Below are positions 1 through 64,000 of a DNA stretch of 64,000 nt, piece by piece. A model generated the notes under the pieces. It was given only the letters and a program-made list of their open reading frames with translations, had not been told where the DNA came from and did not search any database. This DNA comes from Candidatus Poribacteria bacterium. Lineage in GTDB: Bacteria > Poribacteria > WGA-4E > PCPOR2b. Made by a program: the position numbers and the translations under genes. The stretch lies in contig OZ244587.1 in assembly GCA_965218095.1 (NCBI GenBank), forward strand, positions 288,001 through 352,000, written 5' to 3'. How positions within the stretch are numbered: the stretch's first letter is position 1; each line of letters starts with the position of its first letter.

Positions 1-1613
1 TCCTCAGATTCAAATTCTTCCGGCACGGGCCCGTAGAGCCCCGAAAGGGTAATTTTGTGAATCGCTCGTTGATTCTCCCCGAAGGCGGTCTGAAGCTTGG
101 TGTTGATGATAGTGTGTGTACGTGAAAGTGAATACGGCTTTTTCCCTGCACAGGGAATTGTCAAAAGGACCCTTTTATCCTTTGGAGGCGCGTAATTTGA
201 TGGAATGGCAAAGGAATCCGGCGTATAATCCAGCGAAATAGTCGGCTGTTCTTTCTGAAGATATGAAGCCGTTTCCTCTTTCAAAAGTGCCGGGAAAAGT
301 TCCAATTGATAAGGGTTTCTCTCGACCGTACGCCGATTTTCTGACGTGGAGACATCCACAACCGTTTTTGCCATCCGGCTGGCAAACGCTTCATTATTTT
401 TGATTAACCAGTCCACCGCCTTGCGGATGCCCCGCCCTGTCGAAGCATGATGGACTAATTCTTCGAGTGCGTCATCGGCTTCAATGGCGTCCTTCATACG
501 AGAAAGCAGCCCCGCTTCCAACTCGAAATTATGCAAGGCGATCGCCGCATAACATTCGCTCTTGTATTTTCCGGTCGAAGTCCGTTTATAGCTTGTCGCT
601 TCCATTAACGTGCGTTGCATTTCATCAAGTGAAACCTCCCGGCAGATGCGGCAGGTACAAGTCAGCTCGTCTAATTCCATGAGTTTTCGCTTCGCTCGCG
701 TCAGTGAATCTGAATAGTTGAGGCCACGTGCTGCTTGAATATAGCTGGTGCTGTCAAAGCTATCGACACCCATGTAAGCCAGTATAGGTGCCAATTCACC
801 GGAGACGCCGAAGGCGTGGATGGGGGTATGATGCCGCTCTGAATCTGGAATCGCTTTTTGAACTCCGCAGATCCGCTCAAGCACCGCCGAATCCTGTTTC
901 CCCCGCAGTGGTACTAAAGAGCCGACCGCAAGTCCAAATGAGGGCAGTACGCCCAAAAGCCGGTCGAAAACCTGCCTGACATAACTCTCAATATCCGATT
1001 GGGATTGTCCATGACAGCAAACGTATAGAAAGGGAGGGCGCGCTTTGGCTGTGAGCAACGTAGCCACGCGACAGGCATTCTCCAGACTTAGGTTCATCCG
1101 TTTCTCAGCTTCGGAGCGTTCTAAACCCGGTGGTAACGGATAATCTAAAGAAGCAATAATTTCTCCCCCAAAGTCTTCTTGAAGTGCGAGAATATCATCG
1201 GCTTCGGTTTCCTTTTCAATTCCAAATTCCTTTAGGTCTAACCCTGTGTTGTAAAGCAACTTAAATCCACCAGAGTCGAGAAACAGGGGGGCATTATAAA
1301 CACCGTTTACTTCTTGATACCATTCGCGCATTGTTTTTTGACGCCATTTTCTTAAATGTTTGCCCTCAAACGGGAAGTCCAAAAAGTGCAGGACTTGGGA
1401 TAACATCGGCGCATCGTGCTTCATCAAATCACGGAGAAGGTACTTCCAGATGCCACCGCCGCGCGGTGTTGAACCGGTCATAAATGCAATGACAGGGTAC
1501 AGAATCGGCGTTAATAAAGGTGACAACGGTTCGCCATTGCGTTGCAAACGAAGTTCACCGATTCTACCGCCTTTTCTCTGAACGGTTGTATGGTAAGTTG
1601 GAACTGTGTTCAT
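1..1613 (-). CDS. tRNA-guanine transglycosylase (TGT/DpdA)-fold protein with a C-terminal DUF5591-like domain; 3' end lies outside the window
   Basis: Not in the ORF track. Manual translation from ATG at 1613 stays open to position 1 (>=537 aa): MNTVPTYHTT...PLFLDSGGFKLL...ASLDYPLPPG...CCHGQ...GLAVGSLVP...PIHAFGVSG...GVDSFDSTSY...CTCRIC...IALHN, then LLTIPCAGKKPYSLSRTH...TLSGLYGPVPEEFE. Confidence 0.85.
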   Translation of the reverse strand, partial: MNTVPTYHTTVQRKGGRIGELRLQRNGEPLSPLLTPILYPVIAFMTGSTPRGGGIWKYLLRDLMKHDAPMLSQVLHFLDFPFEGKHLRKWRQKTMREWYQEVNGVYNAPLFLDSGGFKLLYNTGLDLKEFGIEKETEADDILALQEDFGGEIIASLDYPLPPGLERSEAEKRMNLSLENACRVATLLTAKARPPFLYVCCHGQSQSDIESYVRQVFDRLLGVLPSFGLAVGSLVPLRGKQDSAVLERICGVQKAIPDSERHHTPIHAFGVSGELAPILAYMGVDSFDSTSYIQAARGLNYSDSLTRAKRKLMELDELTCTCRICREVSLDEMQRTLMEATSYKRTSTGKYKSECYAAIALHNFELEAGLLSRMKDAIEADDALEELVHHASTGRGIRKAVDWLIKNNEAFASRMAKTVVDVSTSENRRTVERNPYQLELFPALLKEETASYLQKEQPTISLDYTPDSFAIPSNYAPPKDKRVLLTIPCAGKKPYSLSRTHTIINTKLQTAFGENQRAIHKITLSGLYGPVPEEFESE

Positions 1614-1726
1614 AGTATGGTGTTTTTCCGCCGGTCCATTTAAGAACTAGCGATGCAATGGGATTGAGCAGAATCCGTTCTAATTATCGAATCCATAGTG
1701 TCTTCTATGCAATTAGTTTCGTATCT

Positions 1727-2344
1727 TCAGAGGGACGAAAAAATGAACTGCTTGAGAAAAGTGGTTCTTGCATAAAAAGCCCTCGTTATACTGCCATGTC
1801 CCTTGCCTTTGGTCCTTGGCTGAATATATACTCCCATTTTTCCGGTTAAAGTTGAAAAACCCTTCGTGCGAATTGTCTCTCTTACGAGATCATAATCGGT
1901 TCTGATTTGATCGTAGATCTCGGGATTATCTAAGTCGAAGGCTTTCACGGTATAAAGTATAGATTGCTTTTCTTGTTTGCTCTCCCAAATTCTGGCAGCA
2001 ACGATTAGTTTCCTCAATTTGGCTAATAAATGGCTATTCTCAAAATCAGTACTTTTAACATTGTAGGCATCAATCATCGTAATTGCCATTGTTTCCTTGA
2101 CCGTCAGCTTTCCACTTTTTAGATACTTCAGAGGAATGATTTTTAGTTCCCAAGAGCCAAAATTTGGAGATTGAGAGGAGTTAATTGGTAAATTAAGGTG
2201 ACGTTCAAGAACGTGCCCTGCCCAACCTTTATTTGGTTTTCCTTCTTTGAAAACCGTTACCTCGTATTTATCAGCCAACAATCGAAGGTCTTGCCCGATA
2301 AGCTCAGACAATTTCAAGAGTGCTTCTTGTCTCTGCATATTCAA
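1727..2344 (-). CDS. MutH/Sau3AI-family endonuclease-like protein
   Basis: NKGWAGHVLERHL, SPNFGSWELKIIPL, KETMAITMI and QPRTKG...RAFY align by eye with MutH/Sau3AI motifs (KGW.G..LE, PDF...ELK.IP, RPK....RAF). Confidence 0.8.
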   Translation of the reverse strand: MNMQRQEALLKLSELIGQDLRLLADKYEVTVFKEGKPNKGWAGHVLERHLNLPINSSQSPNFGSWELKIIPLKYLKSGKLTVKETMAITMIDAYNVKSTDFENSHLLAKLRKLIVAARIWESKQEKQSILYTVKAFDLDNPEIYDQIRTDYDLVRETIRTKGFSTLTGKMGVYIQPRTKGKGHGSITRAFYARTTFLKQFIFSSL

Positions 2345-2366
2345 TTCCTCTACAATGAACGCCTAA

Positions 2367-3368
2367 TTACTCCGCGGGTAGCTCATTGAGGCGCTTTTGA
2401 GCAATCTGGTTATACAATTCCTCTTTCTCAATCATCACCCATTTTCGGTTATACTTTTCCGCGGCGATTCCGGTTGTCCCGGTCCCGGCAAATGGGTCGA
2501 GAATAAGGTCATCTTCATTGGTTCCCGCTAAGACGAGCCGCTCAACCACTGCCAACGGCTTTTGCGAAGAGTGTTTTCCATATTTTCGTTCGGAGGGCTT
2601 AGTCAGCGGAATTTCCCACATATTCCGCATCTGCTTGTTACTGTTCATCGCTTTCATCGTATGATAATTGAACGTCCAATTTTTTGCCTTCTTACTTTCA
2701 TTGTTGACTGCCCATAAGATGAACTCGGTAGACTCCGTAAACATCCGACAAGTAATATTGGGCTGTGCATTCGGTTTATACCAGACAATTTGGGTAATAA
2801 TCCGCCGGTCAAATATATTTTGAAGAATAAACCCAAGTGTAAAGATGCTGTGAAACGACCCAAAAACAAAGATATTCCCGTTTTCCTTGACAACTCTCAG
2901 GACTTCGGTGACCCAATCGAGTGTGAACTGGAAATATTCGTCTTTTGAAAAAATATCCCAACCTTCCTGCATGGTAATATGGGAACTGAACGCCCAGCCC
3001 AACCCCCTCTTTTGGGACATATTGAACGGAGGGTCAGCGATGCAGCAATCGAAGACGCTGTCCGGCAAAGAAGGCAGAATACTCAGGCAATCGCCGCATA
3101 AAATCTGATTGACGGAAAGATTTTCAAGTGTCGTGTCCGAAGATAAGGTGAGAACGGCTTTCGATGGGGCTGTCTGTATCTGATTTTCTGACGCGACTGT
3201 GGACTCCGCTCCCCGATCTGGGTCGAGAACAGGCTTCGGTAGGAGTGGATGGACTCCCGTTGCAAGATATTGAATCAGTTGGGCTTTATTTAACAACGAG
3301 TATCCTCTTAATCCACGTTTTTTCGCTTCTTTTCTCAGATCTTTGTCTCGCATTTGATGGAAATTCAT
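2367..3368 (-). CDS. Beta-class N4-C/N6-A DNA methyltransferase with an N-terminal Rho_N-like helix-extended-helix domain
   Basis: DPPF catalytic motif precedes the DPFAGTGTT SAM motif; HSSQKP; N-terminus DLRKEAKKRGLRGYSLLNKAQLI. Confidence 0.9.
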   Translation of the reverse strand: MNFHQMRDKDLRKEAKKRGLRGYSLLNKAQLIQYLATGVHPLLPKPVLDPDRGAESTVASENQIQTAPSKAVLTLSSDTTLENLSVNQILCGDCLSILPSLPDSVFDCCIADPPFNMSQKRGLGWAFSSHITMQEGWDIFSKDEYFQFTLDWVTEVLRVVKENGNIFVFGSFHSIFTLGFILQNIFDRRIITQIVWYKPNAQPNITCRMFTESTEFILWAVNNESKKAKNWTFNYHTMKAMNSNKQMRNMWEIPLTKPSERKYGKHSSQKPLAVVERLVLAGTNEDDLILDPFAGTGTTGIAAEKYNRKWVMIEKEELYNQIAQKRLNELPAE

Positions 3369-3402
3369 TGATTTTCACTCCCTCGATTCCTTGATAGACA
3401 GG

Positions 3403-5142
3403 TCAATCTTTTGATTCACCACAATCCATCTGTTGACGTAGTACCGTCGTTGCTTCTTCGTCTACCGACAGCGTTCCCTCGTCCAACACCACGCCATACG
3501 CATCCCGTGCTGCTTCAAGCGAAACCTTGCTGTTCTTGACGTCGCGGGCCACATCGGCCGGAGGACGTAAAAGCGGGTCGCCCCATCCCCCACCGCCAGC
3601 CTGACGATGATAAATCCGCTCACCGGCCTTCATTGATGTGGAGATCATTGTCCGCAACACTTCATCGCTCTCATTGGTGTGGTGGAGCAGGTTGATCGAA
3701 CCCCTACCCGGCTTCCCACCGTAGAGCCCGTAGGGCAGGTGGTCCCGTCGGTCAGACCGGATCACCAGATGCGCTTCGCCAGACAACAACTGCCATTCGC
3801 GTTCAAGGCCCAAGCCGCCGCGGAATTTTCCGGCACCGCCACTGTCCTGTACATACCCGTAGCGTTCGATGTGCACCGGATATTCGCATTCCGCCTGCTC
3901 AATTGGGATATTGCTCGCAACGTTGGCGGGGTTGCACAGTCCGTCGTTTCCATCACGGTCGGGGCGCGCTCCCCAAGTACCGGACATCAGTTCGTAGTAG
4001 ACATATGGCGTCCGATCCTCCCGCTGCCCGCCAATGATAACCAGGGTATTGCCCCCCTCGCCGGCGGCTAAAACACGGTCCGGCAGCAGCCCGGCTAACG
4101 CGCCAAAGACGGTGTCCGCCAACCGAAACCCGGTGATGCCGCGCATTGAGGAAGCCGCTGGCATGACGCCGTGAACCACTGTGCCTTTCGGCGCGATGAT
4201 TTCCAGCGGCTTGAACATGCCGGCCGTGTTCGGAATATCCTCACGCATCACCGAGCGGACGCATAGCGCAACCACCGATGCAGTGAAGGAGAGGGTATTG
4301 TTGATGGCGCCACGGACCTGTGGGTTTGTGCCGGTAAAATCAGCGGTAAGGGTGTCACCTGCCACCGTCATCGTTACCTTCAGGCGCACGGGTGGCCCGC
4401 CGACGCCATCGCTGTCCATGTAGTCCGTGAAGGTATGGCTGCCATCGGGCCAGGAGGCGATTTCTGCGCGGACGAGACGCTCGGTATAATCGATGAGGTC
4501 AACAGCACAAGTGGCAAACGTTTCCAGCCCATAACGTTGGATCAGCGTGTGCACCGCGCGCTCGCCGATGTGGCAGGCCGCCAGTTGCGCGCGTAAATCT
4601 CCGATAGCCATCTGCGGCACCCGGACATTCGCACGCAGGAGCGTGAAAATTGCCTCATCGGGTTCGCCACCACGATACAGTTTCAACCAGGGGATGCGGA
4701 AGCCATCCTGGAAGATTTCGGTATTATCACAGGCAGAGCTGCCAGGCAGGCGTCCGCCCAGGTCCAAATGATGAGCGGTGCTCACGGCGAATGCCACACG
4801 CTGGTCATCCCAGAAGACGGGTTTAACGATGAAGATATCCGGGATGTGCATCCCGCCGTCAAAGGGGTCGTTGAGGATAAAAACATCGCCGGGCTGTATA
4901 TCTCCGTCGAATTTCTTAAACAGTGTTTCCATCGCGAAGGGGACCGAACCAAGATGGAGGGGAATCGTGATGCCCTGCGCAATCATTTCGCCATTGGTGT
5001 CACACAGAGAGGTCGAGTAGTCCAGACAGTCCCGCACGATGGTCGAGTAGGCAGTGCGATATAGGGCCATTGCCATCTCATCAGCTGCTGATGCCAGTGC
5101 ATTCTGCATAATCTCGCGTGTAATCGGATCGATCTCAGACAT
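3403..5142 (-). CDS. Hydantoinase B / 5-oxoprolinase family subunit
   Basis: RTAYSTIVRDCLDYS, NDPFDGGMHIPD, HHLDLGG, SGGAGKFRGG and GGGGWGDP motifs. Confidence 0.92.
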   Translation of the reverse strand: MSEIDPITREIMQNALASAADEMAMALYRTAYSTIVRDCLDYSTSLCDTNGEMIAQGITIPLHLGSVPFAMETLFKKFDGDIQPGDVFILNDPFDGGMHIPDIFIVKPVFWDDQRVAFAVSTAHHLDLGGRLPGSSACDNTEIFQDGFRIPWLKLYRGGEPDEAIFTLLRANVRVPQMAIGDLRAQLAACHIGERAVHTLIQRYGLETFATCAVDLIDYTERLVRAEIASWPDGSHTFTDYMDSDGVGGPPVRLKVTMTVAGDTLTADFTGTNPQVRGAINNTLSFTASVVALCVRSVMREDIPNTAGMFKPLEIIAPKGTVVHGVMPAASSMRGITGFRLADTVFGALAGLLPDRVLAAGEGGNTLVIIGGQREDRTPYVYYELMSGTWGARPDRDGNDGLCNPANVASNIPIEQAECEYPVHIERYGYVQDSGGAGKFRGGLGLEREWQLLSGEAHLVIRSDRRDHLPYGLYGGKPGRGSINLLHHTNESDEVLRTMISTSMKAGERIYHRQAGGGGWGDPLLRPPADVARDVKNSKVSLEAARDAYGVVLDEGTLSVDEEATTVLRQQMDCGESKD

Positions 5143-5331
5143 TTTCAGGTTCCATAAACTAAAACGTAAAAAATGTGATAAATGCTAAAAGGTACAGTTG
5201 AAAAACGTCTACAAAGCATTAGGGAGGAAGATGGGCTGATTGTTTATCTAGCTTTCCATTCTTCCTCCCTTTCTGCCGATTCGTCTACTCATCGGCTTCC
5301 CTCTGGACACTTGTGATAATCCCTGTCAGCC

Positions 5332-5445
5332 TTATGAATTTTGACGTTTTTGTTGCAGTGCTAGCTTCTTCCTTTTGAGACACCGTTTTTGTTGATGTCG
5401 AATTTGTGTTCGTCGCCGAACCTTTCCACTTTTACTTCGTGCCAT
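5332..5445 (-). CDS. Small highly basic protein, 37 aa (MARSKSGKVRRRTQIRHQQKRCLKRKKLALQQKRQNS)
   Basis: Below the ORF-track cutoff. ATG at 5445 is preceded by a strong AAAGGAGG Shine-Dalgarno; TAA at 5334-5332. Confidence 0.65.
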   Translation of the reverse strand: MARSKSGKVRRRTQIRHQQKRCLKRKKLALQQKRQNS

Positions 5446-5520
5446 TGAATTACCTCCTTTAGCTTTCAGCTTATTAGGTGTAGCTCAACTTTCTAAATAA
5501 TTTTCAAAAAGAAAGTAATG

Positions 5521-5580
5521 GTTTGTATTAAGGCGATTCATCGCTGTCCCAAATGCGCAATGAATTGCGCTACTACAAAC
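5521..5580. repeat. GTAG-type REP-like palindrome
   Basis: GCGCAATGAATTGCGCTACTAC at 5555-5576 is the reverse complement (1 mismatch) of 23875-23896. Confidence 0.7.
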
Positions 5581-5681
5581 GGAATGTATAGTTTAATACT
5601 GAAAATTACTTAGTTGGCAAAGATTGGGTAAAACCAAGATAGAATCTTAGGCTACCTTACTTTGCAAATCGCAAATTGGTA

Positions 5682-6761
5682 TTATCCATCATCAACTGTT
5701 TTCGCTAGATAAAATAGAGCGTCACCGCACAGCTCTTCGACCTCTTCCATTGCAGCTTCCAACTGTTCTTTCGAGGAACATTGCAGTAGGAGCCGATCCG
5801 CGGTAAGTGTGATGTAACGCTGCGGATCTGTATAAAGGAACTCTACCTGCAGATTGGTCTCCTTGACAACCCGATACCCATTTCCTACCGAAATCGCATC
5901 ACGAATTTCCAATCCATGAAAATTATTGTATAACACTTTTGCCCGTAGATCTTCCGGCGAAACCTCCGGGAAAGGCTGGTCTGATTCCGCTTCGGCCGCC
6001 TGCTCCTTCGATTCGCGGAGTGCATCTTGATCGCTTGCCGAATCAACGATGTCTTCTTCATCACCAACTTTCGCTTCTTCCGAATCATCCGCCAATTCCT
6101 GTTCGTCAGCAGTTTCTTCCGCTTGACTCAACTTCAGTACATCAGAAAGGACGCTCTGCACCGTGTCAGGTGTTTCTGGCATCGGCTGTGGGTGTGCCAG
6201 TATTTGCTCAAGAGTTCGCGCACAGAGTTTGAAGACAAATGGATGAAACGCAAGCGCCTCTGGGTCAGCGATTTCAAAAAGCGATCTCGCAACGAGCGCA
6301 ACTTCCGCCTTCTCCCGGTACCCCATCCGTGTTAGGCGTGTTTCACATGCTTTGAGCGAATGCAACATGGTGCTGATAAAATCCGGGGTAATCAGTTCAG
6401 GCAACACTTCAAAACGGAACCTGTCGCTGATTTCTTCAGGGTCCTCCTCATCTTCTCGTATTGATTTGGTGTCATCTACATTGTCTTCATCTTCCAGGAA
6501 GGGGATATCGGACGCAAGCAATTCCAGCGTCTTTTCGCACAACAGATCCTGATCAAAAGTTACATTTTCAAACTCAGGTTCATCAAGCAGTAGTTTGCTC
6601 TTCATGATTTTGTCCTGTAACATTTCTTCATCGGACCTCGCGGTTTGTAATGCCCGTTGCTTTTGAAGAGCCAACTGCTTGCGCCTGGATTTTTGATTTT
6701 GTTGACGCTTTTCTCGTTTACGTGCAATGTTGAGACGCCGATTTTTCTTTTTTTTAGCCAT
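5682..6761 (-). CDS. Hypothetical protein with a very basic N-terminus and an acidic body
   Basis: 359-aa ORF with a consensus promoter upstream; no family recognised. Confidence 0.75.
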   Translation of the reverse strand: MAKKKKNRRLNIARKREKRQQNQKSRRKQLALQKQRALQTARSDEEMLQDKIMKSKLLLDEPEFENVTFDQDLLCEKTLELLASDIPFLEDEDNVDDTKSIREDEEDPEEISDRFRFEVLPELITPDFISTMLHSLKACETRLTRMGYREKAEVALVARSLFEIADPEALAFHPFVFKLCARTLEQILAHPQPMPETPDTVQSVLSDVLKLSQAEETADEQELADDSEEAKVGDEEDIVDSASDQDALRESKEQAAEAESDQPFPEVSPEDLRAKVLYNNFHGLEIRDAISVGNGYRVVKETNLQVEFLYTDPQRYITLTADRLLLQCSSKEQLEAAMEEVEELCGDALFYLAKTVDDG

Positions 6762-6824
6762 CTTTGACCTGATTTTCGACTGTGTGGGATGAAATCATTC
6801 CGAGAAAGAGTTTAGACTCAGGAA

Positions 6825-6853
6825 AGTATACAGAAAGAAGCTGGAATTGTCAA
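6825..6853 (-). promoter_or_regulatory. Sigma70-type promoter
   Basis: TTGACA-17 bp-TATACT on the minus strand, upstream of 6761. Confidence 0.7.
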
Positions 6854-7352
6854 CACCGATCAAGAGATACTTCTATCTTGTCTTTCCTTTCCCCAAAAAA
6901 TGTAAAATTTCTTTTTGAAAAGTCAGCAAGTAAGCAAGTTTAAAAAATATCTGTGCCTTTTTATCCAGTCCACCAAGAACTGGGAACTCAGAACTAGGAG
7001 TTGGGGAAATGGATCCCGCTAGATCCAAGCTCCTAGCACCCCGTACCATCTTTGGCAATGAAAGTGGAAAATCTTAATTCGAACGTAACTGTTCAGATGG
7101 TGAAAACGAAGAAGAGCTTTGACGCAATCCTTCGACAAGCTCAGAGCCTATCCCCGATGGATCGGGAGACAAGTTCTAACAGATCGCGCAACAACGCTAC
7201 AGATTATACTTGCGCTGCCTACCTGAACGGTTACCCTGACACCTTAATGGCGAATTTAATGATTGACAAATTTTGGGACAGGCTGATACAATGTACAAAA
7301 TGAATGAGATTCGTCAGCAAACACAATCTGGTCACAAAGAAAGATAATCAGC

Positions 7353-7925
7353 GTGAAAGGCTTTTTCGTTTATTTCCTCATATTCGTTGGCTTGTCGATT
7401 ATTTTGCCTTTGGCGGTGCTATAGGCCCAAAATCCGCAAGCGACAGCGAAACCGTCTCAAATTTTCGACTTGAGGACGTTTCTCAGTGTTCTGTTACCGG
7501 TGACGGTGCCAATCGTTGCAGCGGCGATTATCGGTTATTTCGGGATTAAGCCTGATCTGAAAGTTGTTCAGCGTGATGTGGGGTATATGCAAGCAAGCAT
7601 TGGTCAAATCGAGAGCAGACTGGAAAGATCAGGTAAGCGGGCGGATGAATTTGAAGCAAGGATGCACAGATTTGAAGTCGCTTTTACAAAGGTTATCGAT
7701 GGTATTGAACTTTTTGACCAAAAGTTTACCATTAGTCTTGAAAATCTTGACCAAAGGCTTGAAAGCGATATCGCCCACCTGAACGGGAAGATTGACACGT
7801 CTATTAAGCATCTTGGCCAAAAGTTTACCGCTAGTATTGAAGGGTTGAACCAAAAAATCAATAGTAATACTGAACTCCTGACCCAAAAGCTTGACATGCT
7901 AATAGAAGCATCGAAAGGCGGCTGA
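7353..7925 (+). pseudogene. Membrane-anchored coiled-coil protein with an in-frame TAG after its signal peptide
   Basis: GTG 7353 gives KGFFVYFLIFVGLSIILPLAVL*AQNPQ, continuing in frame into ORF 7470..7925 (TM helix, then 11-residue-like repeats LDQRLESDI/LGQKFTASI/LNQKINSNT). TAG at 7422-7424. Confidence 0.6.
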
Positions 7926-7964
7926 CGACCGAAGCGCTGCGTCATGAGGTCGGCGCAAACACCG

Positions 7965-8003
7965 AAAGAGCCCAACAGGGAATATCCCTCCGGGCTCTTT
8001 TTT
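7965..8003 (+). terminator. Rho-independent terminator
   Basis: AAAGAGCCC...GGGCTCTTTTTT stem with a U-tract. Confidence 0.7.
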
Positions 8004-8017
8004 AATGGAGGTTCGCA

Positions 8018-8281
8018 ATGACAATAGATGAAGCCCGAAAATGGATTGAGCAGAAGGTACTATGGGAAGTTCCAGGAGGCAAAGAATACAATGATCATGT
8101 TCGGCTTGTGATAGAGACCATACGAAGTTTTTCCGCCTTTGATGCAGTTCGAGATGAGGCTGAGAGTCAGGTGTTTACAGCTCAATCTCTTGAGGAAAAG
8201 TCAGATTTCCTTCCCTTTCTGATCGATTGCTCACGACACAAAGATTATGCAGGTTTGGCTTATGAAATCCTGTCCCAATAG
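8018..8281 (+). CDS. Hypothetical protein
   Basis: GGAGG RBS; 87-aa ORF overlapping the lnt start. Confidence 0.55.
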   Translation: MTIDEARKWIEQKVLWEVPGGKEYNDHVRLVIETIRSFSAFDAVRDEAESQVFTAQSLEEKSDFLPFLIDCSRHKDYAGLAYEILSQ

Positions 8282-9845
8282 CTGGATACTCGCCGGGTTA
8301 TCCGGTGTCCTACTCACCCTTAGCTTTCCGAGTTTCAACCTCTTTCCGCTTGCGTGGATCGGTCTAATTCCCCTGCTGATTGCCCTCAAATCCGCTTCGA
8401 GTTGGAAATCTGCTTTTTGGCACGGCTATGTCACCGGGGTGGTCTTTTTCTTCGGATTGGTTTACTGGATTATCCTGCTTTATCCCTTCGCGAACATCTT
8501 CGTAACAACACTCGGCTGTGTGCTGTTGGTCGGCTATCTCGCAGTTTACATCGGCGTTTTTTCTGCACTGCTATATCAACTTCCGTGGAAATCTGGTCTG
8601 TCTTTCATCTTCATAGTGCCTGCAATCTGGACGGGGTTAGAGTGGGTGCGAAGCTGGATGTTGACCGGCTTTCCGTGGGGGAGTATGGGATATTCTCAAT
8701 GGAACAATCTGCCAGCGATTCAGGTCGCGTCGATCGCCGGTGTGCATGGCGTGAGCTTCGTTGTTGTTCTCTTCAACGCAGCAATTGCTGATTTCATCCG
8801 CACTTATCCCGCTTGGAAACGCCAACAGACTGCAACACCCCTGCGCTTTGTGATGACTGAAAAACGTGGCATTATCATACCGATTGCCATTGTTATTGCT
8901 TCCTTTGTTTATGGTGTGTCTTCCCTGTCTAATCCCGTTGATACAACCACAAATATTAAGATTGCCCTCGTGCCCGGTAATGTACCGCAGCTTGAAAAGT
9001 GGAATCCCAAAAATCTCTCCTCAATCTTCAAGCGGTATGTCAAGCTGATCGAGAAAGCAGACGCTGCCGAGCCAGATCTAATCATCTTGCCTGAAACCGC
9101 TATCCCCGGCGCAATCTTTTCCGGCGGACAAAATCGATACCGTCGAAAGCTAGAACAACTGTTAAAAGATCAGCAAATCTACCTGCTGACGGGTATTCCA
9201 CACCTTACGCCTGACGAGAAAATATACAATAGAGTGTTTCTGCTGTCCCCGGCCGGCAAACAACTCGGAAGCTATTCCAAAATGCACCTTGTCCCTTTCG
9301 GGGAATATGTGCCTGTGCCGTCGTGGTTGAGTCGCTATCTCCCAAACCTGATCCAATTTGCGCCATACGAACCGGGCAAGTCAATAGATCTTTTTCCCGT
9401 CCCGTCCACTGAAAACGCGCAGATGGGTATTGCAATCTGTTTTGAATCCTCATTTCCGGATCTTTTCCGCAAATTTGTCAAAAAAGGGGCAAACGTGATG
9501 GGGATTCTGACAAACGATGCCTGGTACGAGGGAACGACGGCACCAGAGCAGCACCTTGCTATGGCGCCATTCCGTGCCGTCGAGAATCACGTGGCGGTTT
9601 TCCGTTGCGCCAACGGCGGCATATCGTGTATAATTGATGCGCTCGGCAGGACAATCACGACGCCGATTCCACCCAGTGATACTCAGGGTTTTCTCATTGA
9701 GAACCTCCCGTTAAACAGTCGGGGCAAAACGGTTTACACGCGCTATGGTGACTGGTTTCCGATTCTCTGTTTTCTCGTGAGTGTCCTTCTGGTCCTTTAC
9801 TATCATCGGATCTGGTTTATCTCAAAGTTCAAACGCGGTTCGTAA
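8262..9845 (+). CDS. lnt: Apolipoprotein N-acyltransferase
   Basis: TM N-terminus, LTGFPW, PETA, YSKMHLVPFGEY, ICFES, TNDAWY, RAVEN. Start is 8247 or 8262. Confidence 0.95.
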   Translation: MKSCPNSWILAGLSGVLLTLSFPSFNLFPLAWIGLIPLLIALKSASSWKSAFWHGYVTGVVFFFGLVYWIILLYPFANIFVTTLGCVLLVGYLAVYIGVFSALLYQLPWKSGLSFIFIVPAIWTGLEWVRSWMLTGFPWGSMGYSQWNNLPAIQVASIAGVHGVSFVVVLFNAAIADFIRTYPAWKRQQTATPLRFVMTEKRGIIIPIAIVIASFVYGVSSLSNPVDTTTNIKIALVPGNVPQLEKWNPKNLSSIFKRYVKLIEKADAAEPDLIILPETAIPGAIFSGGQNRYRRKLEQLLKDQQIYLLTGIPHLTPDEKIYNRVFLLSPAGKQLGSYSKMHLVPFGEYVPVPSWLSRYLPNLIQFAPYEPGKSIDLFPVPSTENAQMGIAICFESSFPDLFRKFVKKGANVMGILTNDAWYEGTTAPEQHLAMAPFRAVENHVAVFRCANGGISCIIDALGRTITTPIPPSDTQGFLIENLPLNSRGKTVYTRYGDWFPILCFLVSVLLVLYYHRIWFISKFKRGS

Positions 9846-9900
9846 AGGATCAGACCACAAGTCAAGGGACATGTATTACTTTGACTTTGTTACATTTGGG

Positions 9901-10003
9901 CGTAGAGCCTGCTGCTAGCTGGTTCATGAAGTTGACCTTGAAAGGATGGAACAGGCTCCGAAGGATCGGGATTCTCGGAACGGAACTTGGCAGCCCGCTC
10001 TAC
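9901..10003. repeat. REP/MITE-like element with GTAGAGC...GCTCTAC ends (copy 1)
   Basis: Shares CGTAGAGCCTGCTGCTAGCTG.TTCAT and TGGCA.CCCGCTCTACTTC with 45809-45883; the middles differ. Confidence 0.75.
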
Positions 10004-10111
10004 TTCGATTCTAGCTATAATCTAACAAAGTCAAGTTACTTTACTCTTTGGAACACATGATTACGCTTCAAGTAGTTCAAAACTGAAACATATTATACAA
10101 GGAGATTTAAC

Positions 10112-11170
10112 ATGGCAAAAGACGAAAAGGACAAAGCAATAGATCTCGCGATTTCGCAAATAGAACGGCAGCACGGTAAAGGCGCGATCATGCGTTTTAG
10201 CAGTGACGATATCTTGCCAGTTGAAGTGATTCCAACAGGCTCGCTCGCACTCGACATTGCGCTTGGCGTTGGCGGTGTTCCTCGTGGTCGGATCATTGAG
10301 ATCTTCGGTCATGAATCCAGCGGCAAAACCACGCTCGCTTTACATGTCATTGCTGAAGCTCAGAGGATGGGAGGCACAGCGGCGTTTGTCGATGTTGAGC
10401 ATGCGCTTGATCCGATGTACGCCAAACAGATTGGAGTGAACATGGAAAGCTTGCTTATCTCTCAACCCGATACCGGCGAGCAGGCGTTAGAAATTGTTGA
10501 AACCTTAATTCGCAGCGGGGCGATCGACGTTGTTGTAATTGACTCTGTGGCGGCACTGACGCCCCAGGCAGAAATTGAGGGGGAAATGGGCGATGTCCAT
10601 GTGGGGTTATTGCCTCGTTTGATGTCTAAAGCCTTGCGAAAGCTTTCTGGAGTTGCAAGCAAATCGAAGGCATGCATCATTTTCACGAATCAGATTCGCC
10701 AAAAGATTGGCGTTATGTTTGGCAACCCAGAAACGACGCCTGGCGGACTTGCGCTCAAATTTCATGCTTCGGTGCGACTTGAGACTCGACGGGCTGAAAC
10801 CCTCAAGGTTGGGGACGAGATGGTCGGAAACCGTGTCCGTGTCAAGGTTGCCAAGAACAAGGTGGCGCCTCCCTTTACGCAAGCTGAATTTGAAATGACC
10901 TTCGGAGAGGGAATCTCCAAGATTGGAGATCTACTTGACGTGGCAACGAATCAGGAAATCATACAGAAAAGCGGAGCCTGGTTCTCCTATAACAGTGAAC
11001 GTCTCGGACAGGGCAGAAATAACGCGAAAGAATATCTGATCCAGCACCCGGAGGCTGCTGTTGAAATCGAAGCCAAAATCCGCGAGAATCTTGGCATTTA
11101 TGCCCAATCTGCTCCCGCATCGATTCTCGGTGTTGATGACGACGCTTCTGATGAAGGATCGGATGCGTAG
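10112..11170 (+). CDS. recA: Recombinase A
   Basis: [37 protein letters not shown]. Confidence 0.99.
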
Positions 11171-11283
11171 ATGAGGGAAGTTAAGAAGATCGGAAATTGG
11201 GAGATCAAAAGATCAGGAATTAATCTCCATGAATTTCCTTTCCTTTTCTCATCTATCCTTCTGTAAAATGAGGAGACCCCTCA

Positions 11284-12135
11284 ATGAAACTCAGTTGCTG
11301 CGCGGGACTTGCGTCCTTCGTTCCTCCAACGGTCGATGCCAGACAGTTAGATACGAGCACAATTTACAGATCCAAACTTGAGAAAGCACCCGCTGTGCTT
11401 AAAACTTTGTTAGATGCTGGATGCGATTTTTTTGAGTTCGGCGTAGGTATGCTATGTCCCGAAGCCCCGATATCGCTCTTCGAGGGATTCAAAGAAGTGG
11501 TAAACAATTACCCACTTCGAGCAGAATGCTTTAATAGTTTCATCCCTGCCGACTTAAAGATTACCGGACCCCGTGTTGACAATGCGCGGCTGACCAACTA
11601 CATCGCCCAAGCGACACAACGCGTGGCCGAACTTGGCGGGGAGGTCATTGTGTTCGGCAGCGGCGGTGCACGTAGCGTGCCAGAAGGGTTTTCACGTCAT
11701 CGAGCGCGTGCGCAGATCCTTGAGTTTTTGGCTATCGGAGCGGAGCATGCGCGGAAACATGGCATCGTAATTGCCATCGAACCCCTGAACCGCTTGGAGA
11801 CAAACCTGATTAATAGCATTGCCGAAGCCGTGCAGTATGCTGATGAAATTGCGCGACCGGAAATCAAGGTGCTTGTCGATTTTTATCACTTGATGGTTGA
11901 AGGGGAGCCTTTTGATCAGATTGTCAACGCTGGAGAGCGGGTTGCTCATGTGCATGTAGCGGATACCGATCGGCTCTATCCGGGCAGCGGCAAATACGAT
12001 TATCAGGGCTTTGTGCGAAGCCTCGCTGATGCTGGATATGACGAGCGGCTTTCTGTTGAGTGCAACTTTAGAGATTTTGATCGGGAAGTGCCTCAATCGA
12101 TCCGTTTTCTGCGGGATGTGTTCGACGCAGGTTGA
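11284..12135 (+). CDS. Sugar phosphate isomerase/epimerase (xylose-isomerase-like TIM barrel)
   Basis: VFGSGGAR, IEPLN, DFYH, HVHVAD, SVEC. Confidence 0.88.
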   Translation: MKLSCCAGLASFVPPTVDARQLDTSTIYRSKLEKAPAVLKTLLDAGCDFFEFGVGMLCPEAPISLFEGFKEVVNNYPLRAECFNSFIPADLKITGPRVDNARLTNYIAQATQRVAELGGEVIVFGSGGARSVPEGFSRHRARAQILEFLAIGAEHARKHGIVIAIEPLNRLETNLINSIAEAVQYADEIARPEIKVLVDFYHLMVEGEPFDQIVNAGERVAHVHVADTDRLYPGSGKYDYQGFVRSLADAGYDERLSVECNFRDFDREVPQSIRFLRDVFDAG

Positions 12136-12339
12136 GATGGCAAAAGGAGCTGCCACGCCCATCTTCCGCACGATCTGAAAGGGTTTGGCCGTACTTCCAT
12201 GATGTGCGTGTGAATTTCTGTTTTGCTCCCGTCCATTTGTCCCGATAGATCGGGATGCAAGCACTTGATTGCTTGATTGCAAATTTGCATAAACGCCTGT
12301 ATATACTGGTAAAAGCCCTGTAATTGTGGGATATTTTAC

Positions 12340-12368
12340 TTGACACGATTATAGTCCAATGCTATAAT
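12340..12368 (+). promoter_or_regulatory. Perfect sigma70 consensus promoter with extended -10
   Basis: TTGACA (12340-12345), 17 bp ending in TGC, TATAAT (12363-12368). Confidence 0.8.
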
Positions 12369-12458
12369 CTAAACTATTCTTGAGCAGTGAAGAGATGCTA
12401 GCCTCGTTGGGCAGTGACCTTCAACTATGACCATTTGGTTGCTACCAGGAATATGGTG

Positions 12459-13747
12459 ATGTCTTTTCCAAGACGAATCATGACAATCTTTATGAGCATT
12501 AGCTGCATTACTCTGGCAGGTTGCTTTCTTAAAGTTCCTGTAAGTGAGCAAGAGGCAGCCGGTCGGCTTTATTTGAAGCCAATGAATTTACAAAACGATG
12601 AGGAGTACAATGAAGCCGCAACCGAGTTTAAGCAGTTCGTCGCGAAGTATCCCAAGAGTGATGATGTTGACAACGCTCAACTTCAGATTGGCAATAGCTA
12701 TCGCAACCAAAATGATTACGAAGCAGCAATTGAGGCGTATCGGCTGGTAGATCGCGATGGTGACGCAGTTGATGAGGCAACATTAGCAATTGGAGATGCT
12801 TATCTAATGTTAGGGCGTCAATCTGATGCGCTTGTGTCTTACCGTGAACTCGCCGACAAATATCCTTATTTCAACAATGATTTTGCCCACGCTGCTCAGG
12901 ATCGGATTGATACCCTCATACAACTTGATACACTCCACAAAGATTTAAAGACCCCTCCTTCAGCACATCAGATAGCAAAGCTTTACTTTAACATCGGTCA
13001 CTACGATACAGCCAGCCGCGAGTTTGAGAAGGTTTATATCGACTATCCTGACAGCGAACTCGCTGACGATGCCTTATGGATGCGAGGTGAATGTTATTGG
13101 CAGAAAGCACGACAAAAGCTAGTACCCTCCTTCCAAACACCTGAGCAGGAAGCCTTTATTCGGGTACAGCGGATCGCTATCCGCAACTTGCTGAACTTGA
13201 TCGATATGAGGTTGACGGCTATCCACACGCACCGGCTGGCAAACGTGGCGATCAATATGAGTTTTTCTACGCTGAAACACGTCGCTTATTGAATCGTTAC
13301 CCTGATTTGAAACGTTGGCGTTTAGAGGGTTTTTTGTCCCCGGATGATACAGCAGCGTTTGAGATATGGTCTGACCTGTTTTATAAATATCCCAATACGA
13401 ACATAAAAGAGGTTGCGCCGCAAAGAATAGCGGAACGTCTGATTCAATTGGGAAATATTTATCGCAATCTTTCAATGGACGACTTTGCAAGCCTTCTTTT
13501 CAAAAAATCACTGGAGGTTTTTCCAAAACCAGAAGCGCACATTGGGCTTACCCGCTATTACGCCGATGTGCATAGCGAAGTTCGCTGGACGTACTACCGC
13601 TCGCGCATTTTTCACCACTTTCAGCGGGCGGCATCAATGGTGACTCCTGGCAGTGAACTTGCCATAGAAATTAATCAGTTCAAGGTCTGGATGCACTATC
13701 GATTGCGAATTGAAGCTTTAGAAGCAAAATCCTATCGGAGGAAATAA
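12459..13747 (+). pseudogene. BamD/YfiO-like TPR lipoprotein split by a frameshift near 13170
   Basis: Lipobox LAGC and YP.S..AD.A TPR turns. The frame of ORF 13289..13747 is open back to about 13172 (DRYPQLAELDRYEVDGYPH...). Confidence 0.7.
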
Positions 13748-13795
13748 AGATAAATAATATCTTTACAAAATCTAGTATCGAGGTAAAGTGACGTT

Positions 13796-15616
13796 ATGGC
13801 AGCCATCAAAGAATCAGCCGGAAAAAAAGATTCGGGAGCTCCCTTTGAAGATATACGAGAGGGATCTGATTTATCCCCACGTTCATCGGAGCGGATCTCT
13901 TACGAAAGACAGATTCGTGAACTCCAGTTTACTATCGAATCTCTGGAAAGTGAAGTCGATAATTTGAGAAGGCAGTTAAACGCTGCCCCTTCCGACGATG
14001 TTGAAATTCGCCTCTATGAGATGACACGTGAGTTAATGCAAGCCCACCGTCGAAATCGGAAGTTGACCAGCACCCTTCAAGAAGCGAAAGAAAAACTGGA
14101 ACACTTGAAGGAAAAAGTTGAGCAGTTAAGTGCTCCTCCCAATAACTACGGCGTCTTTCTCCAATCAAATGATGATGGAACGGTTGATATCGACCTTTCT
14201 GGCAAAAGGTGGCGTGTCAACGTGGATCCGGAGATTAACATTGAGCAACTCCAAAAGGGTCAGGAGGTCATCGTCAATGGCGTAATGAACGTCGTGAGTG
14301 TGAGAGAATTCGAGCGGCAAGGTGACGTGGTTAAGGTCAAGGAGGTGCTTGATGATAACCGGGTGCTTATAAACCTGCGCGTAGATGAAGATCGGGTCGT
14401 GGAAGTCTCTGATCCGCTCAACGAGGAGGAACTTAAGTTTGGGGATAATGTGATGCTCAACCCGATCACCGGAATGATTATGGAGAAACTCCCCAAACTT
14501 GAAGTCGAAGATCTCCTCCTTGAGGAGGTGCCAAACATCAAGTATTCGGATATTGGTGGGTTAAATGATCAGATTGAAGCGATTCGTGATGCCATTGAAA
14601 CGCCCTATCTCTACCCCGATGAATACAAGGAATTTCAGTTAACGCCTCCGAAGGGCATCCTGCTCTATGGTCCGCCAGGCTGTGGAAAGACTTTGGTTGC
14701 CAGGGCGGTCGCCAATAATCTGGCAGCAAGGGTCCGGAAACAAACAGGTAGAGACGATGTGAAGAGTTATTTTATCAATATCAAGGGTCCAGAATTGCTC
14801 AATAAGTATGTCGGCGAAACGGAACGAAAGATTCGAGAGGTTTTCCAGAAAGCCAAGGACAAATCCAAGGAGGGTGTTCCGGTCATTATTTTCTTTGATG
14901 AGATGGACTCCCTTTTCCGATCCAGGGGCATAGGTATCTCGTCCGATATGGAGTCAACGGTGGTGCCGCAATTTCTCTCTGAGATCGATGGCGTTGAAGG
15001 GCTTAGGGATGTGGTTGTGATCGGCGCGAGCAACCGCCAAGATCTCCTGGATCCCGCCGTTTTACGCCCCGGTCGGTTAGACATCAAGATTAAAATTGAT
15101 CGCCCTGCGGAAGAAGGCGCAAAGGATATCTTCGCTATATATCTGACGCCGGACTTGCCAATCGCCCCCTCAGTGTTGAAAAAGTTTGATAACGACCGAG
15201 AAAAAGCGGTTCAAGATTTCATTAATCAGGCGATCGAGGAGATGTATGCAACTACCGATGGGAACAAATTCATCGAAGTGACTTACAACCGTGGGGAACA
15301 TGAGACTCTCTACTTCAAGGATTTTGTGAGCGGTGCAATGATTAAAAACATCGTTGACCGTGCCAAGAAAATGGCAATCAAACGGCTGATTGATTCTGAA
15401 AAGCAAGAGAAGGGAATTATCTTCGATGACCTCGATAAGGCGATCCGAGAAGAATATAAAGAGAATGAGGATCTGCCCAACACAACCAATCCTGACGATT
15501 GGGCGAAAATATCAGGGCGCAAAGGAGAAACAATCGTCAGCATCAAAGCGTTGAAGCACGAGCCAGACCGGAAAAAGAAGGATGTAAGAACCGTCAAAGG
15601 CGGCGCGTACCTTTAA
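13796..15616 (+). CDS. arc: Proteasome AAA+ ATPase ARC/Mpa
   Basis: Coiled coil, OB domains, GPPGCGKT, FFDEMDSLFR, ENEDLPNTTNPDDWAKISG, C-terminal GAYL. Confidence 0.97.
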   Translation: MAAIKESAGKKDSGAPFEDIREGSDLSPRSSERISYERQIRELQFTIESLESEVDNLRRQLNAAPSDDVEIRLYEMTRELMQAHRRNRKLTSTLQEAKEKLEHLKEKVEQLSAPPNNYGVFLQSNDDGTVDIDLSGKRWRVNVDPEINIEQLQKGQEVIVNGVMNVVSVREFERQGDVVKVKEVLDDNRVLINLRVDEDRVVEVSDPLNEEELKFGDNVMLNPITGMIMEKLPKLEVEDLLLEEVPNIKYSDIGGLNDQIEAIRDAIETPYLYPDEYKEFQLTPPKGILLYGPPGCGKTLVARAVANNLAARVRKQTGRDDVKSYFINIKGPELLNKYVGETERKIREVFQKAKDKSKEGVPVIIFFDEMDSLFRSRGIGISSDMESTVVPQFLSEIDGVEGLRDVVVIGASNRQDLLDPAVLRPGRLDIKIKIDRPAEEGAKDIFAIYLTPDLPIAPSVLKKFDNDREKAVQDFINQAIEEMYATTDGNKFIEVTYNRGEHETLYFKDFVSGAMIKNIVDRAKKMAIKRLIDSEKQEKGIIFDDLDKAIREEYKENEDLPNTTNPDDWAKISGRKGETIVSIKALKHEPDRKKKDVRTVKGGAYL

Positions 15617-15629
15617 AATTGAATATGTT

Positions 15630-17120
15630 ATGACCACACCAACGATTATGGGGACCGAAACTGAATATGGAATTTCGGTCAAGAATGCACGAGACCAGGA
15701 CCCCGTCGCGGCCTCGACGCTTGTTGTAAATATTTATAAAGATCGCGGGATAAAGGGAATCACCTGGGACTATGATCAGGAGAGCCCCTTGATGGACGCA
15801 AGGGGGTTCATGTCCAACGGGGAGACTGACATTCCAGATCAGGAGAATAACAGTCTCATCAATGATGTCCTCATCAATGGTGGTCGATACTACGTTGATC
15901 ACGCTCACCCTGAATACTGTACGCCTGAATGCACAAATGCGCGGGATCTCGTCAAATATGAGAAAGCGGGGGAATTGATATTAGATTTGAGCCGCCTGGC
16001 TGCTGAAGAACTGTTACCTGCAAATCAGGAGATTATTATTTATAAGAATAACAGCGATTATAAAGGTCACAGCTACGGTTCCCATGAAAATTACCTGATG
16101 TCTCGAAGCGTCCCCTTCCAGGATATCGTTGATGGCTTAACCCCTTTCCTCGTTGCGCGACAGGTTATCACAGGCAGTGGTAAGATCGGCGCGGAAAACG
16201 GAGCGGAGGAAACAGACTATCAAATCTCTCAGCGTGCTGATTTTTTTGAAACTGAAGTTGGATTAAGCACCATGGTGGCGCGTCCAATAATCAATACACG
16301 GGATGAGCCCCATGCTGATGAAACGCTGTACCGTCGTTTGCACGTCATCGTCGGCGACTCCAACATGTCTGAGTGGTCCATCTATTTGAAGGTGGGCATC
16401 ACGTCGATTGCGCTGCAACTCATTGAACAGAATGTTGTTGGCGATCGGTTCAAACTTTCTGACCCCGTTGCAGCGATCAAATCGGTGTCACGCGATCTCT
16501 CCTGTAAAACACCTTTGGCGTTAGAAGATGGTCGCAAATGGACGCCGATTGAAGTTCAGCGTGCATATCTTGAGTTAGCCCACAAACATATTCCTTCAGC
16601 GGATTTGTCTGAGGTGGTGCGAGACGTGATGGCGAAGTGGGAATTTGTTCTCGACCGTCTCGAAGATGATCCGATGAGCCTGGATCGACATCTGGACTGG
16701 GTGATTAAGAAGAGACTGATTGATGCGTACTTGCGACGCCACGGTTTAAGCCAGTCAGATCGCCAGGTTCGGATGGTAGATCTGCAATATCACGACCTCC
16801 GTCCGAATAAAGGACTTTACGCGAGGTTGCTGAAAAATGGACGTATTGAGCGACTTCTCAACCAAGAGGAGATCATTCATGCGATTACGAATCCGCCCGT
16901 CGATACACGTGCCTATTTTCGTGGCATGTGTTTACAAAAGTTTCCCAACGAAATTCACAGTGCAAGCTGGAATTCAATGATTTTTTGTATGGATGATTCT
17001 TCGATAGATAAAATCTTAATGGATCGCCCGCACTTCGGTACTCGAGAGATTGTTGGCGATTTGTTGAAAGATTGTACGGCTGCAGAACTTGTTCAAGCGA
17101 TTCTTGCATCCAACAACTAG
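15630..17120 (+). CDS. dop: Depupylase/deamidase Dop
   Basis: MGTETEYGI, NGGRYYVDHAHPEY, SQRADFFE, RPIINTRDEPHAD, TRAYFRG. Confidence 0.95.
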   Translation: MTTPTIMGTETEYGISVKNARDQDPVAASTLVVNIYKDRGIKGITWDYDQESPLMDARGFMSNGETDIPDQENNSLINDVLINGGRYYVDHAHPEYCTPECTNARDLVKYEKAGELILDLSRLAAEELLPANQEIIIYKNNSDYKGHSYGSHENYLMSRSVPFQDIVDGLTPFLVARQVITGSGKIGAENGAEETDYQISQRADFFETEVGLSTMVARPIINTRDEPHADETLYRRLHVIVGDSNMSEWSIYLKVGITSIALQLIEQNVVGDRFKLSDPVAAIKSVSRDLSCKTPLALEDGRKWTPIEVQRAYLELAHKHIPSADLSEVVRDVMAKWEFVLDRLEDDPMSLDRHLDWVIKKRLIDAYLRRHGLSQSDRQVRMVDLQYHDLRPNKGLYARLLKNGRIERLLNQEEIIHAITNPPVDTRAYFRGMCLQKFPNEIHSASWNSMIFCMDDSSIDKILMDRPHFGTREIVGDLLKDCTAAELVQAILASNN

Positions 17121-17135
17121 AAGGGGGGTAGAAAT

Positions 17136-17333
17136 ATGCCAGCCGAAAAGCAGCAGGAACAGAGAAACAAACGGACTCAGGATACTGAGGAGATTCAACC
17201 GAGCCAAGAAGTCATAGAGCAGGGCGAGGAGATTAAAGAAGATCTTGACCAGCTTCTCGATGAAATCGACGAAATCCTAGAAGAAGATTCAGAAGAATTT
17301 GTCGAAAATTACATTCAAAGAGGAGGAGAATAG
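17136..17333 (+). CDS. pup: Prokaryotic ubiquitin-like protein Pup
   Basis: Acidic 65 aa ending DLDQLLDEIDEILEEDSEEFVENYIQRGGE; lies between dop and prcB. Confidence 0.95.
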   Translation: MPAEKQQEQRNKRTQDTEEIQPSQEVIEQGEEIKEDLDQLLDEIDEILEEDSEEFVENYIQRGGE

Positions 17334-18196
17334 TGTTCTTTAACCCCTCCGATTATAGGATTTCCGATTTCCTTGACATCCTGAAACGTGAACGCCCGGA
17401 GCTCCTGTCAAGGTTTGGTATAGAGATGTTCCGTGCAACGCCTCTACCAGACGCACTTCCCACAAACTGGACAGGACAGCATGTTTCAAATAGGGGTTCA
17501 ATTAATCAAACCCTTACTCATGATAACCTGCTCGAGGGTACAACAATTTTAGCCGTGGTTTATAAAGATGGGGTTATTATTGCCGGAGACCGTCAGGCCA
17601 CAGTAGGATTTCAAGTGGGGGAACGGCGTATCCAGAAAGTTTATGAGGTGGATACCTATTCAGCTATTGCAATTGCTGGAGTCGCTGGACCATCCATGGA
17701 AATGGCGAAACTTTTTCAGGTTCAGGTTGAGTTTTATGAAAAAATAGAAGGCTCATCTTTAAGCCTGGAAGGCAAAGCCAATTATCTGTCAAGCATGGTG
17801 AAATCCAATTTACCTATGGCATTGCAAGGGTTGGTTGTCATCCCAATCTTTGCGGGGTATGATCCGAGACGGAAACGTGGAAGGATCTTCAAATACGATG
17901 CGGTAGGGGGGCAATATGAAGAGAGCAACTACTATGCCACGGGGTCCGGTGGTAAGGATGCGCAAGCTACGTTGAAAAAGTTGTATAGCTCCGATATGCC
18001 CCGCGATCAAATTTTGAAGATAACTGTCGAGGCGCTCTGGGATGCCGCCGATGAAGACTTGGCCACGGGAGGTCCTGATTTGATTCGGGAGATTTTTCCA
18101 TTGGTTAAGGCCATTGATCAGACGGGGATTTCAGATGTTCCAGATTCAGAAATCAAAGAACGCTACACCGAGCTGTTTGATAGGCTCCGTAATTGA
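17333..18196 (+). CDS. prcB: 20S proteasome beta subunit
   Basis: Propeptide, then G|TTILAV, AGDRQAT, TGSGG, DEDLATGGPD. The GTG start overlaps the pup stop. Confidence 0.96.
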   Translation: MFFNPSDYRISDFLDILKRERPELLSRFGIEMFRATPLPDALPTNWTGQHVSNRGSINQTLTHDNLLEGTTILAVVYKDGVIIAGDRQATVGFQVGERRIQKVYEVDTYSAIAIAGVAGPSMEMAKLFQVQVEFYEKIEGSSLSLEGKANYLSSMVKSNLPMALQGLVVIPIFAGYDPRRKRGRIFKYDAVGGQYEESNYYATGSGGKDAQATLKKLYSSDMPRDQILKITVEALWDAADEDLATGGPDLIREIFPLVKAIDQTGISDVPDSEIKERYTELFDRLRN

Positions 18197-18230
18197 CAAT
18201 TGAACATTGACAATCGACAATTTTCAATTG
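18191..18230. repeat. Degenerate heptamer tandem repeat (ATTGACA-like)
   Basis: AATTGAC AATTGAA CATTGAC AATCGAC AATTTTC AATTG between prcB and prcA. Confidence 0.6.
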
Positions 18231-18315
18231 TAACTGTTCAGACCTAGCTGAAACGAGCGCTGGTTGAATAGGCGAAGCCGTATCGAAACCAGGAAACCAA
18301 TCAAGGGAGGCGTGG

Positions 18316-19026
18316 ATGCCCGCACCATATTACGTTTCGCCAGAGCAAATCATGCAGGAGAAAGAGGATTTTGCTCGGAAGGGGATCGAAAAGGCGAAAG
18401 AGGTTATTGTTCTGGAATACCAGCATGGTATTGTGATGGTCGCGGAAAATCCCCTGGCGACGGTTTTCAAGATTTCAGAAATCTATGATCGCATCGCGAT
18501 CGCAGCTACAGGGCTCTATCCGGACTACGAAGCGTTACGATATGCCGGAATTCAGGCTGCCGAGGTCAAAGGATTTACGTTCAACCGCGAAGATGTCACG
18601 GCGAGATGGCTTGCGAATCAGTATTCACAGCAGATTGGCGCGATTTATCGGCAACCCGATGCAAAACCACTGGAGATCGAACTTCTCCTTTGCGAGCTCC
18701 GAGAGGATTCCTCATCAAATAACAGAATCTATCATCTTTCTTTCGATGGCACGTTTTGGGAAGACAATCAATATGCGGTCATCGGCGGGAGGGCAGATGA
18801 AATTGGGGGCATCCTCGAAGATGAGTATACTGGGGGTTTGGATCTGAATGGTGCTGTGAAACTCTCGGCGAAAACTTTTGAAGCTATCGAAGCGGAAGTA
18901 GACGGAGAAGATCGATACGAAATTACGGCGGATACGATAGAAGCAGCCGTACTTGATGAAACAAGGAATCGGCGCAAGTTCAGGCGTTTGCTTCCTGGCG
19001 AATTGAATGAGATTTTGAGTGCATGA
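18316..19026 (+). CDS. prcA: 20S proteasome alpha subunit
   Basis: PYYVSPEQIMQEKEDFARKGI, KISEIYDRI, REDVTAR. Confidence 0.96.
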   Translation: MPAPYYVSPEQIMQEKEDFARKGIEKAKEVIVLEYQHGIVMVAENPLATVFKISEIYDRIAIAATGLYPDYEALRYAGIQAAEVKGFTFNREDVTARWLANQYSQQIGAIYRQPDAKPLEIELLLCELREDSSSNNRIYHLSFDGTFWEDNQYAVIGGRADEIGGILEDEYTGGLDLNGAVKLSAKTFEAIEAEVDGEDRYEITADTIEAAVLDETRNRRKFRRLLPGELNEILSA

Positions 19027-20381
19027 ATCGAAGAGTTTATGGCCTGGAAAATGAATATGGTATCATCTGCACGTCGGATCGGCGAGGTGGAAAAGCACTA
19101 TCGATCCAAAATGCCGTGATGTATCTCTTTCGTGAGATTATTTCCGGACGGATGTATCCAGACGTTTTCCTGGAGAATGGCGCTCGGTTTTACCAGGACA
19201 TCGGCTGCCACCCCGAATATGCGACGCCGGAGTGCGATAGCATGATCGATCTCGTTGCCCATGATAAAGCCGGTGAACGGATCATTGAACGGCTTTCTAT
19301 TTCGGCGGAGCGAAAAATGCGATCCGACGGGTTTCTCGGACGGATCTCCGTTTTCAAAAATAATACAGATACGCCCGGCAATACTTATGGCTGTCACGAG
19401 AACTACCTGATGGATCGCCGCGTGAGCTTTCGCCAGCTCGCTTCGCAGCTTATCCCCTTCTTTGTTACGCGCCAGGTCTTTGCAGGCGCAGGAAAAGTCA
19501 AACCAACCAACCACGGCGGATACGCAATCTCCCAGCGGGCGCAGCATATCCGCGAGGAGATTTCAATTGCAACGACGACCGCACGAGGCATCATCAATAC
19601 ACGCGATGAACCGCATGCAGACCGAGAGAAATATCGGCGGCTGCACGTGATTGTCGGCGATTCCAATATGTCGGAGTTTACCACCTACATCAAGGTTGGC
19701 ACGACGGCAATCGTCCTGCGTATGATCGAAGATAACTTTATCAAGCAGCGTTTGGCTTTGCGTGATTCCGTTCGGGCAATTCAGCAAATTTCGGAGGACA
19801 TAACCTGCACTCAAAAGATTGAATTGGAAAACGGTAAACGGCTTTCAGGCGTCGAACTCCAGTGGGAGTATCTGGAGTGTGCCAAGCGGTATTTTGAGGA
19901 GGTAGAATCGGATCCAATTACCGATCAGATTATGGCACGGTGGGAATATGTTTTGACCTGTTTGGAAACCGATCCCATGCAACTGGATCGAGAGCTCGAT
20001 TGGATAATCAAGAGAAAATTAATCGAAACCTATGTCATAAGCCGGCAACTCAAGTGGAATTCCGCAAAGGTCATGATGCTTGATCTCCAGTACCACAATA
20101 TTCGGCCAGAGTTTGGATTGTATTACAAGCTCGAAAAAGAGGGGTTCGTTGAACGAATTGTCACCGATGACAAGATTGAATATGCGATGCATCACCCGCC
20201 TGAAACCACCCGTGCGAAGTTCCGCGGGCGTTTTGTAAAACTGGCAAATGAGCGAAAGATTCTTTGTGGCGTTAATTGGAGCTATATCCAGCTTTACGAA
20301 CCCTACCAAAAACTCTTCCTTTCCACGGATCCCTTGCAAGCAGAATATGAAGAAGCCAGCCGGATGATTTATTCGATTTAG
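19023..20381 (+). CDS. pafA: Pup-protein ligase PafA
   Basis: GLENEYG, FLENGARFYQDIGCHPEYATPECD, YGCHENYL, TTRAKFRG. Confidence 0.95.
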   Translation: MNRRVYGLENEYGIICTSDRRGGKALSIQNAVMYLFREIISGRMYPDVFLENGARFYQDIGCHPEYATPECDSMIDLVAHDKAGERIIERLSISAERKMRSDGFLGRISVFKNNTDTPGNTYGCHENYLMDRRVSFRQLASQLIPFFVTRQVFAGAGKVKPTNHGGYAISQRAQHIREEISIATTTARGIINTRDEPHADREKYRRLHVIVGDSNMSEFTTYIKVGTTAIVLRMIEDNFIKQRLALRDSVRAIQQISEDITCTQKIELENGKRLSGVELQWEYLECAKRYFEEVESDPITDQIMARWEYVLTCLETDPMQLDRELDWIIKRKLIETYVISRQLKWNSAKVMMLDLQYHNIRPEFGLYYKLEKEGFVERIVTDDKIEYAMHHPPETTRAKFRGRFVKLANERKILCGVNWSYIQLYEPYQKLFLSTDPLQAEYEEASRMIYSI

Positions 20382-20408
20382 AGTGCTGTTCAAAATGAAG
20401 GCGAGGAA

Positions 20409-20891
20409 ATGACTGCCGTGTATACAGTAAAGATAGGAACGGTGTTCCTACTCGTCGCCGGGCTCATGTTTGGATGTGGAGGTGATGACGACGCAACAGG
20501 CCCCGATACAAACGGACATACGCATGGTTATGATGATGACCACGAATTTGAGGATGCCGTCAATGACCTCGGCTTGGTATTTGACAGCCCCGCGGATGGG
20601 GGGAGACCCAGGACCTCTTTTAACGTCAATATTTCACCTATCCTTACAAACGGATGCGCCATCGCAGGGTGCCATGTCGCCGGGGGACCGCGCGGTATTG
20701 ATCTCCGCACGTATGACACCCTCAAAGTGGGAGGAGAACATGCGGCTATCATTATTGCAGGCGATGTGAGAGAGAGCGAAGTCATCAAACAGATTGTTCA
20801 AGGCAAAATGCCTCCTGATGGGCCACCTCTGGAGGCAGACCAGATCCAGCTCATCATTGATTGGATTAATGAAGGCGCCGAGAATAACTAG
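20409..20891 (+). CDS. Lipoprotein with a planctomycete-type cytochrome c domain
   Basis: Lipobox MFGC, ISPIL...CAIAGCH, KMPP, WINEGA. Confidence 0.8.
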   Translation: MTAVYTVKIGTVFLLVAGLMFGCGGDDDATGPDTNGHTHGYDDDHEFEDAVNDLGLVFDSPADGGRPRTSFNVNISPILTNGCAIAGCHVAGGPRGIDLRTYDTLKVGGEHAAIIIAGDVRESEVIKQIVQGKMPPDGPPLEADQIQLIIDWINEGAENN

Positions 20892-21009
20892 ACCTTTTTG
20901 GTATCGTAGAAGCGGTTTCTGTCCGATTCACCCTCCCCAACATCTTCCGATAGAGGTGTAGGGGTTCGCCTAACTGATGAACACGTAGGTTCATCCCTAC
21001 TTACCAAGT

Positions 21010-21038
21010 ATCCCTCCCTTCGTGGAGGGATTTTCTTT
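21010..21038 (+). terminator. Likely Rho-independent terminator, preceded by a GTAGGG...CCCTAC REP-like palindrome
   Basis: TCCCTCC-CTTCGT-GGAGGGA followed by TTTTCTTT. Confidence 0.55.
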
Positions 21039-21188
21039 GTTCAACATCCTTTTGTTAATATCGTGGCAGTCGGAGATTAGTCATTGGACAGGGTGGGGAT
21101 AACCGAGCCACCCGATTGAAAGCAAGATAACACTTCTTAATCATATTGCTAAGGAAATGATGTTCCCGAATTATTAAGGAGGTCTTTA

Positions 21189-23822
21189 ATGTCTCAAGGT
21201 AAATATGTTTACTTCTTTGGTGGCGGCAAAGCTGATGGAAGTGCCGAAATGAGGAGCCTACTCGGCGGCAAGGGGGCAAACCTCGCCGAGATGACGAACC
21301 TCGGGGTACCAGTGCCCCCCGGCTTCACGATCTCCACTGAGGTTTGCAAGCTCTACTACAAAAACGAGAAACGCTATCCCATTGGGCTTGACGCACAAAT
21401 TGACGAGAACTTACAGAAATTGGAAGCGGCGATGGATGCGAGGTTCGGCGATACTGAGAATCCGTTGTTGCTTTCTGTCCGCTCCGGTGCGGCGGCCTCC
21501 ATGCCGGGGATGATGGATACGATTCTCAACCTCGGTTTGAACGATGATGCCGTGAAAGGGCTTATCGCCAAATCAGACAACGAAAGATTTGCTTACGATG
21601 CGTATCGCCGCTTCGTTCAGATGTTCGGGAACGTCGTCTTAGATGCCGACCACGCCGCATTTGAGCATCTGTTGGAAGCAAAGAAGGAGGCGAAGGGTGT
21701 TACGTTAGATACTGAACTTGATGCAACAGAGCTATCGGCACTCGTTGGCGAATTTAAACAGATTATCAAGCAGGTAACAGGACACGATTTCCCAGATGAA
21801 CCCCGGCAACAGTTGAATATGGCAAGAGATGCGGTCTTTGAGTCCTCTGGAAATGAACGGGCAACGATCTATCGCCGCCTCAACGATATTTCGGAAGAAC
21901 TCGGACGCACAGCCGTTAACGTACAGGCAATGGTTTTCGGGAATATGGGTGGCAACTCCGGCACCGGTGTCGCGTTTACCCGGAATCCGTCAACCGGTCA
22001 GGACCAGTTTTACGGCGAATTTTTGATGAACGCACAGGGCGAAGACGTTGTTGCCGGGATACGGACCCCGCTGCTAATCGCGGAGTTACAGCATATCTCA
22101 CCAAACGCCTATACAGAGTTGGTTAATATCGGACAAACGCTCGAAACACACTACCGGGACATGCAGGATGTAGAGTTCACGATCCAAGACGGACAGCTGT
22201 TTATATTACAGACGCGGAACGGCAAACGGACGGGGCAGGCGGCAGTCCGCATCGCTGTTGAGATGGTTGAAGAGGGCTTAATTGATAAAACGACCGCCCT
22301 CACCCGGGTGCCACCGAACGACCTTGACCAGCTATTGCACCCCCGCGTTGATGCCAACGCGCAGGTCGATATTATTGCGCAGGGCTTGCCAGCGTCGCCC
22401 GGGGCAGCTATCGGCAAAGTAGTCTTTACAGCAAACCGTGCCGAAGAACTTGCGTCCGCCGGCGAAAAGGTGATTTTAGTGAGAACTGAAACATCGCCAG
22501 AAGATATCGGCGGAATGGACGCCGCGGAAGGCATTGTCACGGCACGCGGCGGCATGACCAGCCATGCTGCGGTCGTCGCAAGAGGGATGGGAAAATGCTG
22601 TGTCGCTGGGTGCGGCGCACTCTTTATCAATGAAGAGGCGTTGGAATTTTACGCCGGCGGGAAACGGTACGCTGAGGGAGATTTCATCACACTGAACGGT
22701 TCGACAGGAGATGTTATTAGTGGGCAAGTCGCCCTGATACAGCCCGAATTGAGCGGGCACTTCGCAACGCTGATGGAATGGGCTGACGATGTCCGAACGC
22801 TTGAGGTTCGCACCAATGCAGATACACCCGACGATTCCCAAGCCGCCCGTGAGTTTGGAGCAGAAGGTATCGGGCTCTGCCGCACCGAACACATGTTTTT
22901 TGCCAGCGGGATCGACGCGGTGCGTGAGATGATCGTTGCCGACGACACCACAGGGCGTGAACAAGCGTTAGCGAAATTGCTCCCATACCAAAGATCAGAC
23001 TTCATCGGTATTTTTGAGGCAATGGCGGGCTATCCCGTCACCATCCGAACACTTGACCCACCGCTCCACGAATTTTTGCCGAAGACGAGCAACGAAATCG
23101 AGGAGCTCGCGACACGGATCAGGATACCGGTTCAGAAATTGCGTGAGCGGGTCGAAGAATTGGTGGAATTTAACCCGATGCTCGGACACCGTGGATGCCG
23201 ACTCGGGATCGCCTACCCTGAGATAACGCAAATGCAGGCGCGCGCGATCTTTGAAGCTGCTATTGATGTGACAAAACGCGGGATTCAGGTCCTACCTGAA
23301 ATTATGATCCCACTTGTCGGACATCTCAATGAGTTCAGCTTACAGCGCGAGGTCATCGTCGAGACCGCTGAAACTGTCTTTAAAGAACTCGGAACACGTG
23401 TAGAGTATCTCGTCGGCACGATGATTGAACTGCCGAGAGCCGCCTTAACAGCCGATAAAATCGCTGAAGAAGCGGAGTTCTTCTCTTACGGCACCAATGA
23501 TCTCACACAGACAGTCTTCGGGATGAGTCGTGATGACGCGGAAAAATTCCTCGGCGACTATGTGAGAAACGGCATCCTTGAATATGACCCATTCCAAGTG
23601 CTCGATCAGGCGGGTGTCGGTAGCCTGATGGAAATCGGTACCGAGAAAGGGCGTTCGACCCGATCTGACTTGAAAATCGGCATCTGCGGCGAGCACGGCG
23701 GCGAACCAAATTCCGTGAAGTTTTGCCACGGATTGGGATTCAACTATGTATCTTGTTCCCCATTCCGTGTGCCAATCGCCCGACTCGCTGCGGCGCAAGC
23801 TGCCATTACTGAAAAATCCTGA
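21189..23822 (+). CDS. ppdK: Pyruvate, phosphate dikinase
   Basis: LLGGKGANLAEM, SVRSGA, GGMTSHAAVVARG, GIGLCRTEHMF, ICGEHGG. Confidence 0.99.
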   Translation: MSQGKYVYFFGGGKADGSAEMRSLLGGKGANLAEMTNLGVPVPPGFTISTEVCKLYYKNEKRYPIGLDAQIDENLQKLEAAMDARFGDTENPLLLSVRSGAAASMPGMMDTILNLGLNDDAVKGLIAKSDNERFAYDAYRRFVQMFGNVVLDADHAAFEHLLEAKKEAKGVTLDTELDATELSALVGEFKQIIKQVTGHDFPDEPRQQLNMARDAVFESSGNERATIYRRLNDISEELGRTAVNVQAMVFGNMGGNSGTGVAFTRNPSTGQDQFYGEFLMNAQGEDVVAGIRTPLLIAELQHISPNAYTELVNIGQTLETHYRDMQDVEFTIQDGQLFILQTRNGKRTGQAAVRIAVEMVEEGLIDKTTALTRVPPNDLDQLLHPRVDANAQVDIIAQGLPASPGAAIGKVVFTANRAEELASAGEKVILVRTETSPEDIGGMDAAEGIVTARGGMTSHAAVVARGMGKCCVAGCGALFINEEALEFYAGGKRYAEGDFITLNGSTGDVISGQVALIQPELSGHFATLMEWADDVRTLEVRTNADTPDDSQAAREFGAEGIGLCRTEHMFFASGIDAVREMIVADDTTGREQALAKLLPYQRSDFIGIFEAMAGYPVTIRTLDPPLHEFLPKTSNEIEELATRIRIPVQKLRERVEELVEFNPMLGHRGCRLGIAYPEITQMQARAIFEAAIDVTKRGIQVLPEIMIPLVGHLNEFSLQREVIVETAETVFKELGTRVEYLVGTMIELPRAALTADKIAEEAEFFSYGTNDLTQTVFGMSRDDAEKFLGDYVRNGILEYDPFQVLDQAGVGSLMEIGTEKGRSTRSDLKIGICGEHGGEPNSVKFCHGLGFNYVSCSPFRVPIARLAAAQAAITEKS

Positions 23823-23948
23823 GCGGATGGTGTCTTGTCTAAACTATTTGCGAGTGACACATAATTAACTGTTCGTAGTGGCGCAATTCATTGCGCGTTA
23901 GGTTCGACGACGTTACCGTAGGCTTGATAACTTTTTTATGACAAAAAA

Positions 23949-26900
23949 ATGCCATCCCTCACCCTCAAACCCACCCACAAACCCATCAAAGCCTACTATG
24001 AATCGCTCAAGCAATTTGACCGGCTCAGCGTTACGCATGAAACCGCTGTCTGCTCGGCGTTCCAATTCCTACTCGAATACTGCGGACGGCAATTTAACTG
24101 GACCCTGGTGCCTGAACATTCGATAACCTCCCTTGATAAGAGGGGCCGGGGGGGTTCCGGTCAAAACAAGCGCATCGTCGTTGATGGCGCGTTGATTGAC
24201 GATTTCCAGTTGACCCACGGCTATTGGGAGGCGAAGGATATCCACGACGACCTGCCCTCTGAAGTGGCCCGCAAGTTTGAGGCGGGCTATCCCCGCGACA
24301 ACATCCTCTTCCAAACCCCACAACGTGCCATCCTTTGGCAGAACAATCAGCGCGTGCTCGATGCCGATCTGACCGATCCGACGCAACTGATCGAGACGAT
24401 CCAAACCTTCTTTGCCCACCGTCCGCAAGAATACGCCGAATGGGAGGAGGCGGTGTCACAGTTCAAAGGCAAAGTGCCCGTGCTTGGAGACAGCTTGGCA
24501 GCCCTGATCCAAAAGGAACGGGGGGCCAACCCCCGCTTTACCACAGCGTTTGGGGATTTTCATGAGAAGTGCCGTCAATCGATCAACCCCAATCTCTCCG
24601 AAGCGGCGGTTGAGGAGATGCTCATTCAACATCTGTTGACTGAGCGGATTTTCCGAACTGTCTTTAGCAATCCTGACTTCACCCACCGTAATGTCATCGC
24701 CCGCGAGATCGAGACCGTCATCAACGCGCTCACATCGCAGTCGTTTAGCCGCGATGATTTTCTCCAAAGCCTTGACCGTTTCTACATTGCAATTGAGCGG
24801 ACAGCGAAAACAATCAACGACTTCTCCCAAAAACAGGGGTTTCTCAACACAGTTTACGAGCAGTTTTTTCAAGGCTTTTCGGTCAAGGTCGCCGATACGC
24901 ACGGGGTTGTCTACACCCCGCAACCGATTGTCGATTTTATGGTGAGAAGCGTTGCGCACATCCTACAGACCGAATTTGGAGGCGGGCACCGGGGGCGGGC
25001 AGCCACAAGGGCTGCCCCTACGATTTCGGATAGGGATGTGCACATCATCGACCCGTTTGTGGGGACGGGCAATTTCATCGTGCGGACCATGCGCGAGATT
25101 CGCAGAACCGCGCTTGCGGAGAAGTACACAACCGAACTTCACTGCAACGAGGTGATGCTACTCCCGTACTACATCGCAAGCATGAACATCGAGCATGAGT
25201 TTTACGAGGCAATAGGTCGCTATCAGCCGTTTGAGGGGATTTGCCTTGTTGATACGTTTGATCTGGCGGAAAACCGACAGTTACCGCTTTTCGCTCCTGA
25301 GAATACCCGCCGCGTTGAGGAACAGAAGGGGACGCCGATGTTTGTGATTATCGGCAATCCGCCCTATAACGTCGGTCAGGTCAACGAAAACGACAACAAC
25401 AAAAATCGGAAATACGAGACGATGGACGGGCGGGTGAAGGATACCTATTCGCAAGACTCTCGTGCGACCAATAAAAACGCATTGGCCGATCCGTATGTGA
25501 AGGCAATTCGGTGGGCATCGGATCGGATTGGAGAGGAAGGGGTTGTCGCTTTTGTGACAAACAACAGTTTTCTTGACGGTGTGGCGTTTGATGGGGTACG
25601 AAAACACCTCGCAGACGATTTCGACGCGATTTACATTCTGGACTTGGGCGGGAATGCGCGGAAGGGATTGAAGGTCTCGGATGCCAATGTGTTCGGGATC
25701 CGGGTCGGCGTGAGCATCAACCTGTTTGTGAAGACCGTAGGGGACAGCCCCCGTGCTGTCCCGACAAAATCCCGTATCTTTTACTATCGCACCGATGACC
25801 TGTGGAACAAAAAACAGAAATTCGATTTTCTGAAGGAACGGCAACACATCGGCACTATCGAGTGGCAAACCATTCAACCGGATGCACGATACACATGGCT
25901 GACCGAAGGACTCCACGCCGAGTTTGAGACCTTTATCCCGATGGGGACCAAGAAAGCGAAAGCAGGAGATGATAAAAGTGTGATTTTTGAGATGTATAGC
26001 CGGGGGCTAGAGTCAACAAGAGATGCTTGGGTATACAATTTCGGTCGCAAAGGGTTGGTAGACAATGTTGATCGGTTTATAGGCACGTACAATTCAGAAG
26101 TCGATCGATGGCACAATCGTACAGATCGAAGTGTAAGTCTGGATGCATTCCTAACCACAGATGAAAGAACCATCAAATGGAGCAGCAATCTCAAGAGTTA
26201 TCTTAGGCAGAGACGTAAAGCCATATTTGAATCACAGAATATACGTGTGGCTTACTACCGACCATTCACGCGCCAGTTCCTGTTTTTTGATGAAGTTCTT
26301 AACCATCGTCAAGGACACTACCCCCGAATTTTTCCCACACCGGAGACCGAAACAGAAAATAGAGTGATGATCGTCAGCGACCACGGTTTCCGTGCAGGCT
26401 TCAATACTCTGATGGCGAATCTGATTCCCGACCTTCACACACTCGCGGCAAGTGACAGCTTTCAATGTTTCCCATTCTACACCTACGACGAGGACGGGGG
26501 GAACCGCCGGGAGAACATCACCGATTGGGCGTTGGCACAATTCCGGGCACATTACCGAGACGAGGCAATCACCAAGTGGGACATCTTTCATTATGTCTAC
26601 GCGCTCCTGCATCACCCGGAATATCAGGAGCGGTATCAGGCGAACCTCAAGCGGGACCTGCCGCGCCTGCCATACACGCCGGACTTCTGGGGGTTTGCCA
26701 AAGCAGGGGCACGGTTGGGGGAAATCCACATCGGCTATGAAGACATGGACGAATATCCGATCAAGAAGGTCGAAACGCCGGGGAAGCCCCTCGACTGGCG
26801 CGTCGAAAAGATGAAACTATCCAAAGACAAAACACAGCTTGTGTACAATGATTTCCTGACCCTCGACGGGATTCCCCCGAAGGCGTTTGAATATCGGCTT

Positions 26901-27098
26901 GGGAATCGGTCGGCGTTGGAATGGGTGATGGATCAGTATCGCGTCAAGACGGACAAGCGGACGCAAATCGTCAATGACCCGAACCGTGTGGATGACCCGC
27001 AGTACATCGTCAAGCTCATCGGGCGGGTGATTGCGGTCAGTTTGGAGACAGTGGGGATTGTGGAGGGGTTGCCGGAGTTGGGGATTTCTGACCAGTGA
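23949..27098 (+). CDS. Fused restriction-modification enzyme (nuclease + N6-A methyltransferase + LlaBIII/type ISP-like specificity domain, no helicase; type IIG-like)
   Basis: VDG...WEAKD nuclease motif, GVVYTP, DPFVGTGNF, GNPPY, TRDAWVYNF, YRPF, YRLGNRSALEWVMDQY. Confidence 0.9.
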   Translation: MPSLTLKPTHKPIKAYYESLKQFDRLSVTHETAVCSAFQFLLEYCGRQFNWTLVPEHSITSLDKRGRGGSGQNKRIVVDGALIDDFQLTHGYWEAKDIHDDLPSEVARKFEAGYPRDNILFQTPQRAILWQNNQRVLDADLTDPTQLIETIQTFFAHRPQEYAEWEEAVSQFKGKVPVLGDSLAALIQKERGANPRFTTAFGDFHEKCRQSINPNLSEAAVEEMLIQHLLTERIFRTVFSNPDFTHRNVIAREIETVINALTSQSFSRDDFLQSLDRFYIAIERTAKTINDFSQKQGFLNTVYEQFFQGFSVKVADTHGVVYTPQPIVDFMVRSVAHILQTEFGGGHRGRAATRAAPTISDRDVHIIDPFVGTGNFIVRTMREIRRTALAEKYTTELHCNEVMLLPYYIASMNIEHEFYEAIGRYQPFEGICLVDTFDLAENRQLPLFAPENTRRVEEQKGTPMFVIIGNPPYNVGQVNENDNNKNRKYETMDGRVKDTYSQDSRATNKNALADPYVKAIRWASDRIGEEGVVAFVTNNSFLDGVAFDGVRKHLADDFDAIYILDLGGNARKGLKVSDANVFGIRVGVSINLFVKTVGDSPRAVPTKSRIFYYRTDDLWNKKQKFDFLKERQHIGTIEWQTIQPDARYTWLTEGLHAEFETFIPMGTKKAKAGDDKSVIFEMYSRGLESTRDAWVYNFGRKGLVDNVDRFIGTYNSEVDRWHNRTDRSVSLDAFLTTDERTIKWSSNLKSYLRQRRKAIFESQNIRVAYYRPFTRQFLFFDEVLNHRQGHYPRIFPTPETETENRVMIVSDHGFRAGFNTLMANLIPDLHTLAASDSFQCFPFYTYDEDGGNRRENITDWALAQFRAHYRDEAITKWDIFHYVYALLHHPEYQERYQANLKRDLPRLPYTPDFWGFAKAGARLGEIHIGYEDMDEYPIKKVETPGKPLDWRVEKMKLSKDKTQLVYNDFLTLDGIPPKAFEYRLGNRSALEWVMDQYRVKTDKRTQIVNDPNRVDDPQYIVKLIGRVIAVSLETVGIVEGLPELGISDQ

Positions 27099-27122
27099 AG
27101 AATCAAAAGGAGTAATCCGTAG

Positions 27123-27974
27123 ATGAGTTATGATGCAAAAGTTTTTAATGTAATGATTGCTTCTCCTAGCGATGTTGCATCTGAAAGATCTATTGTCCGA
27201 GAAGTGATCTATGATTGGAATGCCGTTCATTCGGAAAGAGAAAGTATTGTATTGCTTCCCGTTGGATGGGAATCACATTCGTCTCCAGAAATGGGAGACA
27301 GAGCACAAGCAATTATAAATAGGCAAACGTTGGATAAATGCGACCTTTTAGTGGGGATATTTGGAACTCGAATAGGAACAGATACCGGTGAATACCCTAG
27401 TGGAACTATCGAAGAGATTGAACTGCACATTGATTCAGGGAAACCAGCGATGGTCTATTTCTCAAAGCAGCTTGGGGGTTCGGATAACTTCGATAAGAAT
27501 CAGTATGCCAAGCTCGAGGAACTGAGGAGGGACTACGAAGGTCGTGGTTTATATGAGATCTACGATGGCGATGCGGACTTTAAAGACAAGTTTTATCGTC
27601 AGCTTGAAATTAAAGTGAATGAGCATGAGGTTTTCCAGTTTCGAGATGAAGATATTAACTCTGGTATAGGGCTAGAGGAATCGGAAGGAAATATCCCTCG
27701 GTTAAGTGATGCGGCAAAAATTCTCCTAAAAGAGGCTAGTCGAGATAATCGTGGATATGTTATGTATGATGTTACCATGCAAGGAATTAGCATTGAGACT
27801 AATGATAAGAACATCATCCCTGATCGAAACCCTAGAATTGTGGCGCAATGGGTGGCAGCGCTGCAGGAATTGGTGGAGGCTTATCTTTTAGATAATAAAG
27901 GTCCCCGAGGTGAAATACTTCAAGTTACACCCCGCGGATACGAAATCGCTGATATGATTGAAGGGACAACATAA
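27123..27974 (+). CDS. DUF4062-like protein with a probable C-terminal winged helix
   Basis: VMIASPSDVASER...WN, CDLLVGIFGTRIGT, SGTIEEI; directly after the R-M gene. Confidence 0.75.
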   Translation: MSYDAKVFNVMIASPSDVASERSIVREVIYDWNAVHSERESIVLLPVGWESHSSPEMGDRAQAIINRQTLDKCDLLVGIFGTRIGTDTGEYPSGTIEEIELHIDSGKPAMVYFSKQLGGSDNFDKNQYAKLEELRRDYEGRGLYEIYDGDADFKDKFYRQLEIKVNEHEVFQFRDEDINSGIGLEESEGNIPRLSDAAKILLKEASRDNRGYVMYDVTMQGISIETNDKNIIPDRNPRIVAQWVAALQELVEAYLLDNKGPRGEILQVTPRGYEIADMIEGTT

Positions 27975-28162
27975 CAAGCGCATGCGTGCAGATGCCAATT
28001 TAGCTGTGCTGCATTACTGTGTATCTATGGAATAAAAAATCTATTTTGACAAGCCTTGCATACACATGTCGTCCCTCTGGGGCTGTGTTAGTTCATTTTT
28101 GTTGGGTTTCACGGTTCGCGTTCAACCCAACCTACAACGCTGTGATGTGTAGATGGATAGAG

Positions 28163-28242
28163 TCGCGATTCGGAGATCGCTCCTACAGGTTCTTGTCGTG
28201 ATTCGGAGGGTACGCCGTGTAGGAGGGAATTCCGATTCCCGA
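28163..28242. repeat. Pair of GTAG-type REP-like units
   Basis: TCGCGATTCGGAGATCGCTCCTAC and GTAGGAGGGAATTCCGATTCCCGA are imperfect inverted copies. Confidence 0.65.
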
Positions 28243-28273
28243 TTATTTCAATTCTCATTGGCGAAGGGGATTT

Positions 28274-28969
28274 ATGGAAAGATCAAATATCAAAGCACTC
28301 ACATTCGATCTATTCGGTACAATTTTGGATCTAGGAGGGAGCCTGACACCCTACATCGCGGAGTTCTTAAAGGCGAAAGGAGCTGAGGTGTCGCCGGATC
28401 GGTTTTGGGACCAATGGCGGGCGCGGCAGCGCATCGAGCAGTATCAGGACACCCTCGTGATGCTGGGGCATAGCGGCTATCTGGAAACAGTGCGCCGGGC
28501 ATTTGTTTACACGCTCAATTTGAATGGGATTCAAACGTCGAGTGATGAGGTGAAGGATTTCATGCGGTCTTGGGATCAACTCTCTCCGTTTCCTGAGGTC
28601 CTTCCGGCGTTAGAACGGCTCAAATCCCACTACCAGTTGGTGATTCTGTCGAACGGCGATCCGCACTTCCTCGACCATCTTGCAAACAATCGTGTCCAGT
28701 GGGATTTTGATGATATCATCTCGGTGACGGATGTCGGTGCGTTCAAGCCGCACCCCGCTGTCTACCGTTACGCTGCCATCAGTAGGCTCCGCCTTGAGGT
28801 GGGTGAGTGCCTGATGGTCTCCGCAAATTCGTTTGACGTGATGGGCGCGAAAGCCTGCGGTTACAAAGCCGCGTTTGTCAACCGCTATCAACTTCCGTAT
28901 GAGGATTTGCCGTATCTGCCGGATGTGACGGTTGCGGATTTCACGGAATTGGCGGATGTGCTGTTGTGA
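28274..28969 (+). CDS. Haloacid dehalogenase type II
   Basis: FDLFGTILD, LSNGD, FKPHPAVY, VSANSFDVMGA. Confidence 0.92.
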   Translation: MERSNIKALTFDLFGTILDLGGSLTPYIAEFLKAKGAEVSPDRFWDQWRARQRIEQYQDTLVMLGHSGYLETVRRAFVYTLNLNGIQTSSDEVKDFMRSWDQLSPFPEVLPALERLKSHYQLVILSNGDPHFLDHLANNRVQWDFDDIISVTDVGAFKPHPAVYRYAAISRLRLEVGECLMVSANSFDVMGAKACGYKAAFVNRYQLPYEDLPYLPDVTVADFTELADVLL

Positions 28970-29241
28970 GTTTGTCTGAATCGCGGATTGGGCGGATTAA
29001 AGGATTGCACGGATTAAATTGTCTGAATCGTGGGTTAAGCGGATTCGTACAAGATTTATTTCAGGAGTCACATATTGCTCCTTCCCGATAAGATCGGGAT
29101 TCAAAGCAACTGGAGCGAAAGGACATCTATACACCTATCGCCCCGTTGGGACTTTGGGTGGCAACTTGTGTTATGTTAATAACCTAAAAGGGTGAGGTAG
29201 ATGCGCTGCCTCAACACGAATATTATTACGGAGGTGAAGAG

Positions 29242-30168
29242 ATGATTGGAAGCCTGCAAAGGGTTTCTTTACGTGAGGTTTGGCCCCATGAAGCACGCGA
29301 TTTCACAAAGTGGCTTGAGAACAACATTGATGAGTTGAATAACGCGATTGACCTGTCACTCTCAATCGTAGAACGTGAGCATCCAGCAGGTGATTTCAGC
29401 GTAGACCTCGTCGCAGAAGATGAATCGGGGAATCCTGTTATTATTGAAAATCAGCTTGAGCGGAGTAACCATGACCACCTCGGCAAGCTAATCACCTATT
29501 TGGCCGCAATCGGTGCCAAAGCCGCTATCTGGATTGTCGCTGATCCCAGGCCCGAACACGTCGGCGCGATTTCTTGGCTGAATGAATCGTCTTCGGCCTC
29601 CTTCTATCTGCTTAAGCTTGAAGCAGTTCGGATCGGAGATTCGCCACCAGCACCGCTGCTAACACTGATTGTTGGTCCCAGTGAGGAAATCCGGGAAGCT
29701 GGCGAAAAGAAGAAGGAACTCACAGAAAAGCACATTCTCTGCCGCCGGTTTTGCACACAGTTGTTGAAACAGGCTAAAGAAAGAACCCAACTACATGCCA
29801 ACAGTTTACCCAGCCAGAGGGGAGAGATATGGACAACAGAAAGTGGGTTATCCTTTGGATACGTTATCCGGCAACATAAATCTAATGTGGAGCTGTACAT
29901 CGATCGAGGCGAGGGTGCGGACAGGGAGAATAATGAGATCTTCGATACGCTCGAAAAAGCTAAAGGAGAGATTGAAGAAGCCTTTGGTAAACCTCTCGAA
30001 TGGCTTCCCCTCGAAGACAAGCGTGCTTGTCGAATTGTAAAACGATTTTCTCTGGGCGGTTACCGAGACGATGAAGAGAAGTGGCCGGAGGTACAGGACG
30101 CCATGATTGATGGGATGATTCAGTTGGAGAAGGCATTCAGATCTCATATTGACAAGTTACCGGTGTAA
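29242..30168 (+). CDS. PD-(D/E)XK-like nuclease domain + DUF4268 protein
   Basis: LREVWPHEARDFTKWL, VDLVAED, IIENQL, HDHLGKLITY; C-terminal VELYID...EIEEAFG.PLEW..L..KRACRI. Confidence 0.82.
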   Translation: MIGSLQRVSLREVWPHEARDFTKWLENNIDELNNAIDLSLSIVEREHPAGDFSVDLVAEDESGNPVIIENQLERSNHDHLGKLITYLAAIGAKAAIWIVADPRPEHVGAISWLNESSSASFYLLKLEAVRIGDSPPAPLLTLIVGPSEEIREAGEKKKELTEKHILCRRFCTQLLKQAKERTQLHANSLPSQRGEIWTTESGLSFGYVIRQHKSNVELYIDRGEGADRENNEIFDTLEKAKGEIEEAFGKPLEWLPLEDKRACRIVKRFSLGGYRDDEEKWPEVQDAMIDGMIQLEKAFRSHIDKLPV

Positions 30169-30217
30169 TTATCATCACGGGTTTATCCCCCACCATATAG
30201 CAAGGGGGCAATTGAAT

Positions 30218-30547
30218 ATGGCATTTCCATCACACGGTGTTACTCACCGTCCAACCGTGACCGGCACGCACGGCATGGTTTCCAGCGCGCACCCCCTCGC
30301 AAGTTTGGCGGGTGCGCGGATATTACTTCAGGGCGGCAACGCTTTCGATGCAACCGTTTTCAAGACGCATAGGACCGAGGAAGTAGAGAAACAGTTACAC
30401 GACATCTACGGGGTGATTGACCAAGTTGTCATACGTCTTTATCTTGAGGTTGCACACGAAAGCGGTGGGTCTGAGGAAACAGTCGAGGAAATTCCGATGA
30501 GTTACTCCACCGCTTCTACAATTGAAACCAATTTTCTTTGTGGGTAG
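30218..30547 (+). pseudogene. Gamma-glutamyltransferase N-terminal fragment fused to unrelated sequence
   Basis: HRPTVTGTHGMVSSAHPLASLAGARILLQGGNAFDA is the GGT start; similarity stops near 30355. Confidence 0.8.
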
Positions 30548-30565
30548 CTTTTGGGAAATTTAGAT

Positions 30566-30601
30566 AAAAAAAGCCATGTAGAACAATCTACATGACTTTT
30601 T
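30566..30601. terminator. Bidirectional Rho-independent terminator
   Basis: A-tract, CATGTAGA/TCTACATG stem, T-tract, between convergent genes. Confidence 0.7.
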
Positions 30602-30632
30602 ATGTATATCAGAACGATAAGATCTGCAGAAT

Positions 30633-31193
30633 CTATCGGCGATCAGGGCGACGGCGGATTTGTTCCCGCCGTGCTTTGCGTTCCTCATCAACCTCCGTAT
30701 CTCTGTCCGGTAGATGGCGCCGCTGTTTCAACCGCCGCCATGTTTCCCTCCCGTTCTCTCGACGTTCACCCGATGACGTTTGCCGGCTCCGATTCCCCGA
30801 CCGTTGGAAAGAGTTATCTTCTCGCTGCCCTACGCGTCGGCTATTCTGGCGATTCGAGTTCGTAGGTTGGACTGAATCTTGGGTTGGTGCACGCCGGATG
30901 GGAGCCTCATCCTCGGTGTAGCTATCATTCGGATTTGGGGCAATCGCGTAGCCACCATAATGCAGGTCTTCCGCATATTGATAGTAGTGTGACATGTGCC
31001 AAGCGTCATAGGAGTAATGTGGTGGGGGACTGCCGTAACCTCCAAAGTAGTAGCCATCGTACACAACTTCCTCCCGTTCATCAACCGCTTCATAAGGTTG
31101 GTCTAGAGGGACGAGGCGAGCACTACACCCTGTCAAGCCACTAAAGGCGAACACCCCAAGCACGATAGCGTAGATGAAATCGCGAGGTTTCAT
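30633..31193 (-). CDS. Hypothetical lipoprotein with a Tyr-rich middle and Arg-rich tail
   Basis: Signal peptide with lipobox LTGC; follows the LysM gene. Confidence 0.7.
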   Translation of the reverse strand: MKPRDFIYAIVLGVFAFSGLTGCSARLVPLDQPYEAVDEREEVVYDGYYFGGYGSPPPHYSYDAWHMSHYYQYAEDLHYGGYAIAPNPNDSYTEDEAPIRRAPTQDSVQPTNSNRQNSRRVGQREDNSFQRSGNRSRQTSSGERRENGRETWRRLKQRRHLPDRDTEVDEERKARREQIRRRPDRR

Positions 31194-31261
31194 AGTATCC
31201 CCCTATTTCGCCGTTGGCAGATTATCAGCTATCTGTACTACTCGCTTGTTGAAACGACGGG

Positions 31262-32143
31262 TTAATCTCCCCATGCCTCTCCACGAGGCACCCACAACGA
31301 TTGCCCTTCATAGATGCGATCGCGATCAAAGTGATAATCGTCTTGATTTGCTTCGACTAGCCTTGGCCAAAGCTTGGCATTGTCGTAGACTTCTGGACGT
31401 GAAGCAATTATTGAAAGTGTATCGCCTTTACGCACACGATATTGGTTGACTTTCTTTGGAGAAGTGATTGTAAAACTAAAGCTGTGGCCCGAAGCAAGGG
31501 TGTTGGCGGCGGCGGAAGTATCTTCGACGTCTGATATGCTAATGGTATATTTGCGCCCCGCCCGAAATCGATCATTGGGAGTAAATGTAATTGTGTTTCC
31601 GCTACCAGAGACACTACCAGCAATCTCACCAGATTGTTGGCTTACCGATAAAGAACCCGATGCGCTGTTAACATCTTCGCTGAAGGTGATTGAAATCGGA
31701 ACACCCACACTCAGGGAGTCTTCATAATCAGATATGACTGTTCCATCTGAGGGATTTGTTCCCGTGATTGTCGGGGGCGTTGTATCGGTGTAGGTGAATT
31801 TCTGGGACATTGTGACAATACCTTCTGGCTCGGTATTGCCCTTGTTGGTTACAGCAACCGAAACCGATTCTCCCGCTGTCCCCGGCGGCGTCATTGCTGT
31901 AATCTCGGTTTTACCTGGGACATTTACATTTGTGGCATCTTTCCCACCGAATTTAACCATAACGCCCTTTTTCATATCAAATTTCTCGCCTGTAATTCGG
32001 ACGGATGTTCCACCGGTCTCAGGTCCTTCCGTTGGGCTGAGATTTGCGGGCTCGGGCGGCGGATTGCAGCCTCCACAACCAGAAACCCAGGTCAATACAA
32101 ATGCGAATACAAAAACTGTTGCGACATTTCTGAGTTTCTTCAT
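31262..32143 (-). CDS. Lipoprotein with IPT/TIG, Ig-like (Big_5) and LysM domains
   Basis: VSGC lipobox; SPTEGPETGGTSVRITG; DTTPPTITGTNP...ITFSEDV; YRVRKGDTLSIIA...IYEGQSLWVP. Confidence 0.88.
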   Translation of the reverse strand: MKKLRNVATVFVFAFVLTWVSGCGGCNPPPEPANLSPTEGPETGGTSVRITGEKFDMKKGVMVKFGGKDATNVNVPGKTEITAMTPPGTAGESVSVAVTNKGNTEPEGIVTMSQKFTYTDTTPPTITGTNPSDGTVISDYEDSLSVGVPISITFSEDVNSASGSLSVSQQSGEIAGSVSGSGNTITFTPNDRFRAGRKYTISISDVEDTSAAANTLASGHSFSFTITSPKKVNQYRVRKGDTLSIIASRPEVYDNAKLWPRLVEANQDDYHFDRDRIYEGQSLWVPRGEAWGD

Positions 32144-32218
32144 TTGTTTTTCTCCTGAACGTTTAGATGAGATTCAAAATCCTTGGTACAAAGGATAAAT
32201 TGGGTGATAACCTTTTCT

Positions 32219-32247
32219 AGTATACAGGTTAATGGGAGGTTTGTCAA
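32219..32247 (-). promoter_or_regulatory. Sigma70-type promoter
   Basis: TTGACA-17 bp-TATACT upstream of 32143. Confidence 0.7.
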
Positions 32248-32380
32248 CACTTTTTATGGGGAAACACACTTCCAGAGAAGTCACCCCGGAAAATTGGGGG
32301 CTTCAAGGAAAGAGAATTTCCCCAAGGCCATATCTTTGACGAATCATGCACTGCGCTGTTGGAGTTGATTTTCCTTGCTG

Positions 32381-32737
32381 TCATTCGTTGCGGACTTTGA
32401 AGTTCGTCGTGGACCGCTGAAGTGAAGCGTTTGTAGCACAGTCAATCGGCGTGAACGCCTCACCCTTTCGTTTGCTCATCCCGTGAATCGCCCGGGCAAA
32501 TAGCTCTTTGCCGATGCCTGTTTCTCCCTGAAGGAGAATGGGGAGATCGGTCGGTTCATACTTTTCAACCAATTGCCAGACCTGCTGAATCTGGGGACTT
32601 TCTCCGATAATCGCGCTACGCATGGATAGCTTCTGAAAGCTTTCCCTCTCATTGTCTCTGAGTAACGCGCTCACCGCTTGTTTGAGTTTCTGATTATCAA
32701 ACGGCTTTTCAATGAAATCATATTGAGTAAAACACAA
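32381..32737 (-). pseudogene. Internal fragment of a sigma54-dependent (NtrC-type) response regulator
   Basis: YDFIEKPF receiver tail, IIGESP, LLQGETGIGKELFARAIH; truncated before the GAFTGA loop. Confidence 0.8.
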
Positions 32738-32774
32738 AGATGTGGTAAAATAGAGAAAAGAAGGGAGATAATTT

Positions 32775-33188
32775 ATGTCCCAAAATTTCCGCTTTCGGAA
32801 ATTACCATCGAACTTCCAGAGCCGATTATTGTCCGATTACGCGAACAAGCCCACAAGTTAGAAAAGTCGCTTGAAAATCTGGTCGCGCAGCAAATTGTGA
32901 ATACGTTCGATTTTGCGATTCCTACCGATTGTCGATGAGATTGGCCACATCACTGCGCTAATTTGGGATGTCTTTGAGTCGTTTAATACGGTTTATTATC
33001 AACTCATCCCGGATTTTGAACTAACGCCATCAACAGATACTGAAAAACTCGGGAATTTATTGATGGACATTAAGCTTGAACTTCAGCGCATTGCCCAACA
33101 TACTTCTGATGCCGATGAATCTTGGTTGCAGCTTGCCAACTTATGCTATGAGGCAAAAGACAAGGAGGAACCAAATGAACGTCCATGA
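32775..33188 (+). pseudogene. Small ribbon-helix-helix-like gene broken by frameshifts
   Basis: RBS and ATG at 32775; EITIELPEPIIVRLREQAHK lies in one frame and the remainder in another; the end overlaps the sucC start. Confidence 0.5.
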
Positions 33189-34350
33189 ATACCAAGCGAA
33201 AGAAATCCTGAAAGCACACGGCGTCAATGTCCCACGCGGGGAAGTGGCGTCAACCCCCGATGAAGCAGAAACGATTGCCCGCAAGCTGAGTTGTCCGATG
33301 TACGTCGTGAAGGCGCAAATCCACGCCGGAGGACGCGGAAAAGGTGGAGGCGTCAAACTCGCGGACAGCCCAGAGGAAGTCAGAGAGCACGCCAAAGCCA
33401 TCCTCGGTATGCAGCTTGTTACCCATCAGACGGGCCCCGAAGGGAAACTCGTTCGCAAAGTGCTGGTTGCTGAAGCGAATGAGATTGAGAAGGAGCTTTA
33501 TCTCAGCGTGGTCGGAGATCGCGCGAGCTCGCGGGTTGTGATGATGGGCAGCGAGGAGGGCGGTGTGGATATTGAAGAGGTTGCTGCGAACCGTCCCGAA
33601 AAGATCCTCAAGGAGACAATCGATCCGGCGATTGGGTTGTCTCCCTTCCAAGCGAGGAAGCTGGCTTACGGTTTGAATATTCCGAAAGACCTCATCGGCA
33701 AAGCAACGACGTTGATGACCGCTTTGTACAACACCTTCATCGACTGTGATTGTTCGCTCGCCGAGATCAACCCGCTCGCTATCACGAGAACCGCTGATGG
33801 GCAGGACATTGTGGCTCTTGATGCCAAGCTCAATTTCGATGACAACGCGCTTTGGCGGCATGAAGATATTGAGGCAATGCGCGATCCGCACGAGGAGGAT
33901 GCCCGTGAGTTAGAAGCCGGAAAATCGGGCTTGAGCTACATCAGCCTAGACGGAAATATCGGGTGCATGGTTAATGGAGCGGGGCTTGCGATGGCAACGA
34001 TGGATCTGATTAAGCTGCACGGCGGCGAACCCGCGAATTTCCTTGATGTTGGTGGCGGTGCGACGGCGGAAGCTGTTACGCACGCTTTCCGACTGATTCT
34101 CGCCGACGAAAAGGTGAAGGCGGTCCTCGTCAATATTTTCGGTGGTATCATGCAGTGCGATGTGATCGCCAACGGGATTATTGAGGCGGTCAAGCAGATT
34201 GATCTGAAAGTCCCGCTTGTTGTGCGGTTGGAAGGCACGAACGTGGAATTTGGGAAGCAGATTCTTGCGGATTCAGACTTGAATTTGATTGCTGCTGATG
34301 GGCTTGCAGAAGCGGCGCAGAAAGCGGTATTCGCAGCGAAAGGAGGGTGA
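33175..34350 (+). CDS. sucC: Succinyl-CoA synthetase beta subunit
   Basis: [43 protein letters not shown]; AAGGAGG RBS before 33175. Confidence 0.98.
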
Positions 34351-34351
34351 A

Positions 34352-35587
34352 ATGAGAAGACATTGGAACCGTCTAATTCTTATTGGGTATGGGTGCATGG
34401 TGCTGTTGTGTCTATTCGGATGTTTTGATGCCGATTATCCAACGAATACTATCGGCGATGTATTTGGGGGCATTGATGATCCGGATTTTTCAAGCGTTGC
34501 TTCGGCTAACACAAAATTTGGGTTCACGCTGCTTATGGATCTCCGAGAACGAGAACCCGGAGAGAATATTTTTATCTCTCCATTGAGCATCTCGATTGCG
34601 CTGACCATGACCTATAACGGAGCCGTTGGAGAAACAGAACGCGCCATGGCAGAAGTGTTAGAAATAGAGGGATTAGACCTGGACACAGTCAATTATTCCA
34701 ACGCAGCATTACGAAAAAGCCTCGAAAACCCTGATCCGAAAGTCGAAATCTCGATTGCAAATTCAATCTGGTCGCGCCAGGGGGTCGAATTCAACCCTGA
34801 TTTTTTAGATCGAAATCGCTTATTTTTTGAAGCGGAGATTGCCTCGCTTGATTTTAGCACGCCGCAAGCGACGGAAATCATCAACAGGTGGGTTGATACA
34901 AACACGAATGGCAAGATTCAGAAAATCGTTGAAAAGATTAACCCGCAAACACTGCTTTTCTTGGTTAACGCTATCTATTTCAAGGGTAACTGGCAGGAGG
35001 AGTTCAATAAGTTAAAAACACGGGCGGGCATTTTTCATCTGCCAGATGGGAGTAAGAAGCGGGTAAAGATGATGCGTCGAGAGGGAGCGTACCCATACTT
35101 CCGCGGTAAGAATTTTGAAGCAGCGAGCTTACCGTATGGTGATGGACAAGTGAGCATGTATATCTTCCTCCCCAGCCGCAACTCCAGCCTCAATGAATTT
35201 TTGGAAGATCTGAACGCGGAAAATTGGGCAAGCTGGCTGTCACAGTTTTCCCCAGTACGGGAAGACAGTACGATGATACTTCCCCGTTTCAAACTGGAAT
35301 ATGAAGTAAATCTCAACGACACGCTCAAAGCATTAGGGATGGACATCGCTTTCAATAGCGGTGCCGATTTTACCGGCATGGGACCAAGCCTTTTTATCAG
35401 TGAGGTTCAGCATAAAACCTTCGTGGAAGTAAACGAAAAGGGTACAGAAGCGGCCGCTGTCACTGCTGTCGTGGGAGTTACGTCTGTACCGCCGGTCTTC
35501 CGGGTAGACCGTCCCTTCTTTTTCGCCATTCATGACGCCAAAACGGAGACCATACTGTTCATGGGGATCGTCACGGAACCGATGTAG
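34352..35587 (+). CDS. Lipoprotein serpin
   Basis: LFGC lipobox, NIFISPLSI, NAIYFKGNW, EVNEKGTEAAAVT, FRVDRPFFFAI. Confidence 0.96.
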   Translation: MRRHWNRLILIGYGCMVLLCLFGCFDADYPTNTIGDVFGGIDDPDFSSVASANTKFGFTLLMDLREREPGENIFISPLSISIALTMTYNGAVGETERAMAEVLEIEGLDLDTVNYSNAALRKSLENPDPKVEISIANSIWSRQGVEFNPDFLDRNRLFFEAEIASLDFSTPQATEIINRWVDTNTNGKIQKIVEKINPQTLLFLVNAIYFKGNWQEEFNKLKTRAGIFHLPDGSKKRVKMMRREGAYPYFRGKNFEAASLPYGDGQVSMYIFLPSRNSSLNEFLEDLNAENWASWLSQFSPVREDSTMILPRFKLEYEVNLNDTLKALGMDIAFNSGADFTGMGPSLFISEVQHKTFVEVNEKGTEAAAVTAVVGVTSVPPVFRVDRPFFFAIHDAKTETILFMGIVTEPM

Positions 35588-35616
35588 TCAGCGGAAGACT
35601 CAACCGCACAAGGTAA

Positions 35617-37065
<1,449 letters not shown>

Positions 37066-37220
37066 AACCGCGCGCTGTTACCCCGGAGTTAGGATGTTCA
37101 GCCGGTAATGGGTCGCCCGGCTAAAGCCTCGACATCCAGCAACCATCCATCAGTTTGAACTTGACAGATCACTAGGCATACGGGGCTCGATTGCGGTTTT
37201 GATTCACGTTTCACGCCCTA

Positions 37221-37379
37221 GGTTCTGTTGACATTTGACGGATTGAACCAATCTCCGTTCCGAGAGTCTTCGACCTGATGCACCTTGAGGCGATTTAGGA
37301 CAACCGCCTGGGTTTTTGGCGGGTCGCGCGATGATTACAGCGTTTCCCGAATTCGCGATAGCGAAATGTCAACACGCCC
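37221..37379. mobile_element. 159-bp MITE with IS5-family ends
   Basis: Left GGTTCTGTTGACATTT is identical to the IS at 63054; right AAATGTCAACACGCCC; TA on both flanks (37219-37220, 37380-37381). Confidence 0.85.
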
Positions 37380-37389
37380 TAATGAACAA

Positions 37390-37767
37390 ATGACACAGAT
37401 TGATTTTTCATTGACAGACAAGGTTGTTCTCGTGACGGGTGCGGGGAAAGGCATTGGTAAGGAGATTGCGCTGGCTGGCGCGGATGTCGCCGTAGGGAGC
37501 CGCACCGTGAGCGAGGTCGAACAGGTAGTGGCGGAGATTCGCAAGACGGGGCGACATGCAGAGGCATAGCGGCTGGATGTGACGTGGGTTCCGAGCATTC
37601 ACGAATTTGTGGATAAAACACTTGATGTTTTTGGGTGCATCAATGTGATGGGGCGTCTCGCGAAACCGGAGGAGATGGCGGCGGCGGTTATCTATCTCGC
37701 AAGCGATGCGGCTCGTATGGTTACCGGGCATATCCTCGTCGTCGATGGCGGTTGGACGGCGGTCTAA
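37390..37767 (+). pseudogene. Short-chain dehydrogenase remnant
   Basis: VTGAGKGIG; in-frame TAG at 37567-37569; catalytic middle deleted; C-terminal [11 protein letters not shown]...VDGGW retained. Confidence 0.85.
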
Positions 37768-37787
37768 TGAAAGGAAGGATAGGGACA

Positions 37788-38651
37788 ATGACACAATTGA
37801 CTTCAAATGGTGTACCACTGGATATGTCGCCAAAAACATTCGGTGAACTACGTGAATCGAATGACTTGCTTGACAATATGCCCGCCTTGAGGGAACGCAT
37901 GGCGGGGGACGGCTACCTCTTGCTCCGTGATTTCCTGAACTTGCAGTGTGTCATGGAAGCCCGGCGAGCCGTGTTAGAAGTGTTGGCTGAACATGAGATG
38001 CTGGACGAAAACTATCCCTTGATGGACGCACGGACAGCAAAGGGTGACAACAGAGCGTTTCGCTCGGCGATCAGCAGCCAAGCAGCATTGGGGAAGTTAC
38101 CCGCCGTGCGAAAGCTGGTGCACTCCGGTCAGATGATCGAGTTCTACACCGCATTTCTCGGCGGCGACGTTCGGTCGTTTGATTTCGTCTGGATGCGGGT
38201 GATGGGGCCCGGCAGATCCACTTCACCGCATTACGACATCGTGTACATGGGGCGGGGGACAACGAATCTGTACACCTCGTGGACGCCGCTGGGAGACGCC
38301 CCCATAAGCGACGGCTCGCTAATGATCCTTGAAAATTCTCATCGTCTGGAAGAGGTCAAAGCCAGTTATGGACGGATGGATGTGGACAAAAAGGGCAATT
38401 GGAAAAAAACGGGCGGGCACTACGGCAAAGACCCCGCGGTGCTCCAAAAAAGATTCGGGCTCCGCTGGCTGACAACGGACTTCCGCGCCGGGGATCTGTT
38501 AATATTTTCCATGTACACGATGCACTGCTCGCTGGACAATGTTTCGGACCGGATTCGGCTCTCTTCAGACACGCGCTACCAATTGGCGTCAGAGCCGGTG
38601 GATGAACGTTGGATCGGCGAAAATCCAATCGCCCATTCCAAGCGGGAATAA
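37788..38651 (+). CDS. Phytanoyl-CoA dioxygenase (PhyH) family Fe(II)/2-oxoglutarate enzyme
   Basis: DGYLLLR, PHYD, WTPLGD, AGDLLIF...MH.S..N...IRLSSDTRYQ. Start is 37767 or 37788. Confidence 0.9.
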   Translation: MTQLTSNGVPLDMSPKTFGELRESNDLLDNMPALRERMAGDGYLLLRDFLNLQCVMEARRAVLEVLAEHEMLDENYPLMDARTAKGDNRAFRSAISSQAALGKLPAVRKLVHSGQMIEFYTAFLGGDVRSFDFVWMRVMGPGRSTSPHYDIVYMGRGTTNLYTSWTPLGDAPISDGSLMILENSHRLEEVKASYGRMDVDKKGNWKKTGGHYGKDPAVLQKRFGLRWLTTDFRAGDLLIFSMYTMHCSLDNVSDRIRLSSDTRYQLASEPVDERWIGENPIAHSKRE

Positions 38652-38830
38652 AACGAGGATAAAGGCAAAGGCCCCGCGTCAATTCGCAGTCAAATTCGTC
38701 GCCGAACCCCGATCTTCGATCGGGGTTTCTCATGGCGAATTTCTAACTTGGAAGAACACGCTGGAATAAAAACCCAGTAAATGTTATTATATTCCACAGA
38801 GAACAGAACCATAACAAACAGGAGGTCATT

Positions 38831-39199
38831 ATGATTATACGAAACTGGCGTGACTCAATTCCCTATGTTGGTCACGAAAGCAAGATTATCTGGCCCGTAC
38901 TCACCCGTGCAGGGAACGAAAACGCCAATCCGCCGGAGGCTGCGTGCCTGCTGGGACTGAGCAATTTCACGCGACATGTGATTCAAGGGCGCGTCACGTC
39001 TGATTACCACGACCACGCAGACAAGGAGCAGGTTTACTACTTCATCAGAGGTCGTGGCAAGATGTTGATTGACGGTCAGGAGTATCCCGTCACAGCGGGC
39101 GACGCGGTGCATTTGCCGCCCAAGACGAAGCACGGGGTCATCAACGACGGCGAGGATGAAATTGAGTACTTGAACATTAGCGCACCCGTTGGATCCTAA
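38831..39199 (+). CDS. Cupin domain protein
   Basis: YHDHADKEQVYYFIRGRG, GDAVHLPP..KH. Confidence 0.88.
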   Translation: MIIRNWRDSIPYVGHESKIIWPVLTRAGNENANPPEAACLLGLSNFTRHVIQGRVTSDYHDHADKEQVYYFIRGRGKMLIDGQEYPVTAGDAVHLPPKTKHGVINDGEDEIEYLNISAPVGS

Positions 39200-39249
39200 G
39201 TTGCCGGACGTTGGACGAATCATCTTACGCATTACGTTAAGGAGCTATT

Positions 39250-40056
39250 ATGATCAAACTCGGCGTTTACGGTTCATATTTTGGCAAGGACGAGCCCAAG
39301 ACACTACCTTATGTTGAAGACTTCATTGACCTTGCCTACGAATTGAAATTGGACGTAATTGATTTCCGCGCGGATGTTGGGTTTCGCTCGCAAGAGCAAG
39401 ATTACCTGCGCGACATCAAGATTAAGTGTGTGAAAGCTGGGCTGCCGATCGGCTATCTAGCGACCGGCGGCCATTTTGTGGGTACCGACGATGAATTGCG
39501 GGAGAAATTGGAACGGTGCAAAGCGGATTTAGATACGGCGGTTTTTCTCGGTGCCCCAATGGTCCGTTCATTTTGCGGGGTTCCGCCGGAAAGCGCCGAA
39601 GGCAGGGCACGTGAAGTCAACTGTTTCCAAGAACTCTGCGACGCCGCCGCCGAAAAGGGCGTCATCGTCGGTGTGCAGAATCACCCGTGCACGGGCGATG
39701 GCGTCCTGCGCCTCCTGCGCGATACGGACCGCGAGAACTTCACTTTTATTCTGGATACCGGACAGTGGGTGGGGTCGCCTGTGAAGAACCGCGGGGTTCC
39801 CGATCCAAACGTGGATATCTATGAGTATATGGAACAGACCGCTCCCTACGCCTCGTATGTCCGCGCGAAGGTCTACAAGGTCGATACCGGGCGCGAGGAG
39901 TGGCTGGATTATGAGCGGATTGTTGAAATTCTGAAATCGGTGAATTTCAACGGTTGTATGTCCATCACATTTGAAGGCAAGGATGCCAACGAATGCGATG
40001 ACAAAGAAACCTTCAGGCGGGCGGCTAAGTATCTGCGCGAATTGCTTGCCGCCTAG
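39250..40056 (+). CDS. Sugar phosphate isomerase/epimerase family protein
   Basis: LGAPMVRSF, VQNH, LDTGQW, SITFEG. Confidence 0.85.
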   Translation: MIKLGVYGSYFGKDEPKTLPYVEDFIDLAYELKLDVIDFRADVGFRSQEQDYLRDIKIKCVKAGLPIGYLATGGHFVGTDDELREKLERCKADLDTAVFLGAPMVRSFCGVPPESAEGRAREVNCFQELCDAAAEKGVIVGVQNHPCTGDGVLRLLRDTDRENFTFILDTGQWVGSPVKNRGVPDPNVDIYEYMEQTAPYASYVRAKVYKVDTGREEWLDYERIVEILKSVNFNGCMSITFEGKDANECDDKETFRRAAKYLRELLAA

Positions 40057-40523
40057 CATAAATTATAACTTAATTCACGCTATAGCAAGCGTGCAGACAC
40101 GATAAACAATCAAGGAGGTTGTAAGGTGAGAAGATGGGAGATCAATTAAAGAAGACTTTACGTCTCATCCTTGATAACGAACGTGGCAATTTTTTGGGGA
40201 AGCGTTTTAATGACGAATTCAAAATGGCTTTTTTATCCGCTGCGAAAATGAACGTGGGAAGATTGAAGGATTTAAGGCCCCAGATAAAAACATTATGATT
40301 TCTGACGTGATTAATGCGCTTGAAGGGATTGATCTGTCGAAACAGGTTAAAAGTTTATTCCTGAATTAAACTAGGCAGATTACGGCACTCCGATTGACAA
40401 CAATGATTCTTGTTAGTCTTGAAAATCGAGAAGACGGTGTGGACTTGGAGGATGCCACTTAATTGCCCATTGAAACCCCTACAAACGGAGGCATTGTATC
40501 CTGATAGCACGGAAGGAGTACAC

Positions 40524-41444
40524 ATGGGCAAGCCCATGCACACAATCAGTCGGTTTCCAACAGAAGCAGTGGATCGGATCGCGGCAGATTTTCGCGGGCG
40601 TATCGGCTTCTACATTGAGGACCTAACCACTGGAATCACACACGAGCACAATGCCGATCAACGCTTTCCGACCGCGAGCGTCTGCAAGGTTCCGGTGATG
40701 ATCGAGTTGTTCCGCCAGGTCGAGGAGGGGTGTCTTTCTCTGGATGAACGCCGGCGGCTTCAAGGAGACATTTCTACCCACGGGTCCGGTGTGCTGAAGC
40801 TGATGGAGGATGAACCGGAACTGACCCTCCACGACTATTGTCGGCTGATGATCAGCATCAGCGATAACATGGCAACTGATTTCTTGCTAGGGGTTGTTGG
40901 GCTGGACTCCGTCAACGCCATGTTGGATGCGCTGGGTTTTCCCAACACCCGGACCAGCGTGACTATGGGCCGCTATCATTACCGGATGTTTGGCATGGAT
41001 GATGTACCGTGCAACCGGAAGAACGACGAAGTGCAACACGAGCGGTCACAGACGCACGGAATCGACTTCAACAGCGTGTCGTTCCAGGATTCTCTGGAGA
41101 ATAACGTCGCCACACCGAGGGACATGGGGGCTATCCTGAAGGGACTTTATCACGGTCAAATCGTCAGCCCCTCCGCGTCTGCTGCGATGATCAAGATGCT
41201 CAAATGCTGCAACGACCGCCGTATGATTCCCCGCGACCTGGGCACTGAGATTCCAATCGCGCACAAGATTGGGTCGAGCGGCCGCATCAAGGGGGATGTG
41301 GGAATCGCCTTCCTGCCGACGGGCCCGCTGGTTATCTCTGCGTTTGCACTTGCCAGCGAAGACGGCGTCCGAGGGGATGAAGCCATTGCCCGGATTAGTC
41401 GGTTGGCGGTGGAAACATTCTCACCCGACAGCATTGCCCAATAA
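40524..41444 (+). CDS. Class A beta-lactamase-like serine hydrolase without a signal peptide
   Basis: FPTASVCK, ISDNMATD, HKIG; AAGGAG RBS before 40524. Confidence 0.88.
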   Translation: MGKPMHTISRFPTEAVDRIAADFRGRIGFYIEDLTTGITHEHNADQRFPTASVCKVPVMIELFRQVEEGCLSLDERRRLQGDISTHGSGVLKLMEDEPELTLHDYCRLMISISDNMATDFLLGVVGLDSVNAMLDALGFPNTRTSVTMGRYHYRMFGMDDVPCNRKNDEVQHERSQTHGIDFNSVSFQDSLENNVATPRDMGAILKGLYHGQIVSPSASAAMIKMLKCCNDRRMIPRDLGTEIPIAHKIGSSGRIKGDVGIAFLPTGPLVISAFALASEDGVRGDEAIARISRLAVETFSPDSIAQ

Positions 41445-41527
41445 TTCGCTTGGCCCCTTGCGAAGGTTCGGAACCTTTGCAAGGTTAGTATTTTATGAAA
41501 ATCCAACTTTACCATGGAGGAAACAAA

Positions 41528-42121
41528 ATGGCAGAAATACACAGTACTTGGAAACGTGATTTTGATGTGTACGACCGACTCAAAAAACTCGGTATCGATC
41601 TGGGAACGAAAGAAGGTTCGGTTTCCGATCCACGCGGTCGGCGTATCTGTAATCTCACCTTTACGCCATCGGGTCTGGTCTTTGCATCGGGCACAGGTGG
41701 TGGTTCAGGACCGGTGACCAATGATGACCAGGATGTGGAAGCCGGCTACCAAGCAGGTTGTGAAGCTGGGATCAGCCACATCTGCTCTCTGCACTGGGGC
41801 TTAGATCCTTTTGGGACATTGAACGATGTTTGGTATTGTGTCAAATGTATCGGCATGGTCAATTCACATGGCGGCGGCTCTTTCTCGAAATCGCCCATGG
41901 TTGTGGATGGCTATACCAAAGTTTTTCATGACGTGTTTGGTGGTCCGCTATCTGAATGGGCCGAGGATGGCATGGACACGTCATTATCCGGCTGGCATGC
42001 ACGCAGCGCCGTGGCCGGATTTGATCTGCCAGGCCACTGTAAGATCGAGCCCGAGATGATTTTCCAGATTGATCCAGATCTGGCAATCAGAATCATCCGG
42101 GAACGCGGGCCGCATATCTAA
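41528..42121 (+). CDS. Divergent RidA/YjgF-family protein
   Basis: VKCIGMVNS, VVDG, HARSAVAG..LP....EPEMIF. Confidence 0.7.
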   Translation: MAEIHSTWKRDFDVYDRLKKLGIDLGTKEGSVSDPRGRRICNLTFTPSGLVFASGTGGGSGPVTNDDQDVEAGYQAGCEAGISHICSLHWGLDPFGTLNDVWYCVKCIGMVNSHGGGSFSKSPMVVDGYTKVFHDVFGGPLSEWAEDGMDTSLSGWHARSAVAGFDLPGHCKIEPEMIFQIDPDLAIRIIRERGPHI

Positions 42122-42186
42122 GATAAATACTCTTCGAAAGGCGGGTTGACTCTCTTTTGAAAGGGTGTCTTTAGTTGGAGGCGCTA

Positions 42187-43085
42187 TGTCCGTTCATTTT
42201 GTTTTTTTGACCGACAATCATCACTACCCCGGTGCACCGAAAGACTACGGAGCGCCGAAGATGTTGACGCATAGCCGAACAGTTCTGGATGCAATCGTTC
42301 CAACGGTAAATGCACTTAAACCTGATTTCATCGTCCACGGGGGCGATCTCCTTTGCGGGGGCAACTCGTTTGACTTGCCGTGGACGACCTATTTGCAATC
42401 GATTGACGAGGTCGCAGAGGTGTTTGCTGGCTTCGAGGTGCCGGCGTATTACGTCCCAGGCAACCATGACTCGGATGCAGAACACGGGTCTTTTGAGCCG
42501 CTTGCGAAACGATTTCCCATCCCCGAAACGATCGATGTCGTTGACGCCGGGCCGCGTCTGCGTCTCGCGCTCGCCAACGTCTATCATCAGTGTAACCCGG
42601 TCAAAGAGGGAAACGGTGTCTGGACCGACGCGCTTGATAAGGCGCTCCGTGAAGCGGCAGAAAAAGCATATCACGAGGGATGTGCGATACTGCTAGTGCT
42701 CCACACCTGGGTGCTGCCAAACTATGAGGAGGATATCTCCAAGGGCATCTTGGGTGGGGTGGATCGTTTACTGGAGACCGTGGAGGAAAATCCTGCCATT
42801 GTCGCACTATTCACGGGGCATAGACATATCAACCGTATTCAGATGTGCCGTGATTTTCTGGTCGTTGATACCGCATGCCTGATCGGTTTTCCGATGGGAT
42901 TTCGGGAGATTCAACTCCAGGACGATGGATATTTCGTCACGCACTTTCATCAACTGGATCTGCCCGAGCTCATCCAGGCGTCATATGATTGTTCCAGCGT
43001 TGAAGCGAACAATGCCTGGCAAGGAGAAATTCGCGACCGCGATACGGCGATTCTCTTGCCAAGGCTTAGAGAGATTTGGCGTTAA
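42187..43085 (+). CDS. Calcineurin-like metallophosphoesterase
   Basis: TDNH, GGDL, PGNHD, TGHRH. Confidence 0.9.
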
Positions 43086-43107
43086 TCGCATAGAAAAGGA
43101 GAAGCAA

Positions 43108-43800
43108 ATGAGAATTCTTGTCACTGGCGCCGCCGGTGCTATTGGTTCGACCATAGTGAAAGGTATGAAAGACAGGTATTCCCTGCGCGGTCTCGACCGC
43201 GTGCCGATGCCTGACCTCGAAGATGCAATTGTCGGAGATGTCACTGACTTCGACATCGTCCTCAAAGCCACCAGAGACATGGACGCGGTGGTTCATCTAG
43301 CAGGTAACCCATCCGGGGGGGCGCCGTGGGAGGAAATACTCCCGAACAACTTCATCGGTACATACAACGTTTTTGAAGCTGCACGGCAAAACAAGGTGCG
43401 TCGTATCGCTTTTGCCAGCCGCGCTGGGCTGCTCGCACCTTACCCCAAAAACATCATGCGGACAGTTGATATGATGCCCCGACCAGAGAGCTACTATTCG
43501 ATTAGCAAAGTGTTCGGGGAGAGTTTGGGCTATATGTACTCCGCCCGGTTCGACATGGAATTCGTGGGAGTTCGGATTGGCAATTTCAAGCGCGATCGAG
43601 ACCTTCCCGTACATCCGCATCAACTTAGCCACGGCGATGCAGTCCGTGTGTTCGAGCAAGCCGTGACGCAGCCGGACGTAAAGTTCGAGATTGTGTTCGG
43701 CGTCTCTGACAGCACTTGGCAGCTTTACGATTTGGAACATGGGCGGAAGGTTCTCAACTATCATCCACAAGATAAGTCGGAAGTGGATCTCGAAGTCTGA
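43108..43800 (+). CDS. NAD-dependent epimerase/dehydratase (uronate-dehydrogenase-like)
   Basis: VTGAAGAIG, YSISKVFGE, RIGNF. Confidence 0.88.
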   Translation: MRILVTGAAGAIGSTIVKGMKDRYSLRGLDRVPMPDLEDAIVGDVTDFDIVLKATRDMDAVVHLAGNPSGGAPWEEILPNNFIGTYNVFEAARQNKVRRIAFASRAGLLAPYPKNIMRTVDMMPRPESYYSISKVFGESLGYMYSARFDMEFVGVRIGNFKRDRDLPVHPHQLSHGDAVRVFEQAVTQPDVKFEIVFGVSDSTWQLYDLEHGRKVLNYHPQDKSEVDLEV

Positions 43801-43838
43801 GACGAAACAGAGGAGAGCATCGGCCAAAAGGAGTTGCT

Positions 43839-44864
43839 ATGGATATCCTGATTATCGGCGGCACGCGTTACATGGGTCGGATTGTGGTACAGCGGCTCCT
43901 TGAACGGGGAGACAGGGTCACCGTATTTTCACGGGGAAATACCAGACCAGAATGGTGGAATCAGGTGCCGCATATTCAAGGCAACTGCAATGATCGGTTG
44001 GACTTCACGGAAAAGCTGAAGGGGAAATCATTTGACGTGGTCATGGATACGCAGGCTTTCCAAAAGGAAGATGTCGAATCTGCGGTGAAAACCTTCCACG
44101 GGAATGTCGGTCGCTACCTCATGGTTAGCACCGGGTCGGTCTATTTGGATGGCAAGGTAGACTTTTTCAAGCATGGCGTGTTCAAAGAGTCGATTGTAGA
44201 TTGGTCGTCGCTTGACTACACCTACCCCGAAGGGGAGGACCCGTACGGTGTGGGCAAGCAACACTGCGAAAAATGGCTACAGGAAAACAGCACGGTGCCA
44301 TACACGATAATCCGTATTCCCTCAGTCATGGGGTGGGACGATCCGACCGGACGGATGTGGTGGTGGGTACAGAGGGCGCTGGACGGACGCGGCGTCATGA
44401 TTCCATTAGAGGATCGCGCCCTGGTTCGCACGCTCTATTCTGCTGATGCGGCGGAGGCTTTCATCCGTGTGCTTGATGTGCCGGATACGGCAAACCAAAC
44501 CTATCATATCGCCATGCAGGAAATTATGACCATAGAACGTTGGGCAGATCTCATCTGGCGGGCGGCCGGTCATGCGTGCAAGATTACCTACGTTCCACGG
44601 AAGGTTATCCACAAGCAAGCCAGCTTGGTAGCTTATGCACCCCCTCTGAGCCAGTCTGTTTCGTACATCTACAATTTGGCCAAGGCAGAGCGTGAATTCA
44701 GCTTCAGCACCACGCCTGTGGAGGAATGGATTCAGACCACCGTGGACTGGTATCATCAGCATTACGAAGGCGATAATTCAGAGGGCTATGAATATCGGGA
44801 AGAAGAGTTGGGGTTGGCGGCAAAGTGGGAGGAGAAGTTTGATCAGTTGATTTCAGCATTTTGA
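43839..44864 (+). CDS. NAD-dependent epimerase/dehydratase family protein
   Basis: IIGGTRYMG, STGSVY, YGVGK. Confidence 0.88.
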   Translation: MDILIIGGTRYMGRIVVQRLLERGDRVTVFSRGNTRPEWWNQVPHIQGNCNDRLDFTEKLKGKSFDVVMDTQAFQKEDVESAVKTFHGNVGRYLMVSTGSVYLDGKVDFFKHGVFKESIVDWSSLDYTYPEGEDPYGVGKQHCEKWLQENSTVPYTIIRIPSVMGWDDPTGRMWWWVQRALDGRGVMIPLEDRALVRTLYSADAAEAFIRVLDVPDTANQTYHIAMQEIMTIERWADLIWRAAGHACKITYVPRKVIHKQASLVAYAPPLSQSVSYIYNLAKAEREFSFSTTPVEEWIQTTVDWYHQHYEGDNSEGYEYREEELGLAAKWEEKFDQLISAF

Positions 44865-45060
44865 GTCCCAACTGAATTTGCGCTAGGTTCTTATCTCGAC
44901 AGTTATTATCCGCAGATTTCGCTGATTCACGCCGATCTTATCAAAGAAATCCGCGAAAATCGGTGTGAATCAGCGGATAAAAAAGGGAGCACAACCAATT
45001 ATCACGGATCAGAATCCACCGGCTCTCAGACTCAGCTTGTCAACCAGAGAGGATTCTACC

Positions 45061-45729
45061 ATGAGCGGCTATGCACTACGGTTGCTAGAGGATTACCTAA
45101 CCAAAGGCAGCGAGATTTCGCCCGCGCTGCCACCACGAAATCGAGTAGTGTATGTGGTAGAAGGAGACATGACGATTATCGCCAACGAGCAGCCTCACGA
45201 ATTCGCTCAAAAGAACGCGTGGTTTGGCGCGGGCTCTTGCTCTCTGAAGGCCGGGGCGCAGGGCACCTGGCTCTGGCGGTGGGAACTTGTGAGGGCGCCT
45301 GCGGCTGACGATGGCATCGCCTCAGGCAATGGGGTTATGTCTCAGTTAAAGCAATATCGAGAGCTCGATTTGGAATCTCAGGGCGAATACCTGATGCGCT
45401 GTGATCGGGTCGATTTTCCTTTGGGGGGCATCGCCTACACACACACGCATGCGGGCCCCGGTATCCGCTGCCTTTTACAGGGCGAAATTCGGATCCGAGT
45501 GAACGAGAGAGAATTGCTGATACACCCGGGTGTATCATGGTTTGAAAGCGGCCCCGACCCGGTCCTGGCGACGACTTCAGCCACCCATCTGACCAGCTTT
45601 GTCCGCGCAATGATCCTCCCACGCTCCCTGAAGGGAGAAAGCTCAATACATTACGTAAGACCCGAAGACCAAGACAAACCGAAAACCCAACAGTACACCC
45701 GATTCGTTGACGAATTCATTGAAATTTGA
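45061..45729 (+). CDS. Bicupin-like protein
   Basis: RCDRVDFP, HTHAGPGIRCLL, WFESGPDPV; GAGG RBS before 45061. Confidence 0.75.
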   Translation: MSGYALRLLEDYLTKGSEISPALPPRNRVVYVVEGDMTIIANEQPHEFAQKNAWFGAGSCSLKAGAQGTWLWRWELVRAPAADDGIASGNGVMSQLKQYRELDLESQGEYLMRCDRVDFPLGGIAYTHTHAGPGIRCLLQGEIRIRVNERELLIHPGVSWFESGPDPVLATTSATHLTSFVRAMILPRSLKGESSIHYVRPEDQDKPKTQQYTRFVDEFIEI

Positions 45730-45808
45730 TTTTGAACCGGTTGAAACTTTTCACGCTAGTAAATGGCGTAGGTTAGTACTACAACGAGACTTCGTAAAAC
45801 GGGGATTT

Positions 45809-45883
45809 CGTAGAGCCTGCTGCTAGCTGATTCATATACTTCTGCGGTGGCAGAGCAGATGGGCTGGCAACCCGCTCTACTTC
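45809..45883. repeat. REP/MITE-like element with GTAGAGC...GCTCTAC ends (copy 2)
   Basis: Shares both ends with 9901-10003. Confidence 0.75.
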
Positions 45884-46427
45884 TGAAAATCTCGTTGTAG
45901 GGACCTCTAAGAAAATAATCCTTCCAACCGCTCTCGCCGGATTGCCAAATCTGACGATCGGAATTTGGCAATCCCGATCAAGCAGGTGGAAAATTTTATT
46001 TTTTGGAAAAGCCTTACGCTTCACTTTTCGATTCTTCTGCCATGATGTTTTTGTATTGGCCCACAACATGTTGAATACGGCGAGATTCACTGGAAATTAT
46101 ACCAATTATGGAGAGCGTGACATTTCCATTATTCCCCTAATCCGCAGCGAATTGAGTTTATCAGCTCATCCTCCTGCAAGATGTATTTGACCATTACAGA
46201 ATATGGATGTTTTCTGCGATTTTGGGAAAATTATGTAGTGGTCAACATGATGATCGTCCCCCCCTCGGTGTGGCCCCGATAGATCGGGATGCGAGCAATT
46301 GACAAATCCACGCCATAGCCGATGGATTTGCCAATCCATCGGGAGCGGTGTCAAGCATCCTCCTGACTATTACAGATTTTGAGAAGATTAACACACAGGA
46401 ATCTGCGAAATCCTGGGGAGAAAGCCA

Positions 46428-47774
46428 ATGTCAGATACAAACAAGAAAAACGCGCTGTTCCACCGCGATCTGCATTACAACTATCCTCTCCTTGTGCGCG
46501 GGGAAGGAATTTACCTTTATGATAATACCGGCAAACGCTACATTGACGGCGTCGCTGGCGCGAGCAATGTCACCCTGGGGCACGGTCGCCGGCGTATCGC
46601 GGATGCGATGGCAGACCAGGGCCGCACGCTCGCCTACTGCTTCTCAACACATTTTACCAACCAACCCGCGCTAGACCTCGCCGAGCGGATTGGAGAGATA
46701 GCGCCTGGCGACCTCAACTACGTCTACTTTGCCTCCGGAGGCTCGGAGGGCATTGAAACCGCGATCAAGATTGCTCGCCAGTATCATGTGCAGCGTGGCA
46801 ATGGGCAGAAATATCAGGTCATCGCTCGCTGGCGTGGCTACCATGGCGCGACGCTCGGCGCCGTGGGAGCTACAGGGATGCCGGGGATGCGAGCGCCTTT
46901 CGCGCCGTTGCTGCCCAATTTCTCGCACATCGCGCCCTGCTATCCCTACCGCTGCCCGTTTGCCGAGTGTGAGGGGAAATGCAATCTGACCTGCGCCCGC
47001 GAACTGGAGCAGGCGATTTTGCAGGCTGGACCGGAGAATGTCGCCGCCTTCGTCGCTGAACCGGTGGTCCTTGGGGGCGTCGCCGGTGGCATACCGCCAT
47101 CGGATTACTATCCGCTCATCCGCGAAATCTGCGACAAGTATGACGTCCTGTTTATCGCCGATGAAATCATCACTGGCTTTGGGCGTAGCGGCAGGTATTT
47201 TGCCATCGAGCATTGGGATGTTACGCCAGATATGATTGTCTTCGGAAAGGCAGCGAGCAGCGGCTATGCCCCTTTGAGTGGCGTGATCATTCGGGATAAG
47301 ATTCGTGATATTTTCGCTGAGGGCGGCAAACCCTTCGCCCACATTTTCACCTACGTCAATAATCCCATTCCGATGCGGGTTGGGCTGGAGGTGCTGGACA
47401 TCATTGAAGATGAGGGTATCCTTGAGCATACCGTGCAGATGGGCGAGTACCTGTTGGGGCGCGCGGCGGCGTTGCACGCGCATCCAAGCGTCGGTGAGAT
47501 TCGCGGGATAGGACTGATTCTCGGTATCGAGTTGGTACGTAACAAAGAGAGCAAAGAACCCTTTCCTGCATCGCTCGGAGTCCACAAGCGCCTCAACAAA
47601 ATTCTGCTGGACAAAGGACTGTCCGTGGGAACCTTCGGCGGTGTGGCTGACTGGGTGAACGGCGACGACCTGCGCTTCTATCCGCCGCTCATTATCACTC
47701 GCGGGCAGATTGACGAAGCGCTTAGTATCCTCGACGAGGGATTGGGGGAGTTGGAGGATGAACTATCGATCTAA
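46428..47774 (+). CDS. Class III PLP aminotransferase
   Basis: SGGSEG, YHGAT, DEIITGFGRSG, FGKAASSGY. Confidence 0.95.
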   Translation: MSDTNKKNALFHRDLHYNYPLLVRGEGIYLYDNTGKRYIDGVAGASNVTLGHGRRRIADAMADQGRTLAYCFSTHFTNQPALDLAERIGEIAPGDLNYVYFASGGSEGIETAIKIARQYHVQRGNGQKYQVIARWRGYHGATLGAVGATGMPGMRAPFAPLLPNFSHIAPCYPYRCPFAECEGKCNLTCARELEQAILQAGPENVAAFVAEPVVLGGVAGGIPPSDYYPLIREICDKYDVLFIADEIITGFGRSGRYFAIEHWDVTPDMIVFGKAASSGYAPLSGVIIRDKIRDIFAEGGKPFAHIFTYVNNPIPMRVGLEVLDIIEDEGILEHTVQMGEYLLGRAAALHAHPSVGEIRGIGLILGIELVRNKESKEPFPASLGVHKRLNKILLDKGLSVGTFGGVADWVNGDDLRFYPPLIITRGQIDEALSILDEGLGELEDELSI

Positions 47775-47835
47775 CAGCAGACCCCTTGAACTGAAGGCTA
47801 GATTGGGGCTTTTCCAATATCTCGTTCTCCCATTT

Positions 47836-50277
47836 TCACCGACTGTCCTGCTTCCTCATTTCTACCACCAACGCTCCCCGATTCACCGAACCCGCTTCGA
47901 TTTCCTGCTGAACGTACCCCGCTGCCCGAATAACAACGCGATACCGTCTCGCTTCGATTCCACGGAAGACGACTTTTCCAGCCGAATCTGTCACTAACGG
48001 AAAAGTATCGTCTAATGTCACTCTTGCTCCGGCGACGGATTTCCGTGAGGTCTGATCAACAATCTGAATTTCAAGTTGCGTTTGGAGCAACTCAGTGTCC
48101 TTCAGAAATTGCCACGTTCCCAAAAAGATTGCATACGCCTCCTGCGCGATTAGTGCGGGTGAATCAGCGGGCTCATGTAGATGTGGGTGGTTGATGGAAT
48201 GGATTTCGAGTGCGAGCGCAGGTTTGTTCGTCCACCGAATCTCCGGCGATTCCTCATCCCTAACAGTTTCGATCGGTGTCTCGAATAGAACGATGTTAAA
48301 TTGTTCAAGTATCGCCTTGAGGTAATTTTCCGTGACCTGATTCCCCGGATAATTGGCGGCGATTGCCGATGGCGCGCCTTCTACCCACGCACCGTGATCG
48401 ATACGGAGGTAGTACCCCTCCCGTTTGACTGCGTTCACAACCTTGATCCGTTTTGCGACAGAGATTTTTTCATCTTTCTCTCGAACGAGATAAACCCTCG
48501 CTCCGGCAATCTCCAACATCTCCTTCAGGGCTTTGACCACGGTGAGGTTGAGGTCCGCGGCGGCGACGGAATCTGTGATGGGCTTTCCCCGTTCAGAACC
48601 GCCGTAGCGTGCATCAAGGACGAAGACGTGCTCGATGAGCGCCCCCTCGGCAATCGGGTGTAATGCGGGGCGGACGATCTGCGCTTCGTTTGACACCACT
48701 TTGGCCTTCAGTCTGAGGTTGTAGTAGCCCGCCTTTGAAACGTGAAGCGTCGTGCGCCCCGGCGGAACGTTATCGAAAAAGAAACGCCCATCCGGATTGG
48801 TCTGCGTGGTTCTGTTCTTTTTCGTTACCAACTGTGCGATTGCATCTGCAACGGCGTTTCCGTCTACATCACGGACCGTCCCCTGAACAATCCCGCCGCG
48901 AATCTCACCAAATCGGATGGTGATTGCTTCCCGCTTCTCCTTGTAAACCACTTCCACCTGTGCAATGCCCGACTGTGGCTGGGTTGCATCGGTGTGCAGG
49001 TAAAATTGCGCTTCTCCGTTTTTCGACAACTGCATTGTTTTGGCAAGCCTTCCCAGCGATGTCTGGGCGTGAATCGGCTCATCATCGGCGATTGGCAGAC
49101 CGTCTTTGTCGAACGCGGTGACGGTGATGCCGACATAGCTCTTTCCATCGGGTGGGATGACCTCCGTCCACGCGCTAAGTTTCATCGTCGCAGCGGGCGG
49201 GGCAACTTTGAACCACTGATCACCGGGAAGGCTGTGATTGCCGTAGTAGTTGATGAGGACTGTTTCGACGAAATGCACTCCGTTGGAGATCGGCTTCTTC
49301 AGCTTGACCACAATCAGATCTTTGGCGCGGAGATACTGATGGGGCACGACGACGCCATCGAGTTTGACATAGATGGCGTCAGAAAAGACCTGCTGCCGCT
49401 TGAGCATCCACGCACCACGCGCATGCAAGCCATCCATGACGCGAATCTGGATGCGCGGCGTTTTGGTTTCAACCGACGACTCCGCTGGTGGGGTCACCAA
49501 AACGCCCTTGGGAAATCCCGCCGCAGCGTAACGCGCAATCCCGAGAAAATAGCCGTAAGCCTCGCGTTTGTTGTATGACTTCTTTTTCAAACGCTTCTCT
49601 TCTGCGCGGTTGGAATAGAACGACGCTTCGCACAAAACAGCGGTGGGCTCCGCCAGACGCAGCACGCCAAATCCCGAAGGCACAACCAACTGATCCGAAT
49701 AGAGCCCGGTTGGGGGGAATTGCGCCAGGCGGAGGGCTTCAGCGACACCCTGCTGAATGTACCGAGCGAGGTCTAAACTGGCGCGAGCATCATCGGCATC
49801 TTGATGATACCATGTGGAGGTGTAATTCGTTTTGGGGTCTGTGAAAAAATTGTGATGGAGAGAAATAAAAAAATCGACTGCGTTCTGATTGGCAATCTCA
49901 ATGCGGACTGGAATGCTGACGAAGGAATCATCGGTTCGCGTCATGAGGACAATCGCACCTACCTCCGTCAGAAACTCACGCAGATAGAGTGCAACGCGCA
50001 GGTTGACCTCCGCTTCGCGGAGCCCTGTCGGGCCACGCTTATAATTTGACAGGTGGGCACCTCCGCCATGTCCCGGGTCCAGGCAGATTTTGATGCCCTT
50101 AAGATAACGGGCATAGGGTGGTATCGCGAAATTGGCTTTGGGCAGTTTGTGCCACTCGTCATGTTTTTCGCCGCAGCCGGTCAGGGCTATTGATACGATA
50201 AGGGCAACGGAAAGGAAAAGTGTTAAGGAGGACACGCTGAGAACATGAGGTGGAAGTTTCAGATGACCATTTATCAT
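47836..50277 (-). CDS. N-acetylmuramoyl-L-alanine amidase lipoprotein with Ig-like domains and a second degenerate amidase domain
   Basis: LTGC lipobox, LDPGHGG, REAEVNL, SLHHN, LCEASF; second copy LDARYGG. Start uncertain. Confidence 0.85.
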   Translation of the reverse strand: MINGHLKLPPHVLSVSSLTLFLSVALIVSIALTGCGEKHDEWHKLPKANFAIPPYARYLKGIKICLDPGHGGGAHLSNYKRGPTGLREAEVNLRVALYLREFLTEVGAIVLMTRTDDSFVSIPVRIEIANQNAVDFFISLHHNFFTDPKTNYTSTWYHQDADDARASLDLARYIQQGVAEALRLAQFPPTGLYSDQLVVPSGFGVLRLAEPTAVLCEASFYSNRAEEKRLKKKSYNKREAYGYFLGIARYAAAGFPKGVLVTPPAESSVETKTPRIQIRVMDGLHARGAWMLKRQQVFSDAIYVKLDGVVVPHQYLRAKDLIVVKLKKPISNGVHFVETVLINYYGNHSLPGDQWFKVAPPAATMKLSAWTEVIPPDGKSYVGITVTAFDKDGLPIADDEPIHAQTSLGRLAKTMQLSKNGEAQFYLHTDATQPQSGIAQVEVVYKEKREAITIRFGEIRGGIVQGTVRDVDGNAVADAIAQLVTKKNRTTQTNPDGRFFFDNVPPGRTTLHVSKAGYYNLRLKAKVVSNEAQIVRPALHPIAEGALIEHVFVLDARYGGSERGKPITDSVAAADLNLTVVKALKEMLEIAGARVYLVREKDEKISVAKRIKVVNAVKREGYYLRIDHGAWVEGAPSAIAANYPGNQVTENYLKAILEQFNIVLFETPIETVRDEESPEIRWTNKPALALEIHSINHPHLHEPADSPALIAQEAYAIFLGTWQFLKDTELLQTQLEIQIVDQTSRKSVAGARVTLDDTFPLVTDSAGKVVFRGIEARRYRVVIRAAGYVQQEIEAGSVNRGALVVEMRKQDSR

Positions 50278-50334
50278 TAGAAGCTGACGGTGTACAGTGC
50301 AGTAGTGCTCTGTGAAATAAGTTTTGACGAACCC

Positions 50335-50420
50335 GCTCACCACTCGACTCGGCTTGGATTGCCAAATCCAAGCCAATTCTGAAGGATTTGCTGTGGATTT
50401 GGCAATCCACACCGAGCGGG
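50335..50420. repeat. GGATTGCCAAATCC palindrome family (other copies at 45939-45974 and 46298-46335)
   Basis: TGGATTGCCAAATCCA (50355-50370) pairs perfectly with TGGATTTGGCAATCCA (50394-50409). Confidence 0.7.
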
Positions 50421-50467
50421 GTTATCAGGGGTTACTTTACAGATCACTAAGTTACCAAAGTCAAGGA

Positions 50468-51528
50468 TTACTCCTCCGCATACACCACGCTCTCTATGTC
50501 GCGTGTCTCTGAGTCCTGGTTACCGCCCCAGGACATAAAGTAGAGAATCATGAAGCGGTCACCATTGAGTGGGATGATGCTAGAGTAGCCGCCGATTGTG
50601 CGGCCGAGGGTAACTGACTCATGGACAGAGGAGTTGACCATACCAGCGTTGGTGAGTTGCGCCAGGTACCATTCCAATCGCCTTCGTGGGAGTAATTGCT
50701 GAATCCGACGCCGCACCACCCCTGATCCAAATCGCCAACCCAGCGGTATGAGCACAGTAGTGTCCCTTTTCGGGTGAGAAACAGTGTCGGTGAGTGTCCG
50801 TAGATGGGATACATGGTCAGTTCCAAGTCAGACCATGTGCGTCCTTTGTCTTCTGAGAAGGTCCAGTAAAGGGGCATCATGCCGTGGCCCGCGGGGGAGT
50901 CGTCGCTTGCAACGATTGCCATCAGGCGGCCGTCGGGCAATTCTATCACCTCGTTTTGGGCGATGACGCCGCGACAGAGGAGGACTCCCTCATCCCAGGT
51001 GCGCCCGCCATCAACTGACCGGAGTTGGACGCTAACCGCAACCCGTTCACCTCGGAAGCGTCCCCACACCGGCATGAGCAGTGTGCCGTTGGATAACTCG
51101 CGGATCTTGCCGTAGGTGTGCACCTCGGACCAATCAAAGCCAGCAATCTCTTTGCCGACAGGTTCAGGATCTGACCAGGATTCGCCGTTGTCTGTAGAGC
51201 GGCACAGGTATACACCCTAATGGGGACCTCCCGTGCCAGAAAGGGGTAACAGTATCGTCCCATCGCTGATCTCCGCCATACCATGATAAGCCAAAAATGA
51301 CGTCGGATGGTCAGGGCGTGACGGGATGAACTGATGGATGGGGCCTTCCCAGGTCCGTCCTCTGTCGCGGGAACGTTTTGCTCCTGAGATGGTCCGCGGT
51401 TGTTCTGAAGTGATGTCCGGGTAACGCGCTGTCACCAGAATATCGCCGTTCTGCAAACGCTCCCCGCCCGGCGTGGCGACATTCTCGGCCCAGATGACGA
51501 CGCGACTTTCACGATGAAACTGTGGCAT
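50468..51528 (-). pseudogene. Sialidase/BNR (Asp-box) repeat protein, disrupted
   Basis: S.D.G.TW boxes (SRDRGRTW, STDNGESW, SVDGGRTW, SEDKGRTW); in-frame TAG at 51219-51217; frameshift near 50640. Confidence 0.85.
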
Positions 51529-51915
51529 GTGTGCCTCCTCAAGGAATTATCAGTAATCAAAAACAAGCAAGCTTCGTTAGTTTTCCCCAAACCGCTCGAC
51601 AAACGCTGTATGTTCAGCGGTCTCTAGGTCACTAAGATTTCATATAATTCTGTCCAAACTATAGAACCACAGATAAGGGAAGAATCGCCTGCCTGTGACG
51701 AAGGCAGACAGACCTTTTCCTCCCTCCTTCCTTTTTTCCCTTCCTTCCGTTTCGGCGTCTCAGTCCATCATTTCAAACCCAAACAGGTATATAAATGAAA
51801 AACTCGTATCAATTATCTGAAGAGAAGGATATTCTCTGCACCATCTCGGCTCCAATTGATGCCGCGTAACTTCTGAAAGTTATGTTCGACTGATTGTGCA
51901 GCAAGTTGCATAGTG

Positions 51916-51974
51916 AAAAAGAGCCCCATGCATGATGCACAGGGCTAAGACGCTGACAGAATAGAACACTACTT
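51916..51974 (-). repeat. 59-bp exact direct repeat, copy 1 (Lys codon + TAG + terminator of a minus-strand gene)
   Basis: Identical to 58758-58816; contains AGCCCTGTGCAT-C-ATGCATGGGGCT-CTTTTT on the minus strand. Confidence 0.92.
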
Positions 51975-53041
51975 CAGAATGATTAGCTTCTTCGTCGCGG
52001 CAAAGTCCCCAGCTTGCAGGTGGTAGAAATAGATTCCGCTGGAAACCGGCTCACCTGTGTCATTGCGACCATCCCAGTAAATCGCCTGCTCCTTGGAATC
52101 ATACACAGTGGCAGGCTGATGTCCGACTTTGAACGTGCGGACAACCTGACCCATCAGGTCAGAGATGGTCAACGTGACTGAAGCATCTTCTGCCAACCGA
52201 TACGGAATCTACGTCTCGGGATTGAAAGGATTGGGGAAGTTTTGAAGCAGCGCCGTCCGTTTGACCTGACCTAACGTGGTTGCCGTCAATGCAGACAACT
52301 CGACAGCAAGGGCAAGATCACCGGTCGCATCATAGACATAGGCTGAGCCGGCAGCATCATCGTCCAAAGTCGTCCCGATGATGGCGGAGTTTCTGCTGAT
52401 AGAGACGGAACCGCCGAACCTGTCCCCTGCCGCCGCGTTGCTGGCAGTTACCTTTGCCCTCTCAATCCAGGATGTGCCGCTGCGTAAAAAGGAATAGGCT
52501 GCGCCGGAATTGCTTCCGTTCTCATCGTGCCGATAGGCTCCGACGAGGGCGGCAATGTTTCCGCTGCTGCCGGTGATGGATACGGAAATTCCGAAGTCGT
52601 CACCTTTGCCGCATCACTGGCAGTGAGCTTTGCCTGCTCTTTCCAACTACTCCCGCTACGCGCGAAGACATACGCCGAGCCGACGTCCGGACGTCCAGCG
52701 TCATCATCATCTTGAGGCATCCCGGCGATGACAGTGTCCCCGCTGATGGCGACGGAACGGCCGTAGAAGTCACCTCCCTCTCCATCCTTGGTAGTGAGCT
52801 TCGCCTGCTCGGTCCAAATCCCCTCACTGCACACAAAGATATAGGCCGAACCGGACCGATCTCCGTCATCATCGTTACCCGGCGCCCCGACGATGGCATA
52901 GTCCCCGCTGATGGAGACCGAAGTGCTGAAGTTGTCATCTGCTGCCTTGTCGCCGGCGGTCAGTTTGACCTCCTCGGCGTGGGTTGTGGTTGCTTGGCAA
53001 ATCAGCAACATAGCAAGAAACAACATCAATAGCTTTTTCAT
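51969..53041 (-). pseudogene. Secreted FG-GAP repeat protein with a FlgD-Ig/T9SS-like C-terminal tail, disrupted
   Basis: Signal peptide; SVSISGD.AIVGAP..D....GSAY repeats; frameshift near 52600; LLQNFPNPFNPET*IPY with TAG at 52211-52209. Confidence 0.88.
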
Positions 53042-53473
53042 CAGTTCGCTCCTTTGAGTTCCTTCCTCGCGTTGGATAGGTTGGAGAATTGCCGTTTGAC
53101 AGAGCCATTATAGCAGAAAATCAAACTGTTGTCACCATCAAAAATGCTGCTTTTCAAACCCGACTGCCCAACCGTGATAGAAATACCTCTAAAACACCCT
53201 TAGAAGCCCTGTGAGAGAATTATCGGTTAGTTCGATATAAGGTAGGAAGCCACATGTGAGCGAGTGTATGAGGAAGTCGGAAAGTAAGAGAGTGGACAGG
53301 TGAGCAGAAGGAGTGTACCACTTGTCCTTACTTCCTCGTCTTCTCGCCATCTCACTTTCTCCCCCGCCTCCTCGTTTCCCCAACATGGGGACAGATCAAA
53401 GCGCGGCTGAAGTGATTGGGTGATGGCATGCTGAGTGCTCAGGCGTCCTCGCTTGAGTTTGCTATACACACGA

Positions 53474-54565
53474 TCAGAAGCGAATGAGTCCGCGTGCAAC
53501 CTCCCCATTGAGCATGTCACTGAACGCATCATTCACTTCTTCTAACTGATAGGTTCGGGTAATCAGTTCATCTAACTTGAGCGTCCCAGCACGGTAGAGT
53601 GCAAGCAGGCGTAGCATATCATAGCGAGGGCGTGCCGAACCGTAGTTGCTGCCCATTATCGTTTTTTCGCCCCAAAAGACAATGCCTGCATCAAGGGACA
53701 GCGGTTCGAGAGGTGGGGCGCCAACCCAGATTGCCTTCCCTCGATTTCGTATCGCACGCACCGTTTGTTCGTAGGTTATGCGTGTACCAATCGCCTCAAA
53801 GGCATAATCCGCGCCCAATCCATCCGTCAAGGATTGGATCTCCGGAATCGGATCCACGTCGCTAGCGTTGATGGTATGTGTGGCGCCAAACTGACGCGCC
53901 ATTTCCAGCTTTGAGTCCATCAGATCGACTGCGATAATTCTCTCTGCTCCAGCGATGACAGCCCCCTGGATCACGTTTAAGCCGATGCCGCCGGCACCGA
54001 AAAGGACGACACTGCTCCCCGGCCGTACTTGAGCGGTATTGGTTGCCGCACAAACCCCCGTTGTGACGCTACAACCAATCAGCGCAGCCTTATCCAGCGG
54101 AATGTCCTTATCGATGGGAATGGCGCATTCTTGGGGAATCACGCTGTACTCGGCGAAGGAAGCCACCATTCCAAAATGGTGGATGGACACCCCATTCTTT
54201 TTGTAACGTGTCGTACCATCAGGAAGGCATCCGGGTCCACCCTGTCTCGACGCCAGGCAGAGGTTGGAATAGCCCTGCGTGCAGTAGATACAGTGGCCGC
54301 ATGACGGGACCCACGAAAGAATCACATGATCGCCTGGTTTCACTAAAGTGACGCCTGCGCCGACTTCCTCAACAACACCCGCGCCTTCATCCCCCAACAC
54401 CACGGGGAACGGGACGCTCAACATGCCGGTGACTGCGTGGTAGCAGCTGTGACAAACGCCGGTCGCCGCAACCTTGACGACGACTTCCCCTACTTTAGGA
54501 GCTTCCATCTCAATATCTTCGACGACAACCGGTTGGTTCAATTCATATAAAACAGCAGCTTTCAC
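53474..54565 (-). CDS. Zn-dependent alcohol dehydrogenase (class III-like)
   Basis: GVCHS, GDEGAG (Asp where GHEGAG usually has His), CGHCIYC...C, GAGGIG. Confidence 0.93.
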   Translation of the reverse strand: MKAAVLYELNQPVVVEDIEMEAPKVGEVVVKVAATGVCHSCYHAVTGMLSVPFPVVLGDEGAGVVEEVGAGVTLVKPGDHVILSWVPSCGHCIYCTQGYSNLCLASRQGGPGCLPDGTTRYKKNGVSIHHFGMVASFAEYSVIPQECAIPIDKDIPLDKAALIGCSVTTGVCAATNTAQVRPGSSVVLFGAGGIGLNVIQGAVIAGAERIIAVDLMDSKLEMARQFGATHTINASDVDPIPEIQSLTDGLGADYAFEAIGTRITYEQTVRAIRNRGKAIWVGAPPLEPLSLDAGIVFWGEKTIMGSNYGSARPRYDMLRLLALYRAGTLKLDELITRTYQLEEVNDAFSDMLNGEVARGLIRF

Positions 54566-54620
54566 AACTTTTCCTCCAATAGGTAATCGTTAAAAAATGC
54601 TCTGATTTTCTGGTTTAATT

Positions 54621-54818
54621 TTACTTTGGAACAAGCTTATCGCACAAGATGGCTATGATGACTCCCATTATGCAAGAAAACACAATCACTAGGATGAGCG
54701 CCTTTGGATCCTTTGAGAGCTCCATAATCATAAACGGCGCCGCTAGGAATAAGCCTACAAGCGGTCCTTTCACCCACACGGCAGTTCCCAAGTCAATGTA
54801 TTCACCTGTTTCTCCCAT
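54621..54818 (-). CDS. Small two-TM hypothetical protein or fragment
   Basis: 65-aa ORF with two hydrophobic stretches, downstream of an attC-like site. Confidence 0.4.
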   Translation of the reverse strand: MGETGEYIDLGTAVWVKGPLVGLFLAAPFMIMELSKDPKALILVIVFSCIMGVIIAILCDKLVPK

Positions 54819-54840
54819 GTGCGAAAAGATTGTTTAGTCC

Positions 54841-54966
54841 CGCCAAAAAAATCAGTTACGGCGGGGATTTTGCCGAAGCACGTCCGCCCCACCAAAACCC
54901 GCCATTTGCCTGTTGATGTTCAAAAAACCGAAGGTCCCTGCCGTCAACTACAACGGTTTGTTAGGA
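54841..54966 (-). other. attC-like integron cassette recombination site (far end degenerate)
   Basis: Minus strand TCCTAAC-AAACC-GTTGTAGTTGACGGCAGGGA...TCCCCGCCGTAACTGA, an imperfect stem with one extra base. Confidence 0.6.
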
Positions 54967-55006
54967 TCGCAATCCTGTTGAGCTTCGTGCCTCAGTCCAG
55001 CTCATT

Positions 55007-56104
55007 TTATCGTTTGTAGTCATTGACAGCCGCCAATGCTTCAGGTGTACCAATCCTTATCAAGGACTCAAGTACTTGGTTGTAAACCCAGTCGCTCTCA
55101 TCATCAAGTGCTTCTATCAGAGCTGGTACCGCATTATGAGCAGGTTCGCCAATCCGTCCCAACGTGAGAGCGGCTTCATAACGAACAGGCGGATTCTCAT
55201 CGCGTAACGCCTCAATCAACGCTGGCACAACATCATCAATCCATTCGCCTATTTCTCCAAATTCGCTTATTTCTCCAAAGCTCCAAGCGATTGCCACACG
55301 AAATCTCGGACTCTCATCGTTCAATGACTCAATCAATGTGGGAATAATCGTATCGGTTGGTTGACCAATCTCAGCCAGTGCGTAAACAGCCTCCAGACGA
55401 ACGTCCTCATCTTCGTCGTTCAACGCCCCAATCAATGAGGGGACAGCCGCTTGCGCCGATTCGCCAATCCAACGCAAGGCATGCGCGGCTTCACGACGAA
55501 CGACCGGATTCTCATCGTTCAGTGCATCAATCGCGGCTGGAACAGCAGGTTCTCCCACTGTACCAAAGGCAGCAACAGCGTCGTAACGAATCGCCTCATT
55601 CTCATGCCGCAATGCTTCATTTAATACGGTAATCGTCGCAGGCATCGTGGATGGCTGCCCGATGCTTCCTAAAGCGTGAGCAGCACGGAGACGAACTTCG
55701 ATTTGAGCATGGGTCAAAAGTTCGACCAACGGAGGCACGGCAGGTTGACCGATTTGAGCGAGTACGCTTATCGCGGCAGAGGGTATATAATCAACATATA
55801 ACCGAAAAGGCGGATTTGGGCTGACGTGGGGTGGTGGTGTGAATTCACCAGCGAGGGCACCGATCAACGTAGGCACCGCTGGCTCACCAATGTCAATCAA
55901 TCTCTCCGCTGCTTGGGTAGCCGGGTGATTTGTCACTCGCGCGAGTGTATCATATCCAAGCTCCGTAACGAGTCGCTGAATTTCCTCATCTAACGACTCG
56001 CCTTCATCAAACTCACAACCAACCGTCAAAATGACAAGACACAGAACCGCCACGGAGATTTTGCGAATGCTTTTGCCGAAAACGAAACCCATTGACGTTA
56101 TCAT
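55007..56104 (-). CDS. HEAT/PBS-lyase repeat lipoprotein
   Basis: TVGC lipobox; repeated VP.LIEAL.DE...VR..AA.ALG.IG. Confidence 0.92.
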   Translation of the reverse strand: MITSMGFVFGKSIRKISVAVLCLVILTVGCEFDEGESLDEEIQRLVTELGYDTLARVTNHPATQAAERLIDIGEPAVPTLIGALAGEFTPPPHVSPNPPFRLYVDYIPSAAISVLAQIGQPAVPPLVELLTHAQIEVRLRAAHALGSIGQPSTMPATITVLNEALRHENEAIRYDAVAAFGTVGEPAVPAAIDALNDENPVVRREAAHALRWIGESAQAAVPSLIGALNDEDEDVRLEAVYALAEIGQPTDTIIPTLIESLNDESPRFRVAIAWSFGEISEFGEIGEWIDDVVPALIEALRDENPPVRYEAALTLGRIGEPAHNAVPALIEALDDESDWVYNQVLESLIRIGTPEALAAVNDYKR

Positions 56105-56142
56105 TTATCCAATCTCCACGATCTGCCATTTTCCAGCTATTG

Positions 56143-56234
56143 TCCTAACGACCAAGTTCAGTTGTCCGTTGCACGGACGAGCGTCAGCCGCCGTGCCGAA
56201 GGCAGCCAGTCGTCAACTCCCGCGCCGTTGAGGC
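56143..56234 (-). other. attC-like site upstream of the HEAT gene
   Basis: Minus strand ...GAGTTGACG...CAACTGAACTTGGTC-GTTAGGA; the core is complementary to TCCTAAC after the gene. Confidence 0.55.
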
Positions 56235-56809
56235 GGATCCGAGCGCAGCAAGCAGACGCTGCCTCAACTCTTGATTAGACTGCATTTTTGCAGCCTAATC
56301 CCTGATTTTACGATGAGATCGTTGAAACTTTTCTGGCGAGTTGTCTTTGTGGGACGCAGATTCACGCAGATACCCGCAGATAAAAACGGATGCCTCCATT
56401 TGACTACAATCTCACACGAGCCCTTGAGGGTAGGCAATTGTACTTGTGCTGTTTTGTCTCCGTACGGCGAGGCATATGCCATCGCCCCGATTTTCTGCAA
56501 ATCAGCGTTTATCTGCATCCTGACTCTTTCAAAAAGTTTCAATCAGTTCGATATTATACGGCATTTTTGCCGTATAATGTCAGATAAACATACCTTTAAT
56601 CCCATAAAGCGACGTTCGGTCACACGACCTTACTAACATTTTAACATTTCCAGTCAAGTCAATACCAACAAATCAAACAACGAAAATCTGACTTTCTGTT
56701 CCATTTGTCAGATTTCCAAAGCAAAGCCAGACCATTACTGGATTGTATCAACTTTTGTTATCTCCGCTTGAAACGGAATACTGCATCCTGTGAAGGTATC
56801 CCCCTGCAT

Positions 56810-58747
56810 CTACCTTGAGCTGCCAAAGAAGATACGCATATGGATAATGTCGCCGACAATCGTCCAGAAACCTCCAACCATATACCCTCCCAAAATCAAC
56901 TCAAGAAAGAACGGCCGTGCTTGTCGGTGCAGCTTGAGCCCGCCGTATTTGAGGACAACCCACTTGGCGATAAAGCCGATAAAAACAGAGAACCAGAAGA
57001 TGTTGATGTCGTGACTATTTGAAATGGCATACCCTACCGGGTGAAACGGAAACCATAGAAATAGCCTTCGCATGACAGTGAAGAAGAGGACAACCACAAA
57101 GCCAACACCTACAGCCCCTGCCCCGGTATAGTCAAATTCAGACGGATGAAGCATCCAGTTCTGCAAGCGAATATACCCGGCGCTTGCAAACCGCTCAAGA
57201 GAGCTGCCTCCGGAGTCGAAAGCGATATGCAAATAGACCCAGAAGAAGCTGACCATTCCTATAATCAAAGCGACGGTCATCGCAAAAACTAACCCACCAG
57301 TGCCTTTTCTCATTCGATTGGCCAGGGCGAACCCTTCGATTTGATGGGGCATCGGGTGAGCGCGATAGGTAAAGTTAAAGAAATTGAGCATCGTCAGCAC
57401 TGTCAAGTTCTGGGCGCCGAAACGACGAGAACCCAAAATATCGGGTAGCACCTGGTCGGGGCCGGTAAAAACAAAATCGTGAAACGGGGCACCGAATTCG
57501 GCTCGAATTCGCGTCACGCCAAGCGAGACAAGATAATAGAGCAGAAAAAAGGTGATACTAATCCAAACAGCGAGTCCCGCCTTCTAGAGAAAAAACGTCA
57601 AAAAGCAGATACCTCCAACGGTGCCGATGAACGCGGTTTTATAGCGCATCGGTTCATGAGAATCGTCCAGTATACTGCCGCCTAGCATCCTCTTAAAAAT
57701 CGCGGTGAGATGTCTCCGGTTTGACCAGAGCGCTACCGATACGATGCCCAGCAGCGCACCAAACGATTGCTGAATCTGAACAATGGAATAAGAGCCCGCA
57801 ACGAACTGAAACCCCATTGTCACGACAAGCATTTTCTGAATCTTCCAAAACCAATAGAAAATCCAGCAAGAAAAAGACATCTCTAACGGCATAAAGAACG
57901 ACAGCCCAACCATCGGGAGGATAATCCCAGTCGGTATCCCTCCTATCGCGTTCCATGGACTAGATGTGAAGTAGGCGCCCAGGTTATGATAGTAAGGGAT
58001 CCACTTAATGGATGGGATAGTCGGAAAAATCCAACCCAAACCATTGATCAGCGCAACCCCACCTGAAATGCCAACCCCAATCCACAATCCCCTATTCTTG
58101 AAGATTGCCAGCGTCGAATCTGTCATCTCCAAAGGGAGTTGAATAATCGGATAGGATAGCTTTTCGTTTTCAACCCATGCCCTTCTGACAATCACATTGA
58201 TACAAATCATCACAAAGACGAGTACCACGACGAAAGCAGACCACCACAGACAGGGCGCCAGCCAACTGTTAATATGTTTGTCGATGTAGAGGGTTGACTC
58301 CCCCTTATAATATTCATCCAGTACATGTTTGTCGCTCACCGAAAGCCATGACGGGATATGTCGCCAGAACAACTCTCTCCACTCATTTTCGGGTGTGGCG
58401 TGGCGGAAGGGGACCTCCATGATGGTCGTCAGGGTTTGCATCATCTGGAACGATTGAATCGCAGAGGTTAAGCTTAACATAACATAGACGGTTATCAATT
58501 CTCCCTGAGTCAGGGCAAGCTGGGGCGCGAATTTCCTCAAAGGGATGTTGAGAAGCAGGAGGACACCAATAATGAAGATAACATTAAAGAAAGGGGATAT
58601 AATTGTGGGAACGGATTGATACTGGTAGGGCTGTCGAGAAATGACCAGCCAATGGGCATCGATGGGGATTAAAATCAGCCCCAGCCATACCGCGCGCGCG
58701 GAAACGACTGATGGCAGAGAAACATCCGATGAGCGTTTTGGGTTCAT
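56810..58747 (-). pseudogene. DUF6785/DUF6784-like polytopic membrane protein (putative transporter) with one in-frame TAG
   Basis: GELITVYVML, W...EKLSYPI, TRIRAEFG, WFPFHPVGY. Both ORFs share a frame across TAG 57586-57584 (FFL*KAG). Confidence 0.8.
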
Positions 58748-58757
58748 ATCTTCCGAC

Positions 58758-58816
58758 AAAAAGAGCCCCATGCATGATGCACAGGGCTAAGACGCTGACA
58801 GAATAGAACACTACTT
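58758..58816 (-). repeat. 59-bp exact direct repeat, copy 2; probable original stop and terminator of the WD40 gene
   Basis: Identical to 51916-51974; ends exactly at the left boundary of the DUF1670 element. Confidence 0.92.
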
Positions 58817-59637
58817 ATAGTTTGTATCAAATGACCCCATGAGCTAAACTAAAAGGAGATGGTATTGCCATCAACTACAATCCACTCATGGAGGTCAATA
58901 TGAAACCACAAAGCAATACAGCCTACGGTATCAACCGTCTACAATCAAAGACCGCAAGGGCAGCCATCATTCAGAAGATTTCATCAGACTTTAATCTAAT
59001 GCCACTGATTGCCGAAGCCTACTATAAACAGATTGCTTCCTACTTTGCTCAACATGCCGAAATTGAACTCACGTCAGGCCAAATCTGCTATGAGGCAGTC
59101 GCAGCCGATGAACCGGCAGGCAAACATATCGCGTTAGCGAAAAAAGTCTCATGTCAACTCACTCTCAATGATGTCCAAACTGACCTTGAGATGTTAGCCG
59201 ATTATGGGCTTTCTGGACTCAGACGCCATCGAATTCTCCGATTAACCAAACAAGCCTATGACCAAGATGCCCTGCTCAGCTATGAAGATTTAGCGGTGCT
59301 ATTAACCACCAGTCCAGCGACCGTCAAGCGCGACATTCGACAGTTGAAACAGGACGGTTACTTTGTTATGACTCGCGGTGCCAAACATGACATGGGGCCT
59401 GGCATCTCTCATAAGACTCAGATTCTGGAATTGTACTTCAAAGGGTATCAGTTCACTGAAATTGAGCAAAAGACTAATCATACCCAACGAGCGGTCTGGC
59501 GATACTTGCGCGATTTCACACAGGTAGCAAGCCTCCATCATCAAGGCTTTCCAAAGGGACAGATACGGCTCATTACGCATCTATCGGACCGACTAATTCG
59601 GGAGTATCTCTTGCTATATGATGAGTACCAACTATAT

Positions 59638-60746
59638 GAGGGGTGTGCATAAATATAGTTGACATAATCAAGCCAAAAGGGTTTCCTATTGTTATCATAG
59701 CAAAAGGAGCCCCAATATGGTACAAAGACCAATGTTGGCTGATTATGTCACTCTTATTATGCAACTCTTTGAGCAGTTTATGCAACACCGTATTGACAAA
59801 CCAGGTGTCACACACGCAAAACCATTGACATATTCAACCACCTCGTTTATCATTTTCTTCATGTTGATGCAGTTTCACGGCATCTATGGCTTCAAAACGC
59901 AATGGCGGTGGCTAATCAATCACCCAGAAGTGTTACAAATGCTGGGGTGGCAACAGCCCCCTCATCGAACCACGATTGCACGTCGCTATAAGGCATTATA
60001 TGAAGTGATAGAGGTATTTGTATTGTTTATCGGTCAGTATGCCACTGACTTGTCCCAACAATTCAACTTGGCTCATCTGGTAGCCGACAAAAGTTTATTT
60101 AAGGCACGAGGACCCGTCTGGCATCAAACTGACCGCAAAGCAGGAAAAGCACCTAAACATCTACGCAACCTCGACACCGATGCCACGTGGAGCAAGAGTG
60201 GTTATCATGGCTGGGTCTATGGCTACGGACTTCACATTATCTGCACACAAGGTGCGTTCCCAACACTGATAACTGTGCACCGTGCGTCGGTCTCCGAAAG
60301 TTGGGCGATAGATGCTAAAGCGTCTGAGATTCTGACACAACTTTCACCGCAGACACTCACTGCCGATGATGCCTATACCCAAGCAGACCGTATCCGTCGT
60401 TGGGCGAAGGCACAAGTCGCTTTGATTACCCCGGCACTTAGATGGACAAAGGGACGGTTTGCCAAGGCGTATCATCGATTTATCAACCAACCCAAGCAGC
60501 GTCTCTGTTTAAGCAAACGTCGCAGTTCGGTTGAACCGTTGTTTGACTTGATTGCTAAAGTGATAGGCACCACTCCTCAACAGAAGCAGTTACCGGTCAA
60601 GGGGTTTTTCAATGTACGCTGTTGTTTAGCTATCGGGGTGTTATCAGTGCAAGTGGCTATGATTGCCAATGCCATATGGAAGTTACCTGCTCGCAATATC
60701 TCTCATATGGCGGCTGTTTTCCAATGAACTACTATGCACACCCCTC
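59638..60746 (+). mobile_element. DDE insertion sequence (IS982/IS5-like), 1109 bp
   Basis: 14-bp perfect IR GAGGGGTGTGCATA/TATGCACACCCCTC; 8-bp target duplication AACTATAT (59630-59637, 60747-60754). Confidence 0.92.
59717..60727 (+). CDS. DDE transposase
   Basis: VADKS, DTDATWSKS...WVYGYGLH, TADDAY, RRSSVEPLF. Confidence 0.9.
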   Translation: MVQRPMLADYVTLIMQLFEQFMQHRIDKPGVTHAKPLTYSTTSFIIFFMLMQFHGIYGFKTQWRWLINHPEVLQMLGWQQPPHRTTIARRYKALYEVIEVFVLFIGQYATDLSQQFNLAHLVADKSLFKARGPVWHQTDRKAGKAPKHLRNLDTDATWSKSGYHGWVYGYGLHIICTQGAFPTLITVHRASVSESWAIDAKASEILTQLSPQTLTADDAYTQADRIRRWAKAQVALITPALRWTKGRFAKAYHRFINQPKQRLCLSKRRSSVEPLFDLIAKVIGTTPQQKQLPVKGFFNVRCCLAIGVLSVQVAMIANAIWKLPARNISHMAAVFQ

Positions 60747-60831
60747 AACTATATGATGAGTACCAACAAACACAACGAATGACTCAACTCCTTCACCCGG
60801 AACCGGTTGATGCGGAAAAGGGGAACCCCTC

Positions 60832-61724
60832 ATGAGTAAACCCTTGACTCGAACCGAAGTCAACGAGAAGAAATTCAGACGCCTCAATGATAAATCCCTG
60901 CAATAGCTACTAATTCATCGCTTTATCAATTCTTACGGTTATGACAAAGGAGAAGTCACGGCGGCTGTCATTGTTGATGACATTGTCAAAACCATTGAAG
61001 GCTATTTCTTGATTGCCCTCCCCCTTGAGAAACTCGCCACAGGAGACCAAATCCCTAATCAGCGAATGCTCAGTTATGGGCAATTGGTCTGGATGGCTGT
61101 GCCGATTGATGAATACCCACAAAAAGGGAAGTCAATCGTCAAAACCGCTATGAAGCTGGTTGTTCTGACCTACCTCGCTTCTGAGGATATTGAATCCTTT
61201 CGCAACGGTTTTACTTCCCGGCAACTCAGAATCAATTGATTAGTCCGATGGTGTTATCAAGCCTATGACCAAGGCGCATTATTGACCCAACTCGACCTAG
61301 CTGTGTTGCTCAATATCTGTGATGCCATCGTCAGCGACTATGTCAATGAGTGGCAAAAAAATAGTGGAAAACTCTTGCCCACCCGGGGCAATATCCATGA
61401 TTTATCGGGAGCGATTACCCACAAGAAAGAGATTGTTACCCTCTATCTCCAAGGGCATCTGCTGCCAAAACCAGCCACTCTAAAGAAGCGGTTGACCGGT
61501 ACATTCGCGATTATGAGTCCGTTAAGACGGTTCGTGCCGCTACGGAGGATATTGACAAAATCTCTCAGATTACCCGGCTCTCCAAACGCGTCATCTCTCA
61601 ATATCTTGACCTGATTCCTCAACATTCGCTTGATGACATGGACGCTAACTTAGCAACCGAATCAGAAAGCTGTAAAGATGCCAACACCCTGTTCCGTTCC
61701 GAACCTACAGGAGACCCCCAATGA
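60832..61724 (+). pseudogene. DUF1670 protein 2, decayed
   Basis: ATGA-coupled to gene 1; GQLVWMAV, QAYDQGALLTQLDLAVLL, PTRGNIHD...ITHK, HSKEAVDRYIRDY; stops at 60904 and 61237; frameshift near 61460. Confidence 0.85.
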
Positions 61725-61791
61725 TAAAATCGGACAAACGTTGCTTAGCGTTTTGCCCAACAAAACATCGTAATTTTACTTGAAGATTGGT

Positions 61792-61820
61792 TTGACACCC
61801 GCTATCTTTTTTGCTATACT
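61792..61820 (+). promoter_or_regulatory. Strong sigma70 promoter inside the element, facing its right end
   Basis: TTGACA (61792-61797), 17 bp ending in TGC, TATACT (61815-61820); no ORF follows within the element. Confidence 0.8.
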
Positions 61821-61823
61821 TCG

Positions 61824-61954
61824 TTACGCTTATATCCAAGCGTATCCATTTCTCGAAGGAGATGCGAGTTCACCCAATCCAACCCGCTCATGGGTGATGG
61901 CTGGAAGGCAATAGACATCAGCATTCCAACCATCATCTGGTCATTTGATACTAT
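61824..61954 (+). ncRNA. Candidate structured non-coding RNA of the DUF1670 element
   Basis: Consecutive stems downstream of the promoter: TACGCTT/AAGCGTA, TCTC/GAGA, CACCCA/TGGGTG, GATGG-C-TGGAA/TTCCA-A-CCATC. Transcription is inferred only. Confidence 0.5.
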
Positions 61955-63053
61955 TTCAAGATGACCATCTTACGGGTTTCCTCGTAGTCGTTGGTCGTCA
62001 GTGTGTAGAAGTACACCCTAGCTGCGACCGGTTCCCTGTGTTCGTTGCGGCCATCCCAATATGCCGCCTTCGTCCGATAGGTGTAGAAGCCCGCCTTCTG
62101 ATGCCCCAGAGCAAATTGACGCACTAACGCGCCGTTGATGTCGTAGATCGAGATCTGCACATCGGTGTCGTTGGCGAGTTGGTAAGGCATCCACGTCTCC
62201 GGGTTGAACGGGTTAGGATAGTTCTGCAACAGCGCGGTTTCTGTCATGGTTGGTCGTTGCAAACGCGGCGTGATAGGCGTGATGTGCGACGACATATCCC
62301 ACAGCAGAATCGTTCCATCATTTGCTCCCGATGCGAGGAGGGTGCCGTCGGGCGAAAACGCCACAAACTTAACCTCATACCTATGCTCTTGTAGTGTGTT
62401 GATGTTTCGGCCGGTCGAAACCTCCCATAATTTGACCGTTCCATCACCATCCCCCGATGCGAGGACGGTGCCGTCGGGCGAAAATGCCACAGAATAGACT
62501 CCATCCGTATGCCTGTGTAGTGTCGCGAGATTTCGTCCCGTTTCTACATCCCACAGTTTGAGTTTCCCCTCTTCGGGGAAGTTACCCCTTGCCCCCGATG
62601 CGATTTTTGTGCCATTGATCGAAAACGCCACAGAGTAGACCGCACCCCTATGCCCTTGTAGTGTGGCGATGTTTTGTCCGGTCGAAACCTTCCACAGTTT
62701 GACCGTTTCATCATAAGACCCTGACGCGAGGACGGTGCCGTCGGGCGAAAACGCTACAGAGTTGCCCCCATCTGTATGCCCTTGGAGTGTAGCGATGTTT
62801 TGTCCGGTCGCAACGTCCCACAGTTTAACCCCTCCTGCTTCGCCGGACTTATCCCATGACGCCGATGCGAGTTTTGTGCCGTCGGGCGAGAACGCCATAG
62901 ACTCGACTATCCGCGCATGCCCTTGGAGTGTAGCGATGTTTCGTCCGGTCGAAACCTCCCACAGGTTGATTATTCCACCCTCTGCCCCCGACGCGAGAAT
63001 GATGCTGTCGGGCGAAAACACTATATCACGGGCCGACCCTTTATGCCCTTTTA

Positions 63054-63901
63054 GGTTCTGTTGACATTTGAGTATAAGGTTGTGGCATAATAGAAGAATG
63101 ACGCCAATAACCTTACCTGATGAACAATGGAATAAGATATACCGGTTTCTTCTTAGCTGTCCCACCATCTATGTTGGCGACGAAGCTGCTACACGCCGCT
63201 TCGTCGAAGCAGTTCTGTGGGTGACTCGTAGTGGCGCTCAATGGAGACTTCTACCAGACACCTATGGCAAATGGAACACCCGCTACAAGCGGTTTGCTCG
63301 ATGGTGCGACAAAGGTATCTTCACACAGATGCACCACCACTTCGCCTCTGACCCCGATATCGAGTCGCTTATTGTGGACAGTACCATCTGCCGCGCTCAC
63401 CCGTCTGCGGCGGGCGCCTTAAAAAGCTGGCGCCTTAAAAAAAAGGGTGGCACTGAAAACCAAGCATTAGGTCGCTCTCGGGGCGGTTTCAGTACAAAAA
63501 ATCACATCACAGTTGACGGACTAGGCAATCCCCTAAGAATTCATCTGACACCCGGTCAGAGACATGACATAACTGAGGCGGAAGGGTTGATAATCGGATA
63601 TAACAGTGAATATGTGATTGGAGACAAGGGGTACGATTCGGACGCTTTTATCGCCGTTATTGAGGCGAATGGAGCAATTGCGGTGATACCGCCAAAAAGT
63701 CATCGTGTTGACCAAAGAACGTATGACAAACACTTATACAAAGAGAGACATCGGGTTGAATGTTTCATCAACAAGATAAAATGGTATCGTCGTATCTTCT
63801 CTCGGTTTGTCTCTCGGTTTGAGAAGCTAGCTGTCCGTTATTTTGGATTTCTCAGCTTTGTCGCCACTCTTATATGGCTCCGTTGAAATGTCAACAGAAC
63901 C
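63054..63901 (+). mobile_element. IS5-family (IS427-like) element, 848 bp
   Basis: 16-bp perfect IR GGTTCTGTTGACATTT/AAATGTCAACAGAACC; TA duplication at 63052-63053 and 63902-63903. Confidence 0.95.
63098..63886 (+). CDS. IS5-family transposase, OrfA and OrfB in one frame
   Basis: RSGAQWRLLP..YGKW, VDST..RAH, GRSRGGFSTK, GDKGYDS, YKERHRVECF. Confidence 0.93.
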   Translation: MTPITLPDEQWNKIYRFLLSCPTIYVGDEAATRRFVEAVLWVTRSGAQWRLLPDTYGKWNTRYKRFARWCDKGIFTQMHHHFASDPDIESLIVDSTICRAHPSAAGALKSWRLKKKGGTENQALGRSRGGFSTKNHITVDGLGNPLRIHLTPGQRHDITEAEGLIIGYNSEYVIGDKGYDSDAFIAVIEANGAIAVIPPKSHRVDQRTYDKHLYKERHRVECFINKIKWYRRIFSRFVSRFEKLAVRYFGFLSFVATLIWLR

Positions 63902-64000
63902 TAGTGTGGCGATGTTTTGACCGGTCAAAACATCCCACAGTTTGACTGTCTTATCATCAGACCTCGATACGAGGAAGATACCGTTGGGCGAAAATACCAC

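What the first reader, a model, noticed from the sequence alone, without database searches (positions are those of the whole stretch)
1..3368. Methyltransferase + MutH/Sau3AI-like nuclease + TGT-fold base-exchange enzyme: candidate combined DNA-modification defence system
Seen: three co-oriented genes with gaps of 22 and 113 bp. The third is absent from the ORF track. It keeps the TGT motifs (DSGGF, LDYP, the nucleophile-bearing GVDSFDS, the CxCxxC...H zinc site) and adds a PCAGKKPYS..TH / SGLYGPVP domain like DUF5591 of archaeosine-synthesis proteins. Known: the TGT paralogue DpdA inserts 7-deazaguanines into DNA and acts in restriction-modification with DpdB/C; ArcS-type proteins modify preQ0 further. 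No dpdB/C or que genes are visible in the window. Inference: a DNA- or tRNA-targeting guanine-exchange enzyme, possibly with a fused second modifying domain, coupled to an R-M pair in an arrangement different from canonical dpd clusters.
Basis: partly seen in the sequence, partly recalled or inferred. Interest (0 to 1): 0.8.

Follow-up and report, generated by a model that had tools for sequence, protein, structure and literature searches.

The report
Guanine-swapping fusion enzyme beside restriction-modification pair
A sponge-symbiont bacterium carries a rare two-part enzyme that probably swaps guanine in DNA for a 7-deazaguanine and then finishes the new base, and it sits beside an ordinary, self-sufficient restriction-modification gene pair rather than forming one proven three-gene machine with it.

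Summary
Three co-oriented minus-strand genes lie at window 1-3368: a CcrM-like N6-adenine methyltransferase, a MutH/Sau3AI-fold nuclease, and a TGT + DUF5591 (ArcS-core) fusion. The fusion runs off the left edge; the whole protein has 635 aa.

All TGT catalytic and zinc residues and the ArcS motif PCx3KPYx2Sx2H are present and invariant or nearly so across 42 family members. It passes no curated cut-off for Tgt, TgtA, ArcS or DpdA, and it lacks a PUA domain.

The family is rare (104 clusters at E<1e-30). Outside Poribacteria, 17 of 18 dereplicated metagenomic groups place it beside queC/D/E, YhhQ, DpdJ/K/H-like, HerA-NurA or second-TGT + GHKL + DUF6884 genes. Haloarchaeal plasmids show the same. 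I therefore read it as a DNA 7-deazaguanine "insert-and-finish" enzyme (dG+-type product), with no chemical proof.

The "combined system" is only partly supported:
- The methyltransferase-nuclease pair occurs alone in 4 related genomes.
- The fusion occurs without it in 6 of 20 orthologous loci.
- The nuclease is swapped for another family or lost.

Verdict: new variant of a known kind, interest 0.6. A tRNA role remains a live rival.

The parts
2367..3368 (-). beta-class N6-adenine DNA methyltransferase (333 aa), CcrM-like core, DPPF at 3024-3035, FAGTGTT at 2472-2492
   Evidence: Pfam N6_N4_Mtase E 1.3e-49. PADLOC MTase_II 9.5e-74. NCBIfam CcrM model 222.7 bits, below its cut-off of 830. Closest solved chain is CcrM 6PBD, E 1.2e-47. 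Motifs located.
1727..2344 (-). MutH/Sau3AI-fold endonuclease (205 aa), the presumed restriction partner. It has ELK of the D..ExK motif, but a conserved Asn where MutH has Asp70 (PNFGSWELK, 2141-2167).
   Evidence: Pfam MutH 50.4 bits, cut-off 23. NCBIfam Sau3AI model 70.2 bits and MutH model 56 bits, both below cut-off. PADLOC REase_II 3.9e-13. PDB Sau3AI 4PXG 2.2e-7 and MutH 2AOQ 1.2e-5, with alignments. The Asn is kept in 8 of 8 orthologues.
354..1613 (-). TGT (guanine transglycosylase) domain of the fusion, residues 1-420: D113 (DSGGF), D157 (LDYP), D287 (GVDSFDS), Zn site C319/C321/C324/H361
   Evidence: Pfam TGT. Residues invariant or >=90% conserved in 42 family members. AF2 model pLDDT 91.3. 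VIA-align Z 38.0 to ArcTGT 1IQ8, 32.4 to bacterial Tgt, 23.2 to DpdA 7UI4. Coordinates.
258..353 (-). linker, residues 421-452, predicted disordered
   Evidence: pLDDT <50 for residues 420-452. This region is variable between the two Poribacteria paralogues: the matches split at about residues 420/452.
1..257 (-). first part of the DUF5591 (ArcS core, C1) domain, residues 453-537. The domain runs on to residue 635 beyond the left edge (G000:C1:287706-288000). ArcS motif PCAGKKPYSLSRTH lies at 114-155.
   Evidence: Pfam DUF5591 57.7 bits on the full protein. PDB AF0587 2Q07, E 1.4e-5 and Z 16.5 over residues 466-634. C488, K492, P493, Y494 and S497 invariant or >=90% conserved. Motif wording from PMC10516641 and PMC5699537 (passages).

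Best explanation
The locus holds two adjacent but separable modules.

Module 1 is an ordinary type II restriction-modification pair: a CcrM-like N6-adenine methyltransferase and a MutH/Sau3AI-fold nuclease. Its site is unresolved between GATC and GANTC.

Module 2 is a 635-aa fusion of a complete TGT catalytic domain with the ArcS core (DUF5591) domain, joined by a disordered linker and lacking any PUA domain. It belongs to a rare bacterial and archaeal family.

Proposed mechanism (inferred, not shown):
1. The TGT domain uses Asp287 as nucleophile to exchange guanine in DNA for preQ0. The host's own FolE/QueD/QueE/QueC pathway supplies the preQ0.
2. The tethered DUF5591 domain then adds an amine to the nitrile of the inserted base. 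The product would be an amidine: dG+ (2'-deoxyarchaeosine), or a lysine-type adduct as with archaeal ArcS.

The resulting 7-deazaguanine mark would be a second, methylation-independent modification of the host DNA. In other lineages the same fusion serves Dpd-like, HerA-NurA or GHKL/second-TGT modules. In Poribacteria it has no dedicated restriction partner, and it sits beside the R-M pair as a neighbour in a small defence islet.
For: Shown:
- Domain content and motifs.
- Catalytic Asp, zinc and ArcS-motif residues invariant or >=90% conserved in 42 members at 29-61% identity.
- Haloarchaeal ArcS lacks the DSGGF half of the barrel and carries a PUA-bearing tail. The fusion keeps the barrel and has no such tail (no PUA in Pfam).
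- Confident two-domain model.
- preQ0 genes are present in the genome.
- Patchy distribution: 47 of 151 genomes of the phylum. A second copy in this genome is broken and flanked by IS elements.

Family context:
- 80 metagenomic loci; 51 of the 68 with >=3 neighbours carry que, YhhQ, DpdJ/K/H-like, GHKL, DUF6884 or second-TGT genes.
- After dereplication at 50% identity, 17 of 18 groups have such a partner, and 13 of 18 have a DpdJ-like helicase.
- NurA-HerA neighbours in 3 loci.
- Annotated haloarchaeal plasmids show helicase-PLD-DUF6884-TGT-ATPase beside two fusion copies.
- In Poribacteria a divergent QueD-like gene abuts the fusion in 7 loci (L004, L037, L039, L040, L041, L044, L052); it is split in two pieces in L040 and L044.

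Tree: a 95/94-supported clade joins the fusion with plasmid and defence-linked TGTs and phage 9g DpdA, apart from TgtA+ArcS.

Literature (passages only):
- Phage nt-1 DpdA2 plus stand-alone DUF5591 'ArcS2' gives dG+ in plasmid DNA in E. coli (PMC10516641).
- ArcS needs only a preQ0 nucleoside or 5'-phosphate, not tRNA shape (PMC11298593).

Separability of the R-M pair.
Against: - No call shows the substrate.
- By HMM score and by fold the TGT domain is nearest to tRNA enzymes: TgtA model 80.2 bits against DpdA 25.7; Z 38.0 to ArcTGT against 23.2 to DpdA.
- No DpdB-like ATPase lies beside it, and a DpdJ-like helicase was not found in this genome with one query.
- No phage homologue of either domain by tblastn, and no full-length relative in viral contigs.
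- Within Poribacteria the gene is syntenic and as conserved as its housekeeping neighbours: 87-88% identity against 91-93% for hydantoinase B.
- The paralogue lies among metabolic-looking genes.
- The tree has 28 rows, one outgroup, one DpdA and long branches.
- Metagenomic loci are partly near-duplicates, and 3 closer loci have only ABC transporter, sigma factor and Lon neighbours.
- The methyltransferase stays beside the fusion in 14 of 20 loci and three different flanking contexts. A functional tie is therefore not excluded.
Confidence: 0.45

Rival explanations
1. tRNA (or other RNA) enzyme. The fusion is a bacterial one-protein counterpart of archaeal TgtA plus ArcS and makes an archaeosine-like base in RNA. 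Its position beside the R-M pair is accidental.
For: - The best HMMs are tRNA enzymes: TgtA 80.2 bits, ArcS 72.8 bits.
- The best fold match is ArcTGT, Z 38.0.
- The gene is chromosomal, syntenic and well conserved within Poribacteria.
- The paralogue's neighbours look metabolic.
- No restriction-type partner was found in this genome.
[quoted passage not shown] The lack of PUA is therefore weak evidence against an RNA role.
Against: - All tRNA-family scores are far below the curated cut-offs of 350 and 440.
- There are no C2 or PUA domains.
- It is found in only 47 of 151 genomes of the phylum, with pseudogenised copies.
- Haloarchaea that already have TgtA and ArcS on the chromosome carry the fusion on plasmids inside helicase/PLD/DUF6884 islands.
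- 17 of 18 dereplicated groups have DNA-defence or que partners.
- The tree separates it from TgtA+ArcS.
Confidence: 0.25
2. One integrated three-gene system. Methylation, 7-deazaguanine modification and the nuclease act together, for example both marks on G-A-containing sites are needed for self-protection, or the nuclease reads the 7-deazaguanine state.
For: - The genes are co-oriented with gaps of 22 and 113 bases, and promoter- or terminator-like sites are no more frequent than chance.
- The methyltransferase is adjacent to the fusion in 14 of 20 orthologous loci, across three different flanking contexts and two taxonomic families.
- One locus has the order QueD-like, methyltransferase, fusion (L037).
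- The adjacency persists where the nuclease is lost.
- The nuclease has a conserved Asn at the MutH Asp70 position, which hints at non-standard behaviour.
- A phage DpdA with a strict GA target motif exists (PMC10484667, abstract in the search listing only). Both GATC and GANTC contain GA.
Against: - The methyltransferase-nuclease pair stands alone in 4 genomes of a genus in which the fusion was found in 0 of 38 genomes.
- The fusion stands without the pair in 6 of 20 loci and in all 7 paralogue loci.
- The nuclease is swapped for a DUF6996/6997 REase on the opposite strand in 2 loci, which is typical of an autonomous R-M.
- None of the 80 distant loci has this pair.
- Related genomes are not independent samples.
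Confidence: 0.15
3. Finisher or reader only. The TGT domain no longer exchanges bases. It flips out and holds a preQ0 already inserted by another transglycosylase (this genome has two more TGT paralogues), and only the DUF5591 domain is catalytic, as the N-domain of ArcS is thought to work.
For: - Many distant loci encode a second, shorter TGT with a GHKL ATPase next to the fusion: 22 and 26 of 80 loci.
- This genome has two extra TGT paralogues, beside HerA-like and BrxD-like ATPases.
- Canonical ArcS keeps a TGT-like N-domain without doing base exchange (PMC5699537 and PMC10516641, passages).
Against: - Unlike haloarchaeal ArcS, the fusion keeps the whole barrel with DSGGF. D113, D157 and D287 are invariant in 42 members, which is not expected for a mere binding domain.
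- After dereplication at 50% identity only 1 of 18 groups has the second TGT.
Confidence: 0.1

Closest known systems
Vibrio phage nt-1 DpdA2 + ArcS2 (stand-alone DUF5591), which together give dG+ in DNA (PMC10516641, passages read)
   Same: The same two activities are proposed: a TGT-family transglycosylase plus a DUF5591 core with the PCx3KPYx2Sx2H motif. The product there was dG+ in plasmid DNA. There is no PUA domain.
   Different: Here the two are one polypeptide, encoded by cellular chromosomes and plasmids, not phages. tblastn of either domain finds no phage relative. The TGT half scores 25.7 bits on the DpdA model against a cut-off of 200.
Archaeal archaeosine pathway: ArcTGT/TgtA (1IQ8) and ArcS
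   Same: Best HMM and fold matches. The catalytic Asp pair and zinc site match ArcTGT. The ArcS motif and Rossmann-like C1 domain are present.
   Different: Scores are far below the curated cut-offs. There are no C2 or PUA domains. The ArcS sequences compared here lack the DSGGF half of the barrel, which the fusion keeps. The fusion falls outside the TgtA+ArcS clade in the tree. Its neighbours are defence-linked.
Bacterial Dpd system (DpdA/DpdB/DpdC modification with DpdD-K restriction, Salmonella Montevideo type)
   Same: Distant family members sit beside DpdJ-like helicase (163 bits), DpdK-like PLD (45.8 bits), DpdH-like NTPase, DUF6884, queC/D/E and YhhQ genes. This is the gene content reported for dpd islands (preprint 10.1101/2025.02.24.639861, passages).
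   Different: No DpdB-type (DndB/ParB-like) partner was seen. The finishing domain is ArcS-like (amidine expected), not DpdC (amide). All Dpd model scores are below the cut-offs. The window itself has none of the restriction genes.
Type II R-M pairs with beta-class m6A methyltransferases (CcrM/HinfI class) and MutH-fold nucleases (Sau3AI)
   Same: The methyltransferase and nuclease in the window match these families. They occur as a stand-alone pair in related genomes.
   Different: The nuclease is a single 205-aa domain with Asn at the MutH Asp70 position. The methyltransferase has an extra roughly 85-residue N-terminal region and lacks the CcrM C-terminal domain (the match covers residues 86-329). 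The recognition site is unknown.

Membership tests
Bacterial queuine tRNA-ribosyltransferase Tgt (TIGR00430) | Score at or above the curated cut-off of 306.75 bits | tested here: not met
   25.1 bits. The genome's real Tgt is at C1:4888672, 550.9 bits on PF01702.
TGT superfamily (PF01702 / TIGR00449) | TIM-barrel with the catalytic Asp pair, substrate Asp and Cys3His zinc site | tested here: met
   PF01702 52.6 bits (cut-off 26.3) and TIGR00449 59.3 bits (cut-off 47.6). D113, D157, D287, C321, C324 and H361 are invariant. Z 38.0 to 1IQ8. The numbering of the Z. mobilis counterparts is recalled.
Archaeal TgtA / ArcTGT (TIGR00432) | Score >=350 bits; C1, C2 and PUA tRNA-binding domains | tested here: not met
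   80.2 bits. No TGT_C1, TGT_C2 or PUA in Pfam. The C-terminal part aligns with the ArcS C1 domain instead.
ArcS, archaeosine synthase alpha (NF040592) | Score >=440 bits | tested here: not met
   72.8 bits.
ArcS, archaeosine synthase alpha (NF040592) | C1 domain motif PC-X3-KPY-X2-S-X2-H | tested here: met
   PCAGKKPYSLSRTH at residues 487-500. Conserved in the family. Motif as quoted in PMC10516641 and PMC5699537.
ArcS, archaeosine synthase alpha (NF040592) | C-terminal PUA domain | tested here: not met
   No PUA in Pfam. The two haloarchaeal ArcS sequences extend about 150 columns beyond the end of the fusion.
DpdA, DNA preQ0 insertase (NF041059 / PADLOC PDLC02807) | Score >=200 bits on the NCBIfam model | tested here: not met
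   25.7 bits. PADLOC DpdA E 5.6e-6. Z 23.2 to 7UI4, lower than to the tRNA enzymes.
DpdA, DNA preQ0 insertase (NF041059 / PADLOC PDLC02807) | Acts on DNA, with a DpdB ATPase partner | not testable with these tools
   No adjacent ATPase in the window. The substrate can only be shown biochemically.
Phage ArcS2 (stand-alone DUF5591) | DUF5591 domain above the Pfam cut-off | tested here: met
   57.7 bits, cut-off 26.
Phage ArcS2 (stand-alone DUF5591) | Stand-alone protein encoded by a phage | tested here: not met
   It is fused to TGT and cellular. There was no tblastn match in 50,697 phage records and no full-length relative in viral contigs.
Type II restriction-modification pair | DNA methyltransferase with catalytic DPPY/F and an AdoMet-binding FxGxG | tested here: met
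   DPPF and FAGTGTT are present. PF01555 E 1.3e-49.
Type II restriction-modification pair | Adjacent endonuclease with an intact PD-(D/E)XK site | tested here: inconclusive
   The MutH fold is recognised and ELK is present. The position of MutH Asp70 is Asn in 8 of 8 orthologues. The pair exists alone in 4 genomes.
Dpd restriction-modification system | dpdB/dpdC and dpdD-K genes in the cluster | tested here: not met
   None lies among the genes flanking the fusion in the window's genome. A DpdJ-like query found nothing in the genome at E<=1e-10. DpdB and DpdC families were not searched genome-wide.

The most novel reading that the evidence does not exclude
TGT-DUF5591 fusions are a so far undescribed class of single-polypeptide 'insert-and-finish' DNA archaeosine (dG+-type) synthases of bacteria and archaea. 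They would serve as a portable self-marking arm for several different restriction modules: DpdJ/K-like helicase-PLD, HerA-NurA, GHKL + second TGT, and in Poribacteria a type II R-M. In the Poribacteria locus, 7-deazaguanine and m6A marks would then fall on overlapping GA-containing sites and cooperate in self-protection.
Probability: 0.25. Interest if true: 0.8.

Novelty: new variant of a known kind. Interest (0 to 1): 0.6.

Why it matters
7-Deazaguanines in DNA are known from the bacterial Dpd system (dPreQ0, dADG) and from phages (including dG+). In all described cases a separate transglycosylase and a separate finishing enzyme act in turn.

A cellular family that fuses a complete transglycosylase to the ArcS core would be the first candidate for archaeosine-type DNA modification of host genomes. 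It recurs beside Dpd-like helicase/PLD, HerA-NurA and R-M genes in bacteria and haloarchaeal plasmids.

It would also be a compact one-gene tool: expression in E. coli, which makes preQ0, plus LC-MS would settle its activity directly. Finally, it adds to the picture of sponge-symbiont genomes as rich in stacked DNA-modification systems.

Tried and rejected
**Housekeeping Tgt.** Rejected. A canonical Tgt lies elsewhere in the genome, and the fusion scores 25.1 bits against a cut-off of 306.75.

**Phage origin.** tblastn of each domain against 50,697 phage records gave no match. The viral-contig scan gave only 3 weak TGT-only hits at 25-26% identity.

**Operon signals.** The promoter and terminator scan of window 1-3700 found 6 and 3 sites, against 4.3 and 3.9 expected. 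It is uninformative.

**Recognition site of the R-M pair.**
- Genome word statistics give GATC O/E 0.68, second lowest of 16 palindromes (GGCC is 0.42), and GANTC 0.92, 7th of 16.
- The closest solved methyltransferase is CcrM, which recognises GANTC; the site specificity of CcrM is recalled.
- The question is not resolved.

**DUF6884 as DpdC.** One preprint assigns DpdC to DUF6884 and another to DUF328. The 153-aa DUF6884 neighbour hit no NCBIfam model. I therefore call it only 'DUF6884 protein'.

**Bacterial DpdA for the tree.** A plasmid search with phage 9g DpdA gave 8 partial hits to hypothetical proteins, covering 45-62%. I did not use them, so the tree has a single DpdA.

**Searches for print.** 'DUF5591' and 'PF17884' return only the Hutinet 2023 paper and its preprint. 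'ArcS+DpdA+fusion+restriction' and 'archaeosine synthase + restriction-modification' return only phage and review papers. No cellular TGT-DUF5591 fusion was seen in the passages read. Supplements are closed; Supplementary Data S1 of PMC10516641 and the tables of the GATOR-GC preprint might list such proteins.

**Not used or closed.**
- No complex prediction was run, because I do not claim binding.
- The look-up of encoding contigs was not called, since it is stated closed.
- Sequencing-run tools were not used.

Full report
**What is there.** Window 1-3368 holds three minus-strand genes: 2367..3368 (333 aa), 1727..2344 (205 aa) and 3..1613, which runs off the left edge. The window is G000:C1:288001-352000 of a 6.35-Mb single-contig genome. 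Record titles of close relatives name Candidatus Poribacteria. Read in the genome, the third gene is 635 aa.

Family matches:
- N6_N4 DNA methylase, E 1.3e-49. The CcrM model is the best NCBIfam hit, at 222.7 bits against a cut-off of 830.
- MutH/Sau3AI fold for the second gene.
- TGT plus DUF5591 for the third.

**The fusion protein.** In an alignment of 42 full-length family members (29-61% identity to the query), the following are invariant or at least 90% conserved:
- D113/S114/G116 (DSGG).
- D157 (LDYP).
- D287, the second Asp of GVDSFDS. It aligns with the Asp of GVDLFDS in P. horikoshii ArcTGT. That this is the nucleophile is recalled knowledge.
- C319/C321/C324/H361.
- In the second domain, C488, K492, P493, Y494 and S497.

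The last group is the ArcS motif PC-X3-KPY-X2-S-X2-H, as worded in PMC10516641 and PMC5699537 (passages).

AlphaFold2 on this alignment gives pLDDT 91.3 and pTM 0.89, with a disordered linker at residues 420-452. Fold matches:

| Solved chain | Z | Model region |
|---|---|---|
| ArcTGT 1IQ8 | 38.0 | TGT domain |
| Bacterial Tgt | 32.4 | TGT domain |
| QTRT2 | 28.9 | TGT domain |
| DpdA 7UI4 | 23.2 | TGT domain |
| AF0587 2Q07 | 16.5 | residues 466-634 |

No curated family cut-off is reached: TgtA 80.2 of 350, ArcS 72.8 of 440, DpdA 25.7 of 200, Tgt 25.1 of 306.75.

Two haloarchaeal ArcS sequences were fetched for comparison. They lack the N-terminal half of the barrel, including DSGGF, and carry a long C-terminal extension. 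The fusion keeps the full barrel and ends after the DUF5591 domain.

A 28-row tree of TGT domains was rooted on this genome's own Tgt. It places the fusion family, the short 'second TGT' of plasmid islands, a haloarchaeal 345-aa TGT, this genome's two extra TGT paralogues and phage 9g DpdA in one clade (95/94 support), apart from TgtA+ArcS. The sample is small, several branches are long, and only one DpdA and one outgroup were available.

**How common, and where.** An exhaustive profile search found 104 clusters at E<1e-30 among 1.84 billion representatives, so the family is rare.
- In the phylum it was found in 47 of 151 genomes sampled: 21 of 25 in the window's own family, 8 of 10 in a second family, 17 of 100 in a third, and 0 of 15 in the rest.
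- Two paralogous lineages exist in Poribacteria.
- This genome's second copy, at C1:1273194-1275081, carries a TAG stop, is truncated and lies between IS-type transposase genes.
- The protein atlas lists two TGT+DUF5591 clusters of 123 and 59 members. They mix Bacteria and Archaea, with Methanobacteriota and Chloroflexota the commonest phyla.

**Neighbours in Poribacteria.** Among 20 loci of the window's orthologue group:
- The methyltransferase is adjacent in 14.
- The MutH-like nuclease is present in 5.
- An unrelated REase (DUF6996/DUF6997; PADLOC REase_II, 7.6e-31) replaces it on the opposite strand in 2, with a decayed remnant in 1.
- 6 loci have no methyltransferase. One of these has only 1.5 kb of flank.

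The flanking genes differ between three genera, so the module is seen in three contexts. A Gfo/Idh/MocA oxidoreductase gene recurs on different sides, which suggests local rearrangement rather than transfer.

A divergent QueD-like gene directly precedes the fusion in one locus (L039). In another (L037) the order is QueD-like, methyltransferase, fusion.

In the paralogue group (7 loci, counting this genome's broken copy), a QueD-like gene, whole or broken, abuts the fusion in 5. No methyltransferase is present in any.

Conversely, orthologues of the methyltransferase (66-72% identity) with the MutH-like gene beside them occur in 4 genomes of another genus. One of these has the nuclease gene interrupted by a transposase gene. 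In that genus the fusion was found in 0 of 38 genomes. The R-M pair and the fusion are therefore separable in both directions.

**Neighbours elsewhere.** A metagenome scan returned 80 loci at 29-70% identity. I clustered the neighbouring ORFs and annotated representatives. Counts below are, except the NurA-HerA row, which comes.

| Neighbour | Loci (of 80) |
|---|---|
| GHKL ATPase | 26 |
| Second TGT, about 415 aa | 22 |
| DpdJ-like helicase (NF041067, 163 bits, below cut-off) | 20 |
| DUF6884 protein | 20 |
| QueC | 15 |
| DpdK-like PLD | 14 |
| QueD | 13 |
| QueE-type radical SAM | 13 |
| DpdH-like NTPase | 13 |
| Vut_1/YhhQ transporter | 9 |
| NurA-HerA | 3 |

- 51 of the 68 loci with at least 3 neighbours carry one or more of these (NurA-HerA was not among the classes counted in that tally). 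None has the window's methyltransferase or nuclease.
- Many loci are near-duplicates. After grouping the fusions at 50% identity, 17 of 18 informative groups keep a partner, and 13 of 18 keep a DpdJ-like helicase.
- Three closer loci have only ABC transporter, sigma factor and Lon genes.
- Annotated examples: the Haladaptatus sp. YSMS36 plasmid NZ_CP119784 has helicase, PLD, DUF6884, TGT, ATP-binding protein and then two fusion genes. The Natrinema sp. SYSU A 869 plasmid NZ_CP082247 has the fusion followed by a 1571-aa DEAD/DEAH helicase.
- This gene set matches what a preprint reports around dpd islands: QueD in 78%, YhhQ in about 9%, helicases, PLD and DUF6884 (10.1101/2025.02.24.639861, passages).

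**Mechanism.**
- Shown: both domains are intact and conserved. The host has FolE, QueD, a QueE-like gene, QueC and QueF, so it makes preQ0.
- From the literature (passages): phage nt-1 DpdA2 puts dPreQ0 into plasmid DNA, and dG+ appears when its stand-alone DUF5591 protein ArcS2 is co-expressed (PMC10516641). T. kodakarensis ArcS transfers lysine to a preQ0 nucleoside or 5'-phosphate and does not need tRNA architecture (PMC11298593).
- Inferred: the fusion inserts preQ0 into DNA and converts it in place to an amidine (dG+ or an amino-acid adduct). The mark is a self-label or shield.
- Not known: the target nucleic acid, the sequence motif, the amine donor, and whether an ATPase is needed.

**The R-M pair.** The methyltransferase has DPPF and FAGTGTT motifs. 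Its nearest solved relative is CcrM. The nuclease aligns with Sau3AI and MutH, but carries Asn where they have the first catalytic Asp, in all 8 orthologues. GATC is depleted in the genome (O/E 0.68) and GANTC hardly at all (0.92). The site is left open.

**Verdict.** The reading of the third gene as a guanine-exchange enzyme with a fused ArcS-type domain, linked to defence, is well supported by comparative context but unproven chemically. The claim of one combined three-gene system is weak. I found no description of a cellular TGT-DUF5591 fusion in the searchable library; supplements could not be read. I rate it a new variant of a known kind, with interest 0.6.

Noticed in passing
G000:C1:1273194-1275081 (L004 about 9190-10919), outside the window: A second, paralogous copy of the TGT-DUF5591 gene (69% identity) is broken by a TAG stop and truncated. 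It lies between IS4/IS5-type transposase genes. It is directly preceded by a divergent QueD/PTPS-like gene, with a DUF488 gene and an NMN-adenylyltransferase-like gene nearby.
   Followed up: partly
G000:C1:3554616-3555377 (L071) and G000:C1:678095-678865 (L073), outside the window: There are two further short TGT paralogues (344 and 393 aa; weak DpdA hits). One is next to a HerA-like ATPase and the other next to a BrxD-like AAA ATPase. The first resembles the HerA/TGT 'BRC' systems proposed in preprint 10.1101/2025.10.09.681413. The genome thus has five TGT-superfamily genes.
   Followed up: partly
L030:10525-11343 (+), L078:1653-2423 (-), remnant in L028:11301-11612: In relatives the same methyltransferase (82-88% identical) is paired with an unrelated REase (DUF6996+DUF6997; PADLOC REase_II) on the opposite strand, in place of the MutH-like nuclease. 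This is a nuclease swap within one R-M lineage.
   Followed up: partly
window 2141-2167 (-): The MutH-like nuclease has Asn at the position aligned with the catalytic Asp70 of MutH and the corresponding Asp of Sau3AI. The motif PN[FA]GSWELK is conserved in 8 of 8 orthologues.
   Followed up: partly
L041:7815-8189 (+), L025:10684-11046 (-), L049:9270-9638 (+): A 121-124-aa ORF with no Pfam, NCBIfam or PADLOC family lies just upstream of the fusion gene in three loci, from both paralogue groups. In two of them it sits where the methyltransferase otherwise is.
   Followed up: no
whole genome G000: GGCC is strongly avoided (O/E 0.42), more than GATC (0.68). This points to past or present GGCC-directed restriction.
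   Followed up: no
window 3306-3362 (-): The methyltransferase has an extra N-terminal region of about 85 residues before the catalytic core. It has a weak SAP-domain match at residues 3-21 (E 0.0064, below cut-off).
   Followed up: no
window 5682-6761 (-): A 359-aa, highly acidic protein has no Pfam family. It is conserved at 57-63% identity in the syntenic position in relatives.
   Followed up: no
protein atlas, rank 22: An atlas cluster of 57 members, mostly Planctomycetota-type bacteria, is auto-named DpdA and combines DUF6884 (72% of members) with TGT (51%). TGT fused to a different 'finishing' domain may therefore also exist.
   Followed up: no
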